Source: Phycisphaerae bacterium
GTDB lineage: Bacteria > Planctomycetota > Phycisphaerae > Phycisphaerales > UBA5793
DNA length: 64,000 bases
Reading direction: 5' to 3'
Assembly (NCBI GenBank): GCA_039794345.1
Contig: JBDIVQ010000005.1
Span: 2,132-66,131 of the forward strand
In this document: positions 1 to 64,000 of the stretch, in pieces
Layout: each line of letters starts with the position of its first letter
Position numbering within the stretch: the first letter of the stretch is position 1
Notes under the pieces: generated by a model
Seen by the model: only the letters and a program-made list of their open reading frames with translations
Databases searched by the model: none
What the model was told of the DNA's origin: nothing
Position numbers and translations under genes: made by a program

Positions 1-403
1 GAGGAAAGAGCTGCCAATTCGGGCACACGTACCTGTAGTACCCCGTGGCGATGAGTTGCTCGCCGATGTCGTTTTCCGAGCGGCCGGGGGGGACGTTGAA
101 CCAGTACTCATCCATCCGCTCGTGGTAGCGGTAGACGTGCTCGCCGAGGGTGTCGATCGTGTACGCGACGGCCCGCGCATAGAGCACCTCCGCCTGCTCG
201 CGCGTGAAGCCGCGCTCCAGCCAGTGCTCGACCTGGAGGGGTCTGACGACCATCTTTCCCGTGAACTCCCAGCGGCCCGGCTCCTCACGCCACCGCTGCC
301 CCAGCGCCACGGCGGGGCTGTCAACAATCCAGATGCACACGAAAAGTGCGATCAGGGCGAGTGTCTTGGGGGGGGGGGGCACGTTGCGGGTGCGGTCGGT
401 CAT
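1..403 (-). CDS. hypothetical protein with hydrophobic N-terminus (secreted or membrane-anchored), 5' portion only; gene continues past the left edge
   Basis: Absent from the ORF track because it has no stop in the window. My reverse-strand translation starts at the ATG (cat at 401-403), which is preceded by GAGGGAGG. It reads MTDRTRNVPPPPKTLALIALFVCIWIVDSPAVALGQRWREEPGRWEF... and stays open to position 2. Nearly all third codon positions are G/C. Confidence 0.6.
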   Translation of the reverse strand, partial: MTDRTRNVPPPPKTLALIALFVCIWIVDSPAVALGQRWREEPGRWEFTGKMVVRPLQVEHWLERGFTREQAEVLYARAVAYTIDTLGEHVYRYHERMDEYWFNVPPGRSENDIGEQLIATGYYRYVCPNWQLFP

Positions 404-704
404 GGGAGCCTCCCTCTCGGTTGCAGTCAGAATAACCGATTTCGGGGCGGCTGTCAAGGCAAAAAAGCGCAACTCCACGATAATTCTGAAAGAAGTCCTC
501 TGGCATGCGGTTGATGGCCGAGACCGGAAGTCGCAAGTCGCTCTGCCTGAGCGGTTTGCCTCCCGGGCGCCGAGGTGCCGGGGCCTGGGATCAAGGTCTC
601 GATCCGCCCGCCGCTTGCAATCTCGACGATCGGAAGTATGATTGTGGAGGGGTCTGTCCACGATTCCGCGATCACGTCGCCGCCCGACTCGGAGGAGAGT
701 AGCC

Positions 705-2456
705 ATGCGCCTGTGCCTGCTCCTGTTGGCCTGTCTGCTGTCGATCGTTTCACGGGCGGGCGCGACAGGAGGCGGTTCAGCACCGCCGGCTGCTGCGCCT
801 GAGGAACCAGCGCTGGTGCAGTGGATCTTCTTCACTGACAAGGGCATCGCCTCGCCGGCGCAACTCGACGCGGCGCTGGCCCGCGTTGCGGCGGCGGCCG
901 ATCCGCGCACCGTTGCCCGGCGTCAGGCGCGGCGGACGCTGCCGGGGCTTTTCGATGAGCGCGACCTGCCGGTTGTGCCCGGCTATGTCGAGGCGGTGAG
1001 GGCCACGGGCGCACGGGTTCGCGTTGCCTCGATGTGGGTCAATGCCGTGAGCGTGGAAGCGACGGCCGAGCAACTCGCGGCGATTGAGCGATTGCCATTC
1101 GTGAAGACCACTCAACCCGTGGCCCGTTCGCGCCGCATCGAGCCGCGCATCGCGCCGGCGCCCGCCGCCGCGCCGGATCAGCGCCCCGCGGGTTTCTACG
1201 GCCTGGCCGAAGATCAACTCGCGCAGATCAACCTCATCGAACTTCATAGCGCCGGCTACACCGGCCGCGATGTGCGCATCGGCGTCCTCGACACCGGCTT
1301 TCTCCGCACTCACGACGCCTTCAATCATCCGGAGCATCCCCTCAACGTCGTCGCTGAGTGGGACTTCGTCTTCGATGACGGCAACACCGCCAACGAGGGC
1401 AACGACCATCCCGACCAGCACAACCACGGCACGATCATCCTCGGCACGCTGGGGGGCTACCTCCCCGGTGAATACGTCGGCGGCGCCTACGACGCCTCCT
1501 TCATCCTCTGCAAGACGGAGGACATCCGCAGCGAGACGCCCGTCGAGGAGGATTATTACGTCGCGGGCCTCGAGTTCATCGAGGCCAACGGGGGCGACAT
1601 GGCGACGGCGTCGCTCATCTACATCGACTGGTACACCCAGGAGCAACTCGACGGCCGGACCGCGGTCTGCACCATCGGCGTCAACATTGCCACCGCCAAC
1701 GGCGTTCACTGCTGCAACGCGGCAGGCAACATGGGGCACGACCAGAATCCTAATACGTCTCACCTCGGCGCGCCGGCCGACGCCTTCCAGGTCATCACCT
1801 GCGGCGCGGTCGAGCCGACGGGCGAGATCGCCGGCTTTTCCTCCGACGGGCCGACGGCGGACGGGCGCGTCAAGCCCGAGGTGCTGGCGCGGGGCACGCA
1901 GGCGTGGAGCGTGGCGCCGTGGGACAACCACGGCTGGGCGGAGGCAGCGGGCACATCCATGTCCACCCCACAGGTTGCCGCCGTCGTCGCCTGCCTCATC
2001 GACGCCCGGCCGAACTGGACCGTCGATCAACTGCGCGAATCGCTGTTCACCACCGCGGATTATTACGTTCTCAACGGCACGTTCGATCCGCTGCACGTCC
2101 ACGGCTACGGAGTCGTCAACGCGTATGATGCGCTCGGGCTGCTGCGCCTCGCGCCGCCCGATCCCGGGACGGCGGGCGTGAGCAACACCCTCACGGCAAC
2201 GGAGGCGGAGCCGGGCAGTCGCGTGTATTTCATCTACTCAATGAGCGAGGGATCGACGGCGGTGCCGAACTGCCCCGGCGTGGAAGTGGAACTGCGCCGG
2301 CCGGTGACCGCCGGCTCCGCGGTGGCGGATGGAAACGGCGCAGCGCAACTCGTGCGTTTCGTCCCCGGGGGCGCGTCGGGTCGAACGGTTCACATTCAGG
2401 CGGTGGACGCCGCGGCTTGTCGAACGTCCAACCATGTCGTGCATCAGTTCCCCTGA
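705..2456 (+). CDS. secreted subtilisin-like serine peptidase (S8 family)
   Basis: ORF 642..2456. Catalytic contexts are VLDTGF (Asp), HNHGT (His) and GTSMSTPQVAAV (Ser). The internal ATG at 705 gives a signal-like MRLCLLLLACLLSIVSRAGA and follows GGAGGAG. The 21 upstream codons are Arg-rich and are probably not translated. Confidence 0.9.
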   Translation: MRLCLLLLACLLSIVSRAGATGGGSAPPAAAPEEPALVQWIFFTDKGIASPAQLDAALARVAAAADPRTVARRQARRTLPGLFDERDLPVVPGYVEAVRATGARVRVASMWVNAVSVEATAEQLAAIERLPFVKTTQPVARSRRIEPRIAPAPAAAPDQRPAGFYGLAEDQLAQINLIELHSAGYTGRDVRIGVLDTGFLRTHDAFNHPEHPLNVVAEWDFVFDDGNTANEGNDHPDQHNHGTIILGTLGGYLPGEYVGGAYDASFILCKTEDIRSETPVEEDYYVAGLEFIEANGGDMATASLIYIDWYTQEQLDGRTAVCTIGVNIATANGVHCCNAAGNMGHDQNPNTSHLGAPADAFQVITCGAVEPTGEIAGFSSDGPTADGRVKPEVLARGTQAWSVAPWDNHGWAEAAGTSMSTPQVAAVVACLIDARPNWTVDQLRESLFTTADYYVLNGTFDPLHVHGYGVVNAYDALGLLRLAPPDPGTAGVSNTLTATEAEPGSRVYFIYSMSEGSTAVPNCPGVEVELRRPVTAGSAVADGNGAAQLVRFVPGGASGRTVHIQAVDAAACRTSNHVVHQFP

Positions 2457-2516
2457 CGCCCGGTGAGTGCATCGAGATGCAGATCGCCCGGCACGCCGAG
2501 GTATTCGAGGGCGCCG

Positions 2517-2650
2517 GGTGCCGTGGTCCGGAGGGAGGCTTTGCGACCGGAGGGCCACGTCGTTGTGCGGACGGTCGATCACACCGGATCAATCGTCATT
2601 CGCGCGTCCGCGTGGCCCGCGCTCCCAGAGCCTCGCTTGACCACGGCACC
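2517..2650. repeat. 134-nt rod-like nested hairpin element at the ftsI 3' end
   Basis: Four nested helices. Perfect 12-bp terminal inverted repeat: ggtgccgtggtc 2517..2528 / gaccacggcacc 2639..2650. Inner helices: gaggct 2535..2540 / agcctc 2629..2634; gggccacg 2552..2559 / cgtggccc 2611..2618; gcggacg 2567..2573 / cgtccgc 2605..2611. Confidence 0.75.
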
Positions 2651-2669
2651 CTACGTCTCACAGTCGTGC

Positions 2670-4448
2670 TCAGTTCCGCGCCGTCTCATCCAGCGCCAGA
2701 TCGCCCGGCACGCCGAGGTATTCGAGGGCACGGTTCATCATCGTCGCGGCGACGGGTCCGCACACGGCGCCGCCGAAGTGGCCGAGGCTGCGGTCGGGGT
2801 CTTCGATGATGCAGAGGACGACGAGGCGGGGATCGTCCAGCGGCGCGCCGGCGATGAAACTGATGATGTAGCGGTCCTTGTGGTAGCCGCGGCCATCGCG
2901 CCGCGGCATTTCGGCCGTGCCCGACTTGCCGAACATGCGATAGCGCGCGACTTCGTTGGCCTTGCGTCCGCTTCCCAGCGTCATCACCTTTCGCATCGTC
3001 TGGCGGGTGAGATGAGCGGTCGATTCGAGCATGGGCCGCTGTGTAACATAAGGCACAATCGGCACATCCTGTGTGGGGACGATGAGGTTGATCGGGGGCA
3101 TCGAGCCGTCGCGGCAGAAGGCGGCGAAGGCCCGCACCATCTGGAGGGGCGTCACCGCGATCTCATGCCCCATCGAGACGCTCGTCTGCGTGTAGTGCGT
3201 CCACTCCTTCGGTATCGTGACAATGCCGCCGGTTTCGCCGGGCAGGCCGCTGCCGGTGGGCCGGCCGAAGCCGAAGTCCGCCACGCACTGCTGCAACTGC
3301 CGGTCCGTGAGTCGCAGCGCCGCCTGGGCCATGCCGATGTTGCTCGATTTGATCATCACGCCTTCCCAGGTGAGTTCGGGGTAGGGATAGGCGTCGCTGA
3401 TGTGCCGGCCGCGCGGCGTGCGGTAGGAGCCGTTGTGCGTGTTGAAGACTTCATCGATGGGGACGAGGCCGAGTTCCGTCACCCGCGCCCACACAAAGGA
3501 CTTGAACGTCGAGCCGGGTTCATAGGGATCGGTGATGCAGCGAAGGCGCGCCAGGCTGGGGTCGAGGGCGCGCAGCGGATCATCGGTGTAGGGGCCGTAG
3601 CCGGGGCGGTCGCGCAGGAGATCGGTCATGGCGAGGATCTCGCCGCTGTGGGGATCGAAGATCATCGCCCGCCCGCCGCCGGCATTGACCGCCTCGACGC
3701 CGGCGCGAATCTCCTCCTCGACGATGCGCTGCATCTCGACGTCGATGGCGAGGCGCACGTGGCGTCCGTCGGCGCCGGGAACGTGCCCGTCGCGCTCGAC
3801 CCACATCGCGTTGCGGTTGACGTCGCGCAGGTAGCGGAGGCGTCCGGGCCGGCCGGTGAGGACGGAGTTGTAGATGGCTTCGACGCCGCTGCGGCCGATG
3901 TGGTCGGTCCCGACGAGTCCGATGAGCGGGGCCGCGAGGTCGCCGTAGGGCCGGTGGCGCACGAGGACCGGCTCGACGCCGACGCCGCGGAAACTCGCGG
4001 TTCTCACCGCTTCGAGTTCCGCATCGGTGAGCAGGTCGATGAGCACGGCATAGCGCTTGTCGAGCCGCTCCTGCACCTTGCGATCGAGTTCGACGGGGTT
4101 GCGGCCGAGGAGGCTCGCGATGTCGATGGCGATGGTGTAGGGATCATCGACCTCCTGCGGATCGACAAAGAGGCGGTAGCCGACGCGGCTGGTGGCAAGG
4201 ACGCGGCCGCGCCGATCAAGGATGTCGCCGCGGTTGGCCATCTCGGGCCGGGTGGAACTGGTGAGCGGCGTATGGCGCACCAGGTTCTCGCTCGGCGCCG
4301 TCTGGAGTTGCGCCACGCGCGCCAGAACGAGCATCATCGCGCCGATGACCGCCGCCACGAGGAGGTTGAGCGCCAGGCCGAAGCGCCGGGTTTCAGATGC
4401 TGCGGGTCGAGCGGGTTCGAGGTGCATGGGGGCGTGCGGCCCGTTCAT
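2670..4448 (-). CDS. ftsI: peptidoglycan D,D-transpeptidase FtsI / class B penicillin-binding protein
   Basis: Contains the transpeptidase motifs STFK (GSTFKSF), SSN (KSSNIG) and KSGT (GKSGTAE). It has an N-terminal TM helix (LALNLLVAAVIGAMMLVLA). Its start overlaps the stop of the upstream ftsL-like gene by 4 nt. Confidence 0.9.
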   Translation of the reverse strand: MNGPHAPMHLEPARPAASETRRFGLALNLLVAAVIGAMMLVLARVAQLQTAPSENLVRHTPLTSSTRPEMANRGDILDRRGRVLATSRVGYRLFVDPQEVDDPYTIAIDIASLLGRNPVELDRKVQERLDKRYAVLIDLLTDAELEAVRTASFRGVGVEPVLVRHRPYGDLAAPLIGLVGTDHIGRSGVEAIYNSVLTGRPGRLRYLRDVNRNAMWVERDGHVPGADGRHVRLAIDVEMQRIVEEEIRAGVEAVNAGGGRAMIFDPHSGEILAMTDLLRDRPGYGPYTDDPLRALDPSLARLRCITDPYEPGSTFKSFVWARVTELGLVPIDEVFNTHNGSYRTPRGRHISDAYPYPELTWEGVMIKSSNIGMAQAALRLTDRQLQQCVADFGFGRPTGSGLPGETGGIVTIPKEWTHYTQTSVSMGHEIAVTPLQMVRAFAAFCRDGSMPPINLIVPTQDVPIVPYVTQRPMLESTAHLTRQTMRKVMTLGSGRKANEVARYRMFGKSGTAEMPRRDGRGYHKDRYIISFIAGAPLDDPRLVVLCIIEDPDRSLGHFGGAVCGPVAATMMNRALEYLGVPGDLALDETARN

Positions 4449-4804
4449 CGGACCGCCTCCGTCGCGGCTGTCTCCAGCGCGCGATCAGGCAGCACCGCGG
4501 AGGCCGGCAGTTCGACGAGGTAACACTCGCTCAGCAGCAGCGGCACCAGCCGTTCACCGGTTTCCCGCTCGAGGGCGGAGGCGAGGGCGGCGACGCGATC
4601 CTGGCGGAGTCGCTCGTGAATCGCCACGCGCAGGCGCCAGGAGCGCTCCTCGTGCTGGAGGAGCCGCCGATGGGTGACCGACATCTGGTACGCCGCTTCA
4701 ATGCGCTGCTGGCGGATGACCAGCAGGCCGCACGACGTAGCGCCGGCGATGAGGACACAGACCGCGACCTTGGGAACGAGCGCCATATCCCACTTCATCG
4801 ACAC
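4445..4804 (-). CDS. FtsL-like cell-division membrane protein (small bitopic, coiled-coil)
   Basis: 119 aa with a single N-terminal TM (VAVCVLIAGATSCGLLVI) followed by a Arg/Glu-rich helical region. It sits immediately upstream of ftsI with an ATGA overlap. The assignment rests on architecture and position, not on a sequence motif. Confidence 0.55.
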   Translation of the reverse strand: MSMKWDMALVPKVAVCVLIAGATSCGLLVIRQQRIEAAYQMSVTHRRLLQHEERSWRLRVAIHERLRQDRVAALASALERETGERLVPLLLSECYLVELPASAVLPDRALETAATEAVR

Positions 4805-4881
4805 TCGACTTGAGCCGCGATGAATCGCGTCACGGCCCCGCGAGGCGTCAGCGCGTGCCCCCCTTCACGGGAAAGGTCGTC

Positions 4882-5766
4882 CTAGCGCACCGGGATGCGG
4901 ATCGTCTTTCCGATGGGCAGCACATCGGGGTTTCGGATAATGTCGCGGTTGAGCGCCACGATCTCGTGCCAGCGCCCTCCCTTGCCGAGGTGTTTCTTCG
5001 CCAGATCCCAGAGGCGATCGTCTTCACGGATCGTGTAGTCAATCGTCTTGATCGCAGTGCTTCTGGCCGGCGGGGCTTGCGCGGCAGGGGCGGTCGGCGT
5101 GTGGCCCGGGGGCGCGGTTCGTCCGCCCGTCAGCACGTCTTTCTGCGGCAGGATGATCGTCATGCCTGGAAGCAGCCGACTGGTCGGGGGAATGACGTCG
5201 GCATTGTGGCTGAGCAGCGCTTCGTAGAGTGAGCCATCGCCGTAGAACCTGCGGCAGAGGCCGTACAACGTATCGCCGTCGCGGACGACGTACCGCTCGC
5301 CCGACGCACGGCCGGCCGAAGACTCAGGAAGGACCGGCGTGGGGCCGGGGCCCATGATGATCGGCTCCGCCTGGCTCTCCCCGGAGTTCACATGCTGCTC
5401 ATACTCGGAGGCCTGACCGGTTCGCAGATCAAGGTCCGGGCCGGCAGAGCCGCCGGCGGGGGGAGGTGCAGTTCCGGCTCCCCCCTCGACCGTGGGCTGC
5501 ATCGCCCCCTGCGGCGGCTCAAAGAGCGTGATCTCCCGGTTGGCGGGCGCGTCGAAGGAAGTCGCCGCCGCCGACTCGCCGAACTGTCGGCGATACTGGT
5601 CGCCCATGCCCGAGGGCAGTTGGACGAGCGGACTGGGGGACGACGTCTCCTCGAGGCGCGCCAACTCGCCCTGCTGGGCAGGAGAGAGATGGTCGGCGAG
5701 CAGGATGGCCACGACCAGCAGAAGGCTGAATCCGACGATGAGTGCCAGTTTGTTTTCGCGTGTCAT
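4882..5766 (-). CDS. membrane-anchored protein with two C-terminal LysM peptidoglycan-binding domains
   Basis: N-terminal TM (LALIVGFSLLLVVAILLA), then a low-complexity linker. Two LysM-like units follow: YVVRDGDTLYGLCRRFYGDG...GMTIILP and YTIREDDRLWDLAKKHLGKGGRWHEIVALN...GKTIRIP. Confidence 0.8.
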   Translation of the reverse strand: MTRENKLALIVGFSLLLVVAILLADHLSPAQQGELARLEETSSPSPLVQLPSGMGDQYRRQFGESAAATSFDAPANREITLFEPPQGAMQPTVEGGAGTAPPPAGGSAGPDLDLRTGQASEYEQHVNSGESQAEPIIMGPGPTPVLPESSAGRASGERYVVRDGDTLYGLCRRFYGDGSLYEALLSHNADVIPPTSRLLPGMTIILPQKDVLTGGRTAPPGHTPTAPAAQAPPARSTAIKTIDYTIREDDRLWDLAKKHLGKGGRWHEIVALNRDIIRNPDVLPIGKTIRIPVR

Positions 5767-5868
5767 GTGCGCTGAGCCAACTCCATGCCGAGCGTCTTGC
5801 GATTGTCGTGGAATCCTTCCGCGAGGCTGCCCGGACGCTCCAGTCCGGGGCGACGGATCTTCGTCTCG

Positions 5869-6804
5869 TCAGGCGGGCGCCGCGATGCGGATGGCTCTGA
5901 GTTTAGCCGACCGCGCCCGGGGGTTCACCGTGGTCTCGTCTTCGCCTGCCGTAAGGGGCTTGCGGGTGATGCGTTCCGCTGCGCCCCGTTTCACCAGCGC
6001 CGCCATGCGCTGCTTGATGATGCGATCCTCCAGGGAGTGAAAGCCGATGAAGGCCAGCCGCGCTCCCGCGTTGAGCCATCCGGCGCTGCGGCGTGCTTCG
6101 TCGGCCGCGCGTTCCAGTTCATCCCACAACCCTTCGAGCCGGCCAAGTTCGTCGTTCACGGCGATGCGCAGGGCCATGAACGTCTTCGTCGCCGGATGCA
6201 TGCGGGAATGTCGCGCCCGGTTTCCATACGCCTCGCGCACCGCTTGCGCGAGGTGCAGCGTACTCTGTATCGGCTGAGCCGCTCGAATCGCGACAATCTG
6301 CCGGGCGATTTTTCGCGCCAGCGGCTCCTCGCCGCAGCGGAAGATCAGGTCCGCCAGTTCGCGCTCGCTCGATTCGTTGATGATCTGTTCGGCCGTCACC
6401 GCCGCCGTGGGATCGAGGCGCATGTCGAGCGGGCCGTCGGCGCGGAAGGAGAGCCCCCGCCTCGGATCATCCATCTGCGGGGAGGAGAACCCGAGGTCGG
6501 CGAGCACCATGTCGGCCCGGACTCCGTCGCGCCTCAGGATCGCCGGCGCATCGACGAAGTTTGCGTGGTGCGTCAGGACGCGGCAGCCCGTCGCCGCCAC
6601 CCGCGCGAGCGCGAACGCCGCGTTGGCCGGATCGAGGTCGAAGCCGATGACCCGCCCGCCCGGCCCGAGCAGCCGCCCGACCGCTTCGGCGTGCCCGCCG
6701 CGCCCGATGGTCAGGTCCACGAGCGTCTCGCCGACGCGCGGCGCGAGCGCCTGCAGCGCCTGTTCGAGCAGGACCGGCATGTGTCCGACCGCGTCAGGAC
6801 TCAA
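5869..6804 (-). CDS. rsmH: 16S rRNA (cytosine1402-N4)-methyltransferase RsmH (MraW)
   Basis: HMPVLLEQAL...LVDLTIGRGGHAEAV SAM-binding N-terminus. DLGFSSPQMD motif. C-terminal NPRARSAKLRA. The start may be the internal Met 8 codons downstream. Confidence 0.9.
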   Translation of the reverse strand: MSPDAVGHMPVLLEQALQALAPRVGETLVDLTIGRGGHAEAVGRLLGPGGRVIGFDLDPANAAFALARVAATGCRVLTHHANFVDAPAILRRDGVRADMVLADLGFSSPQMDDPRRGLSFRADGPLDMRLDPTAAVTAEQIINESSERELADLIFRCGEEPLARKIARQIVAIRAAQPIQSTLHLAQAVREAYGNRARHSRMHPATKTFMALRIAVNDELGRLEGLWDELERAADEARRSAGWLNAGARLAFIGFHSLEDRIIKQRMAALVKRGAAERITRKPLTAGEDETTVNPRARSAKLRAIRIAAPA

Positions 6805-6975
6805 GATGACCCATCGTAGCGCCCACCGCGCCTGACCCGGTCTCCATTCGATCGTTCAACTCGCCTCGATGAAGGCAAGAGCCGAGGAAACGGCGCACAA
6901 GCCCGGCGCCGGCGAGGCATTTGGGCCTGGCCCGTCCGAAGCGTGTGGCCCACGTTGAGCAAAGAGCTCGACGGC

Positions 6976-8001
6976 CTATTCGCTGACCGTCCACGTCGAG
7001 CCGGAGTTGAGGAGTTTCTCGAGGTCGCCTTCGCCTCGCTGGGCGACGGCCTTCTCGATCTGCTCGGTGAGCAGGTCCTCGTAGCAGGGCTTGTTGACGC
7101 GGAAGAAGACGCCCACCGGCTCGGGCAGGCCCTGAGTGTGGTGCATGCGGCTGAGCAGGAACGCGAGCGCCGGATCCGTCTCGTCGTGGAAGAGAAGATC
7201 ATCCTCCTTCACGTTCTCGAGACTGACGACCTCGAGGCGCGTGCTGTTGAGGCGAATGCCCTTGTCGCGGTTGCTGCCGAAGATGAGCGGCTTGCCGTGT
7301 TCGAGCAGGACGGTCGTCTCGCGCGCGGTGTCCTTTTCGGTGGCGTAGAAGAAGGCCTGGTGGTTGAAGACGTTGCAGTCCTGGTAGATTTCGACGAAGG
7401 CGGAGCCGCGATGTTCGGCGGCGGCCTTGAGCACGTCGGGCAGCACGTTCATCCCGCCTTTGTTCACGTCGGTGCATCGGGCGACGAAGGTCGCCTCGAC
7501 GCCGATGGCGAAACTGATGGGGTGGATGGGATGGTCGATCGATCCCATCGGGGTTGACTTGGTCTTGTGCCCGGTGAGGCTGGTGGGGGAGTACTGCCCC
7601 TTGGTCAGGCCGTAGATGCGGTTGTTGAAGAGCAGCACCTTGATGTTGACGTTGCGGCGGAGCATGTGCACCATGTGATTGCCGCCGATGGACAGGCCGT
7701 CGCCGTCGCCGGTCACCACCCAGACGTCGAGGTTGGGATTGGCGGACTTGACGCCCGTGGCGATCGCCGGGGCGCGCCCGTGAATGCCGTGGATGCCGTA
7801 CGTCCCCATGTAGTAGGGGAAACGGCTCGAACAGCCGATGCCGGAGACGAAGACGTAGTTCTCCTTGCGATGCTGGAGGTCCGGGAGAACCTTGCGCACG
7901 GCGGCGAGGATGGCGTAGTCGCCGCACCCCGGGCACCAGCGCACCTCCTGGTCGGTCGCGAAGTCCTTGGCGGTGTACTTGGGAAGTTCGATCTGCGTCA
8001 T
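6976..8001 (-). CDS. korB: 2-oxoglutarate/2-oxoacid:ferredoxin oxidoreductase, beta (TPP-binding) subunit
   Basis: WCPGCGDYAIL, GIGCSSRFPYY and VVTGDGDGLSIGGNH TPP-binding motifs. Adjacent to the alpha subunit. Confidence 0.9.
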   Translation of the reverse strand: MTQIELPKYTAKDFATDQEVRWCPGCGDYAILAAVRKVLPDLQHRKENYVFVSGIGCSSRFPYYMGTYGIHGIHGRAPAIATGVKSANPNLDVWVVTGDGDGLSIGGNHMVHMLRRNVNIKVLLFNNRIYGLTKGQYSPTSLTGHKTKSTPMGSIDHPIHPISFAIGVEATFVARCTDVNKGGMNVLPDVLKAAAEHRGSAFVEIYQDCNVFNHQAFFYATEKDTARETTVLLEHGKPLIFGSNRDKGIRLNSTRLEVVSLENVKEDDLLFHDETDPALAFLLSRMHHTQGLPEPVGVFFRVNKPCYEDLLTEQIEKAVAQRGEGDLEKLLNSGSTWTVSE

Positions 8002-8070
8002 GGAAGTCTCGATTCGATCGTGGATCGGGCGGCCCGCGGCCGGCCGGATGGGTCGTGTTCTGCGAGCGGG

Positions 8071-9996
8071 TCAGCGCGCGGCGCACTCGACGTGCGGCTG
8101 AGGGAGCAGGCTTTCGATCTGGGCCACCAGTTCTGAAATGAGGAATGGCTTGCCCTGCACCTTGTTGATGCCGCGCGCGTTGACAAGGAAGCGATCGCGA
8201 ATGATGCGGACGAGCTGACCCTTGTTGAGTTCGGGGACGACGATGGTCTTGAATCGCCTGATGATCTCGCCGAGGTCGGGCGGAAGCGGGTTGATGTGGC
8301 GGAGGTGGACCGTTCCGACCTTGTGTCCGCGCTTGAGCAGTCGCTCGGTGGCGGCGTGGAGAGAGCCGTAGGTTCCGCCCCAGCCGATGAGGAGCAGATC
8401 TCCGCTCTTTTCGCCCTGGATTTCGGTGGGGGGAATGTCCTGTGCAACCTTCTCGACCTTGGCCTGGCGCAGATCGACCATGCGCTGGTGGTTCATCGGG
8501 TCGTAACTGACGTTGCCGGTGTTCTGGGCCTTTTCGAGTCCGCCGACGCGGTGTTCGAGTTTCGGCGTTCCGGGGATGGCCCACGGGCGCGCGAGGTTCT
8601 CGTTGCGGAGGTAGGGCCAGTAGACGTTGTTGCCTTCGCCCTCCGCCTCGTCGCTGTGCGCGTTGAACTCGGTGGCGTGGCGAACCTCGATGGGCTTGAG
8701 TTGGTTCATCCTGGGAAGCAGCCAGGGCTCGGCGCCGTTGGCGATGTAGCCGTCGGTGAGGAGCATGACCGGAGTCATGTACTTCGTCGCAAGGCGGATG
8801 GCCTCGACGGCAGCGTCGAAGCAGTCGCCGGGGCTGCGCGCCGCGATCACGATGCAGGGACACTCGCTGTTGCGGCCGTACACCGCCTGAAGGAGGTCGG
8901 CCTGCTCGGTCTTGGTGGGCAGTCCCGTGCTCGGGCCGCCGCGCTGAACGTTGATGACGACGATCGGCAGTTCGGTCATGACCGCCAGGCCGATGCCTTC
9001 GCCCTTGAGCGCAATGCCGGGGCCGGATGAGCCGGTGACGGCGATGTCGCCGACGAAGGAAGCGCCGATGGCGGCGCAGACCGCGGCGATCTCATCCTCC
9101 AACTGCAGCGTCTTGACGTGGTAGTTCTTGTAAGCGCTCAGGAAGTGGAGGATGTCCGAGGCGGGGGTGATGGGGTAGCCGGCGTAGGTGAGCGTCTTCT
9201 TCGCCAGTCGAGCGCCCGCGATGAGGCCCAGCGCCGTCGCCTCGTTGCCCGAGATCTGCCGGTACTTGCCCGGCGCGAGTTTGGCCCTGGGAACGATGTA
9301 GCGACTCTGGAACATCTCCGCCGTCTCGCCCATGTAGTAGCCGGCCTTGAGGGCGCGGATGTTGAGGTCGGCGAGTTCGGGCTGGTTCTTCTTCTTGGCG
9401 AAGAGGTCGGTGAGATGCTTGATGGTGGGCTCGAGGGAGCGGTCAAAGAGCCAGTACACGATGCCGAGCGTGTACATGTTCTTGGCGCGGCCGATGGCCT
9501 TGGCGCCCATGCCGGTCTCGGCGAGGGACTCCTCGCAGAGGCGCGAGATGGGGATCTTGTAGAGTTTGTAGTCCTTGAGCGAGCCGTCCTCGAGGGGGTT
9601 GCGCTCGTAGCCCGCCTTCTTGAGGTTGTTGTTGTTGAACGCGTCCTCGTTGACGATGAGGACGCCGCCCGCTTTGAGGTCGGCAAGGTTGGTCTTGAGT
9701 CCCGCGGGGTTCATTGCCACGAGGACGTCCACCTTGTCGCCCGGGGTGTAGATCTCGGTGCTCGCGAAGTTGACCTGGAATCCGGAGACGCCCGGCAGCG
9801 TGCCCGCCGGGGCGCGGATTTCGGCAGGGAAGTCGGGAAAGGTCGCCACGTCATTGCCGTAGATCGCCGAAGTCGTCGTGAACTCGCCGCCGGTCAATTG
9901 CATGCCGTCGCCCGAGTCGCCGCAGAACCGGATGACGGCGCCTTCGAGGGTTTCCGTGGAGTGCTTCTGGTCAACGGCCGACACTGGCGTGTTCAT
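8071..9996 (-). CDS. korA: 2-oxoglutarate/2-oxoacid:ferredoxin oxidoreductase, alpha subunit (fused gamma-alpha type)
   Basis: ORF 8071..10035. FCGDSGDGMQLTG N-terminal domain, GNEATALGLIAGA and GYPITPASDILHFL alpha-domain motifs. The track start at 10035 is a TTG. I prefer the ATG at 9996 (MNTPVSAV), but the start remains uncertain. Confidence 0.88.
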   Translation of the reverse strand: MNTPVSAVDQKHSTETLEGAVIRFCGDSGDGMQLTGGEFTTTSAIYGNDVATFPDFPAEIRAPAGTLPGVSGFQVNFASTEIYTPGDKVDVLVAMNPAGLKTNLADLKAGGVLIVNEDAFNNNNLKKAGYERNPLEDGSLKDYKLYKIPISRLCEESLAETGMGAKAIGRAKNMYTLGIVYWLFDRSLEPTIKHLTDLFAKKKNQPELADLNIRALKAGYYMGETAEMFQSRYIVPRAKLAPGKYRQISGNEATALGLIAGARLAKKTLTYAGYPITPASDILHFLSAYKNYHVKTLQLEDEIAAVCAAIGASFVGDIAVTGSSGPGIALKGEGIGLAVMTELPIVVINVQRGGPSTGLPTKTEQADLLQAVYGRNSECPCIVIAARSPGDCFDAAVEAIRLATKYMTPVMLLTDGYIANGAEPWLLPRMNQLKPIEVRHATEFNAHSDEAEGEGNNVYWPYLRNENLARPWAIPGTPKLEHRVGGLEKAQNTGNVSYDPMNHQRMVDLRQAKVEKVAQDIPPTEIQGEKSGDLLLIGWGGTYGSLHAATERLLKRGHKVGTVHLRHINPLPPDLGEIIRRFKTIVVPELNKGQLVRIIRDRFLVNARGINKVQGKPFLISELVAQIESLLPQPHVECAAR

Positions 9997-10227
9997 GTGA
10001 GGCAGCGTCCTTTTCCGCGCGAGAGAATGTGGCAATGGCGGGCCATCAATGCACGCGGACGGCGCGCGACTGACTCGCCAGCGGCGGCGCCGTCCCTTTG
10101 CCGGGCCTTCGGCCCGGACAGCTGCAAACTATAGGATGGAGCATCGGCGATATGAAAGCAGGTCAACACCCGAGAGCCGCGATAACCCCCGCGGGGACGG
10201 GGCGGCTCCGGGAGGGCGCCATGTCGC

Positions 10228-11484
10228 TCACCGCACCGCGGCACCGGGCTGGGCCTCCTCCCACGCCCGCCGCATCTCCTCGGCCGACAAGGGCGCCCGC
10301 GACTGCATCATGAGGACGAAGCAGTCGAAGAGATACGCCGCGTCGTGCGGGCCGGGAGAGGCCTCGGGATGGTACTGCACGGCGAAGATCGGCTTGCTCC
10401 GGTGTCGGAAGCCCGCCAAGGTCCCGTCGTTGAGGTTCACGTGCGTCGGCTCGCAGTCGGCACCCTCCATCGACGCCGTCTCCACGGCAAACCCGTGGTT
10501 CTGACTGGTGATCTCGACGTGCCCGGTGAGGAGGTTCCTGACGGGCTGGTTGGCGCCGCGGTGGCCGAACTTGAGTTTGTACGTCTTCGCTCCCAGCGCC
10601 AGGCAGAGGAGTTGATGGCCGAGGCAGATGCCAAACGTCGGCACCTCGCCGGCGATCTCGCGCAGCGTGGCGATCGTCGCGTCCACCGCGGCCGGGTCTC
10701 CCGGGCCGTTGCTCACGAACAGGCCGTCGGGCTTGAGTCGGCGGATGGCGTCGGCGGAGGCGTCGTGCGGGAGGACCATCACCTCGCAACCTCGCTCGGC
10801 GAGATGCCTGAGGATGTTGAGTTTCGCGCCGCAGTCGAGGGCCGCGACGCGGAACCGCTTCGCCGGTTCGTCGCGGCCCGAGGCTTCGTCCGTGAGTTCC
10901 GCCCAGACGCCGAGATCCTCGCTCCAGCCGTAGGGTCGCGCGACGCTGACGCCCGTGACAAGGTTGGCGCCGGCCATGCGGGGGCCGGATCGGGCCAGCG
11001 CGACGAGTTGTTCGTCGGTGAGCGATCCGTCCGCGCTCAGCACGCCGCGCATCGCGCCCTCGATCCGCAGGCGGCGCGTCAGGGCGCGGGTGTCAATCCC
11101 CTCGATGCCGGGAACGCCGGCGCGGGCCAGCCAGGTCGAGAGGTCGATCGTCGCCCGGTGGTTGCTCATCACGCGGCTGAGTTCGCGCACGACGAACCCG
11201 GCGACCTGAACGGACTTCGACTCCATGTCCTCCTCATTGACGCCGTAGTTGCCGATGAGCGGAGCGGTCATCGTCAGAATCTGCCCGGCGTAGGAGGGAT
11301 CGGTCAGGGCTTCCTGGTAGCCGGTCATGGCCGTATTGAAGACGACCTCCCCCGCAGCGGTCAGCGGCCGGCCCTTCGCCTCCGCGAGCGCGCCGAAGGC
11401 ACGCCCGTGGAACACGCTGCCATCCTCGAGGGCGAGGCGGGCGGCGGGGCGATCCGTCGAAGTTGAGTCGATCGGGGAACTCAT
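10228..11484 (-). CDS. carA: carbamoyl-phosphate synthase small (glutamine amidotransferase) subunit
   Basis: VFNTAMTGYQE N-domain. GATase triad contexts FGICLGHQLL and VQYHPE. The start is placed at the internal ATG (MSSPIDST), because the 38 upstream codons are Arg/Gly-rich. Confidence 0.9.
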   Translation of the reverse strand: MSSPIDSTSTDRPAARLALEDGSVFHGRAFGALAEAKGRPLTAAGEVVFNTAMTGYQEALTDPSYAGQILTMTAPLIGNYGVNEEDMESKSVQVAGFVVRELSRVMSNHRATIDLSTWLARAGVPGIEGIDTRALTRRLRIEGAMRGVLSADGSLTDEQLVALARSGPRMAGANLVTGVSVARPYGWSEDLGVWAELTDEASGRDEPAKRFRVAALDCGAKLNILRHLAERGCEVMVLPHDASADAIRRLKPDGLFVSNGPGDPAAVDATIATLREIAGEVPTFGICLGHQLLCLALGAKTYKLKFGHRGANQPVRNLLTGHVEITSQNHGFAVETASMEGADCEPTHVNLNDGTLAGFRHRSKPIFAVQYHPEASPGPHDAAYLFDCFVLMMQSRAPLSAEEMRRAWEEAQPGAAVR

Positions 11485-11537
11485 GGGGTCTCCGGGTGAT
11501 TGAAGGCGGGCGATCCCCCGCGGGCCAATTCGAGGTG

Positions 11538-12476
11538 CTACATCTCCAGGCGCCCGATGAGTTCGGCGACGTCGGCGCATCCCTGCCCCTCGACCCACCG
11601 CGCCAGTCCACTGACGACCCGGAGCGGCAGGCGCGGGTCAACGAACAGCGCGGTGCCCATGCCGACGGCCGTCGCGCCGGCGAGGATGAACTCCGCCGCA
11701 TCCTCCCAGCGCATCACGCCGCCGAGGCCGATGATCGGCACTCCGGCGTCGCGCGCCACGCGGCGATACACCTCGTGGACCAGGCGCACGGCGATGGGAT
11801 GGATGCCCGGCCCGCTGTAGCCCGCCGTGCCGTTGGCGATGCGAGGCCGTCGCGTGTGTACGTCGATCGCCAGCGCCGTGAACGTGTTGATGAGCGTGAG
11901 CGCATCGGCGCCGGCCTCGACCGCTGCGGCCGCGAGTTTGACGATCGCCGACGCGTTGGGGCTGAGTTTGACGATCAGTTTCGAGCGTGTGACGGCCGGT
12001 CGCACTTCCGCCAGCAGCGCGCGAAGAGATGCGGGATCGTCGCCGAAGATCAGGCCGTCTGCCGTGTTCGGGCAACTCACGTTCAGTTCAATTGCGGGCA
12101 GGTGAGGCGAGGCGTCGAAGGCCGCCGCGATCTTCACATAGTCGGCGATGCTGTTGCCGGCGACGGAGCCGATGACGACGGCGGGGCAGGCCGCCGCGCG
12201 CGGCAGCGCCTCGCGCACAAAGGCGTCCAGGCCCATGTTCGCCAGGCCGATGGCGTTGAGCAGGCCCGCGGGCGCATCGAGGATCCGCCAGGGGCGATTG
12301 CCCTCGCGCGCCTCGACCGTAATGGACTTGGTGACGACCGCGCCGATCCGCGAGAGGTCGAGCACATCGGCCATTTCATCGACGTAGCCGCACGTCCCCG
12401 CCGCGAGAATGACGGGATTGCGCAGCGGCACGCCGCACAGGTTCGTCGCCAGGGATGGGTGGGTCGCATCGGCCAT
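11538..12476 (-). CDS. pyrD: dihydroorotate dehydrogenase (class 1-like catalytic subunit)
   Basis: C-terminal 312 aa of ORF 11538..13112. Motifs: LRNPVILAAGT, IELNVSCPN, GYSGPGIHPIA and IIGLGGV (TIM-barrel DHODase). The upstream 212 codons overlap the next gene and are Arg/Ser/Ala-rich (out-of-frame shadow), so the start is set at MADATHPS. Confidence 0.85.
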   Translation of the reverse strand: MADATHPSLATNLCGVPLRNPVILAAGTCGYVDEMADVLDLSRIGAVVTKSITVEAREGNRPWRILDAPAGLLNAIGLANMGLDAFVREALPRAAACPAVVIGSVAGNSIADYVKIAAAFDASPHLPAIELNVSCPNTADGLIFGDDPASLRALLAEVRPAVTRSKLIVKLSPNASAIVKLAAAAVEAGADALTLINTFTALAIDVHTRRPRIANGTAGYSGPGIHPIAVRLVHEVYRRVARDAGVPIIGLGGVMRWEDAAEFILAGATAVGMGTALFVDPRLPLRVVSGLARWVEGQGCADVAELIGRLEM

Positions 12477-12540
12477 GCGTCGGCGGTCGGCACCATGGTA
12501 GTGCCGACCGGAGCCCGCCGCCCGCCGGTTTGCCGCCGGT

Positions 12541-13776
12541 TCACACCGACACGCCGGCGACGTAGCCGCTCGACCACGCCCACTGGAAGTTGTAGCCGCC
12601 GATGCGCCCGTCCACGTCGCAGATCTCCCCGCACAGAAACAGCCCGGGGCAGCAGCGCGACTCCATCGTGGCGAGGTTGAGTTCGCGCAGGGGCACTCCG
12701 CCTGCGGTGACTTCCGCGACGTTGAATCCGCGATCGCCGGTAACGGGCAGTGGCATCTCGGCAATGACGCGCGCCAGCCGGCGTCGCGCCTCGCGCGGCA
12801 GGCGGCTGATCGGCGTAGCCGCCTCGACGCCCGCCTCGCCGCACAGCGCCCGGGCGAGGCGCTCCGCCAGCCGCTCGCGGAGGACGGCGAGAACGCTCCG
12901 ATCATCGCGAGCCTGAAGCCACCGGTCCAGGGACTCGAAGGTCTCGCCGGGTAGCCAGTTGATGACGAGGGTCGTCCCCGCGTCATCGGCGCGCGCGTCG
13001 AGAAAGTAGCGGCTGATGTCCAGCACGCAGGGGCCCGAAAGGCCGAAGTGCGTGCAGAGCATCGAGCCGGTGAAGGAGACGATGCGTCGGCCCGCAGCCG
13101 AGCGGACTTCAAGCGCCGCGTTGAGCGTCACGCCGCTGAGCGCTCGAACGAAGTGATCCGGCGGGAGGGCGAGTGGAACGAGGGCCGGGAGGATGCGCGG
13201 CGTGAGCGAATGGCCCATGCTCCGCGCGAGTTCGTACCCGCGCCCGTCGGAACCGGACTTGGGCAGGCTCCGACCGCCGGTGGCGAGCACGATGCGCGCC
13301 GCCCGCACATCCCCTCTTGCGGTGTCGAGAATGAATTCGGCGCCGTCGCGTCTCAGACGTTCGACTCGGCACGATTCGATGACCTCGACGCCCACGCCCT
13401 GTACTTCCCGGCGGAGCGCTTCGAGGACCGTCGCGGCGTCATCGCTGACGGGAAAGAGCTTTCCCGTCTCTTCCCGTTTGAGAACGACGCCGATTTGCGA
13501 AAAAAATGTGACCGTCTCCTCGGCGGTGAACCGTTGCAGAACCTTGCGAATTGCGTTCGGAGTTGATCCGGCGAACTCCCGTTCGGAGACGAAGTCGTGC
13601 GTGACGTTGCAGCGGCCGCCGCCGGAGACGAGGATCTTGGCGCCGAGCCTTGCGGCGCCGTCGAGAATGAGTATGCGTCGCGCTCTCGAGTCGCGCGAGT
13701 TTACCCGGCCTGCCCAGATTGCCGACATCAAGCCTGCCGCACCTCCTCCCACGATCACGACATCCGCGCGGATCAT
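12541..13776 (-). CDS. NAD(P)/FAD-dependent oxidoreductase, HI0933/YhiN (BaiN-like) family
   Basis: DVVIVGGGAAGLMSA dinucleotide fold, GGGRCNVTH, and C-terminal LFLCGEICDVDGRIGGYNFQWAWSSG. The start is chosen at MIRADVV; the track ORF starts 13 codons earlier. Confidence 0.85.
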   Translation of the reverse strand: MIRADVVIVGGGAAGLMSAIWAGRVNSRDSRARRILILDGAARLGAKILVSGGGRCNVTHDFVSEREFAGSTPNAIRKVLQRFTAEETVTFFSQIGVVLKREETGKLFPVSDDAATVLEALRREVQGVGVEVIESCRVERLRRDGAEFILDTARGDVRAARIVLATGGRSLPKSGSDGRGYELARSMGHSLTPRILPALVPLALPPDHFVRALSGVTLNAALEVRSAAGRRIVSFTGSMLCTHFGLSGPCVLDISRYFLDARADDAGTTLVINWLPGETFESLDRWLQARDDRSVLAVLRERLAERLARALCGEAGVEAATPISRLPREARRRLARVIAEMPLPVTGDRGFNVAEVTAGGVPLRELNLATMESRCCPGLFLCGEICDVDGRIGGYNFQWAWSSGYVAGVSV

Positions 13777-14148
13777 GCGCAGAGCATAGTCCCGCCAGCG
13801 AGTACCTCGTCGCACGCGTCCACTTCGCGCCGCGGCGCGCAGACTGCCGGCGCGCGCCTTGCCTGTGACCGTTGAGCAGGAACAATCACCCGCCTTCGAT
13901 CCGGGGGTTTACCCGATGCGACTCCTTCGCATCGGGCCGGAAGCGCCGGTAGCGCCTGTCGGGCGCTCTTCCAGGTGAAGACCGTTGCCGTTCGCGGCGC
14001 CGCCGGCGCCGCGCGGCTCTGACAAAACGCATTGTCCGCACACACGGGTCCGATGCAAACGGACTCGCGCAGGCAACGCGAAGCGCCTCGCCCATGCAGC
14101 GAGGACACAACTTGAAGCGCCAGCGCGCTTCAAAACAGGGGGAACCGG

Positions 14149-15780
14149 ATGACGATCCATTTTTCGTGGACCGCCGTGATCGCTGCAGCAATCATCGGAG
14201 GCGGTGGTGCCATCTCACCGGGACAAGTCACTGATGGATACGCCCAGTGGCGCGGCGCCTCACTCACTGCTGTTGAGAGCGGCAAGGAAGGCCATCCCGC
14301 CAACTGCGTCTGGCTTCGCCGTTTCGATCCTCCCAGGCGCGAACTTCTCATCTCCCTGCTCCCGGTGGGCGAACTCTGGTCCATCTGGACGCCGGGTCTG
14401 GGCGTGCTTCGCCTTCCCGTCGATCTGCCCCTCTACCTCACGACCGAGTGCAGCGTGCAGACGAAGGTGACGGTCCAGCCCTACGGCTTTTCCATCAACT
14501 ACACGGTCAGCAACCGCACCGGCGTGGAGCAGCCCCTGCCCACGCTCCAGGTGCCCGGCCACGCGCTCGGCAGCGCCATCGAGCATCTCGATCATCGCGT
14601 CGGGAGTGTCTGGGAGGCGTTTGACGCCGGCAACGGCGAGCAGTTCTCCTCCCGCAAGGCGCCCTACCCCGAGTCGCTCTACTCACCGGTCATCATCATT
14701 CGCGACGGGCGCTTCGCGCTGGGGGCCTCGCTCGAGTACGACGTCTTGCGCTATCGGCACCAGGTGCGCACGCACGTCTACCGCGGTTCGCTGAGCAGCC
14801 CGTACGGCACGCACTGGACGACGCGGTTCTACCTCGACGGGACGCTGCCCCACGGCGCCTCCCGCACCTACGTCATCAACGTCTGGTACAACGAGCCGCA
14901 GGACTGGATTCATACCATGCGGCCCTATCGCAAGTTCCTCGAGTCGGAGTACGGCCAGGTCCGCTACCAGCAGGACATGCGCCCGGTCTACCTCGTGCAA
15001 CTTGGAGACACCCGCCGCCTCGCCGGCGACAATCGCCGCGGATTCAATGGTCAGCGCGCCGACATGTTCGGCTTCCGCAACGACGTCACCAACATCATCA
15101 ACACGTGCCTCGACGGCGGATACCGCCGCGCCATGGTGCGAACCTGCGCCGGGGTCTACTACGTCAACCGGCAGAACAACTTCCCCCCGCAGATCATGAC
15201 CGAATGGACGCCGCCAATGCTCCTCACCGGGCACGAGTGGAAGCGCCTCGGCGCCGCCGGCATCGACCTCCTCTTCTGGTGGGGACGAAGCGGCCAGATC
15301 GCCGAACGCTGGGACGACGACGTTCTCGACCACTTCGATCCCACGAATCCCGAGCATGCGGCGCGCATGCTTCGCGAATGGACCGGCGCGATCAATGTCG
15401 GGGCGTCCGGGCTGGGGCTTGACAAGTTCACCCAACTCATGCCGTGGGAGGCCTTCCCCTGGCTGGAGACGCTGTTTGCCCTCAAGCCCGACGCCCGCTT
15501 CGTCGCCGAGCCCGCCGCCTACGACATCCTCAACATCAACCTCCCTACTTTCCTCTACTCCGAGGACGTGCGCGATCAACCGCACCTGCTCGCGGACTTT
15601 CTCGTGCCCGGCCGGGAGATGTGGGTCGAACTCGGCGGCGAGGATGTTGACCTGACGCGCGCGATTGAACTGATCTTCAACGGCTACACAATCGTCGCCA
15701 ACACGGAGCTGTTCGATGCCGAGGACCTGATGGAGGCCGTTCGCCGCGCCCAGGGCTGCGGCAACGCCCCCGGACCGTAG
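14149..15780 (+). CDS. hypothetical secreted protein; the C-terminal half looks like a glycoside-hydrolase-type TIM barrel (weak inference)
   Basis: 543 aa with a signal-like N-terminus (WTAVIAAAIIGGGGA). No motif I can name with certainty. FDPTNPEHAARM and GASGLGLDKF resemble GH13/31/36-style strands. Codon third positions are G/C-rich, so it is a real CDS. Confidence 0.6.
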   Translation: MTIHFSWTAVIAAAIIGGGGAISPGQVTDGYAQWRGASLTAVESGKEGHPANCVWLRRFDPPRRELLISLLPVGELWSIWTPGLGVLRLPVDLPLYLTTECSVQTKVTVQPYGFSINYTVSNRTGVEQPLPTLQVPGHALGSAIEHLDHRVGSVWEAFDAGNGEQFSSRKAPYPESLYSPVIIIRDGRFALGASLEYDVLRYRHQVRTHVYRGSLSSPYGTHWTTRFYLDGTLPHGASRTYVINVWYNEPQDWIHTMRPYRKFLESEYGQVRYQQDMRPVYLVQLGDTRRLAGDNRRGFNGQRADMFGFRNDVTNIINTCLDGGYRRAMVRTCAGVYYVNRQNNFPPQIMTEWTPPMLLTGHEWKRLGAAGIDLLFWWGRSGQIAERWDDDVLDHFDPTNPEHAARMLREWTGAINVGASGLGLDKFTQLMPWEAFPWLETLFALKPDARFVAEPAAYDILNINLPTFLYSEDVRDQPHLLADFLVPGREMWVELGGEDVDLTRAIELIFNGYTIVANTELFDAEDLMEAVRRAQGCGNAPGP

Positions 15781-15804
15781 CCGCACCGGTTGATCTCCTG
15801 CGAG

Positions 15805-16497
15805 TTACGGCTCGGTCCACGCCCTGGGGATCGGCGCTTCAATCACGACGCCGTCGAGGGCAAGGCGCCACGCGTGCAGCCCGAAGCGGCCCGGCCATGC
15901 CTGGCCTTCGTAGAGCGGATCGCCGCGCAGGGGATGGCCGAGATGCGCCAGCCCGGCACGAATCTGGTGTCGCCGGCCGGGACCGATGATCTCGACCTCC
16001 AGCAGCGTATGACCATCCAGACTTCGCAGCGCGCGCCACCGGCACCGGCCGCGCTGCGCCTCGTCGCCGCGCGGCGATACGAGGATCTTCTTTGAGCGCC
16101 GGTGACGCGACCGGAAGAACAAGTCGAACGACCCATCGCCGATCTCCCCCTGCGCCTGCGCGAGGTAGACCTTTGACAACCCCCGTCGCCTGCCCTGCAC
16201 CATGGCGCGCAGGCGTTCGAGCGCCTCGACCGAGCGCGCCGCCAGCACGCAGCCGGACGTGAGTTGGTCGAGGCGGTGCGCCAGGCCGCCTTCCGGCAGT
16301 TCGCGCTGATCAGGCCGCTGTCGGACGAGCCACTCCTCGAGGACCGGCGCGGCCTCGGCCGCCCTCTCGTCCTCGCAACCTCCCTCAATCGCTCGCCCTC
16401 CCGCGCGCACGCAATGCCACCCGCCGGGCTTGTTGACAACGAGCCACTCGCTGGTTTCGTGAAGGACGACGGGTTGGTCGGAGGGGGAGTCCGGCAT
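15805..16497 (-). CDS. RluA-family pseudouridine synthase
   Basis: HRLDQLTSGCVLAA catalytic Asp motif and GRRHQIRAGLAHLGHPLRGDPLY. Confidence 0.85.
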   Translation of the reverse strand: MPDSPSDQPVVLHETSEWLVVNKPGGWHCVRAGGRAIEGGCEDERAAEAAPVLEEWLVRQRPDQRELPEGGLAHRLDQLTSGCVLAARSVEALERLRAMVQGRRRGLSKVYLAQAQGEIGDGSFDLFFRSRHRRSKKILVSPRGDEAQRGRCRWRALRSLDGHTLLEVEIIGPGRRHQIRAGLAHLGHPLRGDPLYEGQAWPGRFGLHAWRLALDGVVIEAPIPRAWTEP

Positions 16498-16586
16498 GGT
16501 CGCGGCCTGCCCGATTATCGCGGGCCGCGCTCGTCCTGCCCGGTCGTGCGGATGAACGGGCGCCGGGGCGGCGGTATGCTCATGGC

Positions 16587-17468
16587 ATGAGCCGGCGGCT
16601 ATTGAGCCTGGGTGAGGCGATCGAGTGCATCGAGGATCGCTGGATCGGTCTTCGCCGGCCCCACCCGCAGCGCCTCTTCCGCGGCGGCGCTCACCCCTCG
16701 AACTCGCTCGCTGCGCCCTTCCGCGTCGATCAGCCAGCGACCGACTACTGCCCGCGCTGCGGTTCCTCGGTGGGCGGAGGTGAGTTCATCGAGGGCGCCG
16801 GGTGCGGCTCCTGCCGGCGACGGCGGCACCCATGGGAGCGCCTCGTCCGTCTCGGCCGCTTCGAGGGCGACCTGCGCGAGTGGATTCACGAGATCAAGTT
16901 CAACGCCTGGGACGCGATGGGCGTCGAACTCGGCCGCATCCTCGGCGGTCGCCTTCACGAGGCCGGCGTCGAGGCCGATGCGATCGTGCCCGTGCCCGTT
17001 TCACCGTGGCGGCGGTGGCGGCGCGGCATCGACCACACGCGCACAATTGCCGGCGGCGTTGCATCGGTCCTTCGCCTGCCCGTGGTCGGCGCCATGAAGC
17101 GCCGGGGCCGTCCGCCGCAGCGAGCCGTCCCCGCCTCGCAGCGGCGCGACAACGTGCGCGGCGCCTTCTCGATGCGCCGCTGGCACGGGCTGGACGGTTG
17201 CCGGATCATCCTCATCGACGACGTGACGACAACGCGCGCGACGCTCACCGAAGCCTGCAACACTCTCCGCGCCGCCGGCGTCGATTCGATCATCGCCGCC
17301 GTTCTGGCCGTCACGGAGGCCTCGCGTGCGCGGCCCGCCTCGGCTGCGGCGGACGCCTGCGGTGAACCCCTCATTGAAGTGAAGGGCGATGGCGTGCCCG
17401 CGGCGCCTCCGATACCATCGCCGTCAACGGCGGCGCCGCCCTCGCCCCGTTCGGGAGTTTCGCCATGA
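16587..17468 (+). CDS. comF: ComF-family phosphoribosyltransferase-like protein
   Basis: N-terminal Cys pairs (CPRCGS...CGSC). PRTase loop ILIDDVTTTRATL. It carries a Pro/Ala-rich C-terminal extension, and its stop overlaps the next start (ATGA). Confidence 0.8.
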   Translation: MSRRLLSLGEAIECIEDRWIGLRRPHPQRLFRGGAHPSNSLAAPFRVDQPATDYCPRCGSSVGGGEFIEGAGCGSCRRRRHPWERLVRLGRFEGDLREWIHEIKFNAWDAMGVELGRILGGRLHEAGVEADAIVPVPVSPWRRWRRGIDHTRTIAGGVASVLRLPVVGAMKRRGRPPQRAVPASQRRDNVRGAFSMRRWHGLDGCRIILIDDVTTTRATLTEACNTLRAAGVDSIIAAVLAVTEASRARPASAAADACGEPLIEVKGDGVPAAPPIPSPSTAAPPSPRSGVSP

Positions 17469-18610
17469 CATCAGAACGCCTCCCGCCCGAGCCGCTGATC
17501 GAACCGGAAGTGGCCGAGCCGATCGAGCGCGAGGATCGCGCTGCCGCCCGACTCCACGAGCAGGCCACGCGCCGTCAGAGCCAAGCCGCGGAGAAGCCGG
17601 TGAGTTTCGGCCGGCAGATGCTCCAACTCGTCCTCATCCCCGCGCTGATCGTCGGCGGGATCTTCGCCGTCTGGCTCATCGTCATCTCCCTTGGCGGGCA
17701 GGCGCAAAGCCTCGAGCACATCCTTAACCGCCTGAGCACCACCGGCGGCGCGCTCCCCGCCGATCAGGAACGCGCCCGCGCCGCCCTGAGCCTGCTCAGC
17801 GCCATCGAAGACGCGACGGGGCAGTACGGCACGCCGCTCACCCCGGAGGACCGCGCCAAACTCGTCGAGCAACTCCCCGCGATCGCGCGCCTGCACCGCG
17901 GCGGACACGAAGAACTCTGCCGGGCCATCATGGGCACGCTCGGCCTGCTCGCCGAGCCGGCGACGGTTCCCGTCTTTGCCGAGTTCCTCGAGTCCTCCAG
18001 CGAGACGGACTGGTTCGCGGCCGTCTCAGGCCTGCACGGCTGGCGCGGCGACATGACCGTGCTGCGCCCGCTCACGGCCGATCTGCTTAACGTCCTGCGC
18101 CGCGCGCCGCGGCCGCCGGCCAATCCGCGCGAGGACAGGCCGATTCACTCACTGGCCTCGATCACGATGTCGGTGCTCGCTGTCGTCGCCGACCCGGCCG
18201 ACGCGGACGTGCGCGACGCCTTGAGTCGGGAGATGCAGGATTCAACCGGCGCCAACCGCGACCTCGCGTGGAACGCCGGCTGCGCGCTGGCGGTGCTGGG
18301 CGACGATCGCGGCCTGCCGGTGGTCCTCTCGCTGCTCGATCGCGCCTGGCTGGCCGAGCAGTGGTACGACCCGCGAAGCCCGGAGCGCGGCCGCCTCGAC
18401 CGCGCCTCGCAGCGCAAGATCATCGCCAGCACGATCAACGTCATCGTCGGCTTCGACCCGAGACTCGAAGGCTTCGCCGTGCGCATCGAGGATGAACGGG
18501 TGTGGGCGATGATCGGGCAGATCGCTGACACCGACCCCGACGCGGAAATCCGAACCCTCGCGAAAGCAGCGCTGACGGCCCGCGAGGCGCAGGGCGGGGC
18601 GGATCGGTGA
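17465..18610 (+). CDS. hypothetical single-pass membrane protein with HEAT/ARM-like helical repeats
   Basis: 381 aa with a TM helix (LVLIPALIVGGIFAVWLIVISL), then repeated helical hairpins. The last ends in DPDAEIRTLAKAAL, typical of HEAT-like repeats. Translationally coupled to comF. Confidence 0.65.
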   Translation: MTSERLPPEPLIEPEVAEPIEREDRAAARLHEQATRRQSQAAEKPVSFGRQMLQLVLIPALIVGGIFAVWLIVISLGGQAQSLEHILNRLSTTGGALPADQERARAALSLLSAIEDATGQYGTPLTPEDRAKLVEQLPAIARLHRGGHEELCRAIMGTLGLLAEPATVPVFAEFLESSSETDWFAAVSGLHGWRGDMTVLRPLTADLLNVLRRAPRPPANPREDRPIHSLASITMSVLAVVADPADADVRDALSREMQDSTGANRDLAWNAGCALAVLGDDRGLPVVLSLLDRAWLAEQWYDPRSPERGRLDRASQRKIIASTINVIVGFDPRLEGFAVRIEDERVWAMIGQIADTDPDAEIRTLAKAALTAREAQGGADR

Positions 18611-19529
18611 TCGCGGCGGACTGACTCACGCGGCTCTCTCCGGGGGAGCGGATCAAGCCGCCGACTGAGTTACAGTCCAGTGTTCTGCTCCGATTCTCGC
18701 GCGACTCCTGCGCCTCTTCGCGGCCGTTGATCTTTCACGCGCGAGACGCCCATGCTCCGTGGCAATGCCTGAGGGAGTCCACGGCCGCAGCACTGGCCTG
18801 CCAGACGATCGCTGCGCTATCTCTCCAAAGCCAGGTCCGCGGCGAGCGAGCCCGTTCCCCGACGGGCGAGAACCGTCTCGATGACACCTGCGCAGGGGCC
18901 TTCGGCCTGCTCGAGGCGGCGCTGCTCGCGGAAGGCGCCCATGACGTCATCGAGGCGCGCGCCGGGCGGCCGGATGGTCCGCGGCGCCGGTGTCGGCTCT
19001 CCGGCCTCGCGAGCGCCGTTTCTGCTGGGCCTCTCATTCGTCTCACGTTCAGTGTCGTCGGTTTGCGCCGGCGTGCAGGGCACCTCGACGGGGCGCGCTG
19101 CGGCGCTCAGATGCGTCTCGTGCGATTGAGTGGACAATGGACCATCTCCCTTTCTCCGGTTCGTCGAGTTCAGCGCGGATTCCCGCGAAGCGATGCCGGC
19201 CCGTCCTCCCCTCACGGCGGACAGGCCTGAACCCGCGGCGCACAACGCGAGACGATCTCGGTCGTCGCCGTCGTGACAACGGGAACCCGGCGCTGAACTC
19301 AGGTTTTCTCCGATCCTCCAGCCGAACATGGCTTCCCCGACGGGGAGCATGGCCGACGCCGCAGCGGGGCGGCAAGTCCGTTTATCGACCGGAGCCGCTG
19401 CGGAGCATCATGCGAAATCCTCATGAAGCGCGGCAATGGGCCTCGCTTGGGGGTTTACCCTCGACACGGCATTCGGCGCAGCGCGAACGCGGTGGATCGC
19501 GTGTGGATGAACTGCGGCTAGGATGGTGC

Positions 19530-20054
19530 ATGAACGCCGACGCTCTCGTCGCCTCGCTGATTCGATTCCCGGCCATTCTGCGAGCGCTGATTGCGCCGCT
19601 CGACGATGCGACGCTGCGGCGGCGCGGCGGCGCGGAGGGGACTTCATGGTCCATCCTGGAGATTCTCTGTCACCTCGCCGACGAAGAGGTTGAGGACTTT
19701 CGTCCGCGACTCGAACTCACCCTGCGCGATCCGGCCGCGGACTGGCCGAAGATCGATCCCGAGGGCGCCGCTCGAACGAGGCGCTACCAGGAGCAGGATC
19801 CGCGCCACGCGCTGGAGCGATTCACCGCAGCCCGCGCGGCGAACGTGGAGTGGCTGACGTCGCTGACCGCGGTGAACTGGTTGCAGGCCGTCGAGCACCC
19901 GCGTCTCGGCTCGCTGCGCGCCGGGGATCTGCTCGCTTCCTGGGCGGCTCACGATCTGCTCCATCTGCGCCAGATCACCAAGCGCCTCTACGAGTCGGCG
20001 GGCGCCGCGGCGGGAGAGTTCGACACGGGCTATGCCGGGGCCTGGACGGCCTGA
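19530..20054 (+). CDS. DinB-family (DinB_2-like) metal-dependent protein
   Basis: C-terminal 174 aa of ORF 18990..20054. SILEILCHLADEE and AAHDLLHLRQI histidine motifs of the four-helix DinB fold. The upstream part of the ORF is Arg/Ser-rich with poor third-position G/C. Confidence 0.75.
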   Translation: MNADALVASLIRFPAILRALIAPLDDATLRRRGGAEGTSWSILEILCHLADEEVEDFRPRLELTLRDPAADWPKIDPEGAARTRRYQEQDPRHALERFTAARAANVEWLTSLTAVNWLQAVEHPRLGSLRAGDLLASWAAHDLLHLRQITKRLYESAGAAAGEFDTGYAGAWTA

Positions 20055-20203
20055 TGCCCCGAGGGGCCGATGCAACCGGATCGGGGAAGCACCCTAAAAG
20101 AGATGCGCCGGTCTGTTTATGGTGAGTTGCACGCTGTTTTTGGTGTCAAAATGGGAGGTTGGAGTGGAGAGGCCCTCCTCGATGTGCTATGAATACGGGT
20201 GTG

Positions 20204-20222
20204 ATTGAGAACCAATCTCAAT
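20204..20222. promoter_or_regulatory. candidate metalloregulator (Fur-like) operator upstream of feoAB
   Basis: Perfect 7-5-7 palindrome attgaga-accaa-tctcaat in an unusually AT-rich patch, about 27 nt upstream of the feoA start and just before its GAAGGAG ribosome-binding site. Confidence 0.4.
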
Positions 20223-20248
20223 TGCCGAATGAAGGAGCAGTCCCTCCC

Positions 20249-20536
20249 ATGATCGTTCCGGTCCCCCCAGCCGCACCCGCCGCCGACCCGGCCGCGCCCC
20301 CGGCCTGCATCAGCCTGACGCAACTCGGGCGCGGTCAGTGCGCCACCTTTTACAAGGCGGACCTGCGCTGCGAGGACTGCGACATGCTCAACGCGATGGG
20401 CATGACGGATCGCTGTCAACTCAAGATCTGCAAGATCGGCGACCCGTGGATTGTGCAGGTGAAGTCCACGCGCATCGGTCTTTCCAAGCGCCTGGCGCAG
20501 CGCATCTTCGTGCTGCCGCCGTCGATCCGTCCGTAG
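20249..20536 (+). CDS. feoA: ferrous iron transport protein A
   Basis: FeoA SH3-like domain (MLNAMGMTDRCQLKICKIGDPWIVQVKSTRIGL). The ATG at 20249 follows GAAGGAG. Directly upstream of feoB. Confidence 0.8.
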   Translation: MIVPVPPAAPAADPAAPPACISLTQLGRGQCATFYKADLRCEDCDMLNAMGMTDRCQLKICKIGDPWIVQVKSTRIGLSKRLAQRIFVLPPSIRP

Positions 20537-20537
20537 C

Positions 20538-22616
20538 ATGACGCGCCTCAGCCCGGACAGCGCGAGGGCCGCCGTCCCAGCCGCGCCTGGCGCGGGCCGG
20601 CGAAGCGCGGCCGAGGCGCCCAGGCGCATCGCACTCTTCGGCAACCCCAACACGGGCAAGACGACGCTCTTCAACCGCCTGTGCGGCCTGCGGGCCAAGA
20701 CGGCCAACTTCCCCGGCATCACCGCCGAGGCGCGCGTCGGGCACTGCGCCGCCGAAGCGCGCGGCGGAGCGTCCTTCGAGATCATCGACCTGCCCGGAGT
20801 CTACCGCCTGGCGCTCGACGTGCCGGAATCGCGCGTCGGGCGCGACCTCATGGAGGGCAGCGCGCTCTACCAGCGGCCCCATGCCGTGCTCATCGTCGTG
20901 GACGCCACCAACCTCGCGCGCAATCTCTTCCTCGTGGGCGAACTGCTGGCGCACGGGCTGCCGACCGTCGTCGCCCTCAACATGACCGACCTCGCCCAGC
21001 GCAAGGGATTGACGATCGACGCCGCGCAACTCGCGCGGCACATCGGCTGCCCCGTCGTCGCGACCGTGGCGCGCAAGGGGACGGGCATTTCCGAGATCAA
21101 GCAGGCGCTCAACCGCGAGATCGATCACTTCGAGGCGGCGGCGGCCGGTGTCGCTCCGTCTGTGGCGCAGAGCATGAAGGCGATCGCTGCTGATCCGGCG
21201 CGCCTCGAAGCGTGGGCCGATCACGCCGTCGCGTCGAGCGTGGGCGGGGATGCGGCCGTCGGCGCCGCCAGCGACACGTTCACGGAGCGCCTCGACAAGG
21301 CCTTTACTCATCCGATTCTCGGGCTGCTCATCTTCGCCGCGGTGATGGCGGGTCTCTTCACGGTCATCTTCCAGATGGCCACGATTCCGATGGACATCAT
21401 CGAGCGCGTCTTCGGGGCGCTGTCGGAGTGGACGGCCGCGGCCCTGCCCGCCGGGGCGATCAACGATCTTCTCGCGCAGGGGATCATCGGCGGCGTGGGC
21501 GCGACGGTGGTCTTCCTCCCCCAGATCTGCCTGCTCTTTTTTCTCATCAGTCTGCTCGAGGACACAGGCTATCTCGCGCGTGCGGCGTTCGTGATGGACC
21601 GGATCATGTGCCGCTTCGGTCTGCCGGGGCAGGCGTTTGTGCCCCTGCTTTCCAGCCACGCCTGCGCCCTGCCCGGCATCATGTCCACGAAACTGATTCC
21701 GGATCGACACGACCGGCTGGCGACGATCCTCGTGGCGCCGTTCATGAGTTGCTCGGCCCGCGTGCCGGTGTACGTTCTCCTGACGAGCATGCTGTTTCGA
21801 GACCGGCCGTGGCTGGCGGGTCTGGCGTTCTTCGGATGCTACCTGCTCGGCGCGGGCGCGGGGCTGGTGAGCGCGCTGATCGCGCGTCGCACGATTCTGC
21901 GCGGCCGCTCGCGGCCGATGGTCCTGGAACTGCCCTCCTACAAGTTGCCGGCGCTGCGCACGGCGTTGTGGGCGACGATTGACCGCGGTGTTGTCTTTCT
22001 GAAGAACGCGGGCACGATCATTCTTGCCATCTGCATCGTGCTCTGGTGGCTGAGCGCCTATCCGGTGGCGGATCCCCCGCCGGAGGCGGTGGCGCTGCGG
22101 CAGGAGGCAGCGCAGGTCGCGCCGCTCGACGAGGCGCGCGCCGGCGAGTTGAGGGCGCAGGCGGAGGCGCTGGAATCGAGCCACGCCACGCGGCAGAGTT
22201 ACGCCGGCCGCCTCGGCCGCCTCGCGCAGCCGGTCTTCGCGCCGCTGGGCTATGACTGGCAACTGACCATCGGAGTGATGACGAGTTTCGCGGCGCGCGA
22301 GGTCTTCGTTTCGACGATGGCCGTGCTCCTCACCGGAGATCCGGAGGCCGACGTGGCCGAAGACCCCGGACTCATCGACCGTATCCGCGCCGCGAGGCGC
22401 GACGACGGAGCGACGCCCGTCTTCACCCCCGCGACGAGCGCCAGCCTGCTCGTTTTCTTCGTGCTCGCGATGCAGTGCCTTCCGACGCTGGCGGTGACGC
22501 GGCGCGAGACGGGCAGTTGGAAGTGGGCGGGGCTGCAACTGGCGTACATGTCGGGCGTGGCGTGGATCGCGGCCCTGCTGACCTTTCAGAGTCTGCGCGC
22601 CCTGGGGGTGTCGTGA
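20538..22616 (+). CDS. feoB: ferrous iron transporter FeoB
   Basis: G-domain P-loop ALFGNPNTGKTTLFN and DLPG, followed by a polytopic membrane domain with gate motifs. Confidence 0.92.
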   Translation: MTRLSPDSARAAVPAAPGAGRRSAAEAPRRIALFGNPNTGKTTLFNRLCGLRAKTANFPGITAEARVGHCAAEARGGASFEIIDLPGVYRLALDVPESRVGRDLMEGSALYQRPHAVLIVVDATNLARNLFLVGELLAHGLPTVVALNMTDLAQRKGLTIDAAQLARHIGCPVVATVARKGTGISEIKQALNREIDHFEAAAAGVAPSVAQSMKAIAADPARLEAWADHAVASSVGGDAAVGAASDTFTERLDKAFTHPILGLLIFAAVMAGLFTVIFQMATIPMDIIERVFGALSEWTAAALPAGAINDLLAQGIIGGVGATVVFLPQICLLFFLISLLEDTGYLARAAFVMDRIMCRFGLPGQAFVPLLSSHACALPGIMSTKLIPDRHDRLATILVAPFMSCSARVPVYVLLTSMLFRDRPWLAGLAFFGCYLLGAGAGLVSALIARRTILRGRSRPMVLELPSYKLPALRTALWATIDRGVVFLKNAGTIILAICIVLWWLSAYPVADPPPEAVALRQEAAQVAPLDEARAGELRAQAEALESSHATRQSYAGRLGRLAQPVFAPLGYDWQLTIGVMTSFAAREVFVSTMAVLLTGDPEADVAEDPGLIDRIRAARRDDGATPVFTPATSASLLVFFVLAMQCLPTLAVTRRETGSWKWAGLQLAYMSGVAWIAALLTFQSLRALGVS

Positions 22617-22804
22617 TGCCCGGTCTGCCGCTGGATGACTGGCAGTTCTACGTCGTGAGTGCGGCGTTCCTCACGGCGGTGTGGCTCATCGCGCGCCCGC
22701 TGCTGCCGCGCCGCAACGCCTCGGGAGGATGTCCGAACTGTGCTTCCTCAGCGCCCAAGCGGCCGCGCAAGACCGGCCTGACCGTCGAGGGCAAGCACCT
22801 CTGA
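22616..22804 (+). CDS. FeoB-associated Cys-rich small membrane protein
   Basis: 62 aa. The start ATG overlaps the feoB stop. One TM helix (FYVVSAAFLTAVWLIA) is followed by GGCPNC. Size, position and Cys motif fit the FeoB-associated family. Confidence 0.6.
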   Translation: MPGLPLDDWQFYVVSAAFLTAVWLIARPLLPRRNASGGCPNCASSAPKRPRKTGLTVEGKHL

Positions 22805-22829
22805 AGCGGGCGGTCCAGTGCTCGTGCCG

Positions 22830-24092
22830 TCAGGTTGATCGACGCTGATCCCGGCGGATGCGATCGACAATGCCGGGCAGATCGCGGCGAATGTGGCCGA
22901 AGAACCGCTTCAGCCCGGTGCAGAGGTAGTTCAGCCCCGCCTCGCCGCTGGGGGTGCGAATGAAGCGATTCTTCGGGCACTCACCCCAGCACAGTTGAAG
23001 GTGAGGGCACCCGCGGCAGTAGGCGGGCAGCGTGTCGCGCTTCGCGTAGCCGAATCGCTGCTGGCACTCGCTGTAGGCCATCTCGCCCCAGTGCGTGGCG
23101 TGGATGCTGCCGAGGCGGAAGGCGTCGTAGACGAAGTGATCGCAGCAATAGACGTCGCCGTTGTGCTCGATGGCGAGCGCCTTGCCGCAGAACTCCGCCG
23201 TGATGCACTTCTGCGCCGGCAGTCCGAGCGATTGGGCGATCGCGGTCTCGAAGAGATCGATGTGGACCGCGCCGTAGTCGCGCTTGAGCCACGCGTCCCA
23301 GATCTCGCAGAGGAAACTGCCCCAGTCGGCCGGATCGACGGACCAGTCGGTGACGATCGAATCGGGTGCGCCCGGCCGGGCGCGCGGCGTGTTCACGATG
23401 GGCAGGTCTTCGGGGCGCCAGTTCGCGGGGGCCGACTCCCGGAAGTCCGCCGGCTCGACGCAGGCGATGAACTGGATGATCGCCGGGCGGACGCTGTCGG
23501 CCAGGAAGCGATACACCTCCCGCGGCCGCTGAACGCTTTCGCGGTTGACGACGCACATCGCGTTGAAGGGCACGCCGCGCGTCCGGAGCCGCTGCACGGC
23601 GGCCATCACCTTCGCATGCGTCGGCTGCCCGCCGCGCGTGATGCGGTGGCGGTCGTGCAGGTGCGCCGGGCCGTCAACGCTCAGGCCGACGAGGAAACGG
23701 CGCTCCTTGAGGAAGTCAACCCACTCGTCGTCGAGGAGTGTGCCGTTCGTCTGGAGATCGTTCTCGATGCGCTGAAAGGGGCGGCGCCAGCGGTCCTGAA
23801 GTTCGACGACTCGGCGAAAGAAGTCCAGTCCGAGGAGCGTCGGCTCGCCTCCCTGCCAGGAGAAGATCACCTCCTCGCCGTTCTGCGCCTCGATGTACTG
23901 GCGGATGTGCTCCTCGAGGGTCTCGTCGCTCATGCGCGGCAGGCGCGGCTGGTGGAGGAGATCGGCCTTGTGGAGGTAGTAGCAGTACGTGCAGTCGAGA
24001 TTGCACGCCGCACCGACGGGCTTGACCATCGCATGAAAGCAGTGGGTCGAGCCGCGGTCCTGGGGAAGGCTGAAGGCGGGCCGCTGCGACAT
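22830..24092 (-). CDS. anaerobic sulfatase-maturating enzyme-like radical SAM/SPASM protein
   Basis: CNLDCTYCYY radical-SAM cluster motif. C-terminal SPASM cysteines (CCDHF...CQQ...CRGCPHLQLCWGECPK). Confidence 0.85.
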   Translation of the reverse strand: MSQRPAFSLPQDRGSTHCFHAMVKPVGAACNLDCTYCYYLHKADLLHQPRLPRMSDETLEEHIRQYIEAQNGEEVIFSWQGGEPTLLGLDFFRRVVELQDRWRRPFQRIENDLQTNGTLLDDEWVDFLKERRFLVGLSVDGPAHLHDRHRITRGGQPTHAKVMAAVQRLRTRGVPFNAMCVVNRESVQRPREVYRFLADSVRPAIIQFIACVEPADFRESAPANWRPEDLPIVNTPRARPGAPDSIVTDWSVDPADWGSFLCEIWDAWLKRDYGAVHIDLFETAIAQSLGLPAQKCITAEFCGKALAIEHNGDVYCCDHFVYDAFRLGSIHATHWGEMAYSECQQRFGYAKRDTLPAYCRGCPHLQLCWGECPKNRFIRTPSGEAGLNYLCTGLKRFFGHIRRDLPGIVDRIRRDQRRST

Positions 24093-24493
24093 GACTCAAG
24101 CCTCCGGTCGAGTTCCCCCGGACGTCCACGGGGATCGTAGGCCGCCGCAGCGCCCCGTCGGGAGGCGACCGATGCGCTCGCCCTGTTGCGGCGGCGCAGC
24201 GCTGGAGTCCGCGAGGTTATCCGAACGGGCAGTTTCTGCATGAAGTGTGCTTCCCGGGGTGCCGATACAAAATGGCGGTCCCGCCGCCCGCCGCTCCTCT
24301 CCATCCCGCCTGGCTCGTCGCCCAGGGCAGGCGCGGCGCCGGGGGACTGGGAGCGGCCCTGCCTTTCGACCACTTCGCTGAACCCGCGCGAGCCTTGCCA
24401 GATCGACCATGATCGTCGAGATTGGGAGCCGGCCGTGGAGATGCATGGACACATCACAATCCTGTGGCGCCTCACGGCCGTGGAGCGCCGCCC

Positions 24494-25672
24494 ATGAGGG
24501 TCCGGAGAGTGAACATTCTCCTGGTTGAAGACGATCCGGCGTACGAAGGCCTCTTTCGCTGCATGCTCAGCAAGGCCGGGGTGGATTTCCGCCTCTGGCA
24601 CGCAACCTCCGCCGCCGCCGCTGTGGAAGCGCTCGACGGGCGGGCGTGCGACGTCGTCATCCTCGATCTCACCCTTCCGGACAGTTCCGGCCTGGACACG
24701 GTGCGGACGGTGGCCCGGGCCGCACGCGACATCCCCATCGTCGTGCTCACCGGCGCGGAAGATGAGCGGCTGGCCCTTGAGGCCATGCGCTGCGGCGCGC
24801 AGGACTACCTGAACAAGCGCGAAGTCAACGGCACGCTGCTGGCGCGCTGCATCCGCTACGCCGTCGAGCGCCGCAAGGCGCAACTCGCCACGCGCGAGCG
24901 GCGTCACCTGCAGGAAGTCGTGCACGCCATGGAACGGGTGCTCGCGGTCGTCGGCCACGAGTTGCGCACGCCGCTCGCCGCGCTCCGCGTCACCACCGAG
25001 TTCCTCCTGACGCCTGAAGCGAAGGAAACGGCGGAATGGGACATTTTTCTCAAGTCGATCCACAGCGAAGTGACGCGCATGGCCGAACTCGTCAACAACC
25101 TCCTCGAAGCGGCCCGGCTCAACAGCGGGCGCTCCTCCTGGCACTGGTCCACCGTTCACCTCAACAACGTCTGCGACGAGGCGTTCAACGTCATCCGCCC
25201 GCTCATCGCCCACGCGCAGGTTGGCCTGCGACTCGAGATGGACGATGCGCCGCTGCTGATGCGAGGCGATGCGGACGCCATCCGCCGGCTGATTCTCAAT
25301 CTCGTGACCAACTCCGCCAAGTTCACCCACGAAGGCTACATCTGTCTGCGCGCCCGGGCGCTCGTCGAGGAGGGTCTGAACTGGATCGAGATTGAAGTGG
25401 AGGACACCGGCCACGGCATCTCCGACTCGATGCTCGGCAAACTCGGCAACGCGTTCGTGCTCAGTTCCGGCGCCCTCGGCTCGGACTATGTCAAGGGCAC
25501 GGGGCTTGGCCTGACGATCTGCAAGGCGATCGTGGCGGCCCACGGCGGGCACCTGAGCGTCGCCTCCCAGCCCGGAGTCGGTTCGGTGTTCACGGCGCGG
25601 CTGCGGGCCGATCTGGAAGCGCCGGCGCCGCTGGCGGAGGACTCGCTGATCAGACTGGAGAGAGCGGCATGA
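24494..25672 (+). CDS. hybrid sensor histidine kinase with N-terminal receiver domain
   Basis: REC (ILLVEDD...VVILDLTLPDSSG). HisKA H-box HELRTPLAAL. HATPase N/G boxes (NLVTNSAKFT, DTGHGI, GTGLGLTICK). No TM segment. The ATG at 24494 follows GGAG. Confidence 0.88.
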   Translation: MRVRRVNILLVEDDPAYEGLFRCMLSKAGVDFRLWHATSAAAAVEALDGRACDVVILDLTLPDSSGLDTVRTVARAARDIPIVVLTGAEDERLALEAMRCGAQDYLNKREVNGTLLARCIRYAVERRKAQLATRERRHLQEVVHAMERVLAVVGHELRTPLAALRVTTEFLLTPEAKETAEWDIFLKSIHSEVTRMAELVNNLLEAARLNSGRSSWHWSTVHLNNVCDEAFNVIRPLIAHAQVGLRLEMDDAPLLMRGDADAIRRLILNLVTNSAKFTHEGYICLRARALVEEGLNWIEIEVEDTGHGISDSMLGKLGNAFVLSSGALGSDYVKGTGLGLTICKAIVAAHGGHLSVASQPGVGSVFTARLRADLEAPAPLAEDSLIRLERAA

Positions 25673-27510
25673 AGACGATTCTTGTCATCGACGACATGGA
25701 CCTGTTTCGCGAGCCCATCGCCGCCGCCCTGCGTGCGCGCGGCTTCGAGACGCTGACGGCCGGAGACGGGCACAGCGGCCTGCGCATCGCCCGCAACCAC
25801 CGCCCCGACCTCGTCCTGCTCGACATGGCCATGCCGCAGATGGACGGTCTGGCGGTCCTCGCCGCCATGCGCGTCGATGCTCGACTCAAGAACCTCCCCG
25901 TCATCCTCCTCACCGCCGTCGCGGAACGCGACTACGTCGTGCGCGCGGCGAAGTTCGGCGTGAAGCACTACCTCCTCAAGACCCAGTTCTCCCTCGATCA
26001 ACTCGTTGACCGGGTCCGGCAGGTTCTTGAGGAGTACGGCCGCGGCGAGTCCTCCGCCGACGAACAGTCGCCGATGGCCGCTCCGGCCGGCGCGGCGAGC
26101 GCTCCCGGCTCCCCGGCGGGCGCCACGGCGTCCGTTGCCACTTTCACCGCGGCCGCCTCGGGCGAACCGGCGCTTGAAGCGCCCGACTCCGCGGGCCCAT
26201 CCGGCGATCCTCTGCAGCGCCTCAAGACGCTCAAGTCTCTGCTCACCCGGTCCGAGATGCTCGAGCGCCTCGACAGCGCCGGCGAGTTGCAGGGCCTCTC
26301 GCCCACCGTCTCGCACGTGCTCCGCCTCACCGAGAGTGCCGACAGCACGATGGAGGAGATCGCCCGCGTCATCAAGCAGGACTACGCCGTCGCGATCAAG
26401 ATCCTCCGCCTCGCCAACTCCGTCGCCTATGGCCGCGGCCAGGCGATCGACACCGTGGACAAGGCCGTCGGGCGCCTCGGCCTCTCGCAGATCCGCCAGG
26501 CCATGCTCAACCTCAACGTGATGCACCGATTCACCTCCAGCGGGCAGTACGGGCGGATCAACGGCGGGCAGTTCTGGGAGCACTCGATCGGCGTGGGGAT
26601 CATTGCGGCGCAGATCGCCCGCTGCCGATCCACGGAGGAGGCGGACCTCGCTTTCACCATGGGACTCGTCCACGACCTCGGCCGCCTCATGTTCGCCCAG
26701 GAACTCGGCGACGTCTATGAACAGGTTCTGGCCACGGCCGATGACCTCGGCCTGCCCCTCGAACTGGTCGAGTCGAAACTGCTCATCCTCAATCACGCCG
26801 AGGCGATGGACCGCCTTCTTCACGCGTGGAAGTTCCCCAAGGACTTCATCGACCCGATCGTCTTTCACCACCTCTCGGTGGAGAACATCCGGCACGTCGC
26901 GCCCAAGCGCCTCGTCGAAGTGGCGACGCTGGCGCTGGCGGACCGGCTGTGTCACGCGCTCGTCATCGGGCACAGCGGCAATCACGTGCTCTCTCCCTTT
27001 GACGAGTACTGCCAGGCGCTGCGCCTCGAGCCGCAGGTCATCGCGAACATCGAGGAGGTGGCGCTTCGCGAGACGCGCGACCTCAAACTCGCCCTCATGG
27101 CCGAGTCGAAGGACGGCGCCTGGACGGATGCGCGCGAGGAGTTGCATGAGGCGCTGGGCGGCCCGGTCCGGCCGCTGGTCGTCTGCGATCATCCCCGCAC
27201 GGACGCGGTGCGCCTCTTCTGCGACCAGATCCGAGCCGCGGGCGAAGAGGCGCCGGACGTGGCCGTCGTGCACCTCACCAGCGAGGGCGCGTGGACGCGG
27301 CTGAGCCAGCGACTGCCGGAGATGGAAGCGCAGGAGGGAGTGCGGAACCTGCCGCTGATCATCATCGCCCCGCCGCAGGAGTCGGGACGGCGGATCGAAG
27401 CACCGCCGGGACGCCCGACGCAATTCCTTCATTCGCCCGTCGTGGTGGCGCGCCTCGTCGAGGCGCTGCGCCGGGCCGTGCGGCGGGAGCGGAGAGCCGC
27501 GGCGGCCTGA
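25669..27510 (+). CDS. response-regulator receiver + HDOD domain protein with C-terminal receiver-like region
   Basis: REC (ILVIDDMDL...LVLLDMAMPQMDG). Ala/Pro-rich linker. HDOD-like block (LSPTVSHVLRLTESADSTMEEIARVIKQDYAVAIKILRLANS...HSIGV...GLVHDLG). The start overlaps the kinase stop (ATGA). Confidence 0.8.
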   Translation: MKTILVIDDMDLFREPIAAALRARGFETLTAGDGHSGLRIARNHRPDLVLLDMAMPQMDGLAVLAAMRVDARLKNLPVILLTAVAERDYVVRAAKFGVKHYLLKTQFSLDQLVDRVRQVLEEYGRGESSADEQSPMAAPAGAASAPGSPAGATASVATFTAAASGEPALEAPDSAGPSGDPLQRLKTLKSLLTRSEMLERLDSAGELQGLSPTVSHVLRLTESADSTMEEIARVIKQDYAVAIKILRLANSVAYGRGQAIDTVDKAVGRLGLSQIRQAMLNLNVMHRFTSSGQYGRINGGQFWEHSIGVGIIAAQIARCRSTEEADLAFTMGLVHDLGRLMFAQELGDVYEQVLATADDLGLPLELVESKLLILNHAEAMDRLLHAWKFPKDFIDPIVFHHLSVENIRHVAPKRLVEVATLALADRLCHALVIGHSGNHVLSPFDEYCQALRLEPQVIANIEEVALRETRDLKLALMAESKDGAWTDAREELHEALGGPVRPLVVCDHPRTDAVRLFCDQIRAAGEEAPDVAVVHLTSEGAWTRLSQRLPEMEAQEGVRNLPLIIIAPPQESGRRIEAPPGRPTQFLHSPVVVARLVEALRRAVRRERRAAAA

Positions 27511-27526
27511 CGACGGGCGCCCGCAC

Positions 27527-28024
27527 TCATCCGCCGGCCGCGGCGCGCAGTCGATCCAGCACGCGCTGCGCATGGCCGCGGGCGCGCACGTTGTCAAACC
27601 GATCGATGACGCGGCCCTTCGGATCGATGACATAGGTCGTCCGCACCAGCCCTGTGTAGCGCCGGCCGTAGAGCGTCTTTTCGCGCCAGACGCCATAGCG
27701 GTCGCAGACCTTGGGCACTCCGTCGCGCCCCGGCACATCGGCGAGCAGGACCAGATTCAGGTTGTGCTTGTCCGCGAATCGGCAGTGGGAGGCGGCGTCG
27801 TCGGGCGAAACTCCCAGGATCGCCGCTCCAAGATCGGAAAACGCCCTCTTGAGCGCGGTGAACTCGATCGCCTCGAGCGTGCACGCGCTCGTGTCGTCCT
27901 GGGGGTAGAAGTAGAGAACGACGCTGCGGCCGCGAAACTCGCTCAGGCGGCGCCGCGTGCCGCGCTGGTCGGGCAGGACAAAGGCGGGCGCCTTCGCGCC
28001 TGGCTCGATGGGCTGTCGCGGCAT
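27527..28024 (-). CDS. bcp: thioredoxin-dependent peroxiredoxin Bcp
   Basis: C-terminal 165 aa of ORF 27527..28216. The peroxidatic Cys context is YFYPQDDTSACT, within an AhpC/TSA fold. The start is set at MPRQPIEPG. Confidence 0.88.
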   Translation of the reverse strand: MPRQPIEPGAKAPAFVLPDQRGTRRRLSEFRGRSVVLYFYPQDDTSACTLEAIEFTALKRAFSDLGAAILGVSPDDAASHCRFADKHNLNLVLLADVPGRDGVPKVCDRYGVWREKTLYGRRYTGLVRTTYVIDPKGRVIDRFDNVRARGHAQRVLDRLRAAAGG

Positions 28025-28239
28025 GAAAGATCCTCTCGGCTGTGCGTCTGGGGGACCGCCATTGTACGTGTGGCGTGCAGGGCTGGCCGCTCCGGTATCC
28101 GGAACGCCGCGCGAACCGGAGGGCGCAGCGGCAATAACGGGCCCCGGCGGGGCGTTGTGCTTCTGACGCACGTGTCCGGGCGGCCTCGCGGAGTGCCGCC
28201 CTCTCCGGTGATTCAACAGCAGCCGAAAGGAGAAGGCCT

Positions 28240-29001
28240 ATGTGGAAGATGTTGACCCTGTTGCTGGCGGCGCTGATGGCGCTGTCGGCCGCGCCGCAGG
28301 CGGCGCACGCCCAGCACGTCCGCTTCGCCGGCGTGGTGGAGGAAGTTCGCGACCATTCGATGGTCTTTCACACCGATCGCGGCTCCGTCGAGGTGCTCGT
28401 CACGCCCGACACCCGGCTGATCCGCAACGGCCAGCCGGCGCGACTCGCCGACTTCCAGCGCGGCGACCGGGCACACGTCGCGGCCGAGCGCACCCCCCGC
28501 GGTCTGGTCGGCCTGATGATTGAGGCGACCGATGCGATCCTGCTCCACGGCGTGATCAGCGAGGTCGGAGATCGCGGCATCGTGCTCCACACTGATCGCG
28601 GCGACGTCCACATCGCCGTCAACGAGCACACCCTCATCATCCGTGACGGGCAGCGCGTCCGCCTTGCCGACCTGCGGCGCGGAGACCGGGCGCGCGTCGA
28701 GGCGATCCCGGACGGCCACGGCGGCCTGCTGGCACGGTCGATCCACGCCCGCAGCGGGATGGACGCCATACTCATCGGCGGGACGATTGTCGAGGTCGGC
28801 CATGACTGGATCGTTCTGCGAACCGATCGCGGCGACGTGCGCATCGCCGTGACGGAGCGGACGGAGATCACGCGCAACGGTGCGCCGGCGCGCCTTGAGG
28901 ATCTGCAGGTGCGCGACCAGGCGCGGGTGCAGGCGCGGTGGGAAGGCATGGGCCATGACCGCCGCCTCGTCGCGCTGCGCATCGCCGCCCGCGGCCAGTA
29001 G
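28240..29001 (+). CDS. secreted protein built from three tandem ~72-aa repeats (DUF5666-like, from memory)
   Basis: Signal peptide (MLTLLLAALMALSAAPQAAHA). Three colinear repeats carry the pattern G-V-I-x-E-V-x(4)-I-V-L-H-T-D-R-G-D-V-x-I-A-V-x(3)-T-x-I-x-R-x-G-x(3)-R-L-A-D-L-x-x-G-D-R-A-x-V. Confidence 0.75.
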   Translation: MWKMLTLLLAALMALSAAPQAAHAQHVRFAGVVEEVRDHSMVFHTDRGSVEVLVTPDTRLIRNGQPARLADFQRGDRAHVAAERTPRGLVGLMIEATDAILLHGVISEVGDRGIVLHTDRGDVHIAVNEHTLIIRDGQRVRLADLRRGDRARVEAIPDGHGGLLARSIHARSGMDAILIGGTIVEVGHDWIVLRTDRGDVRIAVTERTEITRNGAPARLEDLQVRDQARVQARWEGMGHDRRLVALRIAARGQ

Positions 29002-29178
29002 CGCCGTTCCGGTTCAGGCGTGGCGGGTGGCACTGCACGCTCTCGGCTTTGAGCGAGAGTGCCGTGCCGAGGGGCAATGGTGATCGACCACACCTGCACC
29101 CTCGCCATCGAGATCCGCCCGGAGCGGAGGCGTTCGATTCCGCCCCGCCGCGACTCGCCTGATGCGGCGTCGATCCGG

Positions 29179-29218
29179 TGAAAAGCCAAGGCCCCGCTCC
29201 GGGCGTCGGAGCGGGGCC
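29179..29218 (-). terminator. candidate intrinsic terminator of the DUF1559 gene
   Basis: Perfect 12-bp stem: ggccccgctccg 29190..29201 / cggagcggggcc 29207..29218. On the minus strand it is followed by ttggcttttcac. It lies 37 nt downstream of the stop at 29255. Confidence 0.6.
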
Positions 29219-29254
29219 TGCTCGTTGAGGCCGGACCGGTCGGCGGCGAATCGC

Positions 29255-30205
29255 TCAGCGCCACCAGGAGTTGTTGTACGTCTTGTCATCCCAACTGTCG
29301 AGGTCGCGCAACGTGTCGCGCTGGCGAATCTCAACATGGCTGTCGGCAAAGAGGGCGTTGGAGCCGGAATTGAAGTGGCGGCGGCTCCAGATGCGGGCGA
29401 TGTTTCCACCCCAGTTGTTCGAGTCCCGTTCCGGGCCGTTGATGTGGACCTCGAGAAACACATCGTACCAGTGATCCAGGTAGGGGTAGCCCCGCATCTG
29501 CCCGGAGATCGAGTTGTCCGGATCGTCGGTGAACTCCGACATGTACATGGCATGGTCCGGCTGCATGAACTCGCTGAGCGGCGCCGTCGGGTGCCGGCCG
29601 TCGCGGTACAGGCCCCCCGCGCGCTGCATCATGATGCCGTTGTTGATGTAGTGGACGACATGCAGCGGATTGGGATACGACGGGCACTGATACTGCTTCA
29701 TCCCATCGAACAGGTCGTGATCAAGCCACACCGTGCTGTCGAGGTTGTGCATGCGCGAATCGGTAAGCGGTCGCACGTACTTGTACAGGGCGCGCGGCCA
29801 GGGGTAGTAGTACGCGTATCCGCCGTTGCGGTACAGGTGAGGCTGGCCTTCGCGCGGCACGAAGTCCTTGTAGTCGGTCGCGTAGATGTGCAGCGCGTAC
29901 CCGATCTGCCGCAGATTGGAGGCGCAGACGCTTGCCCGGCCGTGCTCGCGCGCCCTTCCCAATGCCGGAAGCAGAAGACTGATGAGCAGCGCGATGATCG
30001 AGATCACCACGAGCAGTTCGATGAGCGTGAAGCCGCGAGGCCGAGGCGCCGCGGGGAGGGGCGGAAGAAGCGAAGACTTTCGCACGATAGAGCCGCCTTT
30101 CGTGTCGCGCCCGAACGGGCGGGGGAATCCGCGGTGGCCGGCGGGAGCGACACTCGCCGCCTTCGGCCGACTCGAAAGCATGGTCGATAGTGTGGGCGAT
30201 GTCAA
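29255..30205 (-). CDS. DUF1559-type prepilin-like protein (type II/IV pilin N-terminal cleavage-methylation motif)
   Basis: [26 protein letters not shown] followed by the [20 protein letters not shown] body typical of planctomycetal DUF1559 proteins. The true start is probably internal, for example the GTG of VRKSSLL near 30085. Confidence 0.85.
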
Positions 30206-30256
30206 GGGTAATCCCCGATTCTCGCGCCAGATTCCGCGTTCTCCCCGCCGCTATCC

Positions 30257-31075
30257 TTGCCCATGCGACTCATCCGATTCAGCACAGCGGCCGCGCCGGA
30301 CCGGCCGATGACGGGGGTGGATTGCGGCGACGGGCATGCTCTGCCCCTGGCGGGGAGCATCCTCGGCCCCCTCGAGCCCGTGGGCGAGCCGGTCCCCTTC
30401 GGTCGGCTCCACGCACCGCTGCACCCGCCGGTCATTATGGGCATCGGCCTGAACTACCGCGTTCACGCCGCCGAGCAGGGCAAGGAGCCTCCGCAGCGAC
30501 CCATGATGTTCATGAAGAACCCGGCGGCGGTCTGCGGGCCGGTCGATGACATCATCGTGCCCCGCGTCTGCCAGGAGCACGAGCAGGTGGACTTCGAGTG
30601 CGAACTGGGGGTGGTGATAGGCCGATCCTGCCGCGATGTGCCTGCGGAGCGGGCGCTGGACTATGTCCTCGGCTGCACCGCGGCCAACGACGTGAGCGCG
30701 CGGTGGTGGCAGAAGCACGCCGGCGGGGGGCAGTTCTGCCGCGGCAAGTCCTTCGATACCTTCTGCCCCATCGGGCCCTGCGTCGTCACCCTCGACGAAC
30801 TCGGCGACCTCGGCGAACTGCGCGTCCGCACGCGCGTGAACGGCGCAACGATGCAGGACTCGAACACTTCGGACCTCATCTTCAGCGTGGCGCACCTGAT
30901 CGCGTTTCTGAGCGAGGGCACGACGCTCCTGCCGGGCACGCTCATCCTCACCGGCACGCCGGGAGGCGTGGGATTCGCGCGAACGCCGCCGGTCTGGCTG
31001 CGTGACGGCGACGCCGTGGAAGTCGAGGTCGAGAAGATCGGCGTGCTGCGCAATCGCGTGGTGTATGAGCGGTGA
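30257..31075 (+). CDS. fumarylacetoacetate hydrolase (FAH) family protein
   Basis: GIGLNYRVHAAE, DFECELGVVIG and GTLILTGTPGGVG motifs of the FAH/HpcE-type fold. Confidence 0.85.
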   Translation: MPMRLIRFSTAAAPDRPMTGVDCGDGHALPLAGSILGPLEPVGEPVPFGRLHAPLHPPVIMGIGLNYRVHAAEQGKEPPQRPMMFMKNPAAVCGPVDDIIVPRVCQEHEQVDFECELGVVIGRSCRDVPAERALDYVLGCTAANDVSARWWQKHAGGGQFCRGKSFDTFCPIGPCVVTLDELGDLGELRVRTRVNGATMQDSNTSDLIFSVAHLIAFLSEGTTLLPGTLILTGTPGGVGFARTPPVWLRDGDAVEVEVEKIGVLRNRVVYER

Positions 31076-31128
31076 ATCGCGCGCACACGCCGAAGCCCAT
31101 GTTCATTGAACATGGGCGTCGGCATGCA

Positions 31129-31833
31129 TCACGCGCTTTCGTTCAACCGCTTCATCACCGCCTGGAGGTCCGACCACACCTTGCCGCGCGCTTCGGGGGT
31201 GTAGTTGCGCAGGAGGTAGGCGGGGTGGAAGGTGGGCATGACGGGGATTTCGAGATCGCCGAGGCGGCAGGAGTGCCATGAGCCGCGCAGGGCCGAGATG
31301 CCCTCGGTCGTGTCGAGCAGGAACTTGGTGGCCGGGGCGCCGAGCGCGACGATGACCCTCGGCGCGATGATCCGGAGTTGCTCGGCGAGGTAGGGGGCGC
31401 ACTTCATGACCTCGGCCGGCGTGGGAGTGGCGTTGTTGGGCGGACGGCTCTTGAGGACGTTGGCGATGTAGACCTCTTCGCGCTGCAGCCCCATCGCGGT
31501 GATCATCTTGCTGAGCAGTTCGCCGGCGCGGCCGACGAAGGGCCGGCCGGTGCGGTCCTCTTCCGCCCCCGGGGCTTCGCCGACGAAGACGAGCCGGGCG
31601 TCGGGATCCCCCTCGCCGAAGACGGTCCGGGTGTGCGCCGTGGCGGTGGTGCAGTGGGGGCACTCGCGATCGTGGCGGGCGCGGAGATCGTCGAGAAGGG
31701 CCTGCTTGCCGGAGGCGGCGGCGTCCGCGGGGCGCCGCGCCGGCAGCGGCACGAAGCCGACGCCGAACAACTGGTCCGTCCGGACCATCTGCCGCGCCGC
31801 GCGGAGGGCCGGGTCTGCACCCGCGCGGCTCAT
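31129..31833 (-). CDS. udg: uracil-DNA glycosylase, family 4 (Fe-S type)
   Basis: C-terminal 234 aa of ORF 31129..32424. CPHC Cys pair, FGEGDPDARLVFVGEAPGAEED motif A, and HPAYLLRN motif B. Confidence 0.88.
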   Translation of the reverse strand: MSRAGADPALRAARQMVRTDQLFGVGFVPLPARRPADAAASGKQALLDDLRARHDRECPHCTTATAHTRTVFGEGDPDARLVFVGEAPGAEEDRTGRPFVGRAGELLSKMITAMGLQREEVYIANVLKSRPPNNATPTPAEVMKCAPYLAEQLRIIAPRVIVALGAPATKFLLDTTEGISALRGSWHSCRLGDLEIPVMPTFHPAYLLRNYTPEARGKVWSDLQAVMKRLNESA

Positions 31834-32612
31834 GGCAGCACCCCCGCGCAGAGGCGCCGCAGCGCTTCGAGGCTCTTGCGGCTCGATTCGAGCGACGTGC
31901 CGCAGAAGTCCGAGTCCTGCTCGACGATGAACCACTCGACGCCGCCCGCCGCCGCCGTCTTGAGGATCGGCTCGAAGCGGATGATCCCCGAGCCGATCTC
32001 GGCGAACCTGCGGCTCCGGGCATCGCGCATGTCCTTGAGGTGAAGCAGCGGTGTGCGCTTCACGTGCCGGGTGAGGAACTTGAGCGGGTCCGCTCCGCCA
32101 TGCCGGCACCAGTAGACATCGATCTCGAGGCGGATCCGGTCCGGCGGCGCCTCGGCGATGATGTCGATGCCGCGCCGCGCCGAATCCGGACCGAGGGTGT
32201 GAAACTCGAAGTTGTGGTGGTGGTAGGCGAGGCGCAGCCCCCGGCTGGCGAGCACCTCGGCGATGCCGAGCATCTCGCGCACCGCCTGGCGGTAGCCCGG
32301 TTCGCTGCGGTACTCCTCGGTCAGGTAGGGAATCACCACGAGATCGGTGCCGAGGGTGCGGACTTCGTCGATGCACTCCTCGATGTCCGCGCTGAGGCGC
32401 AGGAGGCTGATGTGCGAGCCGCACGCCCGCAGCCCGACGCGGTCGAGCGTCCGGCGGACCGAGGCCGGGGGATGGTCGAACAGCCCGGCGAACTCCACGC
32501 CGGCAAAGCCCATCTCCGCGGTTTGCTCGAGCGCAGCATGGAGATCCTGCTCCGCAACGTCGCGGATGGTGAAGAGTTGAAGCGCGATCGGAGGCGTGGC
32601 GGCCGGGCCCAT
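31830..32612 (-). CDS. sugar phosphate isomerase/epimerase (xylose isomerase-like TIM barrel)
   Basis: C-terminal 260 aa of ORF 31830..33710 (IALQLFTIRD...GFAGVEFAG...YHHHNFEF...EIDVYW...IVEQD). Its stop overlaps the udg start (ATGA). Confidence 0.8.
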   Translation of the reverse strand: MGPAATPPIALQLFTIRDVAEQDLHAALEQTAEMGFAGVEFAGLFDHPPASVRRTLDRVGLRACGSHISLLRLSADIEECIDEVRTLGTDLVVIPYLTEEYRSEPGYRQAVREMLGIAEVLASRGLRLAYHHHNFEFHTLGPDSARRGIDIIAEAPPDRIRLEIDVYWCRHGGADPLKFLTRHVKRTPLLHLKDMRDARSRRFAEIGSGIIRFEPILKTAAAGGVEWFIVEQDSDFCGTSLESSRKSLEALRRLCAGVLP

Positions 32613-32804
32613 GCCCTTCTCCCAGGTGGCGCGGAAGCGGCGCAGTATATGCGTTCCGGCGGTCGGCGCGCGGCCATTCACGTTGTGGCGTCTCTGCGGC
32701 GGCGCACCTATCGTGCTGCCCCGCAGGGCGGGTGGAGGCGGAAGCGCTGTTCGGTCGCAGCGCGGGGCCGTCGCCACATCAGTTGCCGGAATGGCGCGCC
32801 GACC

Positions 32805-33767
32805 ATGGTCGAGATGAGCATCATCTATGCCGCTTGCGTCGCCGGGGCGATCGGGCTGCTCTTTCTCCTGCCGCGGGGCGACCGGCGGTGGGCGCCGATC
32901 GGCGCGGTGCTCGGGGGCGGGGCGCTGGGGGCGGGGTTGCTCGCGCTGTCGCGAGGCCAGGCGGCGGGCGGCGGCGTTGATGTCTTCTTCTACGTCCTCG
33001 CCTTCCTCGCCGTCGGCGCCGCGGTCAGGATGATCACCCATCCCCGGCCCGTCTACGCGGCTCTCTACTTCATCCTCGTCGTCCTTGCCGTCGCGGGGCT
33101 CTTCGTGCAACTCGCGGCCGAGTTCATGGCCTTCGCCCTCATCATCGTCTACGCCGGCGCCATCCTCATCACCTACCTCTTCGTCATCATGCTTGCGCAG
33201 GAAGCGCCCGACGACCGGCATCCCGATGCGCTCACCGACTATGACGCCACGGCCCGCGAACCCGTCGCGGCGACGATCGTCGGCTTCGTCCTTCTCGCGG
33301 CGCTGCTCGGAATGATGTACCGCGGCACAAGCCAGATGCCGGCGCATGCTGCGACGCACCGTCCGGCCGATGCGGAACTGGCGATGCTCACCGGCAAGGT
33401 CGAGGCCGCCTTGCGCAAAGCGGACCTGATCCGGCCGGAAGAGACGATCCGGGAGGTCGATGCGGAGACCCGCACGGCTCTCGTCGCATCTCCTTCGGGC
33501 GACGGAGTCCGAACGGTGACGCTGCCCGTCGATCTTCGCGTGAGCAACGTCGATGCCGTCGGCGTTTCGCTCCTGAGCGAGTTTCCCGTGAGCCTCGAAG
33601 TGGCGGGGGTGATTCTGATGCTCGCCATGCTCGGCGCGGTCGTGCTGGCGCGGAAGGAGCGTCTTGATGCGCCCCGCGAATCGCAGAGCCTCATCGGAAA
33701 GGCGCCCCACGATTCGCAGACCCTCATCGTGGGCGTGGGGGCCAGCGCGGAGGGGGGCGCATCATGA
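32805..33767 (+). CDS. nuoJ: NADH-quinone oxidoreductase subunit J (unusually long, 320 aa)
   Basis: Part of ORF 32040..33767, starting at MVEMSIIYAACVAGAIGLLF. NuoJ helices are present (YFILVVLAVAGLFVQLAAEFMAFALIIVYAGAILITYLFVIML and the terminal EVAGVILMLAMLGAVVLA). It has an expanded TM4-TM5 loop and a repeat-derived C-terminal tail. Confidence 0.85.
   Translation: MVEMSIIYAACVAGAIGLLFLLPRGDRRWAPIGAVLGGGALGAGLLALSRGQAAGGGVDVFFYVLAFLAVGAAVRMITHPRPVYAALYFILVVLAVAGLFVQLAAEFMAFALIIVYAGAILITYLFVIMLAQEAPDDRHPDALTDYDATAREPVAATIVGFVLLAALLGMMYRGTSQMPAHAATHRPADAELAMLTGKVEAALRKADLIRPEETIREVDAETRTALVASPSGDGVRTVTLPVDLRVSNVDAVGVSLLSEFPVSLEVAGVILMLAMLGAVVLARKERLDAPRESQSLIGKAPHDSQTLIVGVGASAEGGAS
33672..33735 (+). 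repeat. tandem 33-nt repeat module forming the NuoJ C-terminal tail
   Basis: ccccgcgaatcgcagagcctcatcgg (33672..33697) and ccccacgattcgcagaccctcatcgtgggcg (33705..33735). They are translated APRESQSLIGK / APHDSQTLIVG. The second unit is 30/31 identical to the reverse complement of 58420..58450. Confidence 0.8.
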
Positions 33768-34084
33768 CCGACGCCCTCTCCGTCCTCGCGCTCAATCACT
33801 ACCTGCTGCTCAGCGCCGTGCTCTTTGTCATCGGCTTCATCGGCTTCCTCACGCGGCGCAACCTCATCATCATGTTCCTGTGCACGGAACTGATGTTCCA
33901 GGCGGCGGCGATCGCGATGATCGCCTTCGGCGCCCACCACGGCAACGTGCAGGGGCAGGTGTTTCTCATTTTCATTCTCACCATTGCGGCGGCGGAGGCG
34001 GCGCTGGCGCTGGCGCTGGTCGTCATGCTCTATCGCCGGCGGCCGACGCTCGATGCGGAGAAATGGTCGGAGTTGAAAGGCTGA
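33764..34084 (+). CDS. nuoK: NADH-quinone oxidoreductase subunit K
   Basis: 106 aa and three TM helices (LLLSAVLFVIGFIGFLTRRNLIIMFLCTELMFQAAA...AAAEAALALALV). The start overlaps the nuoJ stop. Confidence 0.92.
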   Translation: MTDALSVLALNHYLLLSAVLFVIGFIGFLTRRNLIIMFLCTELMFQAAAIAMIAFGAHHGNVQGQVFLIFILTIAAAEAALALALVVMLYRRRPTLDAEKWSELKG

Positions 34085-34088
34085 TGCC

Positions 34089-36131
34089 GTGATGACCAGC
34101 GCCCTGAGCGCCCATCTCGCTCTGCACGCTTCGCCGACGCTCGCGTCGGCGGCGGAAGCGGTGCGCCTCGGCGTGCCGGTCGAGTGGATTCCCTTCGCGC
34201 CGCTCCTGGCCGCGGTGCTGTGCGGCATTCTGGCCCTGCGCCCCGGCGACGCCCGCGCCCGCTATGCCGGCGCGATCTGCGTCGCCGGACTGGGCCTGGC
34301 CTTTCTGACTTCCGTCGCGGTCGCCGTCAGCATCGGCCACGGCACGGCCCAGGAGACGATCTTCGAGTGGATCCGCTTCGACCGCCTTCGCGCCGACTTC
34401 GCCTTCTTCCTCGATCCGCTCACAAGCATCATGCTTCTCGTCGTGACGGGCATCGGCACGCTCGTGGCGGTGTACGCCTCGGAGTACATGCGCGGCGACC
34501 GCGGCTATGCGCGATTCTTCGCCTTTGTCAGTCTCTTCATCACAGCGATGACGACGCTGGTGCTCGCCGACAACCTCATCCTCATGTACCTCGGATGGGA
34601 GGGGGTGGGGCTGTGCTCGTATCTGCTCATCGGGTTCTACTACGAGAAGCCCGCCGCCGTCGCCGCCGCCAAGAAGGCGTTCATCGTCAACCGCGTCGGC
34701 GACCTCGGCTTTGCGCTGGGCATCTGCCTGGCGTACGTGCAATTCGGCAGCGTCGAGTTCGCGGTGATCTTTGAGCAGGTCGAAGCGCTGCGGGCGTCGG
34801 GCGCTGAGATCTCGACGGCGATCCAGGCGATCCCCTTCCTGCTCATGCTCGGCGCGTTCGGCAAGAGCGCGCAACTGCCGCTGTACGTCTGGCTGCCGGA
34901 TGCGATGGAAGGCCCGACGCCGGTTTCGGCCCTTATCCACGCCGCGACGATGGTGACGGCGGGCGTCTATCTCATCGCCCGCACGCTGCCCCTGTTTCTG
35001 CTCAGCGAGTACGCCCTGCCGACGGTCGCGTGGGTGGGCTGCCTGACGGCGGTCTTCTCCGCGACCATCGGCATGGCGCAGTACGACATCAAGCGCATCT
35101 TCGCCTACTCGACCGTTTCGCAACTGGGCTACATGTTCATGGGGCTGGGGGTGCTCAGCAGCGTCGGCGCGACCTTTCACCTCTTTACCCACGCCTTTTT
35201 CAAGGCGGCGCTCTTCCTCGGCTGCGGCGCGGTGATGCACGGCTTTGCGGGGCAACTCGATCTGCGCCGCCTTTCGGGCCTTGGCCGCGTGCCGGGCTGG
35301 CAGATCGTGACGGGTTCGATGCTCGTGGCCTGCCTCGCGCTGGCCGGGTTTCCGCTCACCTCCGGGTTTTTCAGCAAGGACATGATTCTGGCCGAAGCGT
35401 TCGTCACGCCCGGGCCGGGATATCGCGCGATCGGCTGGATCGGGCTGCTGACGGCGGGGATGACGGCGTACTACACCTTCCGGGTCTTCTTCCGCGTCTT
35501 CCTCGGCCCGGTGCAGTATCACCCCGGCGAAGAGCATCACGGACACGACGATGCCCATCATTTTCACCCGCACGCGCCGGGGCCGGCGATCAACTTCGTG
35601 CTCATCGTGCTGGGCATCGGCGCGATCTTCGCCGGCTGGGTCGGCGTCGGCGGCGCGCATCATGGGTGGTTCGGCTCGATGATCCATCACTCGACGGCGG
35701 CGTACGAAGCGCCGGCCGGCGCAGCGCACGGCGGCTTTTTCAGCAACCCGCACCAGTGGATGATGCTCGCGTCGTCGATCGTCGGACTCGTGGGCATCGG
35801 TGTTGCCGCATATCTGCACCTGCTCAACAGGCCGATGGCCGAGCGCCTGCGCCGAGCGATCCTGCCGGTCGCGGTTCTTGCGGAGCACAAGTGGTGCGTG
35901 GATGAGGGCTATGACCTGCTCATCCGCCGTCCGCTGCGGTTCATCGGGCACGTCTGCTACGCGCTTGGCGACACGCTCATCATCAACGGGCTGGTCGCGC
36001 TGGGCGGGGCGGTCCCGCGACTCATTGGCGCCGCGGTGCGGCCGATGCAGAACGGCCGACTTCAGGGCTACGGCCTCGGAATGGCCGGCGGGCTGGCCAC
36101 CATCATCATCATCGTCTGGGTCATGCTGTGA
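34089..36131 (+). CDS. nuoL: NADH-quinone oxidoreductase subunit L
   Basis: 680 aa antiporter-like subunit (YLGWEGVGLCSYLLIGFYYEK, KSAQLPLYVWLPDAMEGPTPVSALIHAATMVTAG). Confidence 0.93.
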   Translation: MMTSALSAHLALHASPTLASAAEAVRLGVPVEWIPFAPLLAAVLCGILALRPGDARARYAGAICVAGLGLAFLTSVAVAVSIGHGTAQETIFEWIRFDRLRADFAFFLDPLTSIMLLVVTGIGTLVAVYASEYMRGDRGYARFFAFVSLFITAMTTLVLADNLILMYLGWEGVGLCSYLLIGFYYEKPAAVAAAKKAFIVNRVGDLGFALGICLAYVQFGSVEFAVIFEQVEALRASGAEISTAIQAIPFLLMLGAFGKSAQLPLYVWLPDAMEGPTPVSALIHAATMVTAGVYLIARTLPLFLLSEYALPTVAWVGCLTAVFSATIGMAQYDIKRIFAYSTVSQLGYMFMGLGVLSSVGATFHLFTHAFFKAALFLGCGAVMHGFAGQLDLRRLSGLGRVPGWQIVTGSMLVACLALAGFPLTSGFFSKDMILAEAFVTPGPGYRAIGWIGLLTAGMTAYYTFRVFFRVFLGPVQYHPGEEHHGHDDAHHFHPHAPGPAINFVLIVLGIGAIFAGWVGVGGAHHGWFGSMIHHSTAAYEAPAGAAHGGFFSNPHQWMMLASSIVGLVGIGVAAYLHLLNRPMAERLRRAILPVAVLAEHKWCVDEGYDLLIRRPLRFIGHVCYALGDTLIINGLVALGGAVPRLIGAAVRPMQNGRLQGYGLGMAGGLATIIIIVWVML

Positions 36132-36138
36132 GCTCATC

Positions 36139-36324
36139 AGAACCAACCACAGAGATTAAGAACCAACCACAGAGAACACAGAGGACACAGAGGATGAACA
36201 GAGTTGGATTGAGAGTCGAAGTCGAAGTCGAGGACATGATGTGAAGTCGAGTGAGGTTTCTGAGATTGAAATGAACTGCATTCCCCTCTGTGCGCCCTCA
36301 GTGTCCTCAGTGTTCTCTGTGGTT
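36139..36324. repeat. low-GC inverted-repeat (MITE-like or structured-RNA) element in the nuoL-nuoM spacer
   Basis: Arms: aaccacagagaacacagaggacacagagg (36165..36193) and cccctctgtgcgccctcagtgtcctcagtgttctctgtggtt (36283..36324). They are complementary at about 34 of 39 positions. There is also a perfect 17-nt tandem duplication agaaccaaccacagaga (36139..36155, 36159..36175) and agtcga micro-repeats in the centre. Confidence 0.75.
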
Positions 36325-36350
36325 GCATCTGTTTCGACGTTTGTAGAGCC

Positions 36351-37943
36351 ATGCTGCTGACGCTGCTGCTCATCCCGATCCTCACCGCCTTCGTGCTGAT
36401 GCTGCGCCCCGCGCGGCAGGCGGCGCTGATTGCGCTGATCGGCTCGCTGGCTGCGTTCGCCTGGTCCCTGCTCGTCTGGCGCTCGTTTGACTTTGACGCG
36501 AGCGCGACGATGCAGTTGACGGCGGCGTGGACGTGGATCGAGCCGCTGGGACTGCGCCTCTCGTTGGGCGTCGATTCCATCGCGCTCATGCTCGTGATGC
36601 TCACCGCGGCCCTGACGCCGCTGGCTATCCTCGGCTCGTGGACGGCGATCACGCAGCGCATCCGCGAGTTCTACCTCTGGCTGCTCATCCTCGAAGCGGC
36701 GATGCTCGGCGTCTTTGTCGCCCGCGACCTGCTCGTCTTCTACATCGCCTTCGAGTTCACCCTCGTTCCGATGTATTTCCTCATCGCGGTCTACGGCTCG
36801 ACGAACCGCGCCCGCGCCTCGATCGTCTTCTTCCTCTACACCTTCACCGGCTCGATCATCACCCTCGTCGGCCTGGTCTATGTCGCCTGGGCGCACTGGG
36901 ACACGAACGGGCACTGGACGCTCGACATTTCGGCGCTGACGGCGACGGCGTCGGCCATGAGCACGTCGCAGCAGGCGTGGGTCCTGCTGGCGCTGTGCTG
37001 CGGCTTTGCCGTGAAGGTGCCGCTCTTCCCGGTGCACACCTGGCTGCCGCTGGCGCACACGGAAGCGCCGACGGCGGGGAGCGTCATTCTCGCGGCCGTG
37101 CTGCTCAAACTCGGAACGTACGGCTTGTATCGCTTCGCCATGCCGATGTGTCCGGCGGCGTTTCACGAGTATGCGCCGGTCATCGCCGTGCTGTGCATCA
37201 TCGGCATCATCTACGGCGCGCTCATCTGCTGGGTGCAGCGCGACATGAAGCGCCTCATCGCCTATTCCTCGGTCAGCCACCTCGGATTCTGCGTGCTCGG
37301 GCTGGCGGCCGTCAACGAGGCTGGAGTCGGCGGATCGGTCATGTACATGATCAATCACGGCCTCTCGACCGGGGCGCTGTTCTTCTGCATCGGCATGGTC
37401 TACGAGCGCTTCCACACGCGCTCGATGGATGAACTCGGCGGGCTGGCGCGGCGCATGCCGGTGTGGACCTTCTTCACGATCTTCTTTGTCCTCAGCAGCG
37501 TCGGCCTGCCGGGGCTCAACGGCTTCGTCGGCGAGTTTCTCACCTTCTTCGGCGCCTTCACCTCGGGGCAGCCGGTGCAGGGGTTGCCGACGGCCGGGCC
37601 GCTCGGACCATGGTACGGCGCCATTGCCGCGTCGGGGATGATTCTCGCGGCGATTTACCTCCTCTACTTCGCGGGTCATCTCGTGTTCGGCACGTATCAC
37701 CTGCCCGACACGTCGCACGATGGCCACGACGATCATGCCCACACGCGCCTGCCGCGCGACCTGTCGATCCGCGAGATCGCCGTGCTGGCGCCGCTGGCGT
37801 TCCTGTGCTTCTGGCTTGGGGTGCAGCCGGGCGTGATCCTCTCGCGCATCGAGCAGCCGGTGAGTGAGATCGTCACGCACGTCAACATGGCGGCGGAGCG
37901 CTCGATGCTGATCACGGCCCTGGATTCACCGGAGGGCCGCTGA
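36351..37943 (+). CDS. nuoM: NADH-quinone oxidoreductase subunit M
   Basis: 530 aa (FYIAFEFTLVPMYFLI, VKVPLFPVHTWLPLAHTEAPTAGSVILAAVLLKLG). Confidence 0.93.
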   Translation: MLLTLLLIPILTAFVLMLRPARQAALIALIGSLAAFAWSLLVWRSFDFDASATMQLTAAWTWIEPLGLRLSLGVDSIALMLVMLTAALTPLAILGSWTAITQRIREFYLWLLILEAAMLGVFVARDLLVFYIAFEFTLVPMYFLIAVYGSTNRARASIVFFLYTFTGSIITLVGLVYVAWAHWDTNGHWTLDISALTATASAMSTSQQAWVLLALCCGFAVKVPLFPVHTWLPLAHTEAPTAGSVILAAVLLKLGTYGLYRFAMPMCPAAFHEYAPVIAVLCIIGIIYGALICWVQRDMKRLIAYSSVSHLGFCVLGLAAVNEAGVGGSVMYMINHGLSTGALFFCIGMVYERFHTRSMDELGGLARRMPVWTFFTIFFVLSSVGLPGLNGFVGEFLTFFGAFTSGQPVQGLPTAGPLGPWYGAIAASGMILAAIYLLYFAGHLVFGTYHLPDTSHDGHDDHAHTRLPRDLSIREIAVLAPLAFLCFWLGVQPGVILSRIEQPVSEIVTHVNMAAERSMLITALDSPEGR

Positions 37944-37945
37944 TC

Positions 37946-39529
37946 ATGCTTGATCGCGTCGCGACACTCTGGCCCGAGATCATTCTCTTCGTCACCGTGA
38001 TGGTTCTGATGCTCACGGGCACGAGTGGAGACAAGGACATCCGCCGCGCCGGCTTGTGGATCGCCGGCGTCGGGCTGCTCCTGGCGTTCATCTTCGCGGT
38101 GCGCATGCCTGAGCCGGAGACGCTCATGCCGGGGCTGGCGGGCTTCATGCGGCCCGCAGCGTGCGTGGTGGGGTTCCTGCTTCTGATGGGTCTGGGCAAC
38201 ATTGACTCGCGGCTCGAATCGGAGGTGGACGGCGGGCGTCGCTTCGACCCCCTCGACACGACGCAGGGCGAGCAACTCTGCTTCTTTCTCCTCTCGCTCA
38301 TCGGCCTGATGCTCTGCACGACCGCGAGCGATCTCATCTGGCTCTTCCTCGCGCTGGAGATGACGAGCCTGCCGACGTACATCATGGTCGCGCGAAGCCG
38401 CTCGAAGAAGGCGTCGCAGGAAGCGGCGGTGAAGTATTTCTTCCTCGGGGCGGCGGCGGCGGCGATCTTTCTCTACGGCTTCGCCATGCTCTACGGCGCC
38501 ACCGGCTCGCTGCACCTGCTCGACATCCGCGCAGCGCTCGAAGCGCAGGCGGCGGCGGGGGGCATCGGTTCGCTGGCCATCCTCGGCCTGACGCTGGCGA
38601 TCATCGGCGTCTCCTTCAAGATCGCGGCGGTTCCCATGCACTTCTACACAGCCGATGTCTACGAAGGGGCGGCGGCGCCGGTCACGGCCTTTCTGGCCTT
38701 CGTGCCCAAGGCGGCGGGCTTCGTCGTCCTCATGCTCCTGCTCGGCACGGCCCTGCACCTCGGCGAGGGTGGGCAGGCGTGGCCCGAGGCGATTCGCGTC
38801 CTTCTCTGGGTGCTCGCGGCGCTCACCATGACCATCGGCAACGCCCTGGCGATGTGGCAGAACCGCATCAAGCGCATCCTCGCCTACTCCTCGATCGCGC
38901 ACAGCGGTTATATGCTCGTCGGCCTTGTCGCCGCGATGGAAACGGCCGGCTCGGCGAGCGCTTCTCCGGCGACCAACGGCTTCGCGGCGGTGCTCTTCTA
39001 CATCGTCGTCTACGGCATCACCAATCTCGGCGCGTTTCTCGTCCTTGCCTGCCTTGAGCGTCGCGGCGAGGAGATCGAGACCGTTGATGACCTCGAAGGA
39101 CTCTGGAGCCGCCACGCCGGGCATGCGACGATCCTCGCGCTGTGTACGCTCTCGCTCATGGGTCTGCCGCCGCTGGTCGGGTTTTTCGCGAAGTTGTTTC
39201 TCTTCACCTCGGCGATTCGCGCGGGTGAGTACGTGCTGGTGATCATCGCCGGGCTCAACAGCGCCGCCGCGGCGTGGTACTACCTGCGACTCGCGGGCGT
39301 GGGCTGGGTGCGCCGGCCGGGTTCGAGCGCCGGCGAGATCGAGCGCACGCCGGTCGTTGCGCGGCGCTTCGCGGCCGGGGTGTCCGCCGCGACGACGATC
39401 CTCCTGCTGGCGCTCACGGCGCGGCTCATCACCGCCGGCGATCAGGCGGTGCAGTTGCGCCCCTCCGACGCGCCGCCGCACCACGCCGCGCTGTCGACTC
39501 CCGCCGCGGATGATCGGCCGCAGCGCTAG
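37946..39529 (+). CDS. nuoN: NADH-quinone oxidoreductase subunit N
   Basis: 527 aa (LALEMTSLPTYIMV, FKIAAVPMHFYTADVYEGAAAPVTAFL, AYSSIAHSGYML). Confidence 0.92.
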   Translation: MLDRVATLWPEIILFVTVMVLMLTGTSGDKDIRRAGLWIAGVGLLLAFIFAVRMPEPETLMPGLAGFMRPAACVVGFLLLMGLGNIDSRLESEVDGGRRFDPLDTTQGEQLCFFLLSLIGLMLCTTASDLIWLFLALEMTSLPTYIMVARSRSKKASQEAAVKYFFLGAAAAAIFLYGFAMLYGATGSLHLLDIRAALEAQAAAGGIGSLAILGLTLAIIGVSFKIAAVPMHFYTADVYEGAAAPVTAFLAFVPKAAGFVVLMLLLGTALHLGEGGQAWPEAIRVLLWVLAALTMTIGNALAMWQNRIKRILAYSSIAHSGYMLVGLVAAMETAGSASASPATNGFAAVLFYIVVYGITNLGAFLVLACLERRGEEIETVDDLEGLWSRHAGHATILALCTLSLMGLPPLVGFFAKLFLFTSAIRAGEYVLVIIAGLNSAAAAWYYLRLAGVGWVRRPGSSAGEIERTPVVARRFAAGVSAATTILLLALTARLITAGDQAVQLRPSDAPPHHAALSTPAADDRPQR

Positions 39530-39694
39530 CGCGTGGGGTGGCATGGCGTCGCGCTTCGCGTCGCTATGCCCGGGCGTTCCCGCACGATCGATCGTCCCTG
39601 CGCGATCTGCATAGCCAGGCGAAGCACCAGGCCATGCCACCCATCACGCGCCCGCGATCGGCTCCGATCGAATCGCCGACCATACGATCTTCAC

Positions 39695-40660
39695 ATGACT
39701 GACGCGTTGGCGCGCCCCGTGATTCTCATCGTCGGCCCCACGGCGGGGGGCAAGAGCGCCCTGGCGCTGGCGCTGGCGCAGCAACTGCCCGAGCACGGCG
39801 AGATCATCAGCGCCGACTCGATGCAGGTGTATCGCGGCATGGACATCGGCACCGCCAAGCCCACCCTCGCCGAGCGGCAACTCGTTCCGCACCACCTCAT
39901 CGACATCGTGGAACCCGATGAGCCTTACTCCGTGGATGACTGGCTCAGCGCGGCTTTGCGGCTCGTCGAGGAGATTCGCGGGCGAGGTCGCCGACCGATC
40001 ATCGTCGGCGGGACCAACCTCTATGTGAAGGCGTTTCTGGAGGGGCTCTTCGACGGTTCGCCGCCCGATCAAGCGCTGCGGGCGCAACTCGCCGAGTGGA
40101 ACACCGAGCAACTGCACGCCGAAGTGTCGCGCATCGACCCAGTCATCGCGGAGCGCATTCACCGCAATGACCGCAAGCGCCTCACGCGCGCCATCGAGGT
40201 GTATCGCGCGACCGGAACGCCGCTGAGCGCCTGGCAGTCGCAGTGGGGCAGCGCGGCGTCGCGCCGTGATGTGCTGCTCATCGGGCTGGGGTGGCCGGTT
40301 GAGACGATCAACCGCCGCATCAACGCGCGCGTGCGAACTATGATCGAGGCGGGGCTGGTGGAGGAGGTCCGCCGGCTGCATGGGGCGGGTCGGCTGGGGA
40401 GGCAGGCGCGGGAGGCTCTGGGGTACAAGCAGTTGATCGCCGCGATCGAAGGCCGGGCCGCTCTCGATGACGCCATCGAGCGGATCAAGATCGAAACGAG
40501 GAGATTTGCCCGCAAGCAGCGGACGTGGCTCAAATCCTTCCGCCACCACCCAGGATCGCTCTGGATCGATTGTTCAGATGATCCAGCGCAAGACATTGCA
40601 GGACAAGTACTTGCGTTCGTGGCTGGCGGCTCTGACGCTCTGGAGCCGCCCACCTCCTGA
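39695..40660 (+). CDS. miaA: tRNA dimethylallyltransferase
   Basis: Part of ORF 39533..40660, starting at MTDALARPVILIVGPTAGGKSALAL (P-loop). Also DSMQVYRGMDIGTAKP and VPHHLID. Confidence 0.9.
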   Translation: MTDALARPVILIVGPTAGGKSALALALAQQLPEHGEIISADSMQVYRGMDIGTAKPTLAERQLVPHHLIDIVEPDEPYSVDDWLSAALRLVEEIRGRGRRPIIVGGTNLYVKAFLEGLFDGSPPDQALRAQLAEWNTEQLHAEVSRIDPVIAERIHRNDRKRLTRAIEVYRATGTPLSAWQSQWGSAASRRDVLLIGLGWPVETINRRINARVRTMIEAGLVEEVRRLHGAGRLGRQAREALGYKQLIAAIEGRAALDDAIERIKIETRRFARKQRTWLKSFRHHPGSLWIDCSDDPAQDIAGQVLAFVAGGSDALEPPTS

Positions 40661-40877
40661 GATTCATCGGGCGAAGACCTCGAACCGCCCGTAGGGTCTT
40701 CGACGTTAAAGGACTGCCACTTGACCAGCCGACAGCCTAGGGGTACGAAATGCCCCCCGGCGGCGGGCGGCACGCGACGGGAAGTGGCCCGGCACCCCGC
40801 CCGCCGGTGCCCGAACACAGGGAAGACGCCACCGCGCCGCTCCAACCTCGCTCCACAGACAGGCAAGCACTCCTCGC

Positions 40878-43481
40878 ATGGCCAAGAAGACCAAGTCCAA
40901 ACCCCCCGCCCGGCGCAGCGCCGGGGCCGCCGTTGACGCCACCGGCAAGCACCTCGTGATCGTCGAGTCGCCGAGCAAGGCGCGCAACATCAACCAGTAC
41001 CTCGGGCCGGACTACGTCGTCAGGGCCTCGGTCGGGCATGTGCGCGATCTGCCCAACAAGTCGCCCAAGGGGGTGAAGCAGCCTGTGCCCGGCGTGGACA
41101 TCGAGCATCGCTTCAAGCCGACGTACGAGGTGCTCGCCGGCAAGAAGTCCACTCTCACCGAACTGAAGAAACTCGCGCGGCAGGCGGCCGACGTCTGGTT
41201 CGCCACCGACCTCGATCGCGAGGGCGAGGCGATCGCCTGGCACCTCGCTCAGGAACTGGGCATTTCGTCGCGCGAGGCCAAGCGCGTCGTCTTCAACGCC
41301 GTGACGCGCAGCGAAGTGCAGCGGGCCTTTGCGCATCCGCATCCGATCGACGAGGACCGCGTGAACGCGCAGCAGGCGCGGCGGATTCTCGACCGGATCG
41401 TCGGCTACCAGGTCTCGCCCCTCCTGTGGAAGAAGGTCGCGCGCGGCCTGAGCGCCGGGCGCGTCCAGTCCGTCGCCGTGCGACTCATCGTCGAGCGCGA
41501 GCGCGAGATCAGGGCGTTCATTCCGGAGGAGTACTGGAACCTGAGCGTGCGCCTGACGACGCGGCGCGAGCAGTTGGGCCGGATCGCCGCCGAGTGGACC
41601 GCCTTCATCGCGAAGGTGGACGAGAAGGGGAGCGGGCCGACGGTCAAGGCCCAGAACGCCTGGCTGGCGCGGCACAGCGCGTTCCGCGCTGAACTCGCCG
41701 AGGTGGACGGGACGAAGCCCGAGATCGCCGACGCCGACGCTGCCCTGAACCTCGCGAAGCGAACCGGCTTTGTTCTGACGGAGCGCCTCGAGGCGCGCGA
41801 TGCGAAGGGCAAGGGGCCCGCCGCGAATCTCGTCGAACTCGTGGGCACGACACGCCCCGACGACTTCATCATCACCTCGATCGAAACGAAGCGCACGACG
41901 TCGCGGCCCTCGGCGCCCTTCATCACCTCGACGCTCCAGCAGGCGGCCTCGACGCGCCTGGGATTCGGCGCCCAGCGCACCATGCGGGCGGCCCAGCAAC
42001 TCTACGAAGGCGTGGACCTGCCCGGCCGCGGCCTGCTCGGCCTCATCACCTACATGCGCACCGACTCGACTCACCTCTCGCGCGAGGCGCTGAGCATGGC
42101 CCGCGATTTCATCGGCGCGACGTTCGGCGAAAAGTACCTGCCCGACGCCCCCATCGCCTATTCGAGTTCGAACAAGGCCGCCCAGGAGGCGCACGAGGCG
42201 ATCCGACCCACGGACGTGAGCATTCACCCCGACTCCGTCGCCGGCGCGCTGACGCCCGACCAGGCGAAACTCTACCGCATCATCTGGGAGCGGTTCGTTT
42301 CGTGCCAGATGACGCCCGCTCAGTGGGACGCCACGACGATTCTCAGCAGCCCCGTCAGAGACAAGGGACTGGTTTTCAGGACGACCGGCCGCGTGCTCGT
42401 CTTTGACGGGTTCTTGCGCGTTGCCGGCCTGCCGGCGTCGGAGGAGCAGACGCTTCCGGACGTGAAGGAAGAGATGCTCCTCGGCCCGTTCGACCTGGCG
42501 CCGCAGCAGAAGTTCACCAGCCCGCCGCCCCGCTACACCGAGGCGTCGCTCGTCAAGACGCTCGAGGAGGAGGGCATCGGCCGGCCCTCGACGTACGCGG
42601 CCATCATCCAGACGATCCAGGACCGCAAGTACGTCGAGCAGCGCGAGCGGCGCTTCTACGCCACCGATCTCGGCGAGGTGGTTACCGACAAACTTATCGA
42701 AGCGTTCCCCGACATCCTCAACCTCGGCTTTACGCGCGAGATGGAGGAGGAACTCGACCGCATCGAATCGCGCGAGATCGACTGGGTCGCGGTGCTCGAC
42801 GAGTTCTATGTACCATTCAAGGTGAGACTGGAGGAGGCGCACGCAACGCTTGGGCATGCCAAGGCGGAGACGGAGCCGGCGCCTGACGACATCCGCTGCG
42901 AGAAGTGCGGCGCGACGACGATGTACCGCTTCGGCAAGAACGGGCGATTCCTGAGTTGCTCGCGCTATCCCGATTGCGACTACGCCTCGCCGATCGATAC
43001 GGAAGGACGGCCGCGCAAGGTCGAGCCGGTCAATGTGGCGTGCCCCAAGTGCCGGGCGCCGATGAACAAGCGCACGGGACGCTTCGGCGCTTTTCTCGGC
43101 TGTACGCGCTATCCGGAGTGCGATGGGATCGTGAAACTCGACAAGAAGGGCCGGCCCGTGGCCCCCCAGCCGCCGCCCTACGTCACCGACCAGCCCTGCC
43201 CGAAGTGCGGCGAGCCGCTCAACCTGCGCAGCGGCAAGCGCGGACCGTGGCTGAGTTGCTCGGCCTTTCCCAAGTGCCGCGGGCGCGGCGCGTGGTCCAA
43301 ACTGGACGCCAAGGTGCGCGAGCGCCTCGAGAAGGCCCTGGCCGCGCACGAGCGTGAGCATCCCGTGCCCGTCCTCCACGACCTCCAGGGCCGAGCCTTG
43401 ACCGACGAACGCGGCCAGCCCCTGGAAAGACCCGGCGAGCGCGACGGCGAGATGGGCGCCGTCTCGCACGACGCCGCGTAA
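40878..43481 (+). CDS. topA: DNA topoisomerase I
   Basis: TOPRIM LVIVESPSKA...ATDLDREGEAIAWH. Active-site region YMRTDST. Three or four C-terminal Cys4 zinc ribbons (CEKCG...CSRYPDC; CPKCR...CTRYPEC; CPKCG...CSAFPKC). Confidence 0.95.
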   Translation: MAKKTKSKPPARRSAGAAVDATGKHLVIVESPSKARNINQYLGPDYVVRASVGHVRDLPNKSPKGVKQPVPGVDIEHRFKPTYEVLAGKKSTLTELKKLARQAADVWFATDLDREGEAIAWHLAQELGISSREAKRVVFNAVTRSEVQRAFAHPHPIDEDRVNAQQARRILDRIVGYQVSPLLWKKVARGLSAGRVQSVAVRLIVEREREIRAFIPEEYWNLSVRLTTRREQLGRIAAEWTAFIAKVDEKGSGPTVKAQNAWLARHSAFRAELAEVDGTKPEIADADAALNLAKRTGFVLTERLEARDAKGKGPAANLVELVGTTRPDDFIITSIETKRTTSRPSAPFITSTLQQAASTRLGFGAQRTMRAAQQLYEGVDLPGRGLLGLITYMRTDSTHLSREALSMARDFIGATFGEKYLPDAPIAYSSSNKAAQEAHEAIRPTDVSIHPDSVAGALTPDQAKLYRIIWERFVSCQMTPAQWDATTILSSPVRDKGLVFRTTGRVLVFDGFLRVAGLPASEEQTLPDVKEEMLLGPFDLAPQQKFTSPPPRYTEASLVKTLEEEGIGRPSTYAAIIQTIQDRKYVEQRERRFYATDLGEVVTDKLIEAFPDILNLGFTREMEEELDRIESREIDWVAVLDEFYVPFKVRLEEAHATLGHAKAETEPAPDDIRCEKCGATTMYRFGKNGRFLSCSRYPDCDYASPIDTEGRPRKVEPVNVACPKCRAPMNKRTGRFGAFLGCTRYPECDGIVKLDKKGRPVAPQPPPYVTDQPCPKCGEPLNLRSGKRGPWLSCSAFPKCRGRGAWSKLDAKVRERLEKALAAHEREHPVPVLHDLQGRALTDERGQPLERPGERDGEMGAVSHDAA

Positions 43482-43831
43482 GGCGCGGCGGACCGGCACT
43501 TCGGCCTGTCCCCGGGCCCCGCGGGCCCAATGTTGCCCGCCCGCAACATCTCACTTCAGTCGCATCGCGTTCGGGCCGATTCTCTCCGAGTGATGTTGCG
43601 GGCACGCGACAGAATCGCCACGCCGAGCGGGAGCATTCGCCTCTCCCGGGTGACCGAGATGTCGGTCGAGCGGTCGGGCCTGCCGTCCGCGGCGCCGGGT
43701 CCGCCGCCGCTGGGGCACCTGGCGGCGCTGCTTCGGGAGATGCGCAGTGCGGGTCGGCCGATCGTGCATCTCGCGCCGCTTCCAGAGCAGGCCGCCCTGC
43801 GCCGCGCCGCCTGAGAGGATGATCCGTCGCC

Positions 43832-45289
43832 ATGAGTTCTGTTGACTCCACGCCGCCGCGGGTTCTCATCGTGGACGCCGACCCCATCGCCGGCGAGTCG
43901 TTGAGCGAGGTGCTGCGCGGGCGCGGCTATGAGACCGCGACGGCGCGCAGCGCCGACGAAGCGCTGGCGGCCCTGGCCGACGCGCAGCAGTCCCACCCCG
44001 ACCGACCGGCGCGGCCTTTCGGGCTGGTCCTGACGGACCTCAATCTCCCCGGCGCCGCAGGTGTCGAACTCCTGCGCCGCATCCGGCGCGACCAGCCTGA
44101 CGTCGTGGTCATTGTGCTCACCGCCTACGGAACGATCGAGACCGCGGTCAACGCGATCAAACTCGGCGCCTTCGACTACCTCACCCATCCGATCGTTGAA
44201 GAGGAGCTCATCGCGCTGCTCGATCGTGCGGTGCGGCACGGCGCGCTGGTGGCGCAGAATCACCATCTCCGACGCCAGCTCGATGATCGCTTCGGGCTGG
44301 ACAACATCATCGGCCGCGACCCGCGCATGCTTCGCGTTTACGATCTCGTTGAGGCGGTGGCCCCGACGAAGACAAGCGTCCTGATGACGGGCGAATCGGG
44401 AACGGGCAAGAGCCTCGTCGCCCGCGCGATTCACCAGCGCTCGCCCCTGCGCGACCAGCCGTTCATCGAGATTTCCTGCGGCTCGATCCCCGACACGCTG
44501 CTCGAATCGGAACTGTTCGGCCATGTGAAGGGGGCGTTCACCGGTGCGCACGCGGACAAGATCGGCCGTTTCCTCGCGGCGGACGGGGGCACGATCTTCC
44601 TCGACGAAATCAACTCGGCCTCGCCGGGAATGCAACTCAAACTCCTTCGCGTTCTCCAGGAGAAGCGCTTCGAGCCGGTCGGCTCGACGAAGACGGTGGA
44701 AGTCAACGTGCGCGTGGTGCTCGCGAGCAACGAGCCGCTCGAGCAACTCGTCGCCTCGGGCCAGTTCCGCCAGGATCTGTACTACCGCATCAATGTCGTG
44801 AAGATCGAGTTGCCGCCGCTGCGCGAGCGTCCGGCGGATGTGCCGATCCTCGCCGCGCACTTCCTCGAGCGGCAGAGCCGCGCCGCGGGCCGGGAGCGGC
44901 TCGGATTCACGCCCGAGGCGCTGGCGGCGCTGCAGCGCTACTCCTGGCCGGGCAACGTGCGTGAACTCGAAAACGTCGTGGAGCGCGCCGTGGTGCTTTC
45001 GCGCGGCGCGAGAATCGCGCTCCAGGACCTCCCCGCGACCGTCGTGGACAATCGTCCCGGTCAGATGGTGCTTCACCGCTCGCCGCGCGAGCGGGACGAT
45101 GCGATTCCCTGGGAGGGCGAGACGCTCGCCCAAGCCCTCGAAGCGCAGGAGCGCCGCGTCATCCTCGCCGCCCTCAACGCCAACAACTGGAACCGCAACC
45201 AGACGGCGGCCCAACTCGGCATCAACCGCACCACGCTCTACAAGAAAATCCGCTCGTTCCGGCTTGATCAGTATCCCCAGGCCGGCTGA
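43832..45289 (+). CDS. sigma-54-dependent response regulator (NtrC family)
   Basis: REC (VLIVDADP...LVLTDLNLPG). AAA+ Walker A GESGTGKS. GAFTGA sigma-54 contact loop. C-terminal HTH (NQTAAQLGINRTTLYKKI). Confidence 0.92.
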   Translation: MSSVDSTPPRVLIVDADPIAGESLSEVLRGRGYETATARSADEALAALADAQQSHPDRPARPFGLVLTDLNLPGAAGVELLRRIRRDQPDVVVIVLTAYGTIETAVNAIKLGAFDYLTHPIVEEELIALLDRAVRHGALVAQNHHLRRQLDDRFGLDNIIGRDPRMLRVYDLVEAVAPTKTSVLMTGESGTGKSLVARAIHQRSPLRDQPFIEISCGSIPDTLLESELFGHVKGAFTGAHADKIGRFLAADGGTIFLDEINSASPGMQLKLLRVLQEKRFEPVGSTKTVEVNVRVVLASNEPLEQLVASGQFRQDLYYRINVVKIELPPLRERPADVPILAAHFLERQSRAAGRERLGFTPEALAALQRYSWPGNVRELENVVERAVVLSRGARIALQDLPATVVDNRPGQMVLHRSPRERDDAIPWEGETLAQALEAQERRVILAALNANNWNRNQTAAQLGINRTTLYKKIRSFRLDQYPQAG

Positions 45290-45294
45290 CTTGG

Positions 45295-45690
45295 TCAGGG
45301 ACCTTCGGCCGCTTCCACCTCGCGCACCACGACGTGCGGGGCAATCAGGTCGATCGTGCGCTCGCCGATCCCCGGCACGCGCCGCAGATCGTCGAGCGAG
45401 AGGAACGGTCCGTTCGCTTCCCGATCGGCGACGATGCGGCTCGCGAGGGCGGGTCCGAGGCGCGGCAGCGCTTCAAGCGAGGCCGCGTCCGTGCGGTTGA
45501 GATCGAGGCGCATGTCCGGCCTGGTTCGCTGCGGCTCGTCTCCCGGAAGAAAGGCGACGTACACCGGCCGCGACGCGGCCAGCCACGCCAGCAGCGCGCT
45601 GAGGGCGATGAGCACGCCGCCGGCGACGGCCCACTCCGCGTCCGGCCGCCGGGGTCCGTCGCTATTCCGCTTGTCCTGCGCTCCGGTCAT
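45295..45690 (-). CDS. comEA: ComEA-like helix-hairpin-helix DNA-binding protein
   Basis: N-terminal TM, then LNRTDAASLEALPRLGPALASRIVADREANGPFLSLDDLRRVPGIGERT (tandem HhH). Confidence 0.8.
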   Translation of the reverse strand: MTGAQDKRNSDGPRRPDAEWAVAGGVLIALSALLAWLAASRPVYVAFLPGDEPQRTRPDMRLDLNRTDAASLEALPRLGPALASRIVADREANGPFLSLDDLRRVPGIGERTIDLIAPHVVVREVEAAEGP

Positions 45691-47299
45691 GGTTGATCAG
45701 CCACTCGCGCTCGTCGGGGTTGGTGCAGCGAAGCGTCCGGCGGCGCAGGTCGCGGTGCAGGTCGGCAACGGCGGTCAGCGCCGGCTTGGGTCGGCCCATT
45801 GAGGAGATCAGCCCGCCCCCGGGCAACTCCGATGAGGGGTGATCGAAAAGTTCGTGGCACACCGCGGACTCGACGAAGGGCTTGCTCAGTGCGATCGAAA
45901 GCGCCTTGCGGAGCCACTCCGCCTGCCGCACGGGCGTCCACGGTTCGCGGTAGTATCCCGCCGCGTCGGGCGCTTCCTTCGAGGGCGCCGCGTCGCCCGA
46001 ACTGGGCGCCTCCCCGGTCCCCCCCTGAGGTTTCGCGTCATCTCCCCCTTGCGCCTTCGCCTCGGCGCGCCCAGGCCGGTGGCTCGGCGCGCCGATCCCC
46101 GTCACGATCACCGGAAACTCGAGGTACAGCAGGGAGTCGAGGATCGAACTGATCTGCATGAAATCGCGCGTCGCCTGACCGCGGTTGTGATGCCCGACCT
46201 GGATGTTCATGCCGACCAGGTCGAGCTTGAAACCGGACTGCGCGATCATCTCGGCGTAGACGATGGGCGGCACGGAGCGCGGATGGCCTGAGAAGTACTC
46301 GCCGAACGGCTCGGTCACCTCCACGAGCGTGCGCCCCGCGGGGTGGAGCGACTTGACCAGCGCCGTGGCCATGCGCGTCAGGTCCATCAACTGGTCGTAC
46401 GCGAGCGTGAAACTCTCGTTGATGTGCAAGGACGAGGCGATGTTCCAGATCGAAACCGAGGAGCGGTAGCGCTTGACGATCGCCTCGATGTGCTCGTGCA
46501 GGAGGTCGTAGAGCGTGTCGTAATCGTGTTCCCAGATGTAGAGCCACTCGGGCACGCTGAGCGGCCGAAAGTCGACGATCGGGCCGAGCATCAGGGGGAC
46601 TTTCGCCTTGCCCGCCCATTCGATCCACCGGTCGAACTTCTTCCAGTCGTACTCGCCTTCTTCCGGCTCGACCTCGCGCCAGCGCATGGGAACGGAGATG
46701 AAGTCAAAGTCGCGGCTGACGATCTCGGCAAGCGGCTCTGCGAACTGGCTCTGATGGATGCGGCAGCCGAGCGTCGGCGGAGGGTCGCCGTTGCCGAATC
46801 GCTTGCCCAGAAGCGAGTCGGCGTGCATGAAGGTCAGTTTTTCCCCCGCCCCGATCGCCTCGAGCAGTGACCGGCGGGCGAACTCCTGCGCCCGGGCCGG
46901 CTCGGTGCGCTCCAGCCCCAGCGCCTGCGTGAACAGGTCGCGCGCGTTGGCCCACTGCCGCATGATCGGGTGATCTTCGGGCAACTCGAAGAGGGCCCAG
47001 TCCTCGAGTTTGACGAGGAAGAACTTGATGCGGTGCCGCGCCAGTTCGAGGTAGAGGAGGTAAGGCTCCTCGCGGTCGGGCAGCAGGCACGTCGGCAGCA
47101 TGAGCCGGCCGTGCTCGCCCGCGTCCATGAGGAGCACGAGCGAGGCGGATTCGGCGGAGCGCTTCTCGCAGATGATCATCCCCTCGCGGAAGGTGATGTC
47201 GCCCTGCACGCCGATGTCGTTGGCGCCGATGAGGTGCGCCTGCTGCAACGGAAAGGTCTCGGCGGGTTGGTCTCCGTCGTAGACGGCGTACACAAGCAT
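45662..47299 (-). CDS. hypothetical cytoplasmic protein with glycoside-hydrolase-like (GH10/clan-A-like) TIM-barrel region; function uncertain
   Basis: Part of ORF 45662..47434, starting at MLVYAVYDG. The block FISVPMRWREVEPEEGEYDWKKFDRWIEWAGKAKVP resembles the first strands of GH10-type barrels. I could not find canonical catalytic Glu contexts (WDVVNE, ITELD). No signal peptide. The last 29 nt overlap comEA. Confidence 0.55.
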   Translation of the reverse strand: MLVYAVYDGDQPAETFPLQQAHLIGANDIGVQGDITFREGMIICEKRSAESASLVLLMDAGEHGRLMLPTCLLPDREEPYLLYLELARHRIKFFLVKLEDWALFELPEDHPIMRQWANARDLFTQALGLERTEPARAQEFARRSLLEAIGAGEKLTFMHADSLLGKRFGNGDPPPTLGCRIHQSQFAEPLAEIVSRDFDFISVPMRWREVEPEEGEYDWKKFDRWIEWAGKAKVPLMLGPIVDFRPLSVPEWLYIWEHDYDTLYDLLHEHIEAIVKRYRSSVSIWNIASSLHINESFTLAYDQLMDLTRMATALVKSLHPAGRTLVEVTEPFGEYFSGHPRSVPPIVYAEMIAQSGFKLDLVGMNIQVGHHNRGQATRDFMQISSILDSLLYLEFPVIVTGIGAPSHRPGRAEAKAQGGDDAKPQGGTGEAPSSGDAAPSKEAPDAAGYYREPWTPVRQAEWLRKALSIALSKPFVESAVCHELFDHPSSELPGGGLISSMGRPKPALTAVADLHRDLRRRTLRCTNPDEREWLINHDRSAGQAE

Positions 47300-47488
47300 C
47301 CGGGGAGCGCTCCGGCCGTGGGAGGGTCGCGTCAGGCCGACCCGGGCCCGCGCGGGCCCCGACAATCGGCGGGGAGAGGCGATTGTAGCCGGGGAGCGGC
47401 GGCGCCTCGCGCGAGTGAAGCGCCACGACCGCACCGGCGGGCCGCGGACCGCCCGGCGCGGTGATCGGCGGCGGTCCTACCATCTCCT

Positions 47489-48442
47489 ATGCCTGACCGC
47501 GATCGAAGACTGAGCCCGCCCGCCACCGTGGCGGATCGAATCCTCTGGGTTTATGTCATTCCGATCGTGCTGATTCACCTGCTCGCCCTCGCCGCCCTCG
47601 TGCCGTGGCTCTTCAGTTGGACGGGCGTCGTCGTGATGATTCTCGGCGTGCATGTCTTCGGTCAGGGGATCAACATCGGCTACCACCGCCTGCTGACGCA
47701 CCGCAGTTTCGACGCGCCGCGCTGGGTTGAGCGCGGCCTGGTGCTGCTGGCGCTGTGCTGCGTGCAGGATACCCCGGCCCGCTGGGTCGCCAACCACCGC
47801 CACCACCACAAGCACTCCGATACGCGGCCCGATCCCCACAGCCCGCTCGTCAACTTTTTCTGGTCGCACGTCGGCTGGCTCACCCTGCACAACACGGGCA
47901 TTCACACCCTCTCCTCCTACCAGGCGTCGGTGCCCGACATCATCCGCGACCCGTTCTTCCGGCGGCTGGAGAAGCGCCCGCTTCTTGTTTTCTGGGTTTA
48001 TGCGGCGCACGCGCTGCTCTACGTCATCATCGGGGCCGCGGCGGGCGCCGCGCTCGCCGGGCCGGGCGTCGATCGCGGCATGGCCGCGCTGCAGTTCGGC
48101 CTGAGCCTGCTTGTGTGGGGCGTCTTCGTGCGCACCGTCGTCGTCTGGCACATCACCTGGTCGGTGAACTCGCTCTCGCACATGTTCGGCTACCGCAACT
48201 ACGAGACGGGCGAAGAGAGCCGCAACAACTGGCTCGTCGCGCTGCTGACCGTCGGGGAAGGCTGGCACAACAACCATCACCACGATCCGGCCAGCGCCTC
48301 CAACCAGCACCGGTGGTGGGAACTGGACATCTCCTATTACGAGATCAAACTGCTCGAGTGCTTCGGTCTGGCCAAGCGCGTTCTGCCTCCGCGCCACGTG
48401 CGGCAGCGCACCGCCTCCGCCGAGGTGTCCCAGGCGGCTTGA
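47489..48442 (+). CDS. acyl-CoA/acyl-lipid delta-9-type fatty acid desaturase
   Basis: Three His boxes (HRLLTHRSF, HRHHHKHSD, WHNNHHH) and N-terminal TM helices. Confidence 0.9.
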   Translation: MPDRDRRLSPPATVADRILWVYVIPIVLIHLLALAALVPWLFSWTGVVVMILGVHVFGQGINIGYHRLLTHRSFDAPRWVERGLVLLALCCVQDTPARWVANHRHHHKHSDTRPDPHSPLVNFFWSHVGWLTLHNTGIHTLSSYQASVPDIIRDPFFRRLEKRPLLVFWVYAAHALLYVIIGAAAGAALAGPGVDRGMAALQFGLSLLVWGVFVRTVVVWHITWSVNSLSHMFGYRNYETGEESRNNWLVALLTVGEGWHNNHHHDPASASNQHRWWELDISYYEIKLLECFGLAKRVLPPRHVRQRTASAEVSQAA

Positions 48443-48495
48443 GCGGCGGCGCGGCGTGAGCCTGCACATCGCTCCGCCGCGGCCTACATTTACGC

Positions 48496-49431
48496 ATGAC
48501 TGACGCCCTCTACCGAACCGATCTCCCTCTGCCCGGGCGCCGCCAGGGCAAGGTCCGCGACCTCTACGAACTCCCCGCCGATTCGGCCGGCCGGTCGCGC
48601 CTGCTCATCATCGCCACCGACCGCCTCAGCGCCTACGACGTCGTGATGCCCACGCCCTTTCCCGGCAAGGGAGCGCTCCTCACGGCGATCAGCATGCAGT
48701 GGTTCCGGTGGATCGAGAAGCAGGCCGCGCTGGGGATCAGGCATCATGTCCTGAGCACGAGCCCGTCCGATGTGCCTGTCCCGCCCCAGCAGCAGGCGAC
48801 GCTCAAGGGCCGCATCATGATCGGCCGGCGCACGAAGGTCGTCCCGATCGAGTGCGTCGCCCGCGGCTACATCACCGGTTCGGGATGGAAAGAGTACCAG
48901 AAGACCGGCATGGTCTGCGGCATCCCCCTGCCCAGGGGCCTGCGCCAATGCGACAAGCTGCCCGCGCCGATCTTCACTCCGGCCACCAAGGCCGAAGTCG
49001 GCCACGATGAGAACATCACTTTCGAGCAGGCGTGCGGGATCGTCGGCGAGCGGCTCATGTCGCGGCTCAAGAAGTGGACGCTCGAACTCTACGCCGCAGC
49101 CCACGATTACGCGCATCAGCGCGGCATCATCATCGCCGACACCAAGTTCGAGTTCGGCCACGTGCTCGACAGCGCCGGCAAGCCGACGGATGAAATCCTG
49201 CTCATCGATGAAGCCCTCACGCCGGACAGTTCCCGCTTCTGGCCCCTCGACAGATACGAGCCTGGCCGCGACCAGGAGAGTTTCGACAAGCAGTACGTGC
49301 GCAATCACCTCGAAACGCTCGTGAGCGCCGGCACGTGGGACAAGACCCCGCCCGGCCCGGAGATTCCCGCCGACATCGTGAGGAACACGATCGCGAAGTA
49401 CCAGGAAGCGCACGACCGGTTGTTCGGTTGA
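48496..49431 (+). CDS. purC: phosphoribosylaminoimidazole-succinocarboxamide (SAICAR) synthase
   Basis: GKVRDLYE, IIATDRLSAYD and IIIADTKFEFG motifs (long-form PurC). Confidence 0.92.
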   Translation: MTDALYRTDLPLPGRRQGKVRDLYELPADSAGRSRLLIIATDRLSAYDVVMPTPFPGKGALLTAISMQWFRWIEKQAALGIRHHVLSTSPSDVPVPPQQQATLKGRIMIGRRTKVVPIECVARGYITGSGWKEYQKTGMVCGIPLPRGLRQCDKLPAPIFTPATKAEVGHDENITFEQACGIVGERLMSRLKKWTLELYAAAHDYAHQRGIIIADTKFEFGHVLDSAGKPTDEILLIDEALTPDSSRFWPLDRYEPGRDQESFDKQYVRNHLETLVSAGTWDKTPPGPEIPADIVRNTIAKYQEAHDRLFG

Positions 49432-49433
49432 AT

Positions 49434-49604
49434 GTTGCCGCGAAATACGTTGCCGCGAAGAAGATTGCCGCAAAGAGGCACAGAAGGCGCAAAAGGGGAA
49501 GAGCGGGAGTGGGGGAGATGGCTGCCGTCCGGAGGACTCCTGGAGTTCGACTTGTTGAGCCTCATCGGCGATTTGCTTTTGCGCAATTTGAGCCTTTTTG
49601 CGGC
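49434..49604. repeat. low-GC tandem + inverted-repeat element in the purC-xseA spacer
   Basis: Three 15-nt-period tandem units (gttgccgcgaa 49434, gttgccgcgaa 49449, attgccgcaaa 49464). Imperfect inverted arms: gccgcaaagaggcacagaaggcgcaaaag (49467..49495) / cttttgcgcaatttgagcctttttgcggc (49576..49604). Confidence 0.7.
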
Positions 49605-49612
49605 CATTCAGA

Positions 49613-51118
49613 ATGACCCGACTTCCCTTCGATCCTGATCGCGTGCGCGGCGGCGAAGCGCCGGCGCCCAGGGCGGTCAAGGATGCGCCGCTCACCGTCT
49701 CGCAGGTCGCGGAGATGATCAACCAGGCGCTGCTCGACGCTTTGCCGCGCAAGGTGCGCGTCGTCGGCGAGATCAGCAACCTCTCGCGCCGCGGGCACTG
49801 GTACTTCTCCCTCAAGGACGAGGGCGCGGTGCTCAAGTGCGTCGCGTGGGCGAGCAAAGCGGGCAAGTTCGGCTTTGAAGCCCGCGACGGCCTCTCCGTC
49901 GTCGCCGCGGGATCGATCCAGCACTACGGCCCGCAGGGGCAGACGCAGTTGTACGTCGATTCCCTCGCCCCCGTCGGTGCGGGTGCGCTGGAACTGCGCT
50001 TCCGCGCCTTGTGCGAAGAACTGCGGGCGCTGGGGTACTTCGACGTCGAGCGCAAGAAGCCGGTGCCGCACTTCCCGCGCCGCGTGGCGATCATCACCTC
50101 GGCCAGGGGCGCGGCGCTTCAGGATGTCCTCGACACCATGGCGCGGCGGTGCAAAGCCGTCGAGATCCTCATCGTCGATGTGCGCGTGCAGGGCGAGGCC
50201 GCGGCGGGGGAGATTGCCGCCGCATTGCGACATCTCGCCCGGCATCACGCGCGCCTGCGCCTTGACGCCGTGCTCCTGACGCGCGGCGGCGGATCGATCG
50301 AGGACCTCTGGGCCTTCAACGAGCGCGTCGTCGCCGATGCCCTTTTCAAGTTTCCGATCCCGACGGTTGCGGCGATCGGGCACGAGACGGACACCACCAT
50401 CGCCGAACTCGTCGCCGACCTGCGCTGCGCCACGCCGACGCAGGCGGCGATGCGCCTCGCGCCCGACGGCCGCGAACTGCTCGTGCAGATCGACCAGGGC
50501 GGCCGGCGGCTGGCGACGCACCTGCGCCACCGCCTCCGCTACGCCCGGCAGCAGTGCGCTACGCTGGCGGGCCGGTTGCCGCGCCCGCGCGAGATCCTCG
50601 CTGCCGCGCGGCAGGATGTCGCGGGCTTGCGGCGGGGCCTTGAGCAGGCCGCGACGGTTTCCCTGCACCGGCACACGAACCGCCTGCACCGCCTCGCCCT
50701 GCGACTCGGCCCCCTGCGCCCCGACCGGATCCTCTTCGAGCGAGGACGAAGTCTGAGCGTGGCGGAGATCCGACTCCACGCCGCCGCCCGCGAGCACCTT
50801 GCAGGCGCAACGGCGCAAGTCGATCGCGCTCATGCCACGCTGCGAAGCCTCGATCCGCGCCGGGTGCTCCATCGCGGCTACTCGATCACGCGCCGCGCCG
50901 ACGGGCGGGTGGTTCGCTCTGTGTCCGAGGCTCTTCCCGGCGCGCGCCTGCTCACCAGCGTCTCCGACGGATCGATCGCCAGCGAAGTGACGGGGTCCGA
51001 CCTCGCTCCGGCCGCCTCCAGTTCCCGCGCTCCAGGTCTGCGGCCGCTTCGTTCCGGGCCGCGCCGCCGCCGCGATCCCCAGCCGAACCAGATGGAACTC
51101 TTCGAGTCCGACCGGTAG
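49613..51118 (+). CDS. xseA: exodeoxyribonuclease VII large subunit
   Basis: The OB-fold N-terminus (VRVVGEISNLSRRGHWYFSLKDEGAVLKCV) and the catalytic region (RVAIITSARGAALQDV, GRGGGSIEDLWAFN, AIGHETDTTI). The track start at 49598 is a TTG inside the upstream repeat, so the ATG at 49613 is preferred. Confidence 0.9.
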   Translation: MTRLPFDPDRVRGGEAPAPRAVKDAPLTVSQVAEMINQALLDALPRKVRVVGEISNLSRRGHWYFSLKDEGAVLKCVAWASKAGKFGFEARDGLSVVAAGSIQHYGPQGQTQLYVDSLAPVGAGALELRFRALCEELRALGYFDVERKKPVPHFPRRVAIITSARGAALQDVLDTMARRCKAVEILIVDVRVQGEAAAGEIAAALRHLARHHARLRLDAVLLTRGGGSIEDLWAFNERVVADALFKFPIPTVAAIGHETDTTIAELVADLRCATPTQAAMRLAPDGRELLVQIDQGGRRLATHLRHRLRYARQQCATLAGRLPRPREILAAARQDVAGLRRGLEQAATVSLHRHTNRLHRLALRLGPLRPDRILFERGRSLSVAEIRLHAAAREHLAGATAQVDRAHATLRSLDPRRVLHRGYSITRRADGRVVRSVSEALPGARLLTSVSDGSIASEVTGSDLAPAASSSRAPGLRPLRSGPRRRRDPQPNQMELFESDR

Positions 51119-51128
51119 AGTCCGAGCC

Positions 51129-51446
51129 ATGTCGAAGCGCAAGTCCACCCCGAACCAGCCGCCCGCGCCCGAGTCGCTCACGTATGAGCAGGCGGTTGCG
51201 GAACTGGAGTCGATCATCGACCGCATGGAGTCGGGCGAGACGGCGCTGGAGGAGGCGCTCGCGGACTACGAGCGCGGCGTGGGTCTGCTCCGCCGCTGCC
51301 GTGAGATCATCACGGCCGCCGAACAGAAGATCGAGTACCTCAAGGCGACAGCCGGCCCCGGGGAATCGCCGGCGCCGGCAGGGGACGCCGGTGAGGTCGG
51401 CGAGGTTCAGGACAGCGACGAAGAAGAGGACGATGCGACTCGATGA
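51129..51446 (+). CDS. xseB: exodeoxyribonuclease VII small subunit
   Basis: LTYEQAVAELESIIDRMESGETALEEALADYERGVGLLRRC, the typical XseB helical hairpin, plus an acidic tail. Confidence 0.88.
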   Translation: MSKRKSTPNQPPAPESLTYEQAVAELESIIDRMESGETALEEALADYERGVGLLRRCREIITAAEQKIEYLKATAGPGESPAPAGDAGEVGEVQDSDEEEDDATR

Positions 51447-52702
51447 GCGGCATCGATCTCTATCTCCGTCCCTTCTGGATCTACCAACTCATCTACATCC
51501 CGTTTGTCTTCGCGCTCGGGTCGATCGTCGGCAGTTTTCTCAATGTGGTGATCCTGCGGCTGCCGGAGCGGCGCAACATCATCTCGCCTCCCTCGCACTG
51601 TCCCGTGTGCAAGTCGCGGCTGAAGTGGTACGAGAACCTGCCGCTCATCGGCTGGATCAGGCTGCGCGGGCGCTGTGGTCACTGCGGCGCGCCGATCAGC
51701 GTTCAGTACCCGCTCATCGAAGCGGCGTGCGGGGTGTTCTTCACGCTCGTATTCGTGCTGGCGTACATGGTGCTGCCGACGGCGCCGTACATCGGTGGCC
51801 TGCTGCCGGAATACCTCGGTCGCGGGGCGGGCGTGGTCGCCACGTGGCCGATTCCCGCCCTCTACTGCCTGCTCTTTTCCGCCCTGCTGGCGATGACGGT
51901 GATCGACCTGCGCACCTACACGATCCCGATAGAACTGACCGTGGCGGTGACGCTGCCCGCGCTGCTGGTGCATGCGGTCATGCCGATCTGGCCGGGAGGG
52001 GGGCTGGGGCCGCCGCTGACGGAACTTCCCGCAGGCGTCGAGGGAATCGACCTGGGCCGGTGGACGCTTCCGCTCGTCGGTCCGGCAGGGCTGGGGATGG
52101 GAGTGGGAGGGATGCTCGGCGTGGCCGTCTCGACCCTGCTCATTCGGTCGAACCTCCTGCGCCACTCCTTCCTCGACTTCGACCTCTATGTGAAACAGGA
52201 GGACGAGATCATCGACTACCCCCACCCCCGGAGTGAATTGGAGTGGGAACTGGACTACCTCGGCCCCATTCTCCTGGTCGCGCTTCTCGGCTGGAGGATC
52301 GGCTCGATGTGGGGGGGGATCGACCTGCCGCTCTGGGCGGCTTCGCTGGGCGGCTCGCTTGTCGGCTACCTCGTCGGGGCGGGGCTCATCTGGCTCTTCC
52401 GTCTCGCCGGAACGCTCGCCTTCGGCAAGGAGGCGATGGGTCTGGGCGATGCGCATCTCCTTGCCTGCGTCGGCGCGGCGCTGGGGTGGGTGGATGCGGT
52501 GCTGGTCTTCTTCCTCGCCCCCTTCCTCGCCATCGCCGGGATGCTGCTGGGGACGGTGCTCAGCCGCGTGCTTGCCGGCTTCTCCCGCTACATCCCCTAC
52601 GGGCCGTGGCTGGCGCTGGCGGGGATGGTCATTGTGTTCGGGGACCGGTGGACGGAGATTCTGCTCGAAGCGATCCTCAAGATTCCCATCAATCTCCCCT
52701 GA
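51443..52702 (+). CDS. prepilin peptidase (A24 family), unusually long
   Basis: N-terminal Cys4 region (CPVCKSRL...CGHCGAPI). Catalytic Asp contexts MTVIDLRTYTIP and GLGDAHLLACVGAALGW. At 419 aa it is much longer than the ~250-290 aa I recall as typical, with an insertion between the two Asp boxes. The start overlaps the xseB stop. Confidence 0.85.
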   Translation: MSGIDLYLRPFWIYQLIYIPFVFALGSIVGSFLNVVILRLPERRNIISPPSHCPVCKSRLKWYENLPLIGWIRLRGRCGHCGAPISVQYPLIEAACGVFFTLVFVLAYMVLPTAPYIGGLLPEYLGRGAGVVATWPIPALYCLLFSALLAMTVIDLRTYTIPIELTVAVTLPALLVHAVMPIWPGGGLGPPLTELPAGVEGIDLGRWTLPLVGPAGLGMGVGGMLGVAVSTLLIRSNLLRHSFLDFDLYVKQEDEIIDYPHPRSELEWELDYLGPILLVALLGWRIGSMWGGIDLPLWAASLGGSLVGYLVGAGLIWLFRLAGTLAFGKEAMGLGDAHLLACVGAALGWVDAVLVFFLAPFLAIAGMLLGTVLSRVLAGFSRYIPYGPWLALAGMVIVFGDRWTEILLEAILKIPINLP

Positions 52703-52854
52703 TTCGCGCGTGGCGGCAGCGAGCGCACTGGACTGCCGCTCCGGCTACGCTATGAATCCGCAGCGAGTATTGGCCGCAGACGTTGATGGTCGATACAGAC
52801 ATCGCGAATCGAGGGTCGCGCGATCAGGTACATGATGACGAAAGGAACGGGTCC

Positions 52855-53505
52855 ATGCGCAACGTTTCAAGGGTGATGGGACTCATGGCGCTGCTGATGC
52901 TCGCCCTGGGTGCGACGGGGTGCAACAACAAGATCAAGGATGAAAACGGCCGCCTCCTCAGCGAGAACGCGGCCTTGCGCGACCAGCTCGCCGAGATGGA
53001 GGATGCGCTCCAGTCCGCCGAACGCCAGCGTGCGGAACTGGCGGCGGAAGCGAGCCGCTACCGCCAGGAGAACCAGGCGCTCCAGTCCCGCGCCAGCCAG
53101 CCCCAGCAGAACACGGGCTTTGAGGGCATCAGCGGCGTGAAGGGCGAGTTCCGGCCCGGCGAAGTCGCGGCGGTCGTCGAGGGCGACGTCCTCTTTGACT
53201 CCGGCAAGGTGACGCTCAAGCCCGCCGCCAAGGCTTCGCTCGACAAACTTGCGGGGGTGCTCAACTCGCAGTACGGCGGCAAGACCATTCGCATCGAAGG
53301 GCACACCGACACCGACCCCATCAAGAAGAGCGAGTGGAAGACCAACGACCGCCTCGCCTGCGAACGGGCCATGGCCGTCAAGGAGTACCTGGCGAGCAAG
53401 GGGGTTGACGGGTCGCGCATGTATGTGGCGGGGTGGGGGCCCAACAAGCCCAAGAGCACCAAGGCCCAGTCACGGCGCGTGGAGATCGTCGTGATGCTTC
53501 AGTGA
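52855..53505 (+). CDS. OmpA/MotB-domain lipoprotein with coiled-coil linker
   Basis: Part of ORF 52783..53505, starting at MRNVSRVMGLMALLMLALGATGC (lipobox). Coiled-coil region (LSENAALRDQLAEMEDALQSAERQRAEL). OmpA-like domain (IRIEGHTDTDP...NDRLACERAMAVKEYL...SRRVEIVV). Confidence 0.85.
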   Translation: MRNVSRVMGLMALLMLALGATGCNNKIKDENGRLLSENAALRDQLAEMEDALQSAERQRAELAAEASRYRQENQALQSRASQPQQNTGFEGISGVKGEFRPGEVAAVVEGDVLFDSGKVTLKPAAKASLDKLAGVLNSQYGGKTIRIEGHTDTDPIKKSEWKTNDRLACERAMAVKEYLASKGVDGSRMYVAGWGPNKPKSTKAQSRRVEIVVMLQ

Positions 53506-53543
53506 GCCGGGCGGCTCGCATCCGTGAACGGGAAAACGAAAAA

Positions 53544-53581
53544 GGCGGAGGCCCCCACGAGTGGCGCCTCCGCCTCTTTTT
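53544..53581. terminator. candidate bidirectional intrinsic terminator
   Basis: A 9-bp GC stem (ggcggaggc 53544..53552 / gcctccgcc 53566..53574) with an A-run on the left and tcttttt on the right. It lies between the convergent OmpA-like (+) and YhaM-like (-) genes. Confidence 0.7.
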
Positions 53582-53712
53582 GGCGACAGGCACAAGTCGC
53601 CGCGAAAGTGTGAACTCCAATATACCAGAACTTTCGCTGACGCGGGCCGGGAATCCACGATTTTGCGCGAAGTTGGAAAGAGAGTGAAGGTGCTACCCCG
53701 GCTCGGGGTGAG

Positions 53713-54723
53713 TTATTGGACCTTGATCCCGCCACCCTCCGCCAGGGGGTCCGGGCGGTAGAGCCGCGTGTCGAGTCCCCAGATCTTGTCCGTGAACTCC
53801 GACACCCCATCGACGAGGTTTCCTGCGTCCGGCCGGGCGTTGTCGATGCCCATCTGCGTCTTGGCGTCGAGTTCATCGAGGCGGGAGATGAAGATGGCCT
53901 CCGGGGTCGAGGGCACCTTGGCGGCGCCGAACTCCGGCACGCCGTGGTGCGAGAGAATGATGTGATGCAGGACGAGCAGCGCCTCGCGCGGCAACTCAGG
54001 CCCGCCCTTCGCCCGCGCCGCATCGGCCTTGCGCTGCAGCCAGAGCGATCCCAGCACGATGTGTCCGATCAACTGCCCTTCCGTCGTGTAGGCGAAACCG
54101 TAGTCGTAGGACATCTCCCGGCACTTGGCGATGTCGTGGAGGAAGAGGCCGGCAAGGACGAGATCGCGGTTGAGTTTGGGATACAGCGGCAGCATGCGGT
54201 CGGCGAGGGTGAGCAGTTGCAGCGTGTGTTCGAGCAGCCCGCCGAGGTAGGCGTGGTGCATCGAGACGGCGGCGGGCGAAGCGCGCAGCGCATCCATCAG
54301 CGCCTTGTCGCCGAGGTACTCGTCGATGAGGGCCTTGAGGCCCCCGTGGCCGATCGTCGCGAGCAGCGCGCGCAGCTGACGCTCCATCTCCTCGACATCC
54401 TTGCTCGTGGACGGGAGGAGGTTGGGCAAATCTTCCTCGGCGACGTCCACGGCCCGGATGTCCTGCACGATGAGTTGCCGCTCGCCCTGGTAGGGCTGAG
54501 TCTGTCCTTCGAGCCAGACGAAGCCGTTGGTCGGCAGGCTGCGGAACTGCTGCTCGGTGATGTTCCACATGCGGGCGGTGATCTGCCCGCTCCTGTCGCG
54601 GATCAGGGCCTTGAGATAAGGCTTGCCGGCCCGCGTCTGCCCGAGTTGCGCGTTGTAGATGCAGTAGACCCCTTCAAGGTACTGCGAGTTCTCGAACTCG
54701 GAGATGAAGATGTGCTTGGACAT
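53713..54723 (-). CDS. YhaM-like 3'-5' exoribonuclease (OB-fold + HD domain)
   Basis: Part of ORF 53713..54837, starting at MSKHIFISEF. N-terminal OB-fold (GKPYLKALIRDRSGQITARMW). HD domain (HHAYLGGLLEHTL...LFLHDIAK...HHIILSHHG). Confidence 0.8.
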   Translation of the reverse strand: MSKHIFISEFENSQYLEGVYCIYNAQLGQTRAGKPYLKALIRDRSGQITARMWNITEQQFRSLPTNGFVWLEGQTQPYQGERQLIVQDIRAVDVAEEDLPNLLPSTSKDVEEMERQLRALLATIGHGGLKALIDEYLGDKALMDALRASPAAVSMHHAYLGGLLEHTLQLLTLADRMLPLYPKLNRDLVLAGLFLHDIAKCREMSYDYGFAYTTEGQLIGHIVLGSLWLQRKADAARAKGGPELPREALLVLHHIILSHHGVPEFGAAKVPSTPEAIFISRLDELDAKTQMGIDNARPDAGNLVDGVSEFTDKIWGLDTRLYRPDPLAEGGGIKVQ

Positions 54724-54926
54724 GCGGGCCGCGGCCTTCTGCTGGTGGATAGTCAAGGGGGCATCGTAGCCGGAAGGTGGCCCCGCAGCAGGAGTGGTGT
54801 GGCGGCACATGTTGGGGCGTCTCGCACGTGAGGTCAATAGTTGACCGCTTGGCTCAATGCGGAATGAAGAGCCGCGATGGCGCGTCTTGAGCGCTGTAGA
54901 GTAGATGTTCCTTGAGGAGATGAGCT

Positions 54927-55553
54927 ATGCCGCAGCGTGTTACACCGATCTTCGGGCTTGTGATGGTGTCTGTGCTTGCTATCGTGGGAAACGGCTGCGC
55001 TTCCTACTACGGCGGGACATCAAACGAAAGCCCCATCTTGGTCGCTGAGCATGGTTCAGTCGTCCCGCTCTACCGCTTGTCGATCTGGCAGGAGCCGTCT
55101 TTCCCGGATCCTTTCGGCCGGCCCGTGCTGAGTGCGCTGGTCCATGAGCCGAAGACTGATCTCTCTTCCGCAGAACTCAAACAGCTGCTCTCGTCGATTC
55201 CAGATGAGTATGTCCTTGAGCGCTCTGACGGCGAATTGACCACCGCCAGAACGCTCAGAAATCCTGTTGCCAAGGCGACGTCAAACGAAGTGGCGTGGGA
55301 CATGCGCTGGGTGCTCAGTATCGAGCCGCTCGTCATTGCGATCTCGGCGTACTCTCCCGATGCCTGGTATGAGCGTGACCCCACCTGGGCACGATTCTCC
55401 AATCCACCGATGCGTTTCGTGGAAGAGCGACTCAAGTCGGTGCAAGTCACGCGGTACATCGTCGTGCGGGATCGCGAACCAGTGACAACGGTGCTGAACC
55501 AAGAGCGTTCCCTTGGAGCGCTACTTGAATCGCAGCCGTGGAACGGCGAGTAG
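54927..55553 (+). CDS. hypothetical lipoprotein (orphan, lower G+C)
   Basis: Lipobox VLAIVGNGC, preceded by GAGGAG. No recognisable domain. Many A/T third positions (GTT ACA ... CTT GCT ... TCT), unlike the neighbouring genes. Confidence 0.6.
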   Translation: MPQRVTPIFGLVMVSVLAIVGNGCASYYGGTSNESPILVAEHGSVVPLYRLSIWQEPSFPDPFGRPVLSALVHEPKTDLSSAELKQLLSSIPDEYVLERSDGELTTARTLRNPVAKATSNEVAWDMRWVLSIEPLVIAISAYSPDAWYERDPTWARFSNPPMRFVEERLKSVQVTRYIVVRDREPVTTVLNQERSLGALLESQPWNGE

Positions 55554-55639
55554 AGTCCTCAGAGGGGCAGCATGTCGCCCCGATCGCGGTGCGCACTGAC
55601 TCGACTCTAACTGCACGTTCGCACATCGCATCGGTGCAA

Positions 55640-57121
55640 TCATGAGTCGAGACGTTCCCGCACCAGTTGGATGAAGCGCTGCCCGCGCTGCTCGAAGTTG
55701 GTGAACTGGTCCCAACTGGCGCAGCCGGGGCTGAGCAGGAGAATGTCGCCGGCCTCCATTCGCGCCATGGCGCTGCGGACCGCAACGTCCAGCGTGCGGC
55801 AGTGCAGGCACGTCCCCGTCGGCGCAAGGTCGTGGATCCGCTCGCCCACCGCGCCGATGGCGTAGAGTCGCGCGACGCGCTCGCCCAGCGCCGCCAGCGG
55901 CGCGAGATCCGCCTTCTTGTCGTACCCGCCGACGATGAGGTGCAGCCGCGCGGGATCATCGAAGGACTCGACCGCGAGCGCGGCAGCGGCGGGGGTGGTG
56001 CACTTGGAGTCGTTGTAGAAGCGCCGGCCGTCCTTCGTCTGCGCCACGAGTTCGAGTCGGTGGGGAAGGCCGCGGAAGTCCGCCAGCGCGGCGATTGATT
56101 CGTCAAATGGCACGCCAGCCGCACGGCATGCCTCAGCGGCCATGAGCGCATTGAGGCGATTGTGCCCGCCGGGGATGAGCAGGCTGATCCCCGCGAATCG
56201 CAGGTCGTCCGCGGCGATGTCAGTGCGCTCGACGCCTTCGCTGGTCGGCCAGTCGCGCAGGCCGGGGCCGAGGATCGCGTGATCACCGGGGTGCTGGTGC
56301 GCCAGCAGGTGCTGCTTGGAGGCGCGGTAGTGATCGAGCGAGCCATGCCAGTCGGCGTGGTTGTCGCTGAAGTTCGTGATGACGGCGACGTGGGGGGACC
56401 ATTTGTGGGTTTTGGTTAGCCGCGACGCGGAGGCTTTGCGCAGCGGAGCGCGGGCGTGCGACGTTGAAAAGTCACCCCCACCCCCGCCCTCCCCCGCAGA
56501 GCCGGGGGAGGGAGTGCCTTCGGTTAGCCGCGACGCGAAGGCTTTGCGCAGCGGAGCGCGGTCGTCCGCAGTCCCCGCGCCCCCCAGCCACCACAGCATC
56601 GCGCTGGACAACTCGAGCACGACCCACTCCTCCGCGCCGATCTCGACGCCGAGCAGCGAGCCGCCGATGTTGCCGCCGAGGTGCGCGGCGCCGCAGTGCG
56701 CCCGCAGGATGTGATGAATCATCGCGCTCGTTGTGGACTTGCCCGCCGTACCTGTCACGCCGATGATGCGATCGCGATCGGGCAGTGAATCGATGAGCAG
56801 TTCGATCTCCGTGGTGATCTCTGCGCCCGCCTCGCGTGCCGCGTTGAGGAACCGGTTCTCCCACGGCCGCGGCACCGCCGGATTCGCCACGACCAGGTCC
56901 GTCTCGCGGAAGTCGCGCTCCTCGTGCCCGCCGAGAACCAGCGTCACCTGTCCGGCATCAACCAAATCGCGCACGGATTCGAGCGAATCGGCGAGTTGAT
57001 CGGCAGAGGCGAGATCGGTCAGCAGCACGCGGCAGCCGCAGCGCTGCACGAGCCAGCGCGTTACTCCGACGCCGCCGCCGAAGTGCCCGAGGCCCATCAC
57101 GGTGACCCGCTGTTGCGTCAT
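55640..57121 (-). CDS. murD: UDP-N-acetylmuramoylalanine--D-glutamate ligase, carrying an in-frame repeat insertion
   Basis: VTVMGLGHFGGGVG Rossmann N-domain. GVTGTAGKSTT P-loop. VLELSS strand. ITNFSDNHADWHG. C-terminal YNDSKCTTP and LLLSPGCASWDQF. About 57 extra codons lie between VLELSS and AVITNF. Confidence 0.9.
   Translation of the reverse strand: MTQQRVTVMGLGHFGGGVGVTRWLVQRCGCRVLLTDLASADQLADSLESVRDLVDAGQVTLVLGGHEERDFRETDLVVANPAVPRPWENRFLNAAREAGAEITTEIELLIDSLPDRDRIIGVTGTAGKSTTSAMIHHILRAHCGAAHLGGNIGGSLLGVEIGAEEWVVLELSSAMLWWLGGAGTADDRAPLRKAFASRLTEGTPSPGSAGEGGGGGDFSTSHARAPLRKASASRLTKTHKWSPHVAVITNFSDNHADWHGSLDHYRASKQHLLAHQHPGDHAILGPGLRDWPTSEGVERTDIAADDLRFAGISLLIPGGHNRLNALMAAEACRAAGVPFDESIAALADFRGLPHRLELVAQTKDGRRFYNDSKCTTPAAAALAVESFDDPARLHLIVGGYDKKADLAPLAALGERVARLYAIGAVGERIHDLAPTGTCLHCRTLDVAVRSAMARMEAGDILLLSPGCASWDQFTNFEQRGQRFIQLVRERLDS
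56414..56561. repeat. direct-repeat pair with central hairpin embedded in frame in murD
   Basis: 40-nt units ggttagccgcgacgcg[g/a]aggctttgcgcagcggagcgcgg at 56414..56453 and 56522..56561 (39/40 identical, 108-nt period). A perfect 10-bp stem lies between them: ccctcccccg 56487..56496 / cgggggaggg 56503..56512. Confidence 0.85.
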
Positions 57122-58530
57122 GGCTGGCCGTAGCGGTGGCGGTATTTGCGGTCGAGCGCCTTCTGCTTGTTGTCGAGATCGACTTCCGCCCCGTCGATGT
57201 ATGCGGCGAGGACGTGGGTGGTGATTTCGAGCGGATCGCCGTCGGTGATGATGAGCGTGGCGTTCTTGCCGGTTTCGAGCGAGCCGAGCACCTTGCCCGC
57301 TCCGATGATTTCGGCGGCGCTGAGTGTGACGGCGCGCAGAGCGATCTCAGCGGGCAGGCCGTACGCCGCCGACTTCGCCGCGTGATAGGGCAGGCTGCGC
57401 TCGTGGGCCGGCTCTTCGCCGCTGGCGATGCAGAAGCGAATGCCCGCCTCGTGAAGCGCCAGCGGCAGCGTGAAAGGCTGGTCGTGCGCAAGGTCGCGGC
57501 GCGTCGGCATGCGGTGCGTGCCGACGACGATAACGGGAACGTCGTGAGCCTTGAGCAGGTCGAGGCACTGGTCCGCGTCGGCACCGCCGACGATCACCGC
57601 GCGCAGGTTCATGCGGTTGGCCCACGCGACGGCCGAACGGATCTGCGCCGCATCGCCCGCGTGAATGAAGACCGGCACGAGGCGGTCGATCGCCGGCAGC
57701 ATCGACTCGAGGCGCAGGTCAACGGGGAAGGTGGGATCGGCGCTGCGGGCGCGCTGATAGGCCCTGGCCTCCTCGAAGGCGCGGTCGATGCGGTCGAGAT
57801 TCTCTTTGCTGCGGCGGAGTTGCTCCTCTTCGCTCTCCTCGATCCACCACGCCGTGCGCGGCCGGACGTTGGGCCAGCGCACCACCAGCCCGGCGCGGTC
57901 GGCGATGGTGAGTTCTTCCGTCGTCCAGCCGTCGAGGCGGATCGTCGAGCAATAACCCGAGATTGTCCCTCCCTGCGGCACGACGAGGGCGGTGAGGATG
58001 CCGTTGGCGCGTGTGACGGGGATGAGCGCGCTGTCGGGGTTGACGGCGATGACGGCGCGGACCTCGGGCGTGATCGCGCCGGTTTCGCTCACGTCGATCG
58101 TGGCGCGGACGGCGCCGATCTCGCTCAGCCCCAGCGTCGTGTCGGCGCTGATCAGGCCGGGATAGACGTGCTTCCCCGCGGCGTCGATCACTTCCGTCTC
58201 GCCCGCGGCGGCGTAGGCGCCGGCGCCCACGTCGGTGATGATCCCGTCGCGGAAGACGATGTAGCCGCGCTCGATCGACTCGCTCGACACCGGGTGGATC
58301 GTCGCGTTGACGATGGCGATGGTCTTCTCCTGCGGCTGCCCGGGGATCTGGATCGACTGGGCGTGCGCCGATGCCACGAGGCACAGCGCCGCCGACACAG
58401 CGAGAAGCACTGAGGCGGACGCCCACGATGAGGCTCTGCGAATCGTGGGGTGCTCTCCGCGAATCGCAGCGAGCCTTCGCTCCCCTGCGCAGAGCCTTCG
58501 GGTCGCGGCTAAACAGGTCATCAGGTTCAT
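57118..58530 (-). CDS. amidohydrolase-family protein (secreted), metal-binding HxH motif apparently absent
   Basis: Part of ORF 57118..58824, starting at MNLMTCL (ATG after GGAGGAA). Signal-like ASASVLLAVSAALCLVASAHA. Amidohydrolase N-terminal pattern (IVNATIHPVS...GKHVYPGLISADTTLG), where ISAD replaces the usual xDxHxH. The stop overlaps the murD start (ATGA). Confidence 0.75.
   Translation of the reverse strand: MNLMTCLAATRRLCAGERRLAAIRGEHPTIRRASSWASASVLLAVSAALCLVASAHAQSIQIPGQPQEKTIAIVNATIHPVSSESIERGYIVFRDGIITDVGAGAYAAAGETEVIDAAGKHVYPGLISADTTLGLSEIGAVRATIDVSETGAITPEVRAVIAVNPDSALIPVTRANGILTALVVPQGGTISGYCSTIRLDGWTTEELTIADRAGLVVRWPNVRPRTAWWIEESEEEQLRRSKENLDRIDRAFEEARAYQRARSADPTFPVDLRLESMLPAIDRLVPVFIHAGDAAQIRSAVAWANRMNLRAVIVGGADADQCLDLLKAHDVPVIVVGTHRMPTRRDLAHDQPFTLPLALHEAGIRFCIASGEEPAHERSLPYHAAKSAAYGLPAEIALRAVTLSAAEIIGAGKVLGSLETGKNATLIITDGDPLEITTHVLAAYIDGAEVDLDNKQKALDRKYRHRYGQP
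58420..58514. repeat. composite of the murD-type and nuoJ-type repeat units inside the amidohydrolase 5' coding region
   Basis: The reverse complement of 58478..58514 matches the murD unit at 33/37. The reverse complement of 58420..58450 matches nuoJ 33705..33735 at 30/31. A partial extra unit (gcgaatcgcagcgagcc) lies between them. Confidence 0.8.
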
Positions 58531-61500
58531 TGGTGGTATTCCTCCATTCCGCAGCCGCACTCGCCCGGGCGCGAGGAGTGGGGGTCGTAGCCCATCTCGT
58601 AGCGGCGGCGCATCAGTTCCGCGAGAGCGCGGCGCTCGGGGGGGATGTCGCCCTCCTCGGCCGGCTCGGCAGGCTTCTCCTCCTCCGCCTTCTTCCGGTC
58701 CTTTTCCGGGTCCTTGAGGTTCTTTCTGAGGACCTTCTGAATGAGGCGCTGGCGCTCCGCCTTTGCCGCCTGCTGCATCGCGAGGTCGCTCTCGATGCTG
58801 AACATCTGCCGCCCCTCGATCCACGTCTGTTCGCAGCGGGCGAGCGTGCTCAGCGGCGAGGCGGACCAGATGACGAAGTCCGCGTCCTTGCCGACCTCGA
58901 TCGAGCCGACGCGGTCGTCGATCGCCAGTTGCCTCGCGGGATTGATGGTGACGAACTTGAGGGCCTCGGCGGGATCGACGCCGCCGTAGCGCACCGCCTT
59001 GGCCGCCTCGGTGTTCATGCGGCGGGCGAGTTCATCGGAGTCGGAATTGAAACTGACGACGACTCCCGCGTTGTGCATGATCGCGCCGGCGTAGGGGATG
59101 GCGTCGTAGACCTCAAACTTGTAGGCCCACCAGTCGCTGAAGGCCGACCCGCCCACGCCGTGTGCGGCCATCTCGCTGGCGACCTTGTAGCCCTCGAGAA
59201 TGTGCTGGAACGTGCCCAGCGTGAAGCCGAACTCGTCCGCGACGCGAATGAGCATGAGAATCTCATCCTGCCGGTAGGAGTGGCAGTGGACGAGGCGCTC
59301 GCCGGCGAGGATTTCGGCGAGTGTTTCGAGTTCGAGGTCGCGGCGCGGGGGATACTGGCGCTTCGTCGTCGCCTCGCCCGTGTTGTAGCGCTGCCAGGCT
59401 TCGGCGTAGTCCCGCGCCGCGAGAAAGGCACTGCGGATGAGCGTCTCGACGCCCATGCGCGACTGCGGGTAGCGCGTCGTGAAGTTGTCGCCCCAGTTGG
59501 CCTGCTTGACGTTCTCGCCTAGCGCGAACTTGATGCCGCCCTTGGCGCCCTCGAAGCGGAATTGCTCCGGCCCGAGTCCCCAGCGGATCTTCACGACGGA
59601 GTTCTGCCCGCCGATCGGGTTCGCCGAGCCGTGCAATTGGTTTGCGGCGGTGAGGCCCCCCGCGAGCTGGCGGTACCAGTTGATGTCATCGGGGTCGATG
59701 GCGTCGTTGATGCGCACTTCGGCCGTGATCGCCTGCGTGCCCTCGTTGATGCTGCCGCGGTCAATGCCGGTGTGCGAGTGACAGTCGATCAGGCCCGGCG
59801 TGAGGTGCTTGCCCGTCGCGTCAATGATGAGCGCGCCGGAGGGGGCGGCGAGGCTGCGGCCGATCTGCGCAATCTTCCCGCTCTGCACCAGCACATCGGT
59901 CTGTTCGAGGATGCCCGCCTCGGCGCTCGTCCAGACGGTGGCGTTGCGGACGAGCACGGCCTCGGGCTGGTCGCGCGGCTCGATGAGGCCGAACGCGCCC
60001 AGAGGCGTGGGATACTGCGCCGGTGCCGGCTCGTAAGGCTCCTCATCCGGCTTCTTCGCGTCTTTCGGCTCGTCATCCTGTGCTCCCGGCGCGTCAGCGG
60101 CTTGCTTCGCTTCGTCGGCATCCTCCTCGGCGCCGTCGTCGGCCTCCTCGGCCTCGATTTCTTGTGCGTCCTCCGCCCCATCGTCGTCGTCGTCGCTTTC
60201 AGCGGCGGCGTCGGGTTCTTCCGGCTTGCGCACGGCCGACCAGTCGAGTTCCTGCCCGTCGGCGGTTCGGATGATGCCGCGCATCGCATCGCCTTCGACG
60301 ACGCTGGTGTACTGCTCCCACGCGCCGCGGCCGTGCAGGTGGCCCGGGAGGACGAAACTGAGTCGCTCGACGCGCCACGAGACGGCCTTGGCCTTGGTCT
60401 TCGTCTCGCCGATCGCCGCCTCGACCTCCGGCGATTCGGGCTTGCCGGTGATGATGAGGTCGAAGGTCGCGCCTCCTTCGCCGCCGAGCGTCGCCGCCCA
60501 GGTTCCCTGTGGTTTGACGGGGGGGACGGGCTTGAGTTCAATGCGTTCGCCGTTCACCCACAATGCGGTGACGGTGCGGTCTTCGCCGAAGATCTCACCA
60601 GTTCCCTCGATGACGGCGAGGTGGGCGATCATGCCCTGCTCGAGGCTCCCCACCACCTTGTCGAGTGCGAGGATCTTCGCGGGTGTGGTGGTGAGGGCCG
60701 CGAGCGCCTGCTCTTCCGTCAGCCCCTCCTTGATCGCCATTCGCAGATTGTCGAGGAACTTGTCGCGCTGGCGCAGAGAGGCGGTGGTGAGGGCGACCGT
60801 CGCCCCGCCCTCGATGAGGCGGCGGGGGTTGGTCGGCGCCTGCTCCCAGTGCATGAGGGTGAGGAGATCGACGCTGTCGGCGTCCTCGATCGCCTCGATC
60901 TTCGGCGGGCCGGGGAAATTGATCGGCAGGATGACGGGAAGGTTGGTTTCGAGGACTTCGCCGAGGCGTTGATACTCCTGCCCGCTGCCGAGCGCGTAGA
61001 GGTTGAGGTTGAACTCATCGCGCAGCCTCGCCGCGCGGAGCAGGTCGAGTTCATCGCTGGTGTTGAAGAGGACGGGATGCGGCGGGGTGCGCACGACGCC
61101 GCGAAGCGCCGCCAGCGAGTCGTTGGGCACGGGCGGCTCGAGGTGCATGGGGTTGAGGCGGTAGATGTCCATGCAGTGGGCGTACCAGTCGGCGTCGATG
61201 AACGTCTGCCGCACCAGCGCAACGGCGCCGATGAGCGAGCCGGGATACCCCTCGCTGCGCCAACCGCCCGTTTCAAACTGGACGACCTGCGCGCCGCGCG
61301 GCTGGTGGACGATCATCTCCGCCCCGTCGGCGACGAGGGCGATGGTCGCCGCCTGCCCGCGGAAGATGCCCGAGTCGGGGACGATCTGTGCGGCCGTGAA
61401 GCCGATCTTGTGCAGCGACTCGATCACGCTGCGCTCGATCGGGGCCGCATTGAGGGCGCTGAACTCGGCGCGGACCTTGCTGTTCCAGTGCAGTCCGGGC

Positions 61501-61835
61501 GAACTCGGCAAAGACGCCGGCGCGCGCACCGGCACCGCCAGGTCGATGAAGCCGGCATGGACGGTGTGGCCGGTCAGGTCCCAGACGCGCGCGTCGGGGG
61601 GGATGTTCGGCTCAGCGCCGACGTACTCGATCACGCCGTCGCGCAGGACGATCGTGCCCTGCTCGATGACTTTGCCCGGTGCGACGATGATGCGGGCGTT
61701 GGCGAGGGCGTGGATGCGCGGGACGTTGGGCGGCGGGCCGTTGGCCGGCTCGCTCGGCGGCTGGGCCGGTGCGGCGGCGTGCAGCATCCAGGAGAGGGAC
61801 AAGAGGGCGAGGCCGAAACGCGAGTGGCGAGCCAT
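58527..61835 (-). CDS. large two-module amidohydrolase-family protein (secreted)
   Basis: Part of ORF 58527..61928, starting at MARHSRFGLALLSLSWMLHAAAPA (signal). The N-module has GHTVHAGFIDLAVPV (no HxH). An acidic Asp/Glu/Ala linker follows. The C-module has GKHLTPGLIDCHSHTGID (intact HxH) and a later VSFNSDSDE. The stop overlaps the next start (ATGA). Confidence 0.8.
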   Translation of the reverse strand: MARHSRFGLALLSLSWMLHAAAPAQPPSEPANGPPPNVPRIHALANARIIVAPGKVIEQGTIVLRDGVIEYVGAEPNIPPDARVWDLTGHTVHAGFIDLAVPVRAPASLPSSPGLHWNSKVRAEFSALNAAPIERSVIESLHKIGFTAAQIVPDSGIFRGQAATIALVADGAEMIVHQPRGAQVVQFETGGWRSEGYPGSLIGAVALVRQTFIDADWYAHCMDIYRLNPMHLEPPVPNDSLAALRGVVRTPPHPVLFNTSDELDLLRAARLRDEFNLNLYALGSGQEYQRLGEVLETNLPVILPINFPGPPKIEAIEDADSVDLLTLMHWEQAPTNPRRLIEGGATVALTTASLRQRDKFLDNLRMAIKEGLTEEQALAALTTTPAKILALDKVVGSLEQGMIAHLAVIEGTGEIFGEDRTVTALWVNGERIELKPVPPVKPQGTWAATLGGEGGATFDLIITGKPESPEVEAAIGETKTKAKAVSWRVERLSFVLPGHLHGRGAWEQYTSVVEGDAMRGIIRTADGQELDWSAVRKPEEPDAAAESDDDDDGAEDAQEIEAEEADDGAEEDADEAKQAADAPGAQDDEPKDAKKPDEEPYEPAPAQYPTPLGAFGLIEPRDQPEAVLVRNATVWTSAEAGILEQTDVLVQSGKIAQIGRSLAAPSGALIIDATGKHLTPGLIDCHSHTGIDRGSINEGTQAITAEVRINDAIDPDDINWYRQLAGGLTAANQLHGSANPIGGQNSVVKIRWGLGPEQFRFEGAKGGIKFALGENVKQANWGDNFTTRYPQSRMGVETLIRSAFLAARDYAEAWQRYNTGEATTKRQYPPRRDLELETLAEILAGERLVHCHSYRQDEILMLIRVADEFGFTLGTFQHILEGYKVASEMAAHGVGGSAFSDWWAYKFEVYDAIPYAGAIMHNAGVVVSFNSDSDELARRMNTEAAKAVRYGGVDPAEALKFVTINPARQLAIDDRVGSIEVGKDADFVIWSASPLSTLARCEQTWIEGRQMFSIESDLAMQQAAKAERQRLIQKVLRKNLKDPEKDRKKAEEEKPAEPAEEGDIPPERRALAELMRRRYEMGYDPHSSRPGECGCGMEEYHQ

Positions 61836-61931
61836 GGGCGATCCCCGACGCGGTGAAAGCGAGAGTGTAGCCCGCACCGTCGCCGGCGAGAATCCGCCCC
61901 TTGCTCCGCCGGCCGCGCGCCGATGCAACGA

Positions 61932-61959
61932 GGCCGCGCATCAGGCGTGATGCGCGGCC
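61932..61959 (-). terminator. strong hairpin downstream of flgM (possible terminator, weak U-tract)
   Basis: Perfect 12-bp stem ggccgcgcatca 61932..61943 / tgatgcgcggcc 61948..61959 with a 4-nt loop. On the minus strand it is followed by tcgttgc only. Confidence 0.4.
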
Positions 61960-62005
61960 CCGGATGGCTGACCCTTGCGTCTCGGCAGCGCCTTGCTGGC
62001 GCAGA

Positions 62006-62311
62006 TCATGGGCCGTACAGATCCTCCCACAACTCCTCGATCACGCGGTCGATCTTCTCGCTCGATTCGTAGCGGCCCGAGGCGATCTCGGCCCGGACCC
62101 GGCTGATGAGGTTCTCGCGGGCGGGCAGGTCATGCATGACCCGGTCGAGCAGCGCCAGTCGGCGTGCGGTGGGGGAAAGCTGGACCGTGTCCTCATCTCG
62201 GTCGACGCCGGAATCGAGCCGGCGTGGTGCATCGACCGAGCCGTTCGATCTATACTGGTTCAGGTCCAGAGGTGGGATGAACCCGCCGCCGAGTGGAGCG
62301 ATTCCGCTCAT
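62006..62311 (-). CDS. flgM: anti-sigma-28 factor FlgM-like protein
   Basis: Part of ORF 62006..62437, starting at MSGIAPLGG. The C-terminal pattern VQLSPTARRL...ISRVRAEIASGRYESSEKIDRVIEEL matches the FlgM signature (V-x-L-S ... I-x-x-G-x-Y-x-x-x-x-x-K-I). Confidence 0.6.
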   Translation of the reverse strand: MSGIAPLGGGFIPPLDLNQYRSNGSVDAPRRLDSGVDRDEDTVQLSPTARRLALLDRVMHDLPARENLISRVRAEIASGRYESSEKIDRVIEELWEDLYGP

Positions 62312-62512
62312 GTATTGAGGACTCCTCAGAAGTGCTCGACCGCGGCAGCGGAACGACCCCGTCGCGGGCCGCGCATCGATAGGTTTGGCCTCCACTCCAG
62401 CAGATGGTATCGACGCGCGGGCGAAAAAGACTTGCAAGATCGGCCGGCGGGCTCAAGAACCACCAAGTCATTGCGTTGCAAGGTGTTGCGCCACAATAAC
62501 GGGAGGTCGGAC

Positions 62513-63484
62513 GTGAGATTCGCACATCACATTTCTTCGAGACGCATTGCCGCCGGCGCGCGGGCTGATCTTATCGGCCGCCGCAAGTGGTGGGGCGCGG
62601 TGCTGGTCGTCCTCTCGCTGCCGTTCGCCGTCGGGTGCGAGAAGTCGCAATCGACCTCTCCTCGCGGTGACCTCTCGTCAAGCGAGGCGGAGCCGGGGAC
62701 GCGGGAGGGGGCGCCGGCCGCCGAGCCGAGAATCGTCCCCTGGTCGGCAGACGCGGGGCGAGGCGGCGATGCGCCCGCACCGGCCGCTTCACCGGCAGCG
62801 CCGGGCCGTTCCGGCTGGTCCATCGTCCTCGCCACCATCACCGAGCCGCAGCACGATCAGATCGCCGCCCGGTGGGCGGAGGCGTTCAGCCGCCTCACCG
62901 GTCTGCGCGGGACGTGGATCGAGACCGACGAGCGAGGTTCGATCGTGCGCTACGGCTCATACGAGTCGGTGGAGTCGCCCAAGGCGCAGGAGGATCTGCG
63001 GCGAATCAAGGAGACGCGGATCGACGGACAGTCGCCCTTCCTCGCCTCCTACCTCGCGCGCTACGGCACGACTTCGGCGCCGGGCACGCTGAGCGAACTG
63101 AACCTCCTGAACGCACGCCGGCTCTATCCCGGGGTGGAGACGCTCTACAGCCTTCAGATCGGCGTCTACGAAGCGGAGCGCGACACCACGCCCGAGCAGG
63201 CTCGCCGTCTCGCCGAGCAGGCCGCGCTCCAGCTCCGCGCGCAAAACGAACTGGCGTTCTTCTACCACGGGCCGAACCGGAGCATGGTGTGCATCGGCGT
63301 TTTCCTCGAGGATGCGGTTGATCCCGGCACGGGGATTTACAGCGCCGAGGTCCGCCGCGTGCAGGAGCGGCACCCCTACAACTCCTACAACGGCCGAACG
63401 CTTGAGGAGACGATCACCGGTTTCGACGGCAAGGTGCGTCAGGTTCGCCAGCGCAGTTTCCTCGTCGCCGTGCCGAAGGAGTGA
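62513..63484 (+). CDS. hypothetical lipoprotein with two SPOR-like repeats (inference)
   Basis: Within ORF 61901..63484. A GTG at 62513 lies 6 nt after GGGAGG and gives VRFAHH...WWGAVLVVLSLPFAVGC (lipobox). Two alpha/beta units follow (WSIVLATITEP...IVRYGSYES and LYSLQIGVYEAE...MVCIGVF) that resemble SPOR domains. The upstream part of the ORF is antisense to flgM. Confidence 0.55.
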   Translation: MRFAHHISSRRIAAGARADLIGRRKWWGAVLVVLSLPFAVGCEKSQSTSPRGDLSSSEAEPGTREGAPAAEPRIVPWSADAGRGGDAPAPAASPAAPGRSGWSIVLATITEPQHDQIAARWAEAFSRLTGLRGTWIETDERGSIVRYGSYESVESPKAQEDLRRIKETRIDGQSPFLASYLARYGTTSAPGTLSELNLLNARRLYPGVETLYSLQIGVYEAERDTTPEQARRLAEQAALQLRAQNELAFFYHGPNRSMVCIGVFLEDAVDPGTGIYSAEVRRVQERHPYNSYNGRTLEETITGFDGKVRQVRQRSFLVAVPKE

Positions 63485-63500
63485 GAGAAGCGGCCGGCGT

Positions 63501-63998
63501 CTACCGGTCGGGCGCTTCGCACTCGCGCCGGACCGCGTCGTAGAGCGTTCCCAGGCCCTGCAGGTCACCGAAGTGGGCCTGCCAGCGATCCAGCAGGGCC
63601 AGGCTCTCTTCGCCGTCGATGCGCCGGCAGGTACGCAGGACGCGGACGGCATTGAGCGCCAGCACCGCATGGTCGTGGTCCAGACGCGTCAGCGCCGCCT
63701 CGAAGAGGTGGCGGAATCGCTGCTCGCTGGCGGCGATAATCGCTTCGACGGAAGAGGCGTCGCGCTCGCGCCAGTCGCAGATCCAGTTGGCGACGCCGCA
63801 GTGGTCGAGCGGGCCCGCCGCGTCATCGTTGAGGATCGTGAGCATCTGCGGCCCCACGGTCTCGGGGGGATACATCATGAGGACGACCATGGTGCTGTCG
63901 CTCTCGCCGAGTTCGCCGAGACGCCGGGCGACCGCCGTCGCGACCGGGACATAGCGCGGATCCTGCGTCCGCTCGGCGAGGGCGGCGAGAATGAACAT
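63501..63998 (-). CDS. hypothetical protein (may extend beyond the right edge)
   Basis: 165-aa ORF with G/C-rich third positions. No motif recognised. Its first Met sits 2 nt from the window end, so the true start may be outside the window. Confidence 0.5.
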   Translation of the reverse strand: MFILAALAERTQDPRYVPVATAVARRLGELGESDSTMVVLMMYPPETVGPQMLTILNDDAAGPLDHCGVANWICDWRERDASSVEAIIAASEQRFRHLFEAALTRLDHDHAVLALNAVRVLRTCRRIDGEESLALLDRWQAHFGDLQGLGTLYDAVRRECEAPDR

Positions 63999-64000
63999 GA

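Follow-up and report, generated by a model that had tools for sequence, protein, structure and literature searches.

The murD gene in our 64-kb window (the whole stretch of DNA analysed) most likely owes its 54 extra codons to several small dispersed repeats, non-autonomous and hairpin-forming, that sit clustered and in frame at a permissive loop of the central domain of MurD and are translated as a disordered, dispensable excursion. As judged by sequence comparison, two of the modules are copies of a REP-type unit of ~38 nt and the third is a G/C-rich hairpin of a second family. The insert is best read as a tolerated passenger rather than an adaptation, presumably neutral and presumably translated. 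An earlier note on this DNA had proposed a repeat-element insertion; this stands, with the refinement that the insert is no one element but was put together in steps, as a mosaic, from at least three in-frame modules that belong to two families.

The gene product is MurD, as the earlier note had it. Pfam recognized MurD-like_N, Mur_ligase_M and Mur_ligase_C in it, and the three-domain Mur ligase architecture, the P-loop GKST and the catalytic residues are all present, with best matches to MurD. Database searching returned thousands of MurD homologues, MurD structures were matched in the PDB (best 2.6e-42), and the top 33 Foldseek matches of the AlphaFold2 model were all MurD. Every invariant column of a 120-sequence MurD alignment is kept in the window protein, in line with the claim that the frame and the downstream ligase motifs are intact, and synteny around murD is conserved among the orthologue loci compared. 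The AlphaFold2 model has an overall pLDDT of 88.4, with values of 33-55 solely at residues ~181-240 and of at least 86 in all other 10-residue blocks; it predicts an intact MurD fold with low confidence confined to the insert, and it agrees with the suggestion of a surface loop in the central domain.

Comparison with orthologues revealed how unusual this loop is, and the extra codons that had been claimed are indeed there. The loop counts 59 codons in the window against 5 in orthologue L006 and 7 residues (164-170) in E. coli, and across 17 orthologues it spans 4-14 residues except in those holding parts of the same elements. When aligned to the PDB MurD, window residues 177-242 replace E. coli residues 164-170, and model and alignments together predict a structurally permissive surface position. 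The insert has the features of an in-frame intragenic repeat insertion: orthologues lack the segment, its sequence is that of dispersed repeats, the reading frame is preserved and the host motifs are undamaged.

Table 1. Coordinates of murD, its loop modules and related features (window positions, except for the last two rows, which give positions in the loci named).
Feature	Position	Strand	Details and basis
murD, UDP-N-acetylmuramoyl-L-alanine:D-glutamate ligase	55640..57121	minus	intact CDS, 493 aa; ORF list and Pfam
Expanded loop in full (59 codons), bounded by ...AMLWWLGG and WSPHVAV	56402..56578	minus	orthologue protein and DNA alignments, AlphaFold2
Module B, 57 nt, 19 codons	56522..56578	minus	exact removal (with core) gives collinearity with one-unit allele L002; translated as DDRAPLRKAFASRLT
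Unit B	56522..56560	plus (consensus orientation, GTTAGCC to GGAGCGC)	18-nt flank follows; flank specific to unit B, GCGGGGACTGCGGACGAC...
Core module, 51 nt, 17 codons	56466..56516	minus	hairpin, G4-type motif, clean 51-nt indel against L002, family copies elsewhere; translated as TPSPGSAGEGGGGGDFS
Core hairpin arms	56487..56496 / 56503..56512		perfect 10 bp
Four G-tracts GGGGGAGGGCGGGGGTGGGGG	56475..56495	coding strand	G4-type motif within core module
Unit A with 13-nt leader AACGTCGCACGCC	56414..56465	minus	repeat search, orthologue alignments; translated as TSHARAPLRKASASRLT
Unit A proper	56414..56452	plus (consensus orientation)	
Unit copy C, C..G subtype	58478..58515	minus	repeat search, third copy in window; translated as LAATRRLCAGER
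Transposase gene, L109	131..721		flanking units 58..96 (+) and 736..775 (-)
Transposase gene, L047	4076..4666	minus	flanking units 4025..4057 (+) and 4703..4735 (-)

The DNA of the loop is a mosaic from two dispersed repeat families (Table 1). Repeat search revealed a direct repeat of 50 nt (56411-56460 and 56519-56568, 92% identical, spacing 108) and recovered the two 40-nt copies described earlier (56414-56453 and 56522-56561, identical at 39/40 positions and likewise 108 nt apart), with a 39-mer of the repeat matching twice in the window against 0.00 expected from 100 shuffles. The translations RAPLRKA[F/S]ASRLT and GTPSPGSAGEGGGGGDF read as had been claimed, and the perfect 10-bp stem between the copies was recovered as well, its hairpin folding better than all 200 shuffles (z = -3.05). 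The window holds a third copy of the unit, copy C, placed in frame after the conserved, ATGA-overlapped start (MN...) of a downstream amidohydrolase and before its signal peptide; this insertion is also found in L001 and L112 and is missing from L004-L006.

Looking beyond the window, we found that the unit, sharply bounded and ~38 nt long (GTTAGCCGCGACSCGRAGGCTTTGCGCAGSGGAGCGC; two direct copies in murD), occurs in over 130 other copies across Planctomycetota, most often in inverted doublets and also singly. A scan of genome contigs with a degenerate pattern of 25 specified bases, with which unit B agrees, returned at least 109 stretches with the unit; among the matches listed nearly all came from Planctomycetota and many lay at contig ends, and the repeat-element origin proposed earlier is borne out by these and by copy C. 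Carriers fall in the Gemmatales, Pirellulales, Planctomycetales and Phycisphaerales, orders of two classes of the phylum. Only 53% of unit copies fall in open spans of at least 200 aa, against 85% of random positions, and in the close relative PLA1 (WYBR01, locus L041) one lies 12 nt past a stop codon. The unit is therefore a high-copy, dispersed, mainly extragenic short repeat, as REPs are. Neighboring units are arranged head-to-head (+ then -) in 23 of 24 sampled pairs, with gaps of -2 to 50 nt, commonly 14-50 nt, and none of these 24 pairs is in direct orientation. Positions 10 and 27 are Watson-Crick coupled (G-C or C-G) in 132 of 136 copies, other variable sites being unlinked, which fits a putative long imperfect hairpin with G.A mismatches. 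A scan of viral sequences for the unit gave zero matches, leaving phage-borne spread without evidence, and a search of the unit-encoded peptide against 5.8 billion proteins gave 29 candidates with none at E up to 10, an outcome that is uninformative as a count.

Sequence comparison likewise places the core in a second dispersed family. It is a G/C-rich hairpin of the form CCCCCACCCC..CCCTCCCCCG-loop-CGGGGGAGGG, and strict hairpins of this type number 48 in 757 kb compared to 0-8 in shuffles, with the CCCCCACCCC leader and a CARAGC loop as common features and with frequent inverted doublets. L041 holds a copy identical to that of the window, mfd of L004-L006 holds in-frame copies, and unit and core-type hairpins adjoin in intergenic DNA of L058, L073 and L041. 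The loop GGCTCTGC, present in both the window and L004, was rejected as proof that their murD cores are orthologous, as it is a family feature found identically in the unrelated L041.

The orthologue comparison that the earlier note had recommended revealed relatives without the insert or with parts of it, such that the murD loop forms a graded series of states. It is empty in L006, holds only the core in L004 and L005 and one unit in L002, L003 and L116, and reads unit, core, unit in the window; in L001 and L112 (two independent assemblies, WBZO01 and WYBR01, that also carry the composite) it consists of a decayed unit B, the core, an extra hairpin and unit A. Partial states occur at the same codon position in four more assemblies. 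Between the window and the one-unit allele of L002 the difference comes down to exactly two indels, 57 and 51 nt long, both clean and in frame and separated by the spacer GAAGG, which is kept, and each of the three module lengths is divisible by three. A neighbor-joining tree paired the window with L116 and L001 with L002 (99.5% bootstrap each), and both sister pairs consist of one composite and one single-unit allele; L118 and L002 share 99.2% nucleotide identity, yet differ in module content. Unit A is common to the window, L001, L002, L003, L112, L116 and L118, and these comparisons show it as the oldest module, shared by the whole subclade, to which the 57-nt B and 51-nt core modules were added later. 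A further hairpin, hp2 (GTCATTGCCGCGAACGCGGGAATCC), is present in L001, L112 and L118; searched for in all loci retrieved, it was found in murD only, which does not support dispersed-repeat status.

Where unit B came from is a separate question, and one plausible, if on balance improbable, answer is that slippage or unequal recombination within murD produced it from unit A, with the core then inserted between the two. The direct repeat would in that case be a by-product of rearranging one REP rather than two REP insertions, which concerns the origin of unit B only and is compatible with our main explanation. The likeness of A and B extends past the family consensus over the whole 50-nt repeat, 7 of the 9 bases after GGAGCGC agree between them where family members differ, direct pairs are otherwise absent from the unit family, and the GAAGGC after unit B resembles the GAAGGC after unit A in L003. 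A duplication is, however, hard to reconcile with the sequence between A and B, which is not duplicated, with the two separate indels and the kept spacer that distinguish the window from L002, and with the repeat analysis of the insert, which detected no 108-nt period outside the unit itself. The reverse route, in which single-unit alleles derive from a window-like allele by recombination between A and B, was rejected because L002 and L116 keep the upstream leader of A (AACG/ACT-TCGCACGCC) and the GAAGG/TCAGG spacer and not the upstream flank of B.

Conservation of the modules raises the question of whether the insert was retained for a function, either as a peptide that gives MurD a new interaction or localization (a predicted short helix, RAPLRKAFASRLT, with a Gly-rich linker) or as hairpins and a G-quadruplex-type tract acting on mRNA or DNA, which by analogy might affect translation pausing, mRNA stability or protein binding. 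Roles of this kind have been suggested for certain extragenic REPs. When the window is compared with either L001 or L002, unit A agrees at 47/48 positions where the flanking gene is just 84% identical (P ~ 0.002), and the core is 36/38 identical between the window and L004 against a background of 74%; conservation beyond that of the gene around the modules (P ~ 0.001-0.003) may reflect constraint or function instead of neutrality. The 192-nt insert region also folds better as RNA than all 200 shuffles (z = -2.9), the four-tract G-run lies on the coding strand, and elements of this sort recur in this one loop in several lineages. We nonetheless regard retention for function as quite unlikely: alleles that have the modules and alleles that lack them occur side by side at 99.2% identity, module content varies between sister lineages, the unit of L003 has decayed at the background rate (38/48) and unit B is degenerate in L001 and L112, a strongly conserved family consensus explains the similarity as well (as with the identical core in L041), the insert is low in AlphaFold2 confidence, and the unit family is overwhelmingly extragenic elsewhere. 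An assembly artefact (a repeat cluster mis-joined by the metagenome assembler) or a non-functional pseudogene is hardly credible, for although the source is a MAG contig, just one contig has the window's MurD in its exact form, and units often lie at contig ends or beside N-gaps in other assemblies and so disturb assembly, the insert is stop-free and in frame with three modules each a multiple of three in length, the homologous composite and its partial states recur in independent assemblies, the catalytic and invariant residues are all intact, and synteny is conserved.

Other element classes were rejected. Intein and intron readings fail on size and missing motifs. A MITE was dismissed given that no terminal inverted repeats bound the insert (just weak 15-nt arms at 80%) and that no target-site duplication was seen beyond a 2-nt CA at the junctions against the L002 'empty site'. 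A CRISPR array or tandem repeat was set aside since there are two direct copies only, no direct arrays in the sampled family and no Rfam family in a scan of 55000-59000 at E up to 1.

The REP-type reading of the unit draws on an associated transposase and meets several observations that count against it. In two genomes (L109 and L047) a gene for a RAYT-like Y1 transposase is flanked by inverted units (Table 1), and in L080 a frameshifted transposase copy lies just downstream of a unit. The two proteins, ~51% identical between two orders, score 23.0 and 27.4 bits for Pfam Y1_Tnp (cutoff 23), and their best NCBIfam match, REP_Tyr_transpos, reaches 48.4 and 32.2 bits (cutoff 80); a PDB search gave weak similarity to ISDra2 TnpA (E ~ 0.1). 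Assignment to the class 3 TnpA-Y1 of Planctomycetes of Quentin et al. was rejected because the motifs there are NHVH and YV..EQ and here [DE]H[VI]H and Y[AV]..NP. Counting against a REP are the scores below the NCBIfam RAYT cutoff together with the weak likeness to solved Y1 transposases, and the finding that neither a HUH motif nor a transposase was found within the 64-kb window. The unit consensus starts as ccgGTTAGCC (also GTGAAGCC, GTTTAGCC), and this GTTAG start instead of canonical GTAG is a further point against, the terminal GTAG/CGTC tag of REPs being absent from the consensus, with CGTC internal on the other strand. So is the folding of the unit alone, whose minimum free energy does not stand out from shuffles (z = +0.78 and +0.10), as is the direct orientation of the murD pair, unlike the inverted doublets of the family. 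REP singlets are not regarded as the mobile form in the REPIN literature, which also weighs against this reading.

Returning to the passenger cluster that we favor, the unit would have been mobilized by single-strand transposition of the RAYT type. As murD is essential, presumably the only survivors would be insertions that are in frame, free of stops and far from the catalytic residues. A resident hairpin repeat may then turn the site into a preferred target for more repeats, and precise excision, or homologous recombination from one allele to another, could remove or exchange modules.

The type of event is already known from intragenic REPs and Rickettsia palindromic elements, and the locus is no new kind of system. 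Among described systems, the REP/REPIN-RAYT elements (E. coli REP/BIME, Pseudomonas REPINs; PMC3116915; bioRxiv 10.1101/2021.07.10.451892) resemble ours in their short, high-copy, bounded, mostly extragenic unit, in their inverted doublets and inverted copies around a Y1 HUH transposase gene, and in a compensatory position pair consistent with an imperfect hairpin; they differ in the GTAG rather than GTTAG 5' end, in their transposase (ours is divergent and below the RAYT cutoff) and in that described REPINs are lineage-specific, whereas the present unit spans several orders in two classes and its murD copies are direct and intragenic. REPs wholly inside ORFs of known function have been reported, where single or grouped repeats encode 20-82 aa (clusters 43-82 aa), often at the N-terminus and often in DNA-repair genes, and REPs, along with repeat-flanked tyrosine transposase genes, were also described there from the planctomycete R. 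baltica (Di Nocera et al. 2013, PMC3733652). Our relatives share the DNA-repair targets through the core copies in mfd, while REP family, host clade (Phycisphaerales here) and target (murD here) differ, and our orthologous allele series documents stepwise gain and loss and polymorphism within a species. Rickettsia palindromic elements lie in frame in housekeeping genes and are translated as extra protein segments, reportedly compatible with fold and function (PMC10969869); like ours they are in-frame palindromic repeats, but they are single elements of ~100-150 bp in an alphaproteobacterial intracellular parasite and are unrelated in sequence to the 38-51-nt modules, drawn from two families, that share one loop here. 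BIMEs of enterobacteria are likewise mosaic clusters of REP units and other short conserved motifs, though extragenic and with alternating REP orientation where the murD cluster is translated and its REPs are direct.

A further-reaching proposal, which we offer tentatively and think unlikely, is that the unit represents an undescribed REP-RAYT lineage kept near-unchanged over several orders and two classes while its transposase diverged (~51%), with the murD loop as a landing pad for repeated precise insertion and removal even within species. If so, the unit would be under phylum-wide constraint, from a host function or a very old co-evolution with the transposase, and the locus would directly record, in nature, how REPs enter and leave an essential gene.

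What is new here is that relatives preserve the intermediate states step by step. The graded alleles (none, core, unit, and unit with core and unit) give unusually clear comparative evidence on how a hot spot gathers REP-type elements and later loses them, and this series is relevant to the question, still debated, of whether REP/REPIN elements act as parasites or have been domesticated. The locus also documents two repeat families, both abundant, and a divergent RAYT-like transposase in an under-studied phylum, where repeats of this sort disrupt assemblies and give rise to spurious ORFs. Annotators should treat the odd loop as neither an error nor a new domain. MurD tolerates roughly 40-60 extra, predicted-disordered residues at one loop that is occupied or empty within a species, which marks a permissive insertion site for protein engineering.

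The earlier note had read the murD gene of the window as carrying an in-frame insertion built from repeat elements; repeat searches, shuffled sequences and comparison with Escherichia coli MurD bore out the repeats, their spacing, the hairpin and the extra protein length, and we judge the interpretation correct and the feature real. The inner 40 nt of the direct repeats are 39/40 identical at 108-nt spacing, a 39-mer of the repeat had 0.00 matches expected from shuffles, and no shuffle out of 200 reached the folding stability of the hairpin segment (z = -3.05). In alignment, window residues 177-242 replace E. coli residues 164-170. MurD homologues number in the thousands, the nearest named ones coming from Phycisphaerales MAGs. 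The gene lies outside any dcw (division / cell wall) cluster (window 55640-61928), and the two amidohydrolase genes preceding it have overlapping stop/start codons, an order kept in L004-L006 (L numbers denote loci fetched from other genomes).

Evaluating the loop between ELSSAMLxWLG and WSPHxAVxTN across orthologues revealed 4-14 residues in more distant relatives (alignment of 17 orthologues), and for close relatives its content was read directly from the fetched DNA. On these sequences the insert is lineage-specific and modular, with orthologues forming a graded series of two ~38-nt repeat units (A and B) and a G/C-rich hairpin core, and the distribution of modules is stepwise, in-frame and patchy. 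Each module has a length that is a multiple of three and lacks stop codons. Removing two segments makes the window loop collinear with that of L002 (153 versus 153 nt, 134 identical). The fullest alleles, L001 and L112, are independent assemblies; their further hairpin, GTCATTGCCGCGAACGCGGGAATCC, translates to SSVIAANAGIQ and was found in L001, L112 and L118 but nowhere else among the loci compared; it may belong to a third repeat family or have arisen locally.

Coordinates of the murD loop modules and related repeats (window positions unless a locus is named; extra lengths relative to L006)
Feature	Position	Strand	Length	Content
murD ORF	55640..57121	minus	493 aa	MurD-like N-terminal, Mur ligase middle and Mur ligase C-terminal domains
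Direct repeats	56411-56460 / 56519-56568		50 nt	92% identity
Perfect hairpin	56487-56496 / 56503-56512		10 bp	between the direct repeats
Removed segment 1	56522-56578		57 nt	unit B + 18-nt flank
Removed segment 2	56466-56516		51 nt	core
Third unit copy	58478-58515			in amidohydrolase gene 57118..58526 (minus strand); translated LAATRRLCAGER
L006 loop			none extra	without insert
L004, L005 loop			+54 nt	G/C-rich hairpin core alone
L002, L003, L116 loop			+54 nt	single unit alone
Window loop			+162 nt	unit B + core + unit A
L001, L112 loop			+171 nt	decayed unit B + core + one further hairpin + unit A
Further hairpin	L001:2462-2500; L112:~5996-6034; L118:1-20			between core and unit A, in these alleles alone
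mfd / TRCF core hairpins	L004:19300-19450; L005:20030-20170; L006:19130-19200			translated in frame

A neighbor-joining tree from murD codons outside the loop (200 bootstraps) paired L116 with the window (99.5%) and recovered (L112, (L001, L002)) at 100% and 99.5%, with L003 and then L004, L005 and L006 branching next, so that composite and single-unit alleles are sisters twice over. Downstream of unit A, L118 and L002 are 99.2% identical, yet only L118 retains the extra hairpin, and module presence or absence is therefore polymorphic at roughly species level. The 'empty site' of L002 agrees with the flanks of the window and not with those of its sister L001, a pattern that suggests either precise excision or, as the simpler route, replacement of the allele by homologous recombination. 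Unit B could have been copied locally from unit A, since the similarity of the two extends past the family consensus and the family has no other known direct pairs, or it could be a second insertion; recombination between A and B as the source of the single-unit alleles is ruled out because these retain unit A's own leader and GAAGG/TCAGG spacer. Between some orthologues unit A is 47/48 identical against 84% in the surrounding gene, and the core 36/38 against 74%, an excess that the strongly conserved family consensus explains as readily as selection; in L003, decay of the unit has kept pace with the background. Of 136 unit copies sampled outside the window, only that in the murD of PLA1 (the WYBR01 MAG, which includes L112) has a Pfam domain on either side, so this family rarely inserts mid-gene and the murD loop is a genuine hot spot.

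The unit is dispersed well beyond murD, with a third copy in the window on the opposite strand. A degenerate pattern made from seven copies (25 specified bases) and run against the genome collection returned at least 109 matching stretches; those listed were nearly all from Planctomycetota, among them Zavarzinella (including the isolate Z. formosa DSM 19928), Limnoglobus and other Gemmataceae, Planctomycetaceae, Pirellulales and Phycisphaerales, and many lay at contig ends. Unit edges are sharp, with the consensus ccgGTTAGCCGCGAC[G/C]CG[G/A]AGGCTTTGCGCAG[C/G]GGAGCGC, and several traits are those of REP/REPIN elements. Of 24 neighbouring pairs, 23 face each other head-to-head across gaps of -2 to 50 nt, and no direct pair occurs. 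Positions 10 and 27 are G..C in 89 copies and C..G in 43, almost never otherwise, while other variable positions combine freely with either state, a coupling typical of paired bases within an imperfect hairpin; folded on its own, however, the unit shows nothing thermodynamically remarkable. One copy in the close relative PLA1 lies 12 nt past a stop codon, and the unit has no canonical GTAG tag. Units often sit within ~100 nt of a contig end or beside N runs (L047:4006-4015, 4741-4750; many loci); evidently, assemblies of Planctomycetota MAGs often break at this family. Their six-frame translations (RAPLRKASASRLT, LAATRRLCAAER, SRDAEALRSGAR, RSAAQSLRVAAN) seed spurious ORFs.

The unit is also associated with a Y1 transposase. 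Inverted units bracket a ~196-aa protein in L109 (Phycisphaerales) and L047 (Planctomycetaceae), the two being 51% identical, and L080 holds a frameshifted copy of its gene directly downstream of a unit. Its sequence motifs include GFWLPNDPRGSW, P[DE]H[VI]H and RY..(E/Q).NP; the protein matches Pfam Y1_Tnp at cutoff, has 'REP-associated tyrosine transposase' as its best NCBIfam match at a score well under the model cutoff, and is weakly similar to solved IS200/IS605 transposases. We therefore class the unit as a REP-type element with an associated divergent RAYT-like transposase.

The core belongs to a second dispersed repeat family; both families contribute modules to murD. On the plus strand it comprises a C-rich leader and hairpin (CCCCCACCCCCG-CCCTCCCCCG-CAGAGC-CGGGGGAGGG), giving the murD coding strand four G-tracts (GGGGGAGGGCGGGGGTGGGGG, 56475-56495). 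Strict core-type hairpins numbered 48 in 757 kb of other fetched loci versus 0-8 in shuffles. A leader and a CARAGC-type loop are common to them, and they frequently form inverted doublets ~100 nt apart; one copy, in L041, is identical to the window's down to the loop. Core-like hairpins adjoin units in L058 and L073, and the L041 core lies ~160 nt from one, so the murD mosaic of two families is not unique. In-frame copies also occur in the N-terminal linker of mfd, the transcription-repair coupling factor gene (two each in L004 and L005, one in L006; peptides include PHPSPPPP...GREQG and PFPGPPPQSPGREK), which recalls published findings that intragenic REPs are enriched in genes for DNA repair.

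The third unit copy, also in frame, separates the conserved ATGA-overlapped start (MN...) from the signal peptide of an amidohydrolase whose gene is directly downstream of a 1133-aa amidohydrolase gene. The N-region becomes about 24-31 residues longer, although translation might start instead at a downstream GTG; L001 and L112 have the same insertion, whereas L004-L006 lack it. WYBR01 (L028, L033, L041, L067, L071, L088, L095, L112) is labelled 'Vicinamibacteraceae bacterium isolate PLA1', an acidobacterium; its murD, however, shows 94.5% nucleotide identity to L001, has the shared amidohydrolase-murD synteny and repeat families, and falls inside the Phycisphaerales clade. The label looks wrong.

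Window MurD retains all positions invariant in a 120-sequence alignment, and its predicted fold is intact despite the insert: AlphaFold2 with that alignment gave a mean pLDDT of 88.4 and pTM of 0.88, with ten-residue block means of 33-55 only over ~181-240 and at least 86 elsewhere and a weakly supported helix over the first unit's peptide, and the top 33 Foldseek matches were all MurD structures. In E. coli numbering, the site follows the short helix after the ELSS strand and precedes the strand ending at N178 and H183. The usual topology of parallel alpha/beta domains puts such a position at the sheet end away from the active site, where the insert would thus lie. A second variable spot occurs at alignment columns ~157-166 (window MurD residues ~145-146), just before the conserved HLGGNIGG, where three relatives (proteins P0007, P0009 and P0010) have 7-9 extra residues (GAKAMRRRGS, SSAQVATSK, GGARAA-R).

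Di Nocera et al. (PMC3733652) catalogued REPs that lie in ORFs with a known function, among them clusters that encode 43-82 aa, and also report both REPs and repeat-flanked tyrosine transposase genes from R. baltica, a planctomycete. The classic example of in-frame palindromic elements comes from housekeeping genes of Rickettsia (PMC10969869), and REPINs are described as almost exclusively extragenic and lineage-specific (bioRxiv 10.1101/2021.07.10.451892). By comparison, the murD insert fits the 'intragenic REP' category and works like the published cases; RPE, MITE, BIME and CRISPR array were each rejected on the defining features of those systems.

We infer that the unit is mobilised by single-strand RAYT-type transposition, that in an essential gene only in-frame, stop-free insertions at a permissive site would survive, and that a repeat already present may attract further repeats. 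Modules would be lost via excision or recombination, and translation of the insert would yield a loop that is disordered and dispensable. The locus does not represent a new type of system; new here are the particular REP family, how widely it occurs across Planctomycetota, its RAYT-like partner, murD as the target and the series of alleles. The murD case is a clean natural example, of some value for the study of REP dynamics and for annotation.

Follow-up and report, generated by a model that had tools for sequence, protein, structure and literature searches.

REP-type palindromes at the 5′ end of an amidohydrolase gene from Phycisphaerales, probably read as part of its signal peptide

The best-described relatives of the repeats considered here are the REP and REPIN elements, with their RAYT genes and BIME-type clusters (PMC2817692, PMC3116915, PMC3733652). 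Head-to-head dimers are typical of REPs, and Planctomycetes are referred to in general terms only, Phycisphaera not being named (PMC3733652). The presence of REPs within the N-termini of ORFs has already been described (Di Nocera 2013, PMC3733652), and proteins with an N-terminal RPE-1, one of the Rickettsia palindromic elements, are expressed in vivo (ref. 49 as cited in PMC3733652).

The locus analysed here lies at the junction of two amidohydrolase genes in the window, by which we mean the whole 64-kb stretch of DNA under study (Table 1). The translated N-terminus of the small amidohydrolase is MNLMTCLAATRRLCAGERRLAAIRGEHPTIRRASSWASASVLLAVSAALCLVASAHA|QS. An earlier note on this DNA considered its ATG, with GGAGGAA upstream, to be well supported. 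We confirm the ORF and the translation given there; 10 nt separate GGAGG from ATG 58530, and the motif has homologues in relatives (GAAGGAGG in L078/L079; GAGGAG in L001/L005/L203).

Table 1. Features of the amidohydrolase junction, other repeat loci in the window and RAYT-like genes in relatives
Feature	Position	Strand	Remarks
Shine–Dalgarno-like GGAGGAA	58539..58545	-	within 3′ end of upstream gene
Small amidohydrolase ATG start	58528..58530	-	ATGA overlap with TGA 58527-58529 of upstream large amidohydrolase
Predicted 57-aa signal peptide, if ATG used	58360..58530	-	by inspection
REP unit B, GTTTAGCCGCGACCCGAAGGCTCTGCGCAGGGGAGCG	58478..58514	-	encodes CLAATRRLCAGE
A-like unit A′, CCGCGAATCGCAGCGAGCCTT	58457..58477	+	degenerate, inverted, head-to-head with unit A; tentative
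REP unit A, GCACCCCACGATTCGCAGAGCCTCATCGTGGGCGT	58419..58453	-	encodes EHPTIRRASSWA
39-nt deletion junction relative to L005	58418..58419	-	alignment A1
In-frame GTG, codon 41	58408..58410	-	only canonical alternative start downstream of repeats
murD in-frame REP cluster: B 56414-56450, hairpin 56487-56512, B 56522-56558	56414..56560	+	
nuoJ A units: A1 33672-33697, A2 33702-33738	33672..33738	+	3′ tail of nuoJ ORF, before ATGA overlap with nuoK
B-flanked RAYT-like genes	L026:131-721, L058:446-1036, L063:349-927		
A-flanked RAYT-like genes	L023:5265-5855, L029:4868-5488, L043:747-1334		

Past this start and ahead of the signal-peptide core lie, in order, unit B, the inverted A′ and unit A, a cluster from which the gene's first 36 codons are built. 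Unit A (58419-58450) is identical at 31 of 32 positions to the nuoJ tail (33705-33736, opposite strand), and its 28-mer CCCACGATTCGCAGAGCCTCATCGTGGG finds two matches at three or fewer mismatches as against 0.00 expected from shuffles. Unit B (58478-58512) matches murD on the opposite strand at 56524-56558 (32/35) and at 56416-56450 (31/35), three matches being found where shuffles again predict 0.00. The earlier claim that repeat DNA lies within the amidohydrolase ORF is thereby borne out. The similarity of the three loci might, given the small number of copies in the window (three A and three B, plus A′, from the 64 kb of its own genome sampled), have been put down to coincidence between GC-rich sequences or to a protein motif in common, with no mobile DNA involved. 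However, no shuffle matches are expected, tens to hundreds of copies exist in other genomes and metagenomes, and the frame and strand of reading differ between nuoJ, murD and the amidohydrolase: unit A gives APHDSQTLIVG in nuoJ and HPTIRRASSW at the amidohydrolase, and unit B gives RAPLRKAFASRL in murD and LAATRRLCAGE at the amidohydrolase. We regard this explanation as refuted, its likelihood being next to nil.

Unit B begins 12 nt past the upstream stop and is without the 3′ CGGC closing bases found in many copies; the usual 3′ G(G) of unit A has been removed by the 39-nt deletion discussed below. Three features escaped the earlier note: the tentative A′ piece (~58457-58477), a 10-mer, CGCAGAGCCT, common to A and B and in opposite orientation in the two units at this locus, and the in-frame GTG 58410. 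The seed of A′, CCGCGAATCGCAG, matches nuoJ A1 at 13 of 13 positions (33674-33686), with an E value of 0.11 that makes the assignment tentative on its own. The 10-mer also forms the loop core of the murD hairpin (CCCTCCCCC-GCAGAGCC-GGGGGAGGG); the murD loop varies between orthologues, and the arrangement of A units in the nuoJ tail recurs in L027. No Rfam family was found anywhere in the window at gathering thresholds. On folding, the coding strand of the amidohydrolase region is no better than its shuffles (z = -0.62), and the + strand gives z = -2.2.

Units A and B are REP-type palindromes and genuine dispersed repeats. Loci from five related Phycisphaerales assemblies contain 86 strict copies of A (consensus gCAyCCCACGATTCGCAGAGCCTCATCGTGGGCGTg), with ~30-35 strict matches each in JAPKGW01 and WYBR01. 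The unit is a palindrome of 36-38 nt with an 8-bp stem, CCCACGAT/ATCGTGGG, extendable to ~11 bp with one mismatch, and a 12-nt loop. It lies outside long GC3-rich ORFs in 60 of 83 copies (~72%), as judged by a crude classifier that missed the window's amidohydrolase copy and mis-assigned the nuoJ copy. Its neighbouring genes are mostly unidirectional (47, with 9 convergent and 9 divergent), and it occurs in tandem arrays with a 38-39 nt period as well as in inverted pairs. Unit B is a palindrome of the form GCCGCG...CGCGGC with inner CCC/GGG, present in at least 155 strict copies on at least 120 metagenome contigs; among the B copies listed there are 33 inverted B(+)/B(-) doublets, with a modal spacing of 72 nt. 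As for the conserved unpaired tag of REPs, GTAG or CGTC, B is preceded by TTAG (gTTTAGCC), one base off GTAG, and the flanks of A, GCAY and CGTG, correspond to neither GTAG nor CGTC. An apparent compensatory C/G pair in B (GACCCG...CAGGGG against GACGCG...CAGCGG) was dropped, since the 155 metagenome copies listed comprise 85 C/G, 70 G/G and no G/C combinations.

Each family has, in relatives, a single IS200-like Y1/HUH (RAYT-like) gene of its own that its copies flank. B units flank a 196-aa ORF in inverted orientation in L026 and L058, and do so as doublets in L063; the A-flanked ORF, of 195-206 aa, adjoins ispG in L023, L029 and L043. The best matches of all six ORFs are Pfam Y1_Tnp (21.9-37.6 bits against a cut-off of 23, which five of the six pass) and NCBIfam REP_Tyr_transpos (E values of 1e-7 to 1e-12, under the equivalog cut-off, 48 vs 80 bits), and the HUH motif (H104, H106) and Y174 are invariant in all six. 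The 64-kb window contains no RAYT gene; both are presumably carried elsewhere in its own genome.

The description of the two units as unrelated holds in that they are separate REP families with their own RAYT-like transposases, but it overlooks the shared 10-nt core and their co-clustering at other junctions: B->A clusters recur between stop and start at PDH gene junctions. We rejected the idea that B->A is a single composite element, because an A unit is near only 2 of the 155 B copies listed, from metagenome loci selected for B. A and B are independent families that co-cluster only in this clade. Of 72 stemmed occurrences of the loop core, 62 are A, in a sample of loci selected for A.

The history of the junction can be read from orthologous loci. 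B and A occupy the same site in L005, as does B in L001 (alignment A1); L200 has two A units followed by a Shine–Dalgarno sequence and ATG, its contig beginning inside the REPs with the ATGA out of view. At least four related lineages (the window, L005, L001/L203 and L200) thus have the cluster at this position, although most of A is lost in L001 and B has decayed in L005 (6/37 mismatches). It is orthologous among them and did not arise by a fresh insertion in this genome. The exact junction (upstream stop plus B) had no match in the metagenome scan. The outgroups L078 and L079 have no REPs; they show the ATGA overlap, the Shine–Dalgarno sequence noted above, a start MN... and signal peptides of 26-27 aa. 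Because they use the homologous stop-overlapping ATG, ATG 58530 is the ancestral start. In support of the earlier note, all orthologues listed below ~77% mature identity have ordinary N-termini with no repeat-encoded sequence.

Downstream of the repeats, L005 and L200 carry a Shine–Dalgarno AAGGA and an ATG, and gene callers place the start there in both. The segment missing from the window, GGGGGTTTGCTTCAAGGATGATTGAAATGAGTGAGCGCAT, contains these two elements, and L200 has a homologous segment. After the REP, L001 and L203 contain no in-frame ATG, GTG or TTG, so that the upstream ATG must be used there; the gene is nevertheless conserved in them, with 91% amino-acid identity as against 70% at four-fold sites. 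The tree has the topology ((window, L001-like), L005), and P0122 (L200) nests in the L001-like clade. Since P0122 keeps the downstream start inside that clade, the losses of this start were independent.

Signal-peptide features were assigned by inspection. The predicted n-region comprises residues 1-40, with seven Arg and two Glu (net charge about +5), and is followed by a hydrophobic core, VLLAVSAALCLVA, and a cleavage site, AHA|QS, of which the A-x-A|QS pattern is conserved across orthologues. Inspection finds the hallmarks of a Sec-type signal, namely a charged n-region, a core of 10-15 residues and small residues at -3 and -1, with an n-region that is atypically long at 40 aa. A Tat signal, which had been thought possible, finds no support: by inspection, neither RR pair forms an S/T-R-R-x-F-L-K-like motif directly before the core, T-I-R-R-A-S-S-W having no hydrophobic pair after RRx and T-R-R-L-C-A lying ~25 residues ahead of the core. 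A lipoprotein signal was likewise rejected, AALC having Leu at -1.

Whether the repeats form part of this peptide depends on the start used. They might be untranslated: with initiation at GTG 58410 (MLLAVSAALCLVASAHA|QS), 58411-58527 would be a 117-nt intercistronic leader, any action of its hairpins would be on the RNA (mRNA stability, or attenuated coupling of the two amidohydrolase genes), and the long ORF would be an annotation artefact of stop-free, GC-rich repeat DNA. This accords with the mostly extragenic location of REPs, seen here in the A copies and in the B->A clusters at PDH gene junctions, and with the view that most N-terminal REPs are probably extragenic and products of annotation (Di Nocera 2013, PMC3733652). 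In L005 and L200 a start is available 3′ of the REPs, the n-regions of some orthologues are uncharged (P0005), which makes a bare MLLAVSAAL... signal possible, and conservation of the units above the neutral level fits a constraint on DNA or RNA. However, GTG 58410 has no Shine–Dalgarno-like motif before it (GGAG and AGGA are absent in the 20 nt upstream), whereas such a motif accompanies the other starts of this gene in relatives; L001 and L203 have GCG at this codon and no other downstream start; ribosomes would have to bind at the 3′ arm of the A hairpin; and a signal beginning at the GTG would be without an n-region. The downstream non-ATG start that the earlier note named as a threat to its reading exists but is weakly supported. 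We consider GTG 58410 a doubtful rival start, and an untranslated leader in the window rather unlikely.

Reading in frame from the ATGA, one meets no stop within the REPs of the window, L001, L203 or L005. This is weak evidence for translation because, on direct reading of the consensus, A is free of stops in five of six frames and B in four of six, stops are rare at 67% GC, and the 39-nt spacing of A is a multiple of 3. Frame-preserving indels (12, 39, 6 and 39 nt) were similarly down-weighted as evidence, the alignment of the 4+8 nt gaps being arbitrary and the period of A being 39 nt.

Overall, we favour translation from ATG 58530, with the REPs probably read as a long Arg-rich n-region that would be cleaved after AHA|QS. 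We infer that initiation occurs at this ATG in the window, and the long leader presumably still supports Sec export. The proposal that the repeats created or extended an Arg-rich n-region is thus the most likely reading for the window; it does not extend to L005 and L200, in which they can be untranslated, and dependence on the upstream ATG came only after the 39-nt deletion. The accompanying claim that the added sequence is tolerated is sound, a cleaved n-region being a tolerant place.

The cluster may instead have been co-opted at the junction, for instance to regulate translational coupling or the stoichiometry of the two amidohydrolases; selection, and not tolerance alone, would then maintain it, and its translation would be secondary. 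It has been kept at one site in at least four lineages, B starts 12 nt behind the upstream stop, B->A clusters recur at other operon junctions, and the units are 84-95% identical (94-95% with P about 1e-4) as against 65-70% at four-fold sites, above the neutral expectation. Such conservation could equally arise from RAYT-dependent turnover, re-insertion beside REPs or gene conversion among copies; moreover, the losses in L001 and L005, the unremarkable folding of the coding strand (z = -0.6) and the lack of an Rfam match all speak against recruitment, which we judge improbable.

The following history seems to us the likeliest, with somewhat better than even confidence in the whole sequence from REP cluster to leader, deletion and read-through n-region. 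B, a decayed inverted A-like piece and A would be non-autonomous palindromes copied by RAYT-type Y1/HUH transposases; in related genomes the genes for these stand at other loci, each with REPs of its own type on its flanks. Before the members of a small Phycisphaerales clade diverged, the cluster would have inserted into the 5′ end of the small amidohydrolase gene, behind the ancestral stop-overlapping start codon and ahead of the stretch that encodes the hydrophobic core. A Shine–Dalgarno sequence and ATG may already have stood just 3′ of the REPs in that ancestor, or have been gained there, so that the REPs could remain an untranslated leader. In the window lineage, the 39-nt deletion then removed the downstream start, as separate deletions did in sister lineages. 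Translation would now most likely start at ATG 58530, in a manner coupled to termination at the preceding stop, and run through the stop-free REPs, and the 40-residue Arg-rich n-region would be removed by signal peptidase after AHA|QS, leaving the mature enzyme unchanged. The observations on which this account builds are what the repeats are, that REPs and RAYT genes go together in relatives, that the cluster is orthologous, which start is ancestral, that the 39 nt were deleted and that a sister lineage has no alternative start.

A more far-reaching version is conceivable but unlikely: REPs became coding twice independently, through second-start deletions in the window and L001-like lineages, the conserved units retain a role, and the loop core may define a superfamily. 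If so, above-neutral unit conservation would reflect RNA-level control of coupling or recognition by RAYTs, besides translation, and the CGCAGAGCCT core that A, B and the murD hairpin have in common could be the sign of a superfamily recognised by its loop and not by a GTAG foot.

The locus is a tidy case of a known phenomenon and leaves knowledge of REPs and of secretion unchanged. It offers a phylogenetically ordered example of extragenic repeats entering genes, from insertion in a tolerant leader, through loss of a start codon, to a disposable signal peptide, and it documents that Phycisphaerales have two REP families served by separate RAYT-like transposases. It also carries a warning for the annotation of GC-rich genomes, in which mostly stop-free REPs are readily absorbed into ORFs: the nuoJ tail, the murD loop and the amidohydrolase N-terminus are all REP-in-ORF cases in one 64-kb window.

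The ESPR of autotransporters is a protein motif that is conserved and for which a function has been proposed. The peptide predicted here resembles such extended signal peptides in its length (~50-57 residues), its long charged extension, normal hydrophobic core and AXA site; it differs in that the extension is repeat-derived, poorly codon-adapted and lineage-specific. Likeness to the Rickettsia elements is functional only, RPE-1 being a palindromic repeat tolerated in frame within genes. RPE-1 is longer, RPEs are without a dedicated flanked transposase, host and GC content differ, and most A copies here (60/83) lie outside long ORFs.

Agreement with REP/REPIN-RAYT systems is much broader: the repeats are imperfect palindromes of 36-38 nt, scattered in tens or more of copies, for the most part where the neighbouring genes are unidirectional or convergent. 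They form both tandem and inverted dimers and also flank single-copy Y1/HUH genes; a genome has several REP families, and REP termini supply TAG stop codons (L033). The differences are that neither GTAG nor CGTC is found as a tag at A, with TTAG in place of GTAG at B, that the long loops (12-14 nt) include the 10-nt core common to A and B, that the transposases fall under the NCBIfam equivalog cut-off and so are divergent RAYT-like proteins, and that the host belongs to the Phycisphaerales. As in the intragenic N-terminal REPs described previously (PMC3733652), the units lie in the 5′ end of an annotated ORF, encode 20-30 or more residues, and are judged for coding status against shorter orthologues. 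Here, however, that comparison argues the opposite way for the sister lineage, the ancestral start being upstream and L001/L203 having no downstream start, and the segment that hosts the repeats is a cleavable signal peptide.

Three genes form an operon-like run on the minus strand, a large amidohydrolase followed by a small amidohydrolase and murD, with a 4-nt ATGA overlap at each junction. The N-terminus of the small amidohydrolase reads MNLMTCLAATRRLCAGERRLAAIRGEHPTIRRASSWASASVLLAVSAALCLVASAHA|QSIQIPG, and its 5′ end holds two REP palindromes, A and B. Segment 58419–58450 matches the opposite strand of the nuoJ tail (33705–33736) at 31 of 32 positions, and 58478–58512 matches that of two murD sites at 32/35 and 31/35; for both patterns, dinucleotide shuffles gave an expectation of 0 matches. 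The claim of the earlier note that two dispersed repeat units lie inside this N-terminus is thus borne out, although its description overlooked a 10-mer common to A and B, CGCAGAGCCT, and a degenerate inverted A-like piece between them (~58457–58477; 13/13 seed, E = 0.11), tentatively a further unit. No Rfam family matched the window, and coding-strand folding z-scores were unremarkable.

Genes, REP units and RAYT-like reading frames (L-numbers denote loci of relatives or metagenome contigs)
Feature	Location	Strand	Remark
Large amidohydrolase	58527..61838 or further	−	Pfam-confirmed identity
Small amidohydrolase	57118..58530	−	Pfam-confirmed identity
murD	55640..57121	−	Pfam-confirmed identity
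Unit B	58514–58478	−	murD-type
Unit A	58453–58419	−	nuoJ-type
196-aa ORF	L026:131–721		relative; B-flanked, inverted orientation
196-aa ORF	L058:446–1036		relative; B-flanked, inverted orientation
ORF	L063:349–927		relative; B doublets at flanks
ORF (195–206 aa range)	L023:5265–5855		relative; A-flanked, adjoins ispG
ORF (195–206 aa range)	L029:4868–5488		relative; A-flanked, adjoins ispG
ORF (195–206 aa range)	L043:747–1334		relative; A-flanked, adjoins ispG

A relaxed-pattern scan of one genome per species located A at 69 loci in five Planctomycetota/Phycisphaerales assemblies. With the window and further loci, these yield 86 strict copies, consensus gCAyCCCACGATTCGCAGAGCCTCATCGTGGGCGTg, occurring singly, in tandem arrays at 38–39 nt or as inverted pairs. 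By a crude GC3-based classifier, 60 of 83 copies lie outside long ORFs; the gene pairs around A are unidirectional in 47 cases, convergent in 9 and divergent in 9. Unit B, gTTTAGCCGCGAC[C/G]CGRAGGCTYTGCGCAG[G/C]GGAGCG(CGGC), also occurs in A-bearing loci and is far wider in distribution, with at least 155 strict copies on at least 120 metagenome contigs; the metagenome copies listed include 33 inverted doublets (modal spacing 72 nt). An apparent compensatory pair in B failed in a larger sample of copies. In relatives, both units lie between stop and next start at the PDH E1alpha/E1beta/E2 junctions. Because only 2 of the 155 B copies among the matches listed (B-selected metagenome loci) have A nearby, A and B are independent families, though they co-cluster in this clade.

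The proteins of all six REP-flanked reading frames have Pfam Y1_Tnp as best match (21.9–37.6 bits; five pass the cut-off of 23) and, in NCBIfam, 'REP-associated tyrosine transposase' (E 1e-7 to 1e-12, below the model's strict cut-off); when aligned, all six keep H-x-H and a C-terminal Tyr. A and B are therefore REP families, both paired with a RAYT-like gene of their own. RAYT genes flanked in this way by their own REPs have been described (Nunvar 2010, PMC2817692; Bertels & Rainey 2011, PMC3116915; Di Nocera 2013, PMC3733652). No RAYT-like gene was found in the 64-kb window. Two more lie on B-selected metagenome contigs (L173 696–1274, L143 2667–3110), sharing 59% identity with the B-type protein, compared with 28% for the A-type.

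Besides the window's own protein, a protein search gave a graded series of orthologues (P-numbers). The repeat-encoded stretch proved absent from the 57 more distant ones (P0004–P0060), whose N-termini are ordinary; P0002 (locus L001) has the B-encoded part only, and the N-terminus of P0003 (L005) is called short. In L005, DNA alignment places both units at the equivalent site, flanked by the upstream stop and the called start; 3′ of A come 39 nt, GGGGGTTTGCTTCAAGGATGATTGAAATGAGTGAGCGCAT, which hold a Shine-Dalgarno motif as well as the start codon (ATG) of MSERINTT..., and exactly this segment is missing from the window. The alignment, decisive here, shows that the cluster is common to both; in L005, too, the frame from ATGA is open across the REPs. 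In the outgroups L078 and L079, GAAGGAGG precedes the small-gene ATG, which overlaps the upstream TGA, and the proteins begin MN..., with a 26–27-aa signal peptide and no REPs. Because the outgroups share this overlap and start, ATG 58530 (ATGAAC, MN...) is ancestral, with the REP cluster downstream of it. The mature-region tree is ((window, L001-like), L005). Within the L001-like clade, P0002, P0121 and P0123–P0125 (cluster members) depend on the upstream ATG, and P0122, whose contig (L200) reads A-A-TTCAAGGATGGTTGAAATGAATGAACGC, keeps the downstream start. Since P0122 nests inside the clade, the ingroup ancestor had the downstream start, and separate losses followed, in the window's lineage and among the L001-like forms. 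A metagenome scan aimed at this particular junction gave no match.

Translation of the cluster in the window from ATG 58530 is, in our judgement, probable: this ancestral start keeps its Shine-Dalgarno sequence (GGAGG, 10-nt spacing) and is placed for termination–reinitiation coupling. In the L001 and L203 lineages no in-frame ATG, GTG or TTG lies 3′ of the REP and ahead of the mature-protein codons, yet the gene (91% amino-acid identity versus 70% at four-fold sites) is under purifying selection, so that B must be translated there. Initiation instead at GTG 58410, in-frame codon 41 and the sole downstream candidate in the window, seems unlikely to us. This GTG has no Shine-Dalgarno-like motif, lies directly next to the A hairpin's 3′ arm and is GCG in L001 and L203, and its signal peptide would have no n-region. 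Several points speak against translation of the cluster: gene callers choose a downstream ATG wherever one is present; N-terminal REPs are, the literature warns, mostly mis-annotations (PMC3733652); uncharged n-regions suffice in some orthologues; and an open frame is cheap, A being stop-free in 5/6 frames and B in 4/6.

If translated from ATG 58530, the leader is predicted to be a 57-aa Sec-type signal with an n-region of net charge ~+5, hydrophobic core VLLAVSAALCLVA and cleavage at AHA|QS, so that the REP-encoded residues would be cut away from the mature enzyme. A Tat signal, the other type named in the earlier note, is not convincingly encoded by either of the RR pairs.

At this orthologous site the units are more conserved (A, 33/35 between window and L005; B, 36/38 and 35/37 between window and L001 or L203) than four-fold sites (65–70%; P ~ 1e-4), and the adjacent non-repeat hydrophobic core diverges freely. 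Constraint, if any, would thus act on the REP nucleotide sequence, not on the encoded peptide, and could reflect turnover tied to RAYT, gene conversion, or some role at the RNA/DNA level. A selected function for the cluster is in our estimation improbable, sharing with other possibilities what the two start codons leave.

Further repeats were noted. In murD, an in-frame cluster (56414–56560, minus-strand gene) of B, a hairpin (CCCTCCCCC-GCAGAGCC-GGGGGAGGG, encoding PSPGSAGEGGGGG) and B lengthens a loop in the middle region of the Mur ligase by ~40 residues. The site is a hot spot: L005 has one B there, L001 a longer version, L077 and L079 only the G-rich hairpin and L078 nothing. Two A units in the nuoJ ORF tail (…APRESQSLIGKAPHDSQTLIVGVGASAEGGAS*; 33672–33738), directly before the ATGA overlap with nuoK and identically arranged in L027 (JAPKGW01), are probably a pair of intercistronic REPs that the ORF has taken in. 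The AT-richer nuoL–nuoM spacer (36130–36350), with two direct copies of GAACCAACCACAGAGA and a 45-nt inverted repeat (arms 36159–36203 and 36286–36330, 84% complementary), looks like a different, MITE/REPIN-like element. An inverted repeat at 39529–39649 (41-nt arms, 80% complementary, 39-nt spacer), directly 3′ of a TAG stop, may be a long hairpin resembling a terminator or a REPIN. A small hairpin TCCGG...CCGGA at 2520–2560 (minus strand) encloses CGCAAAGCCT, the loop core also found in A and B. Elsewhere, six A copies at four loci (L021 5579–5654, L039 7591–7627, L065 1951–2026, L052 975–1011) lie inside long, GC3-rich ORFs, over 120 codons from both ends, possibly as further in-frame intragenic REPs or in fused ORF calls. 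In one genome of a pair (L033 ~4851, minus strand; L026 ~4321), a thiolase-like gene (…ATIIEGNV*) takes its TAG stop from the B head TTTAG, the orthologue in the other stopping earlier; stop codons from REP termini are documented (PMC3733652). L203 (WYBR01000062.1), titled 'Vicinamibacteraceae bacterium PLA1', carries a Phycisphaerales-type amidohydrolase–murD locus and both REP families; its taxonomic label looks wrong.

Overall, A and B fit the REP/REPIN–RAYT system except in two respects: the GTAG tag is missing from A and replaced by TTAG in B, and their loops are long, with a common core. REPs within ORFs, N-termini included, are documented, and Rickettsia RPEs are in-frame palindromic insertions (PMC3733652). 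This kind of case is therefore already known; the value added here is modest, an ordered evolutionary series from outgroups without REPs, through REPs with a downstream start, to loss of that start twice.
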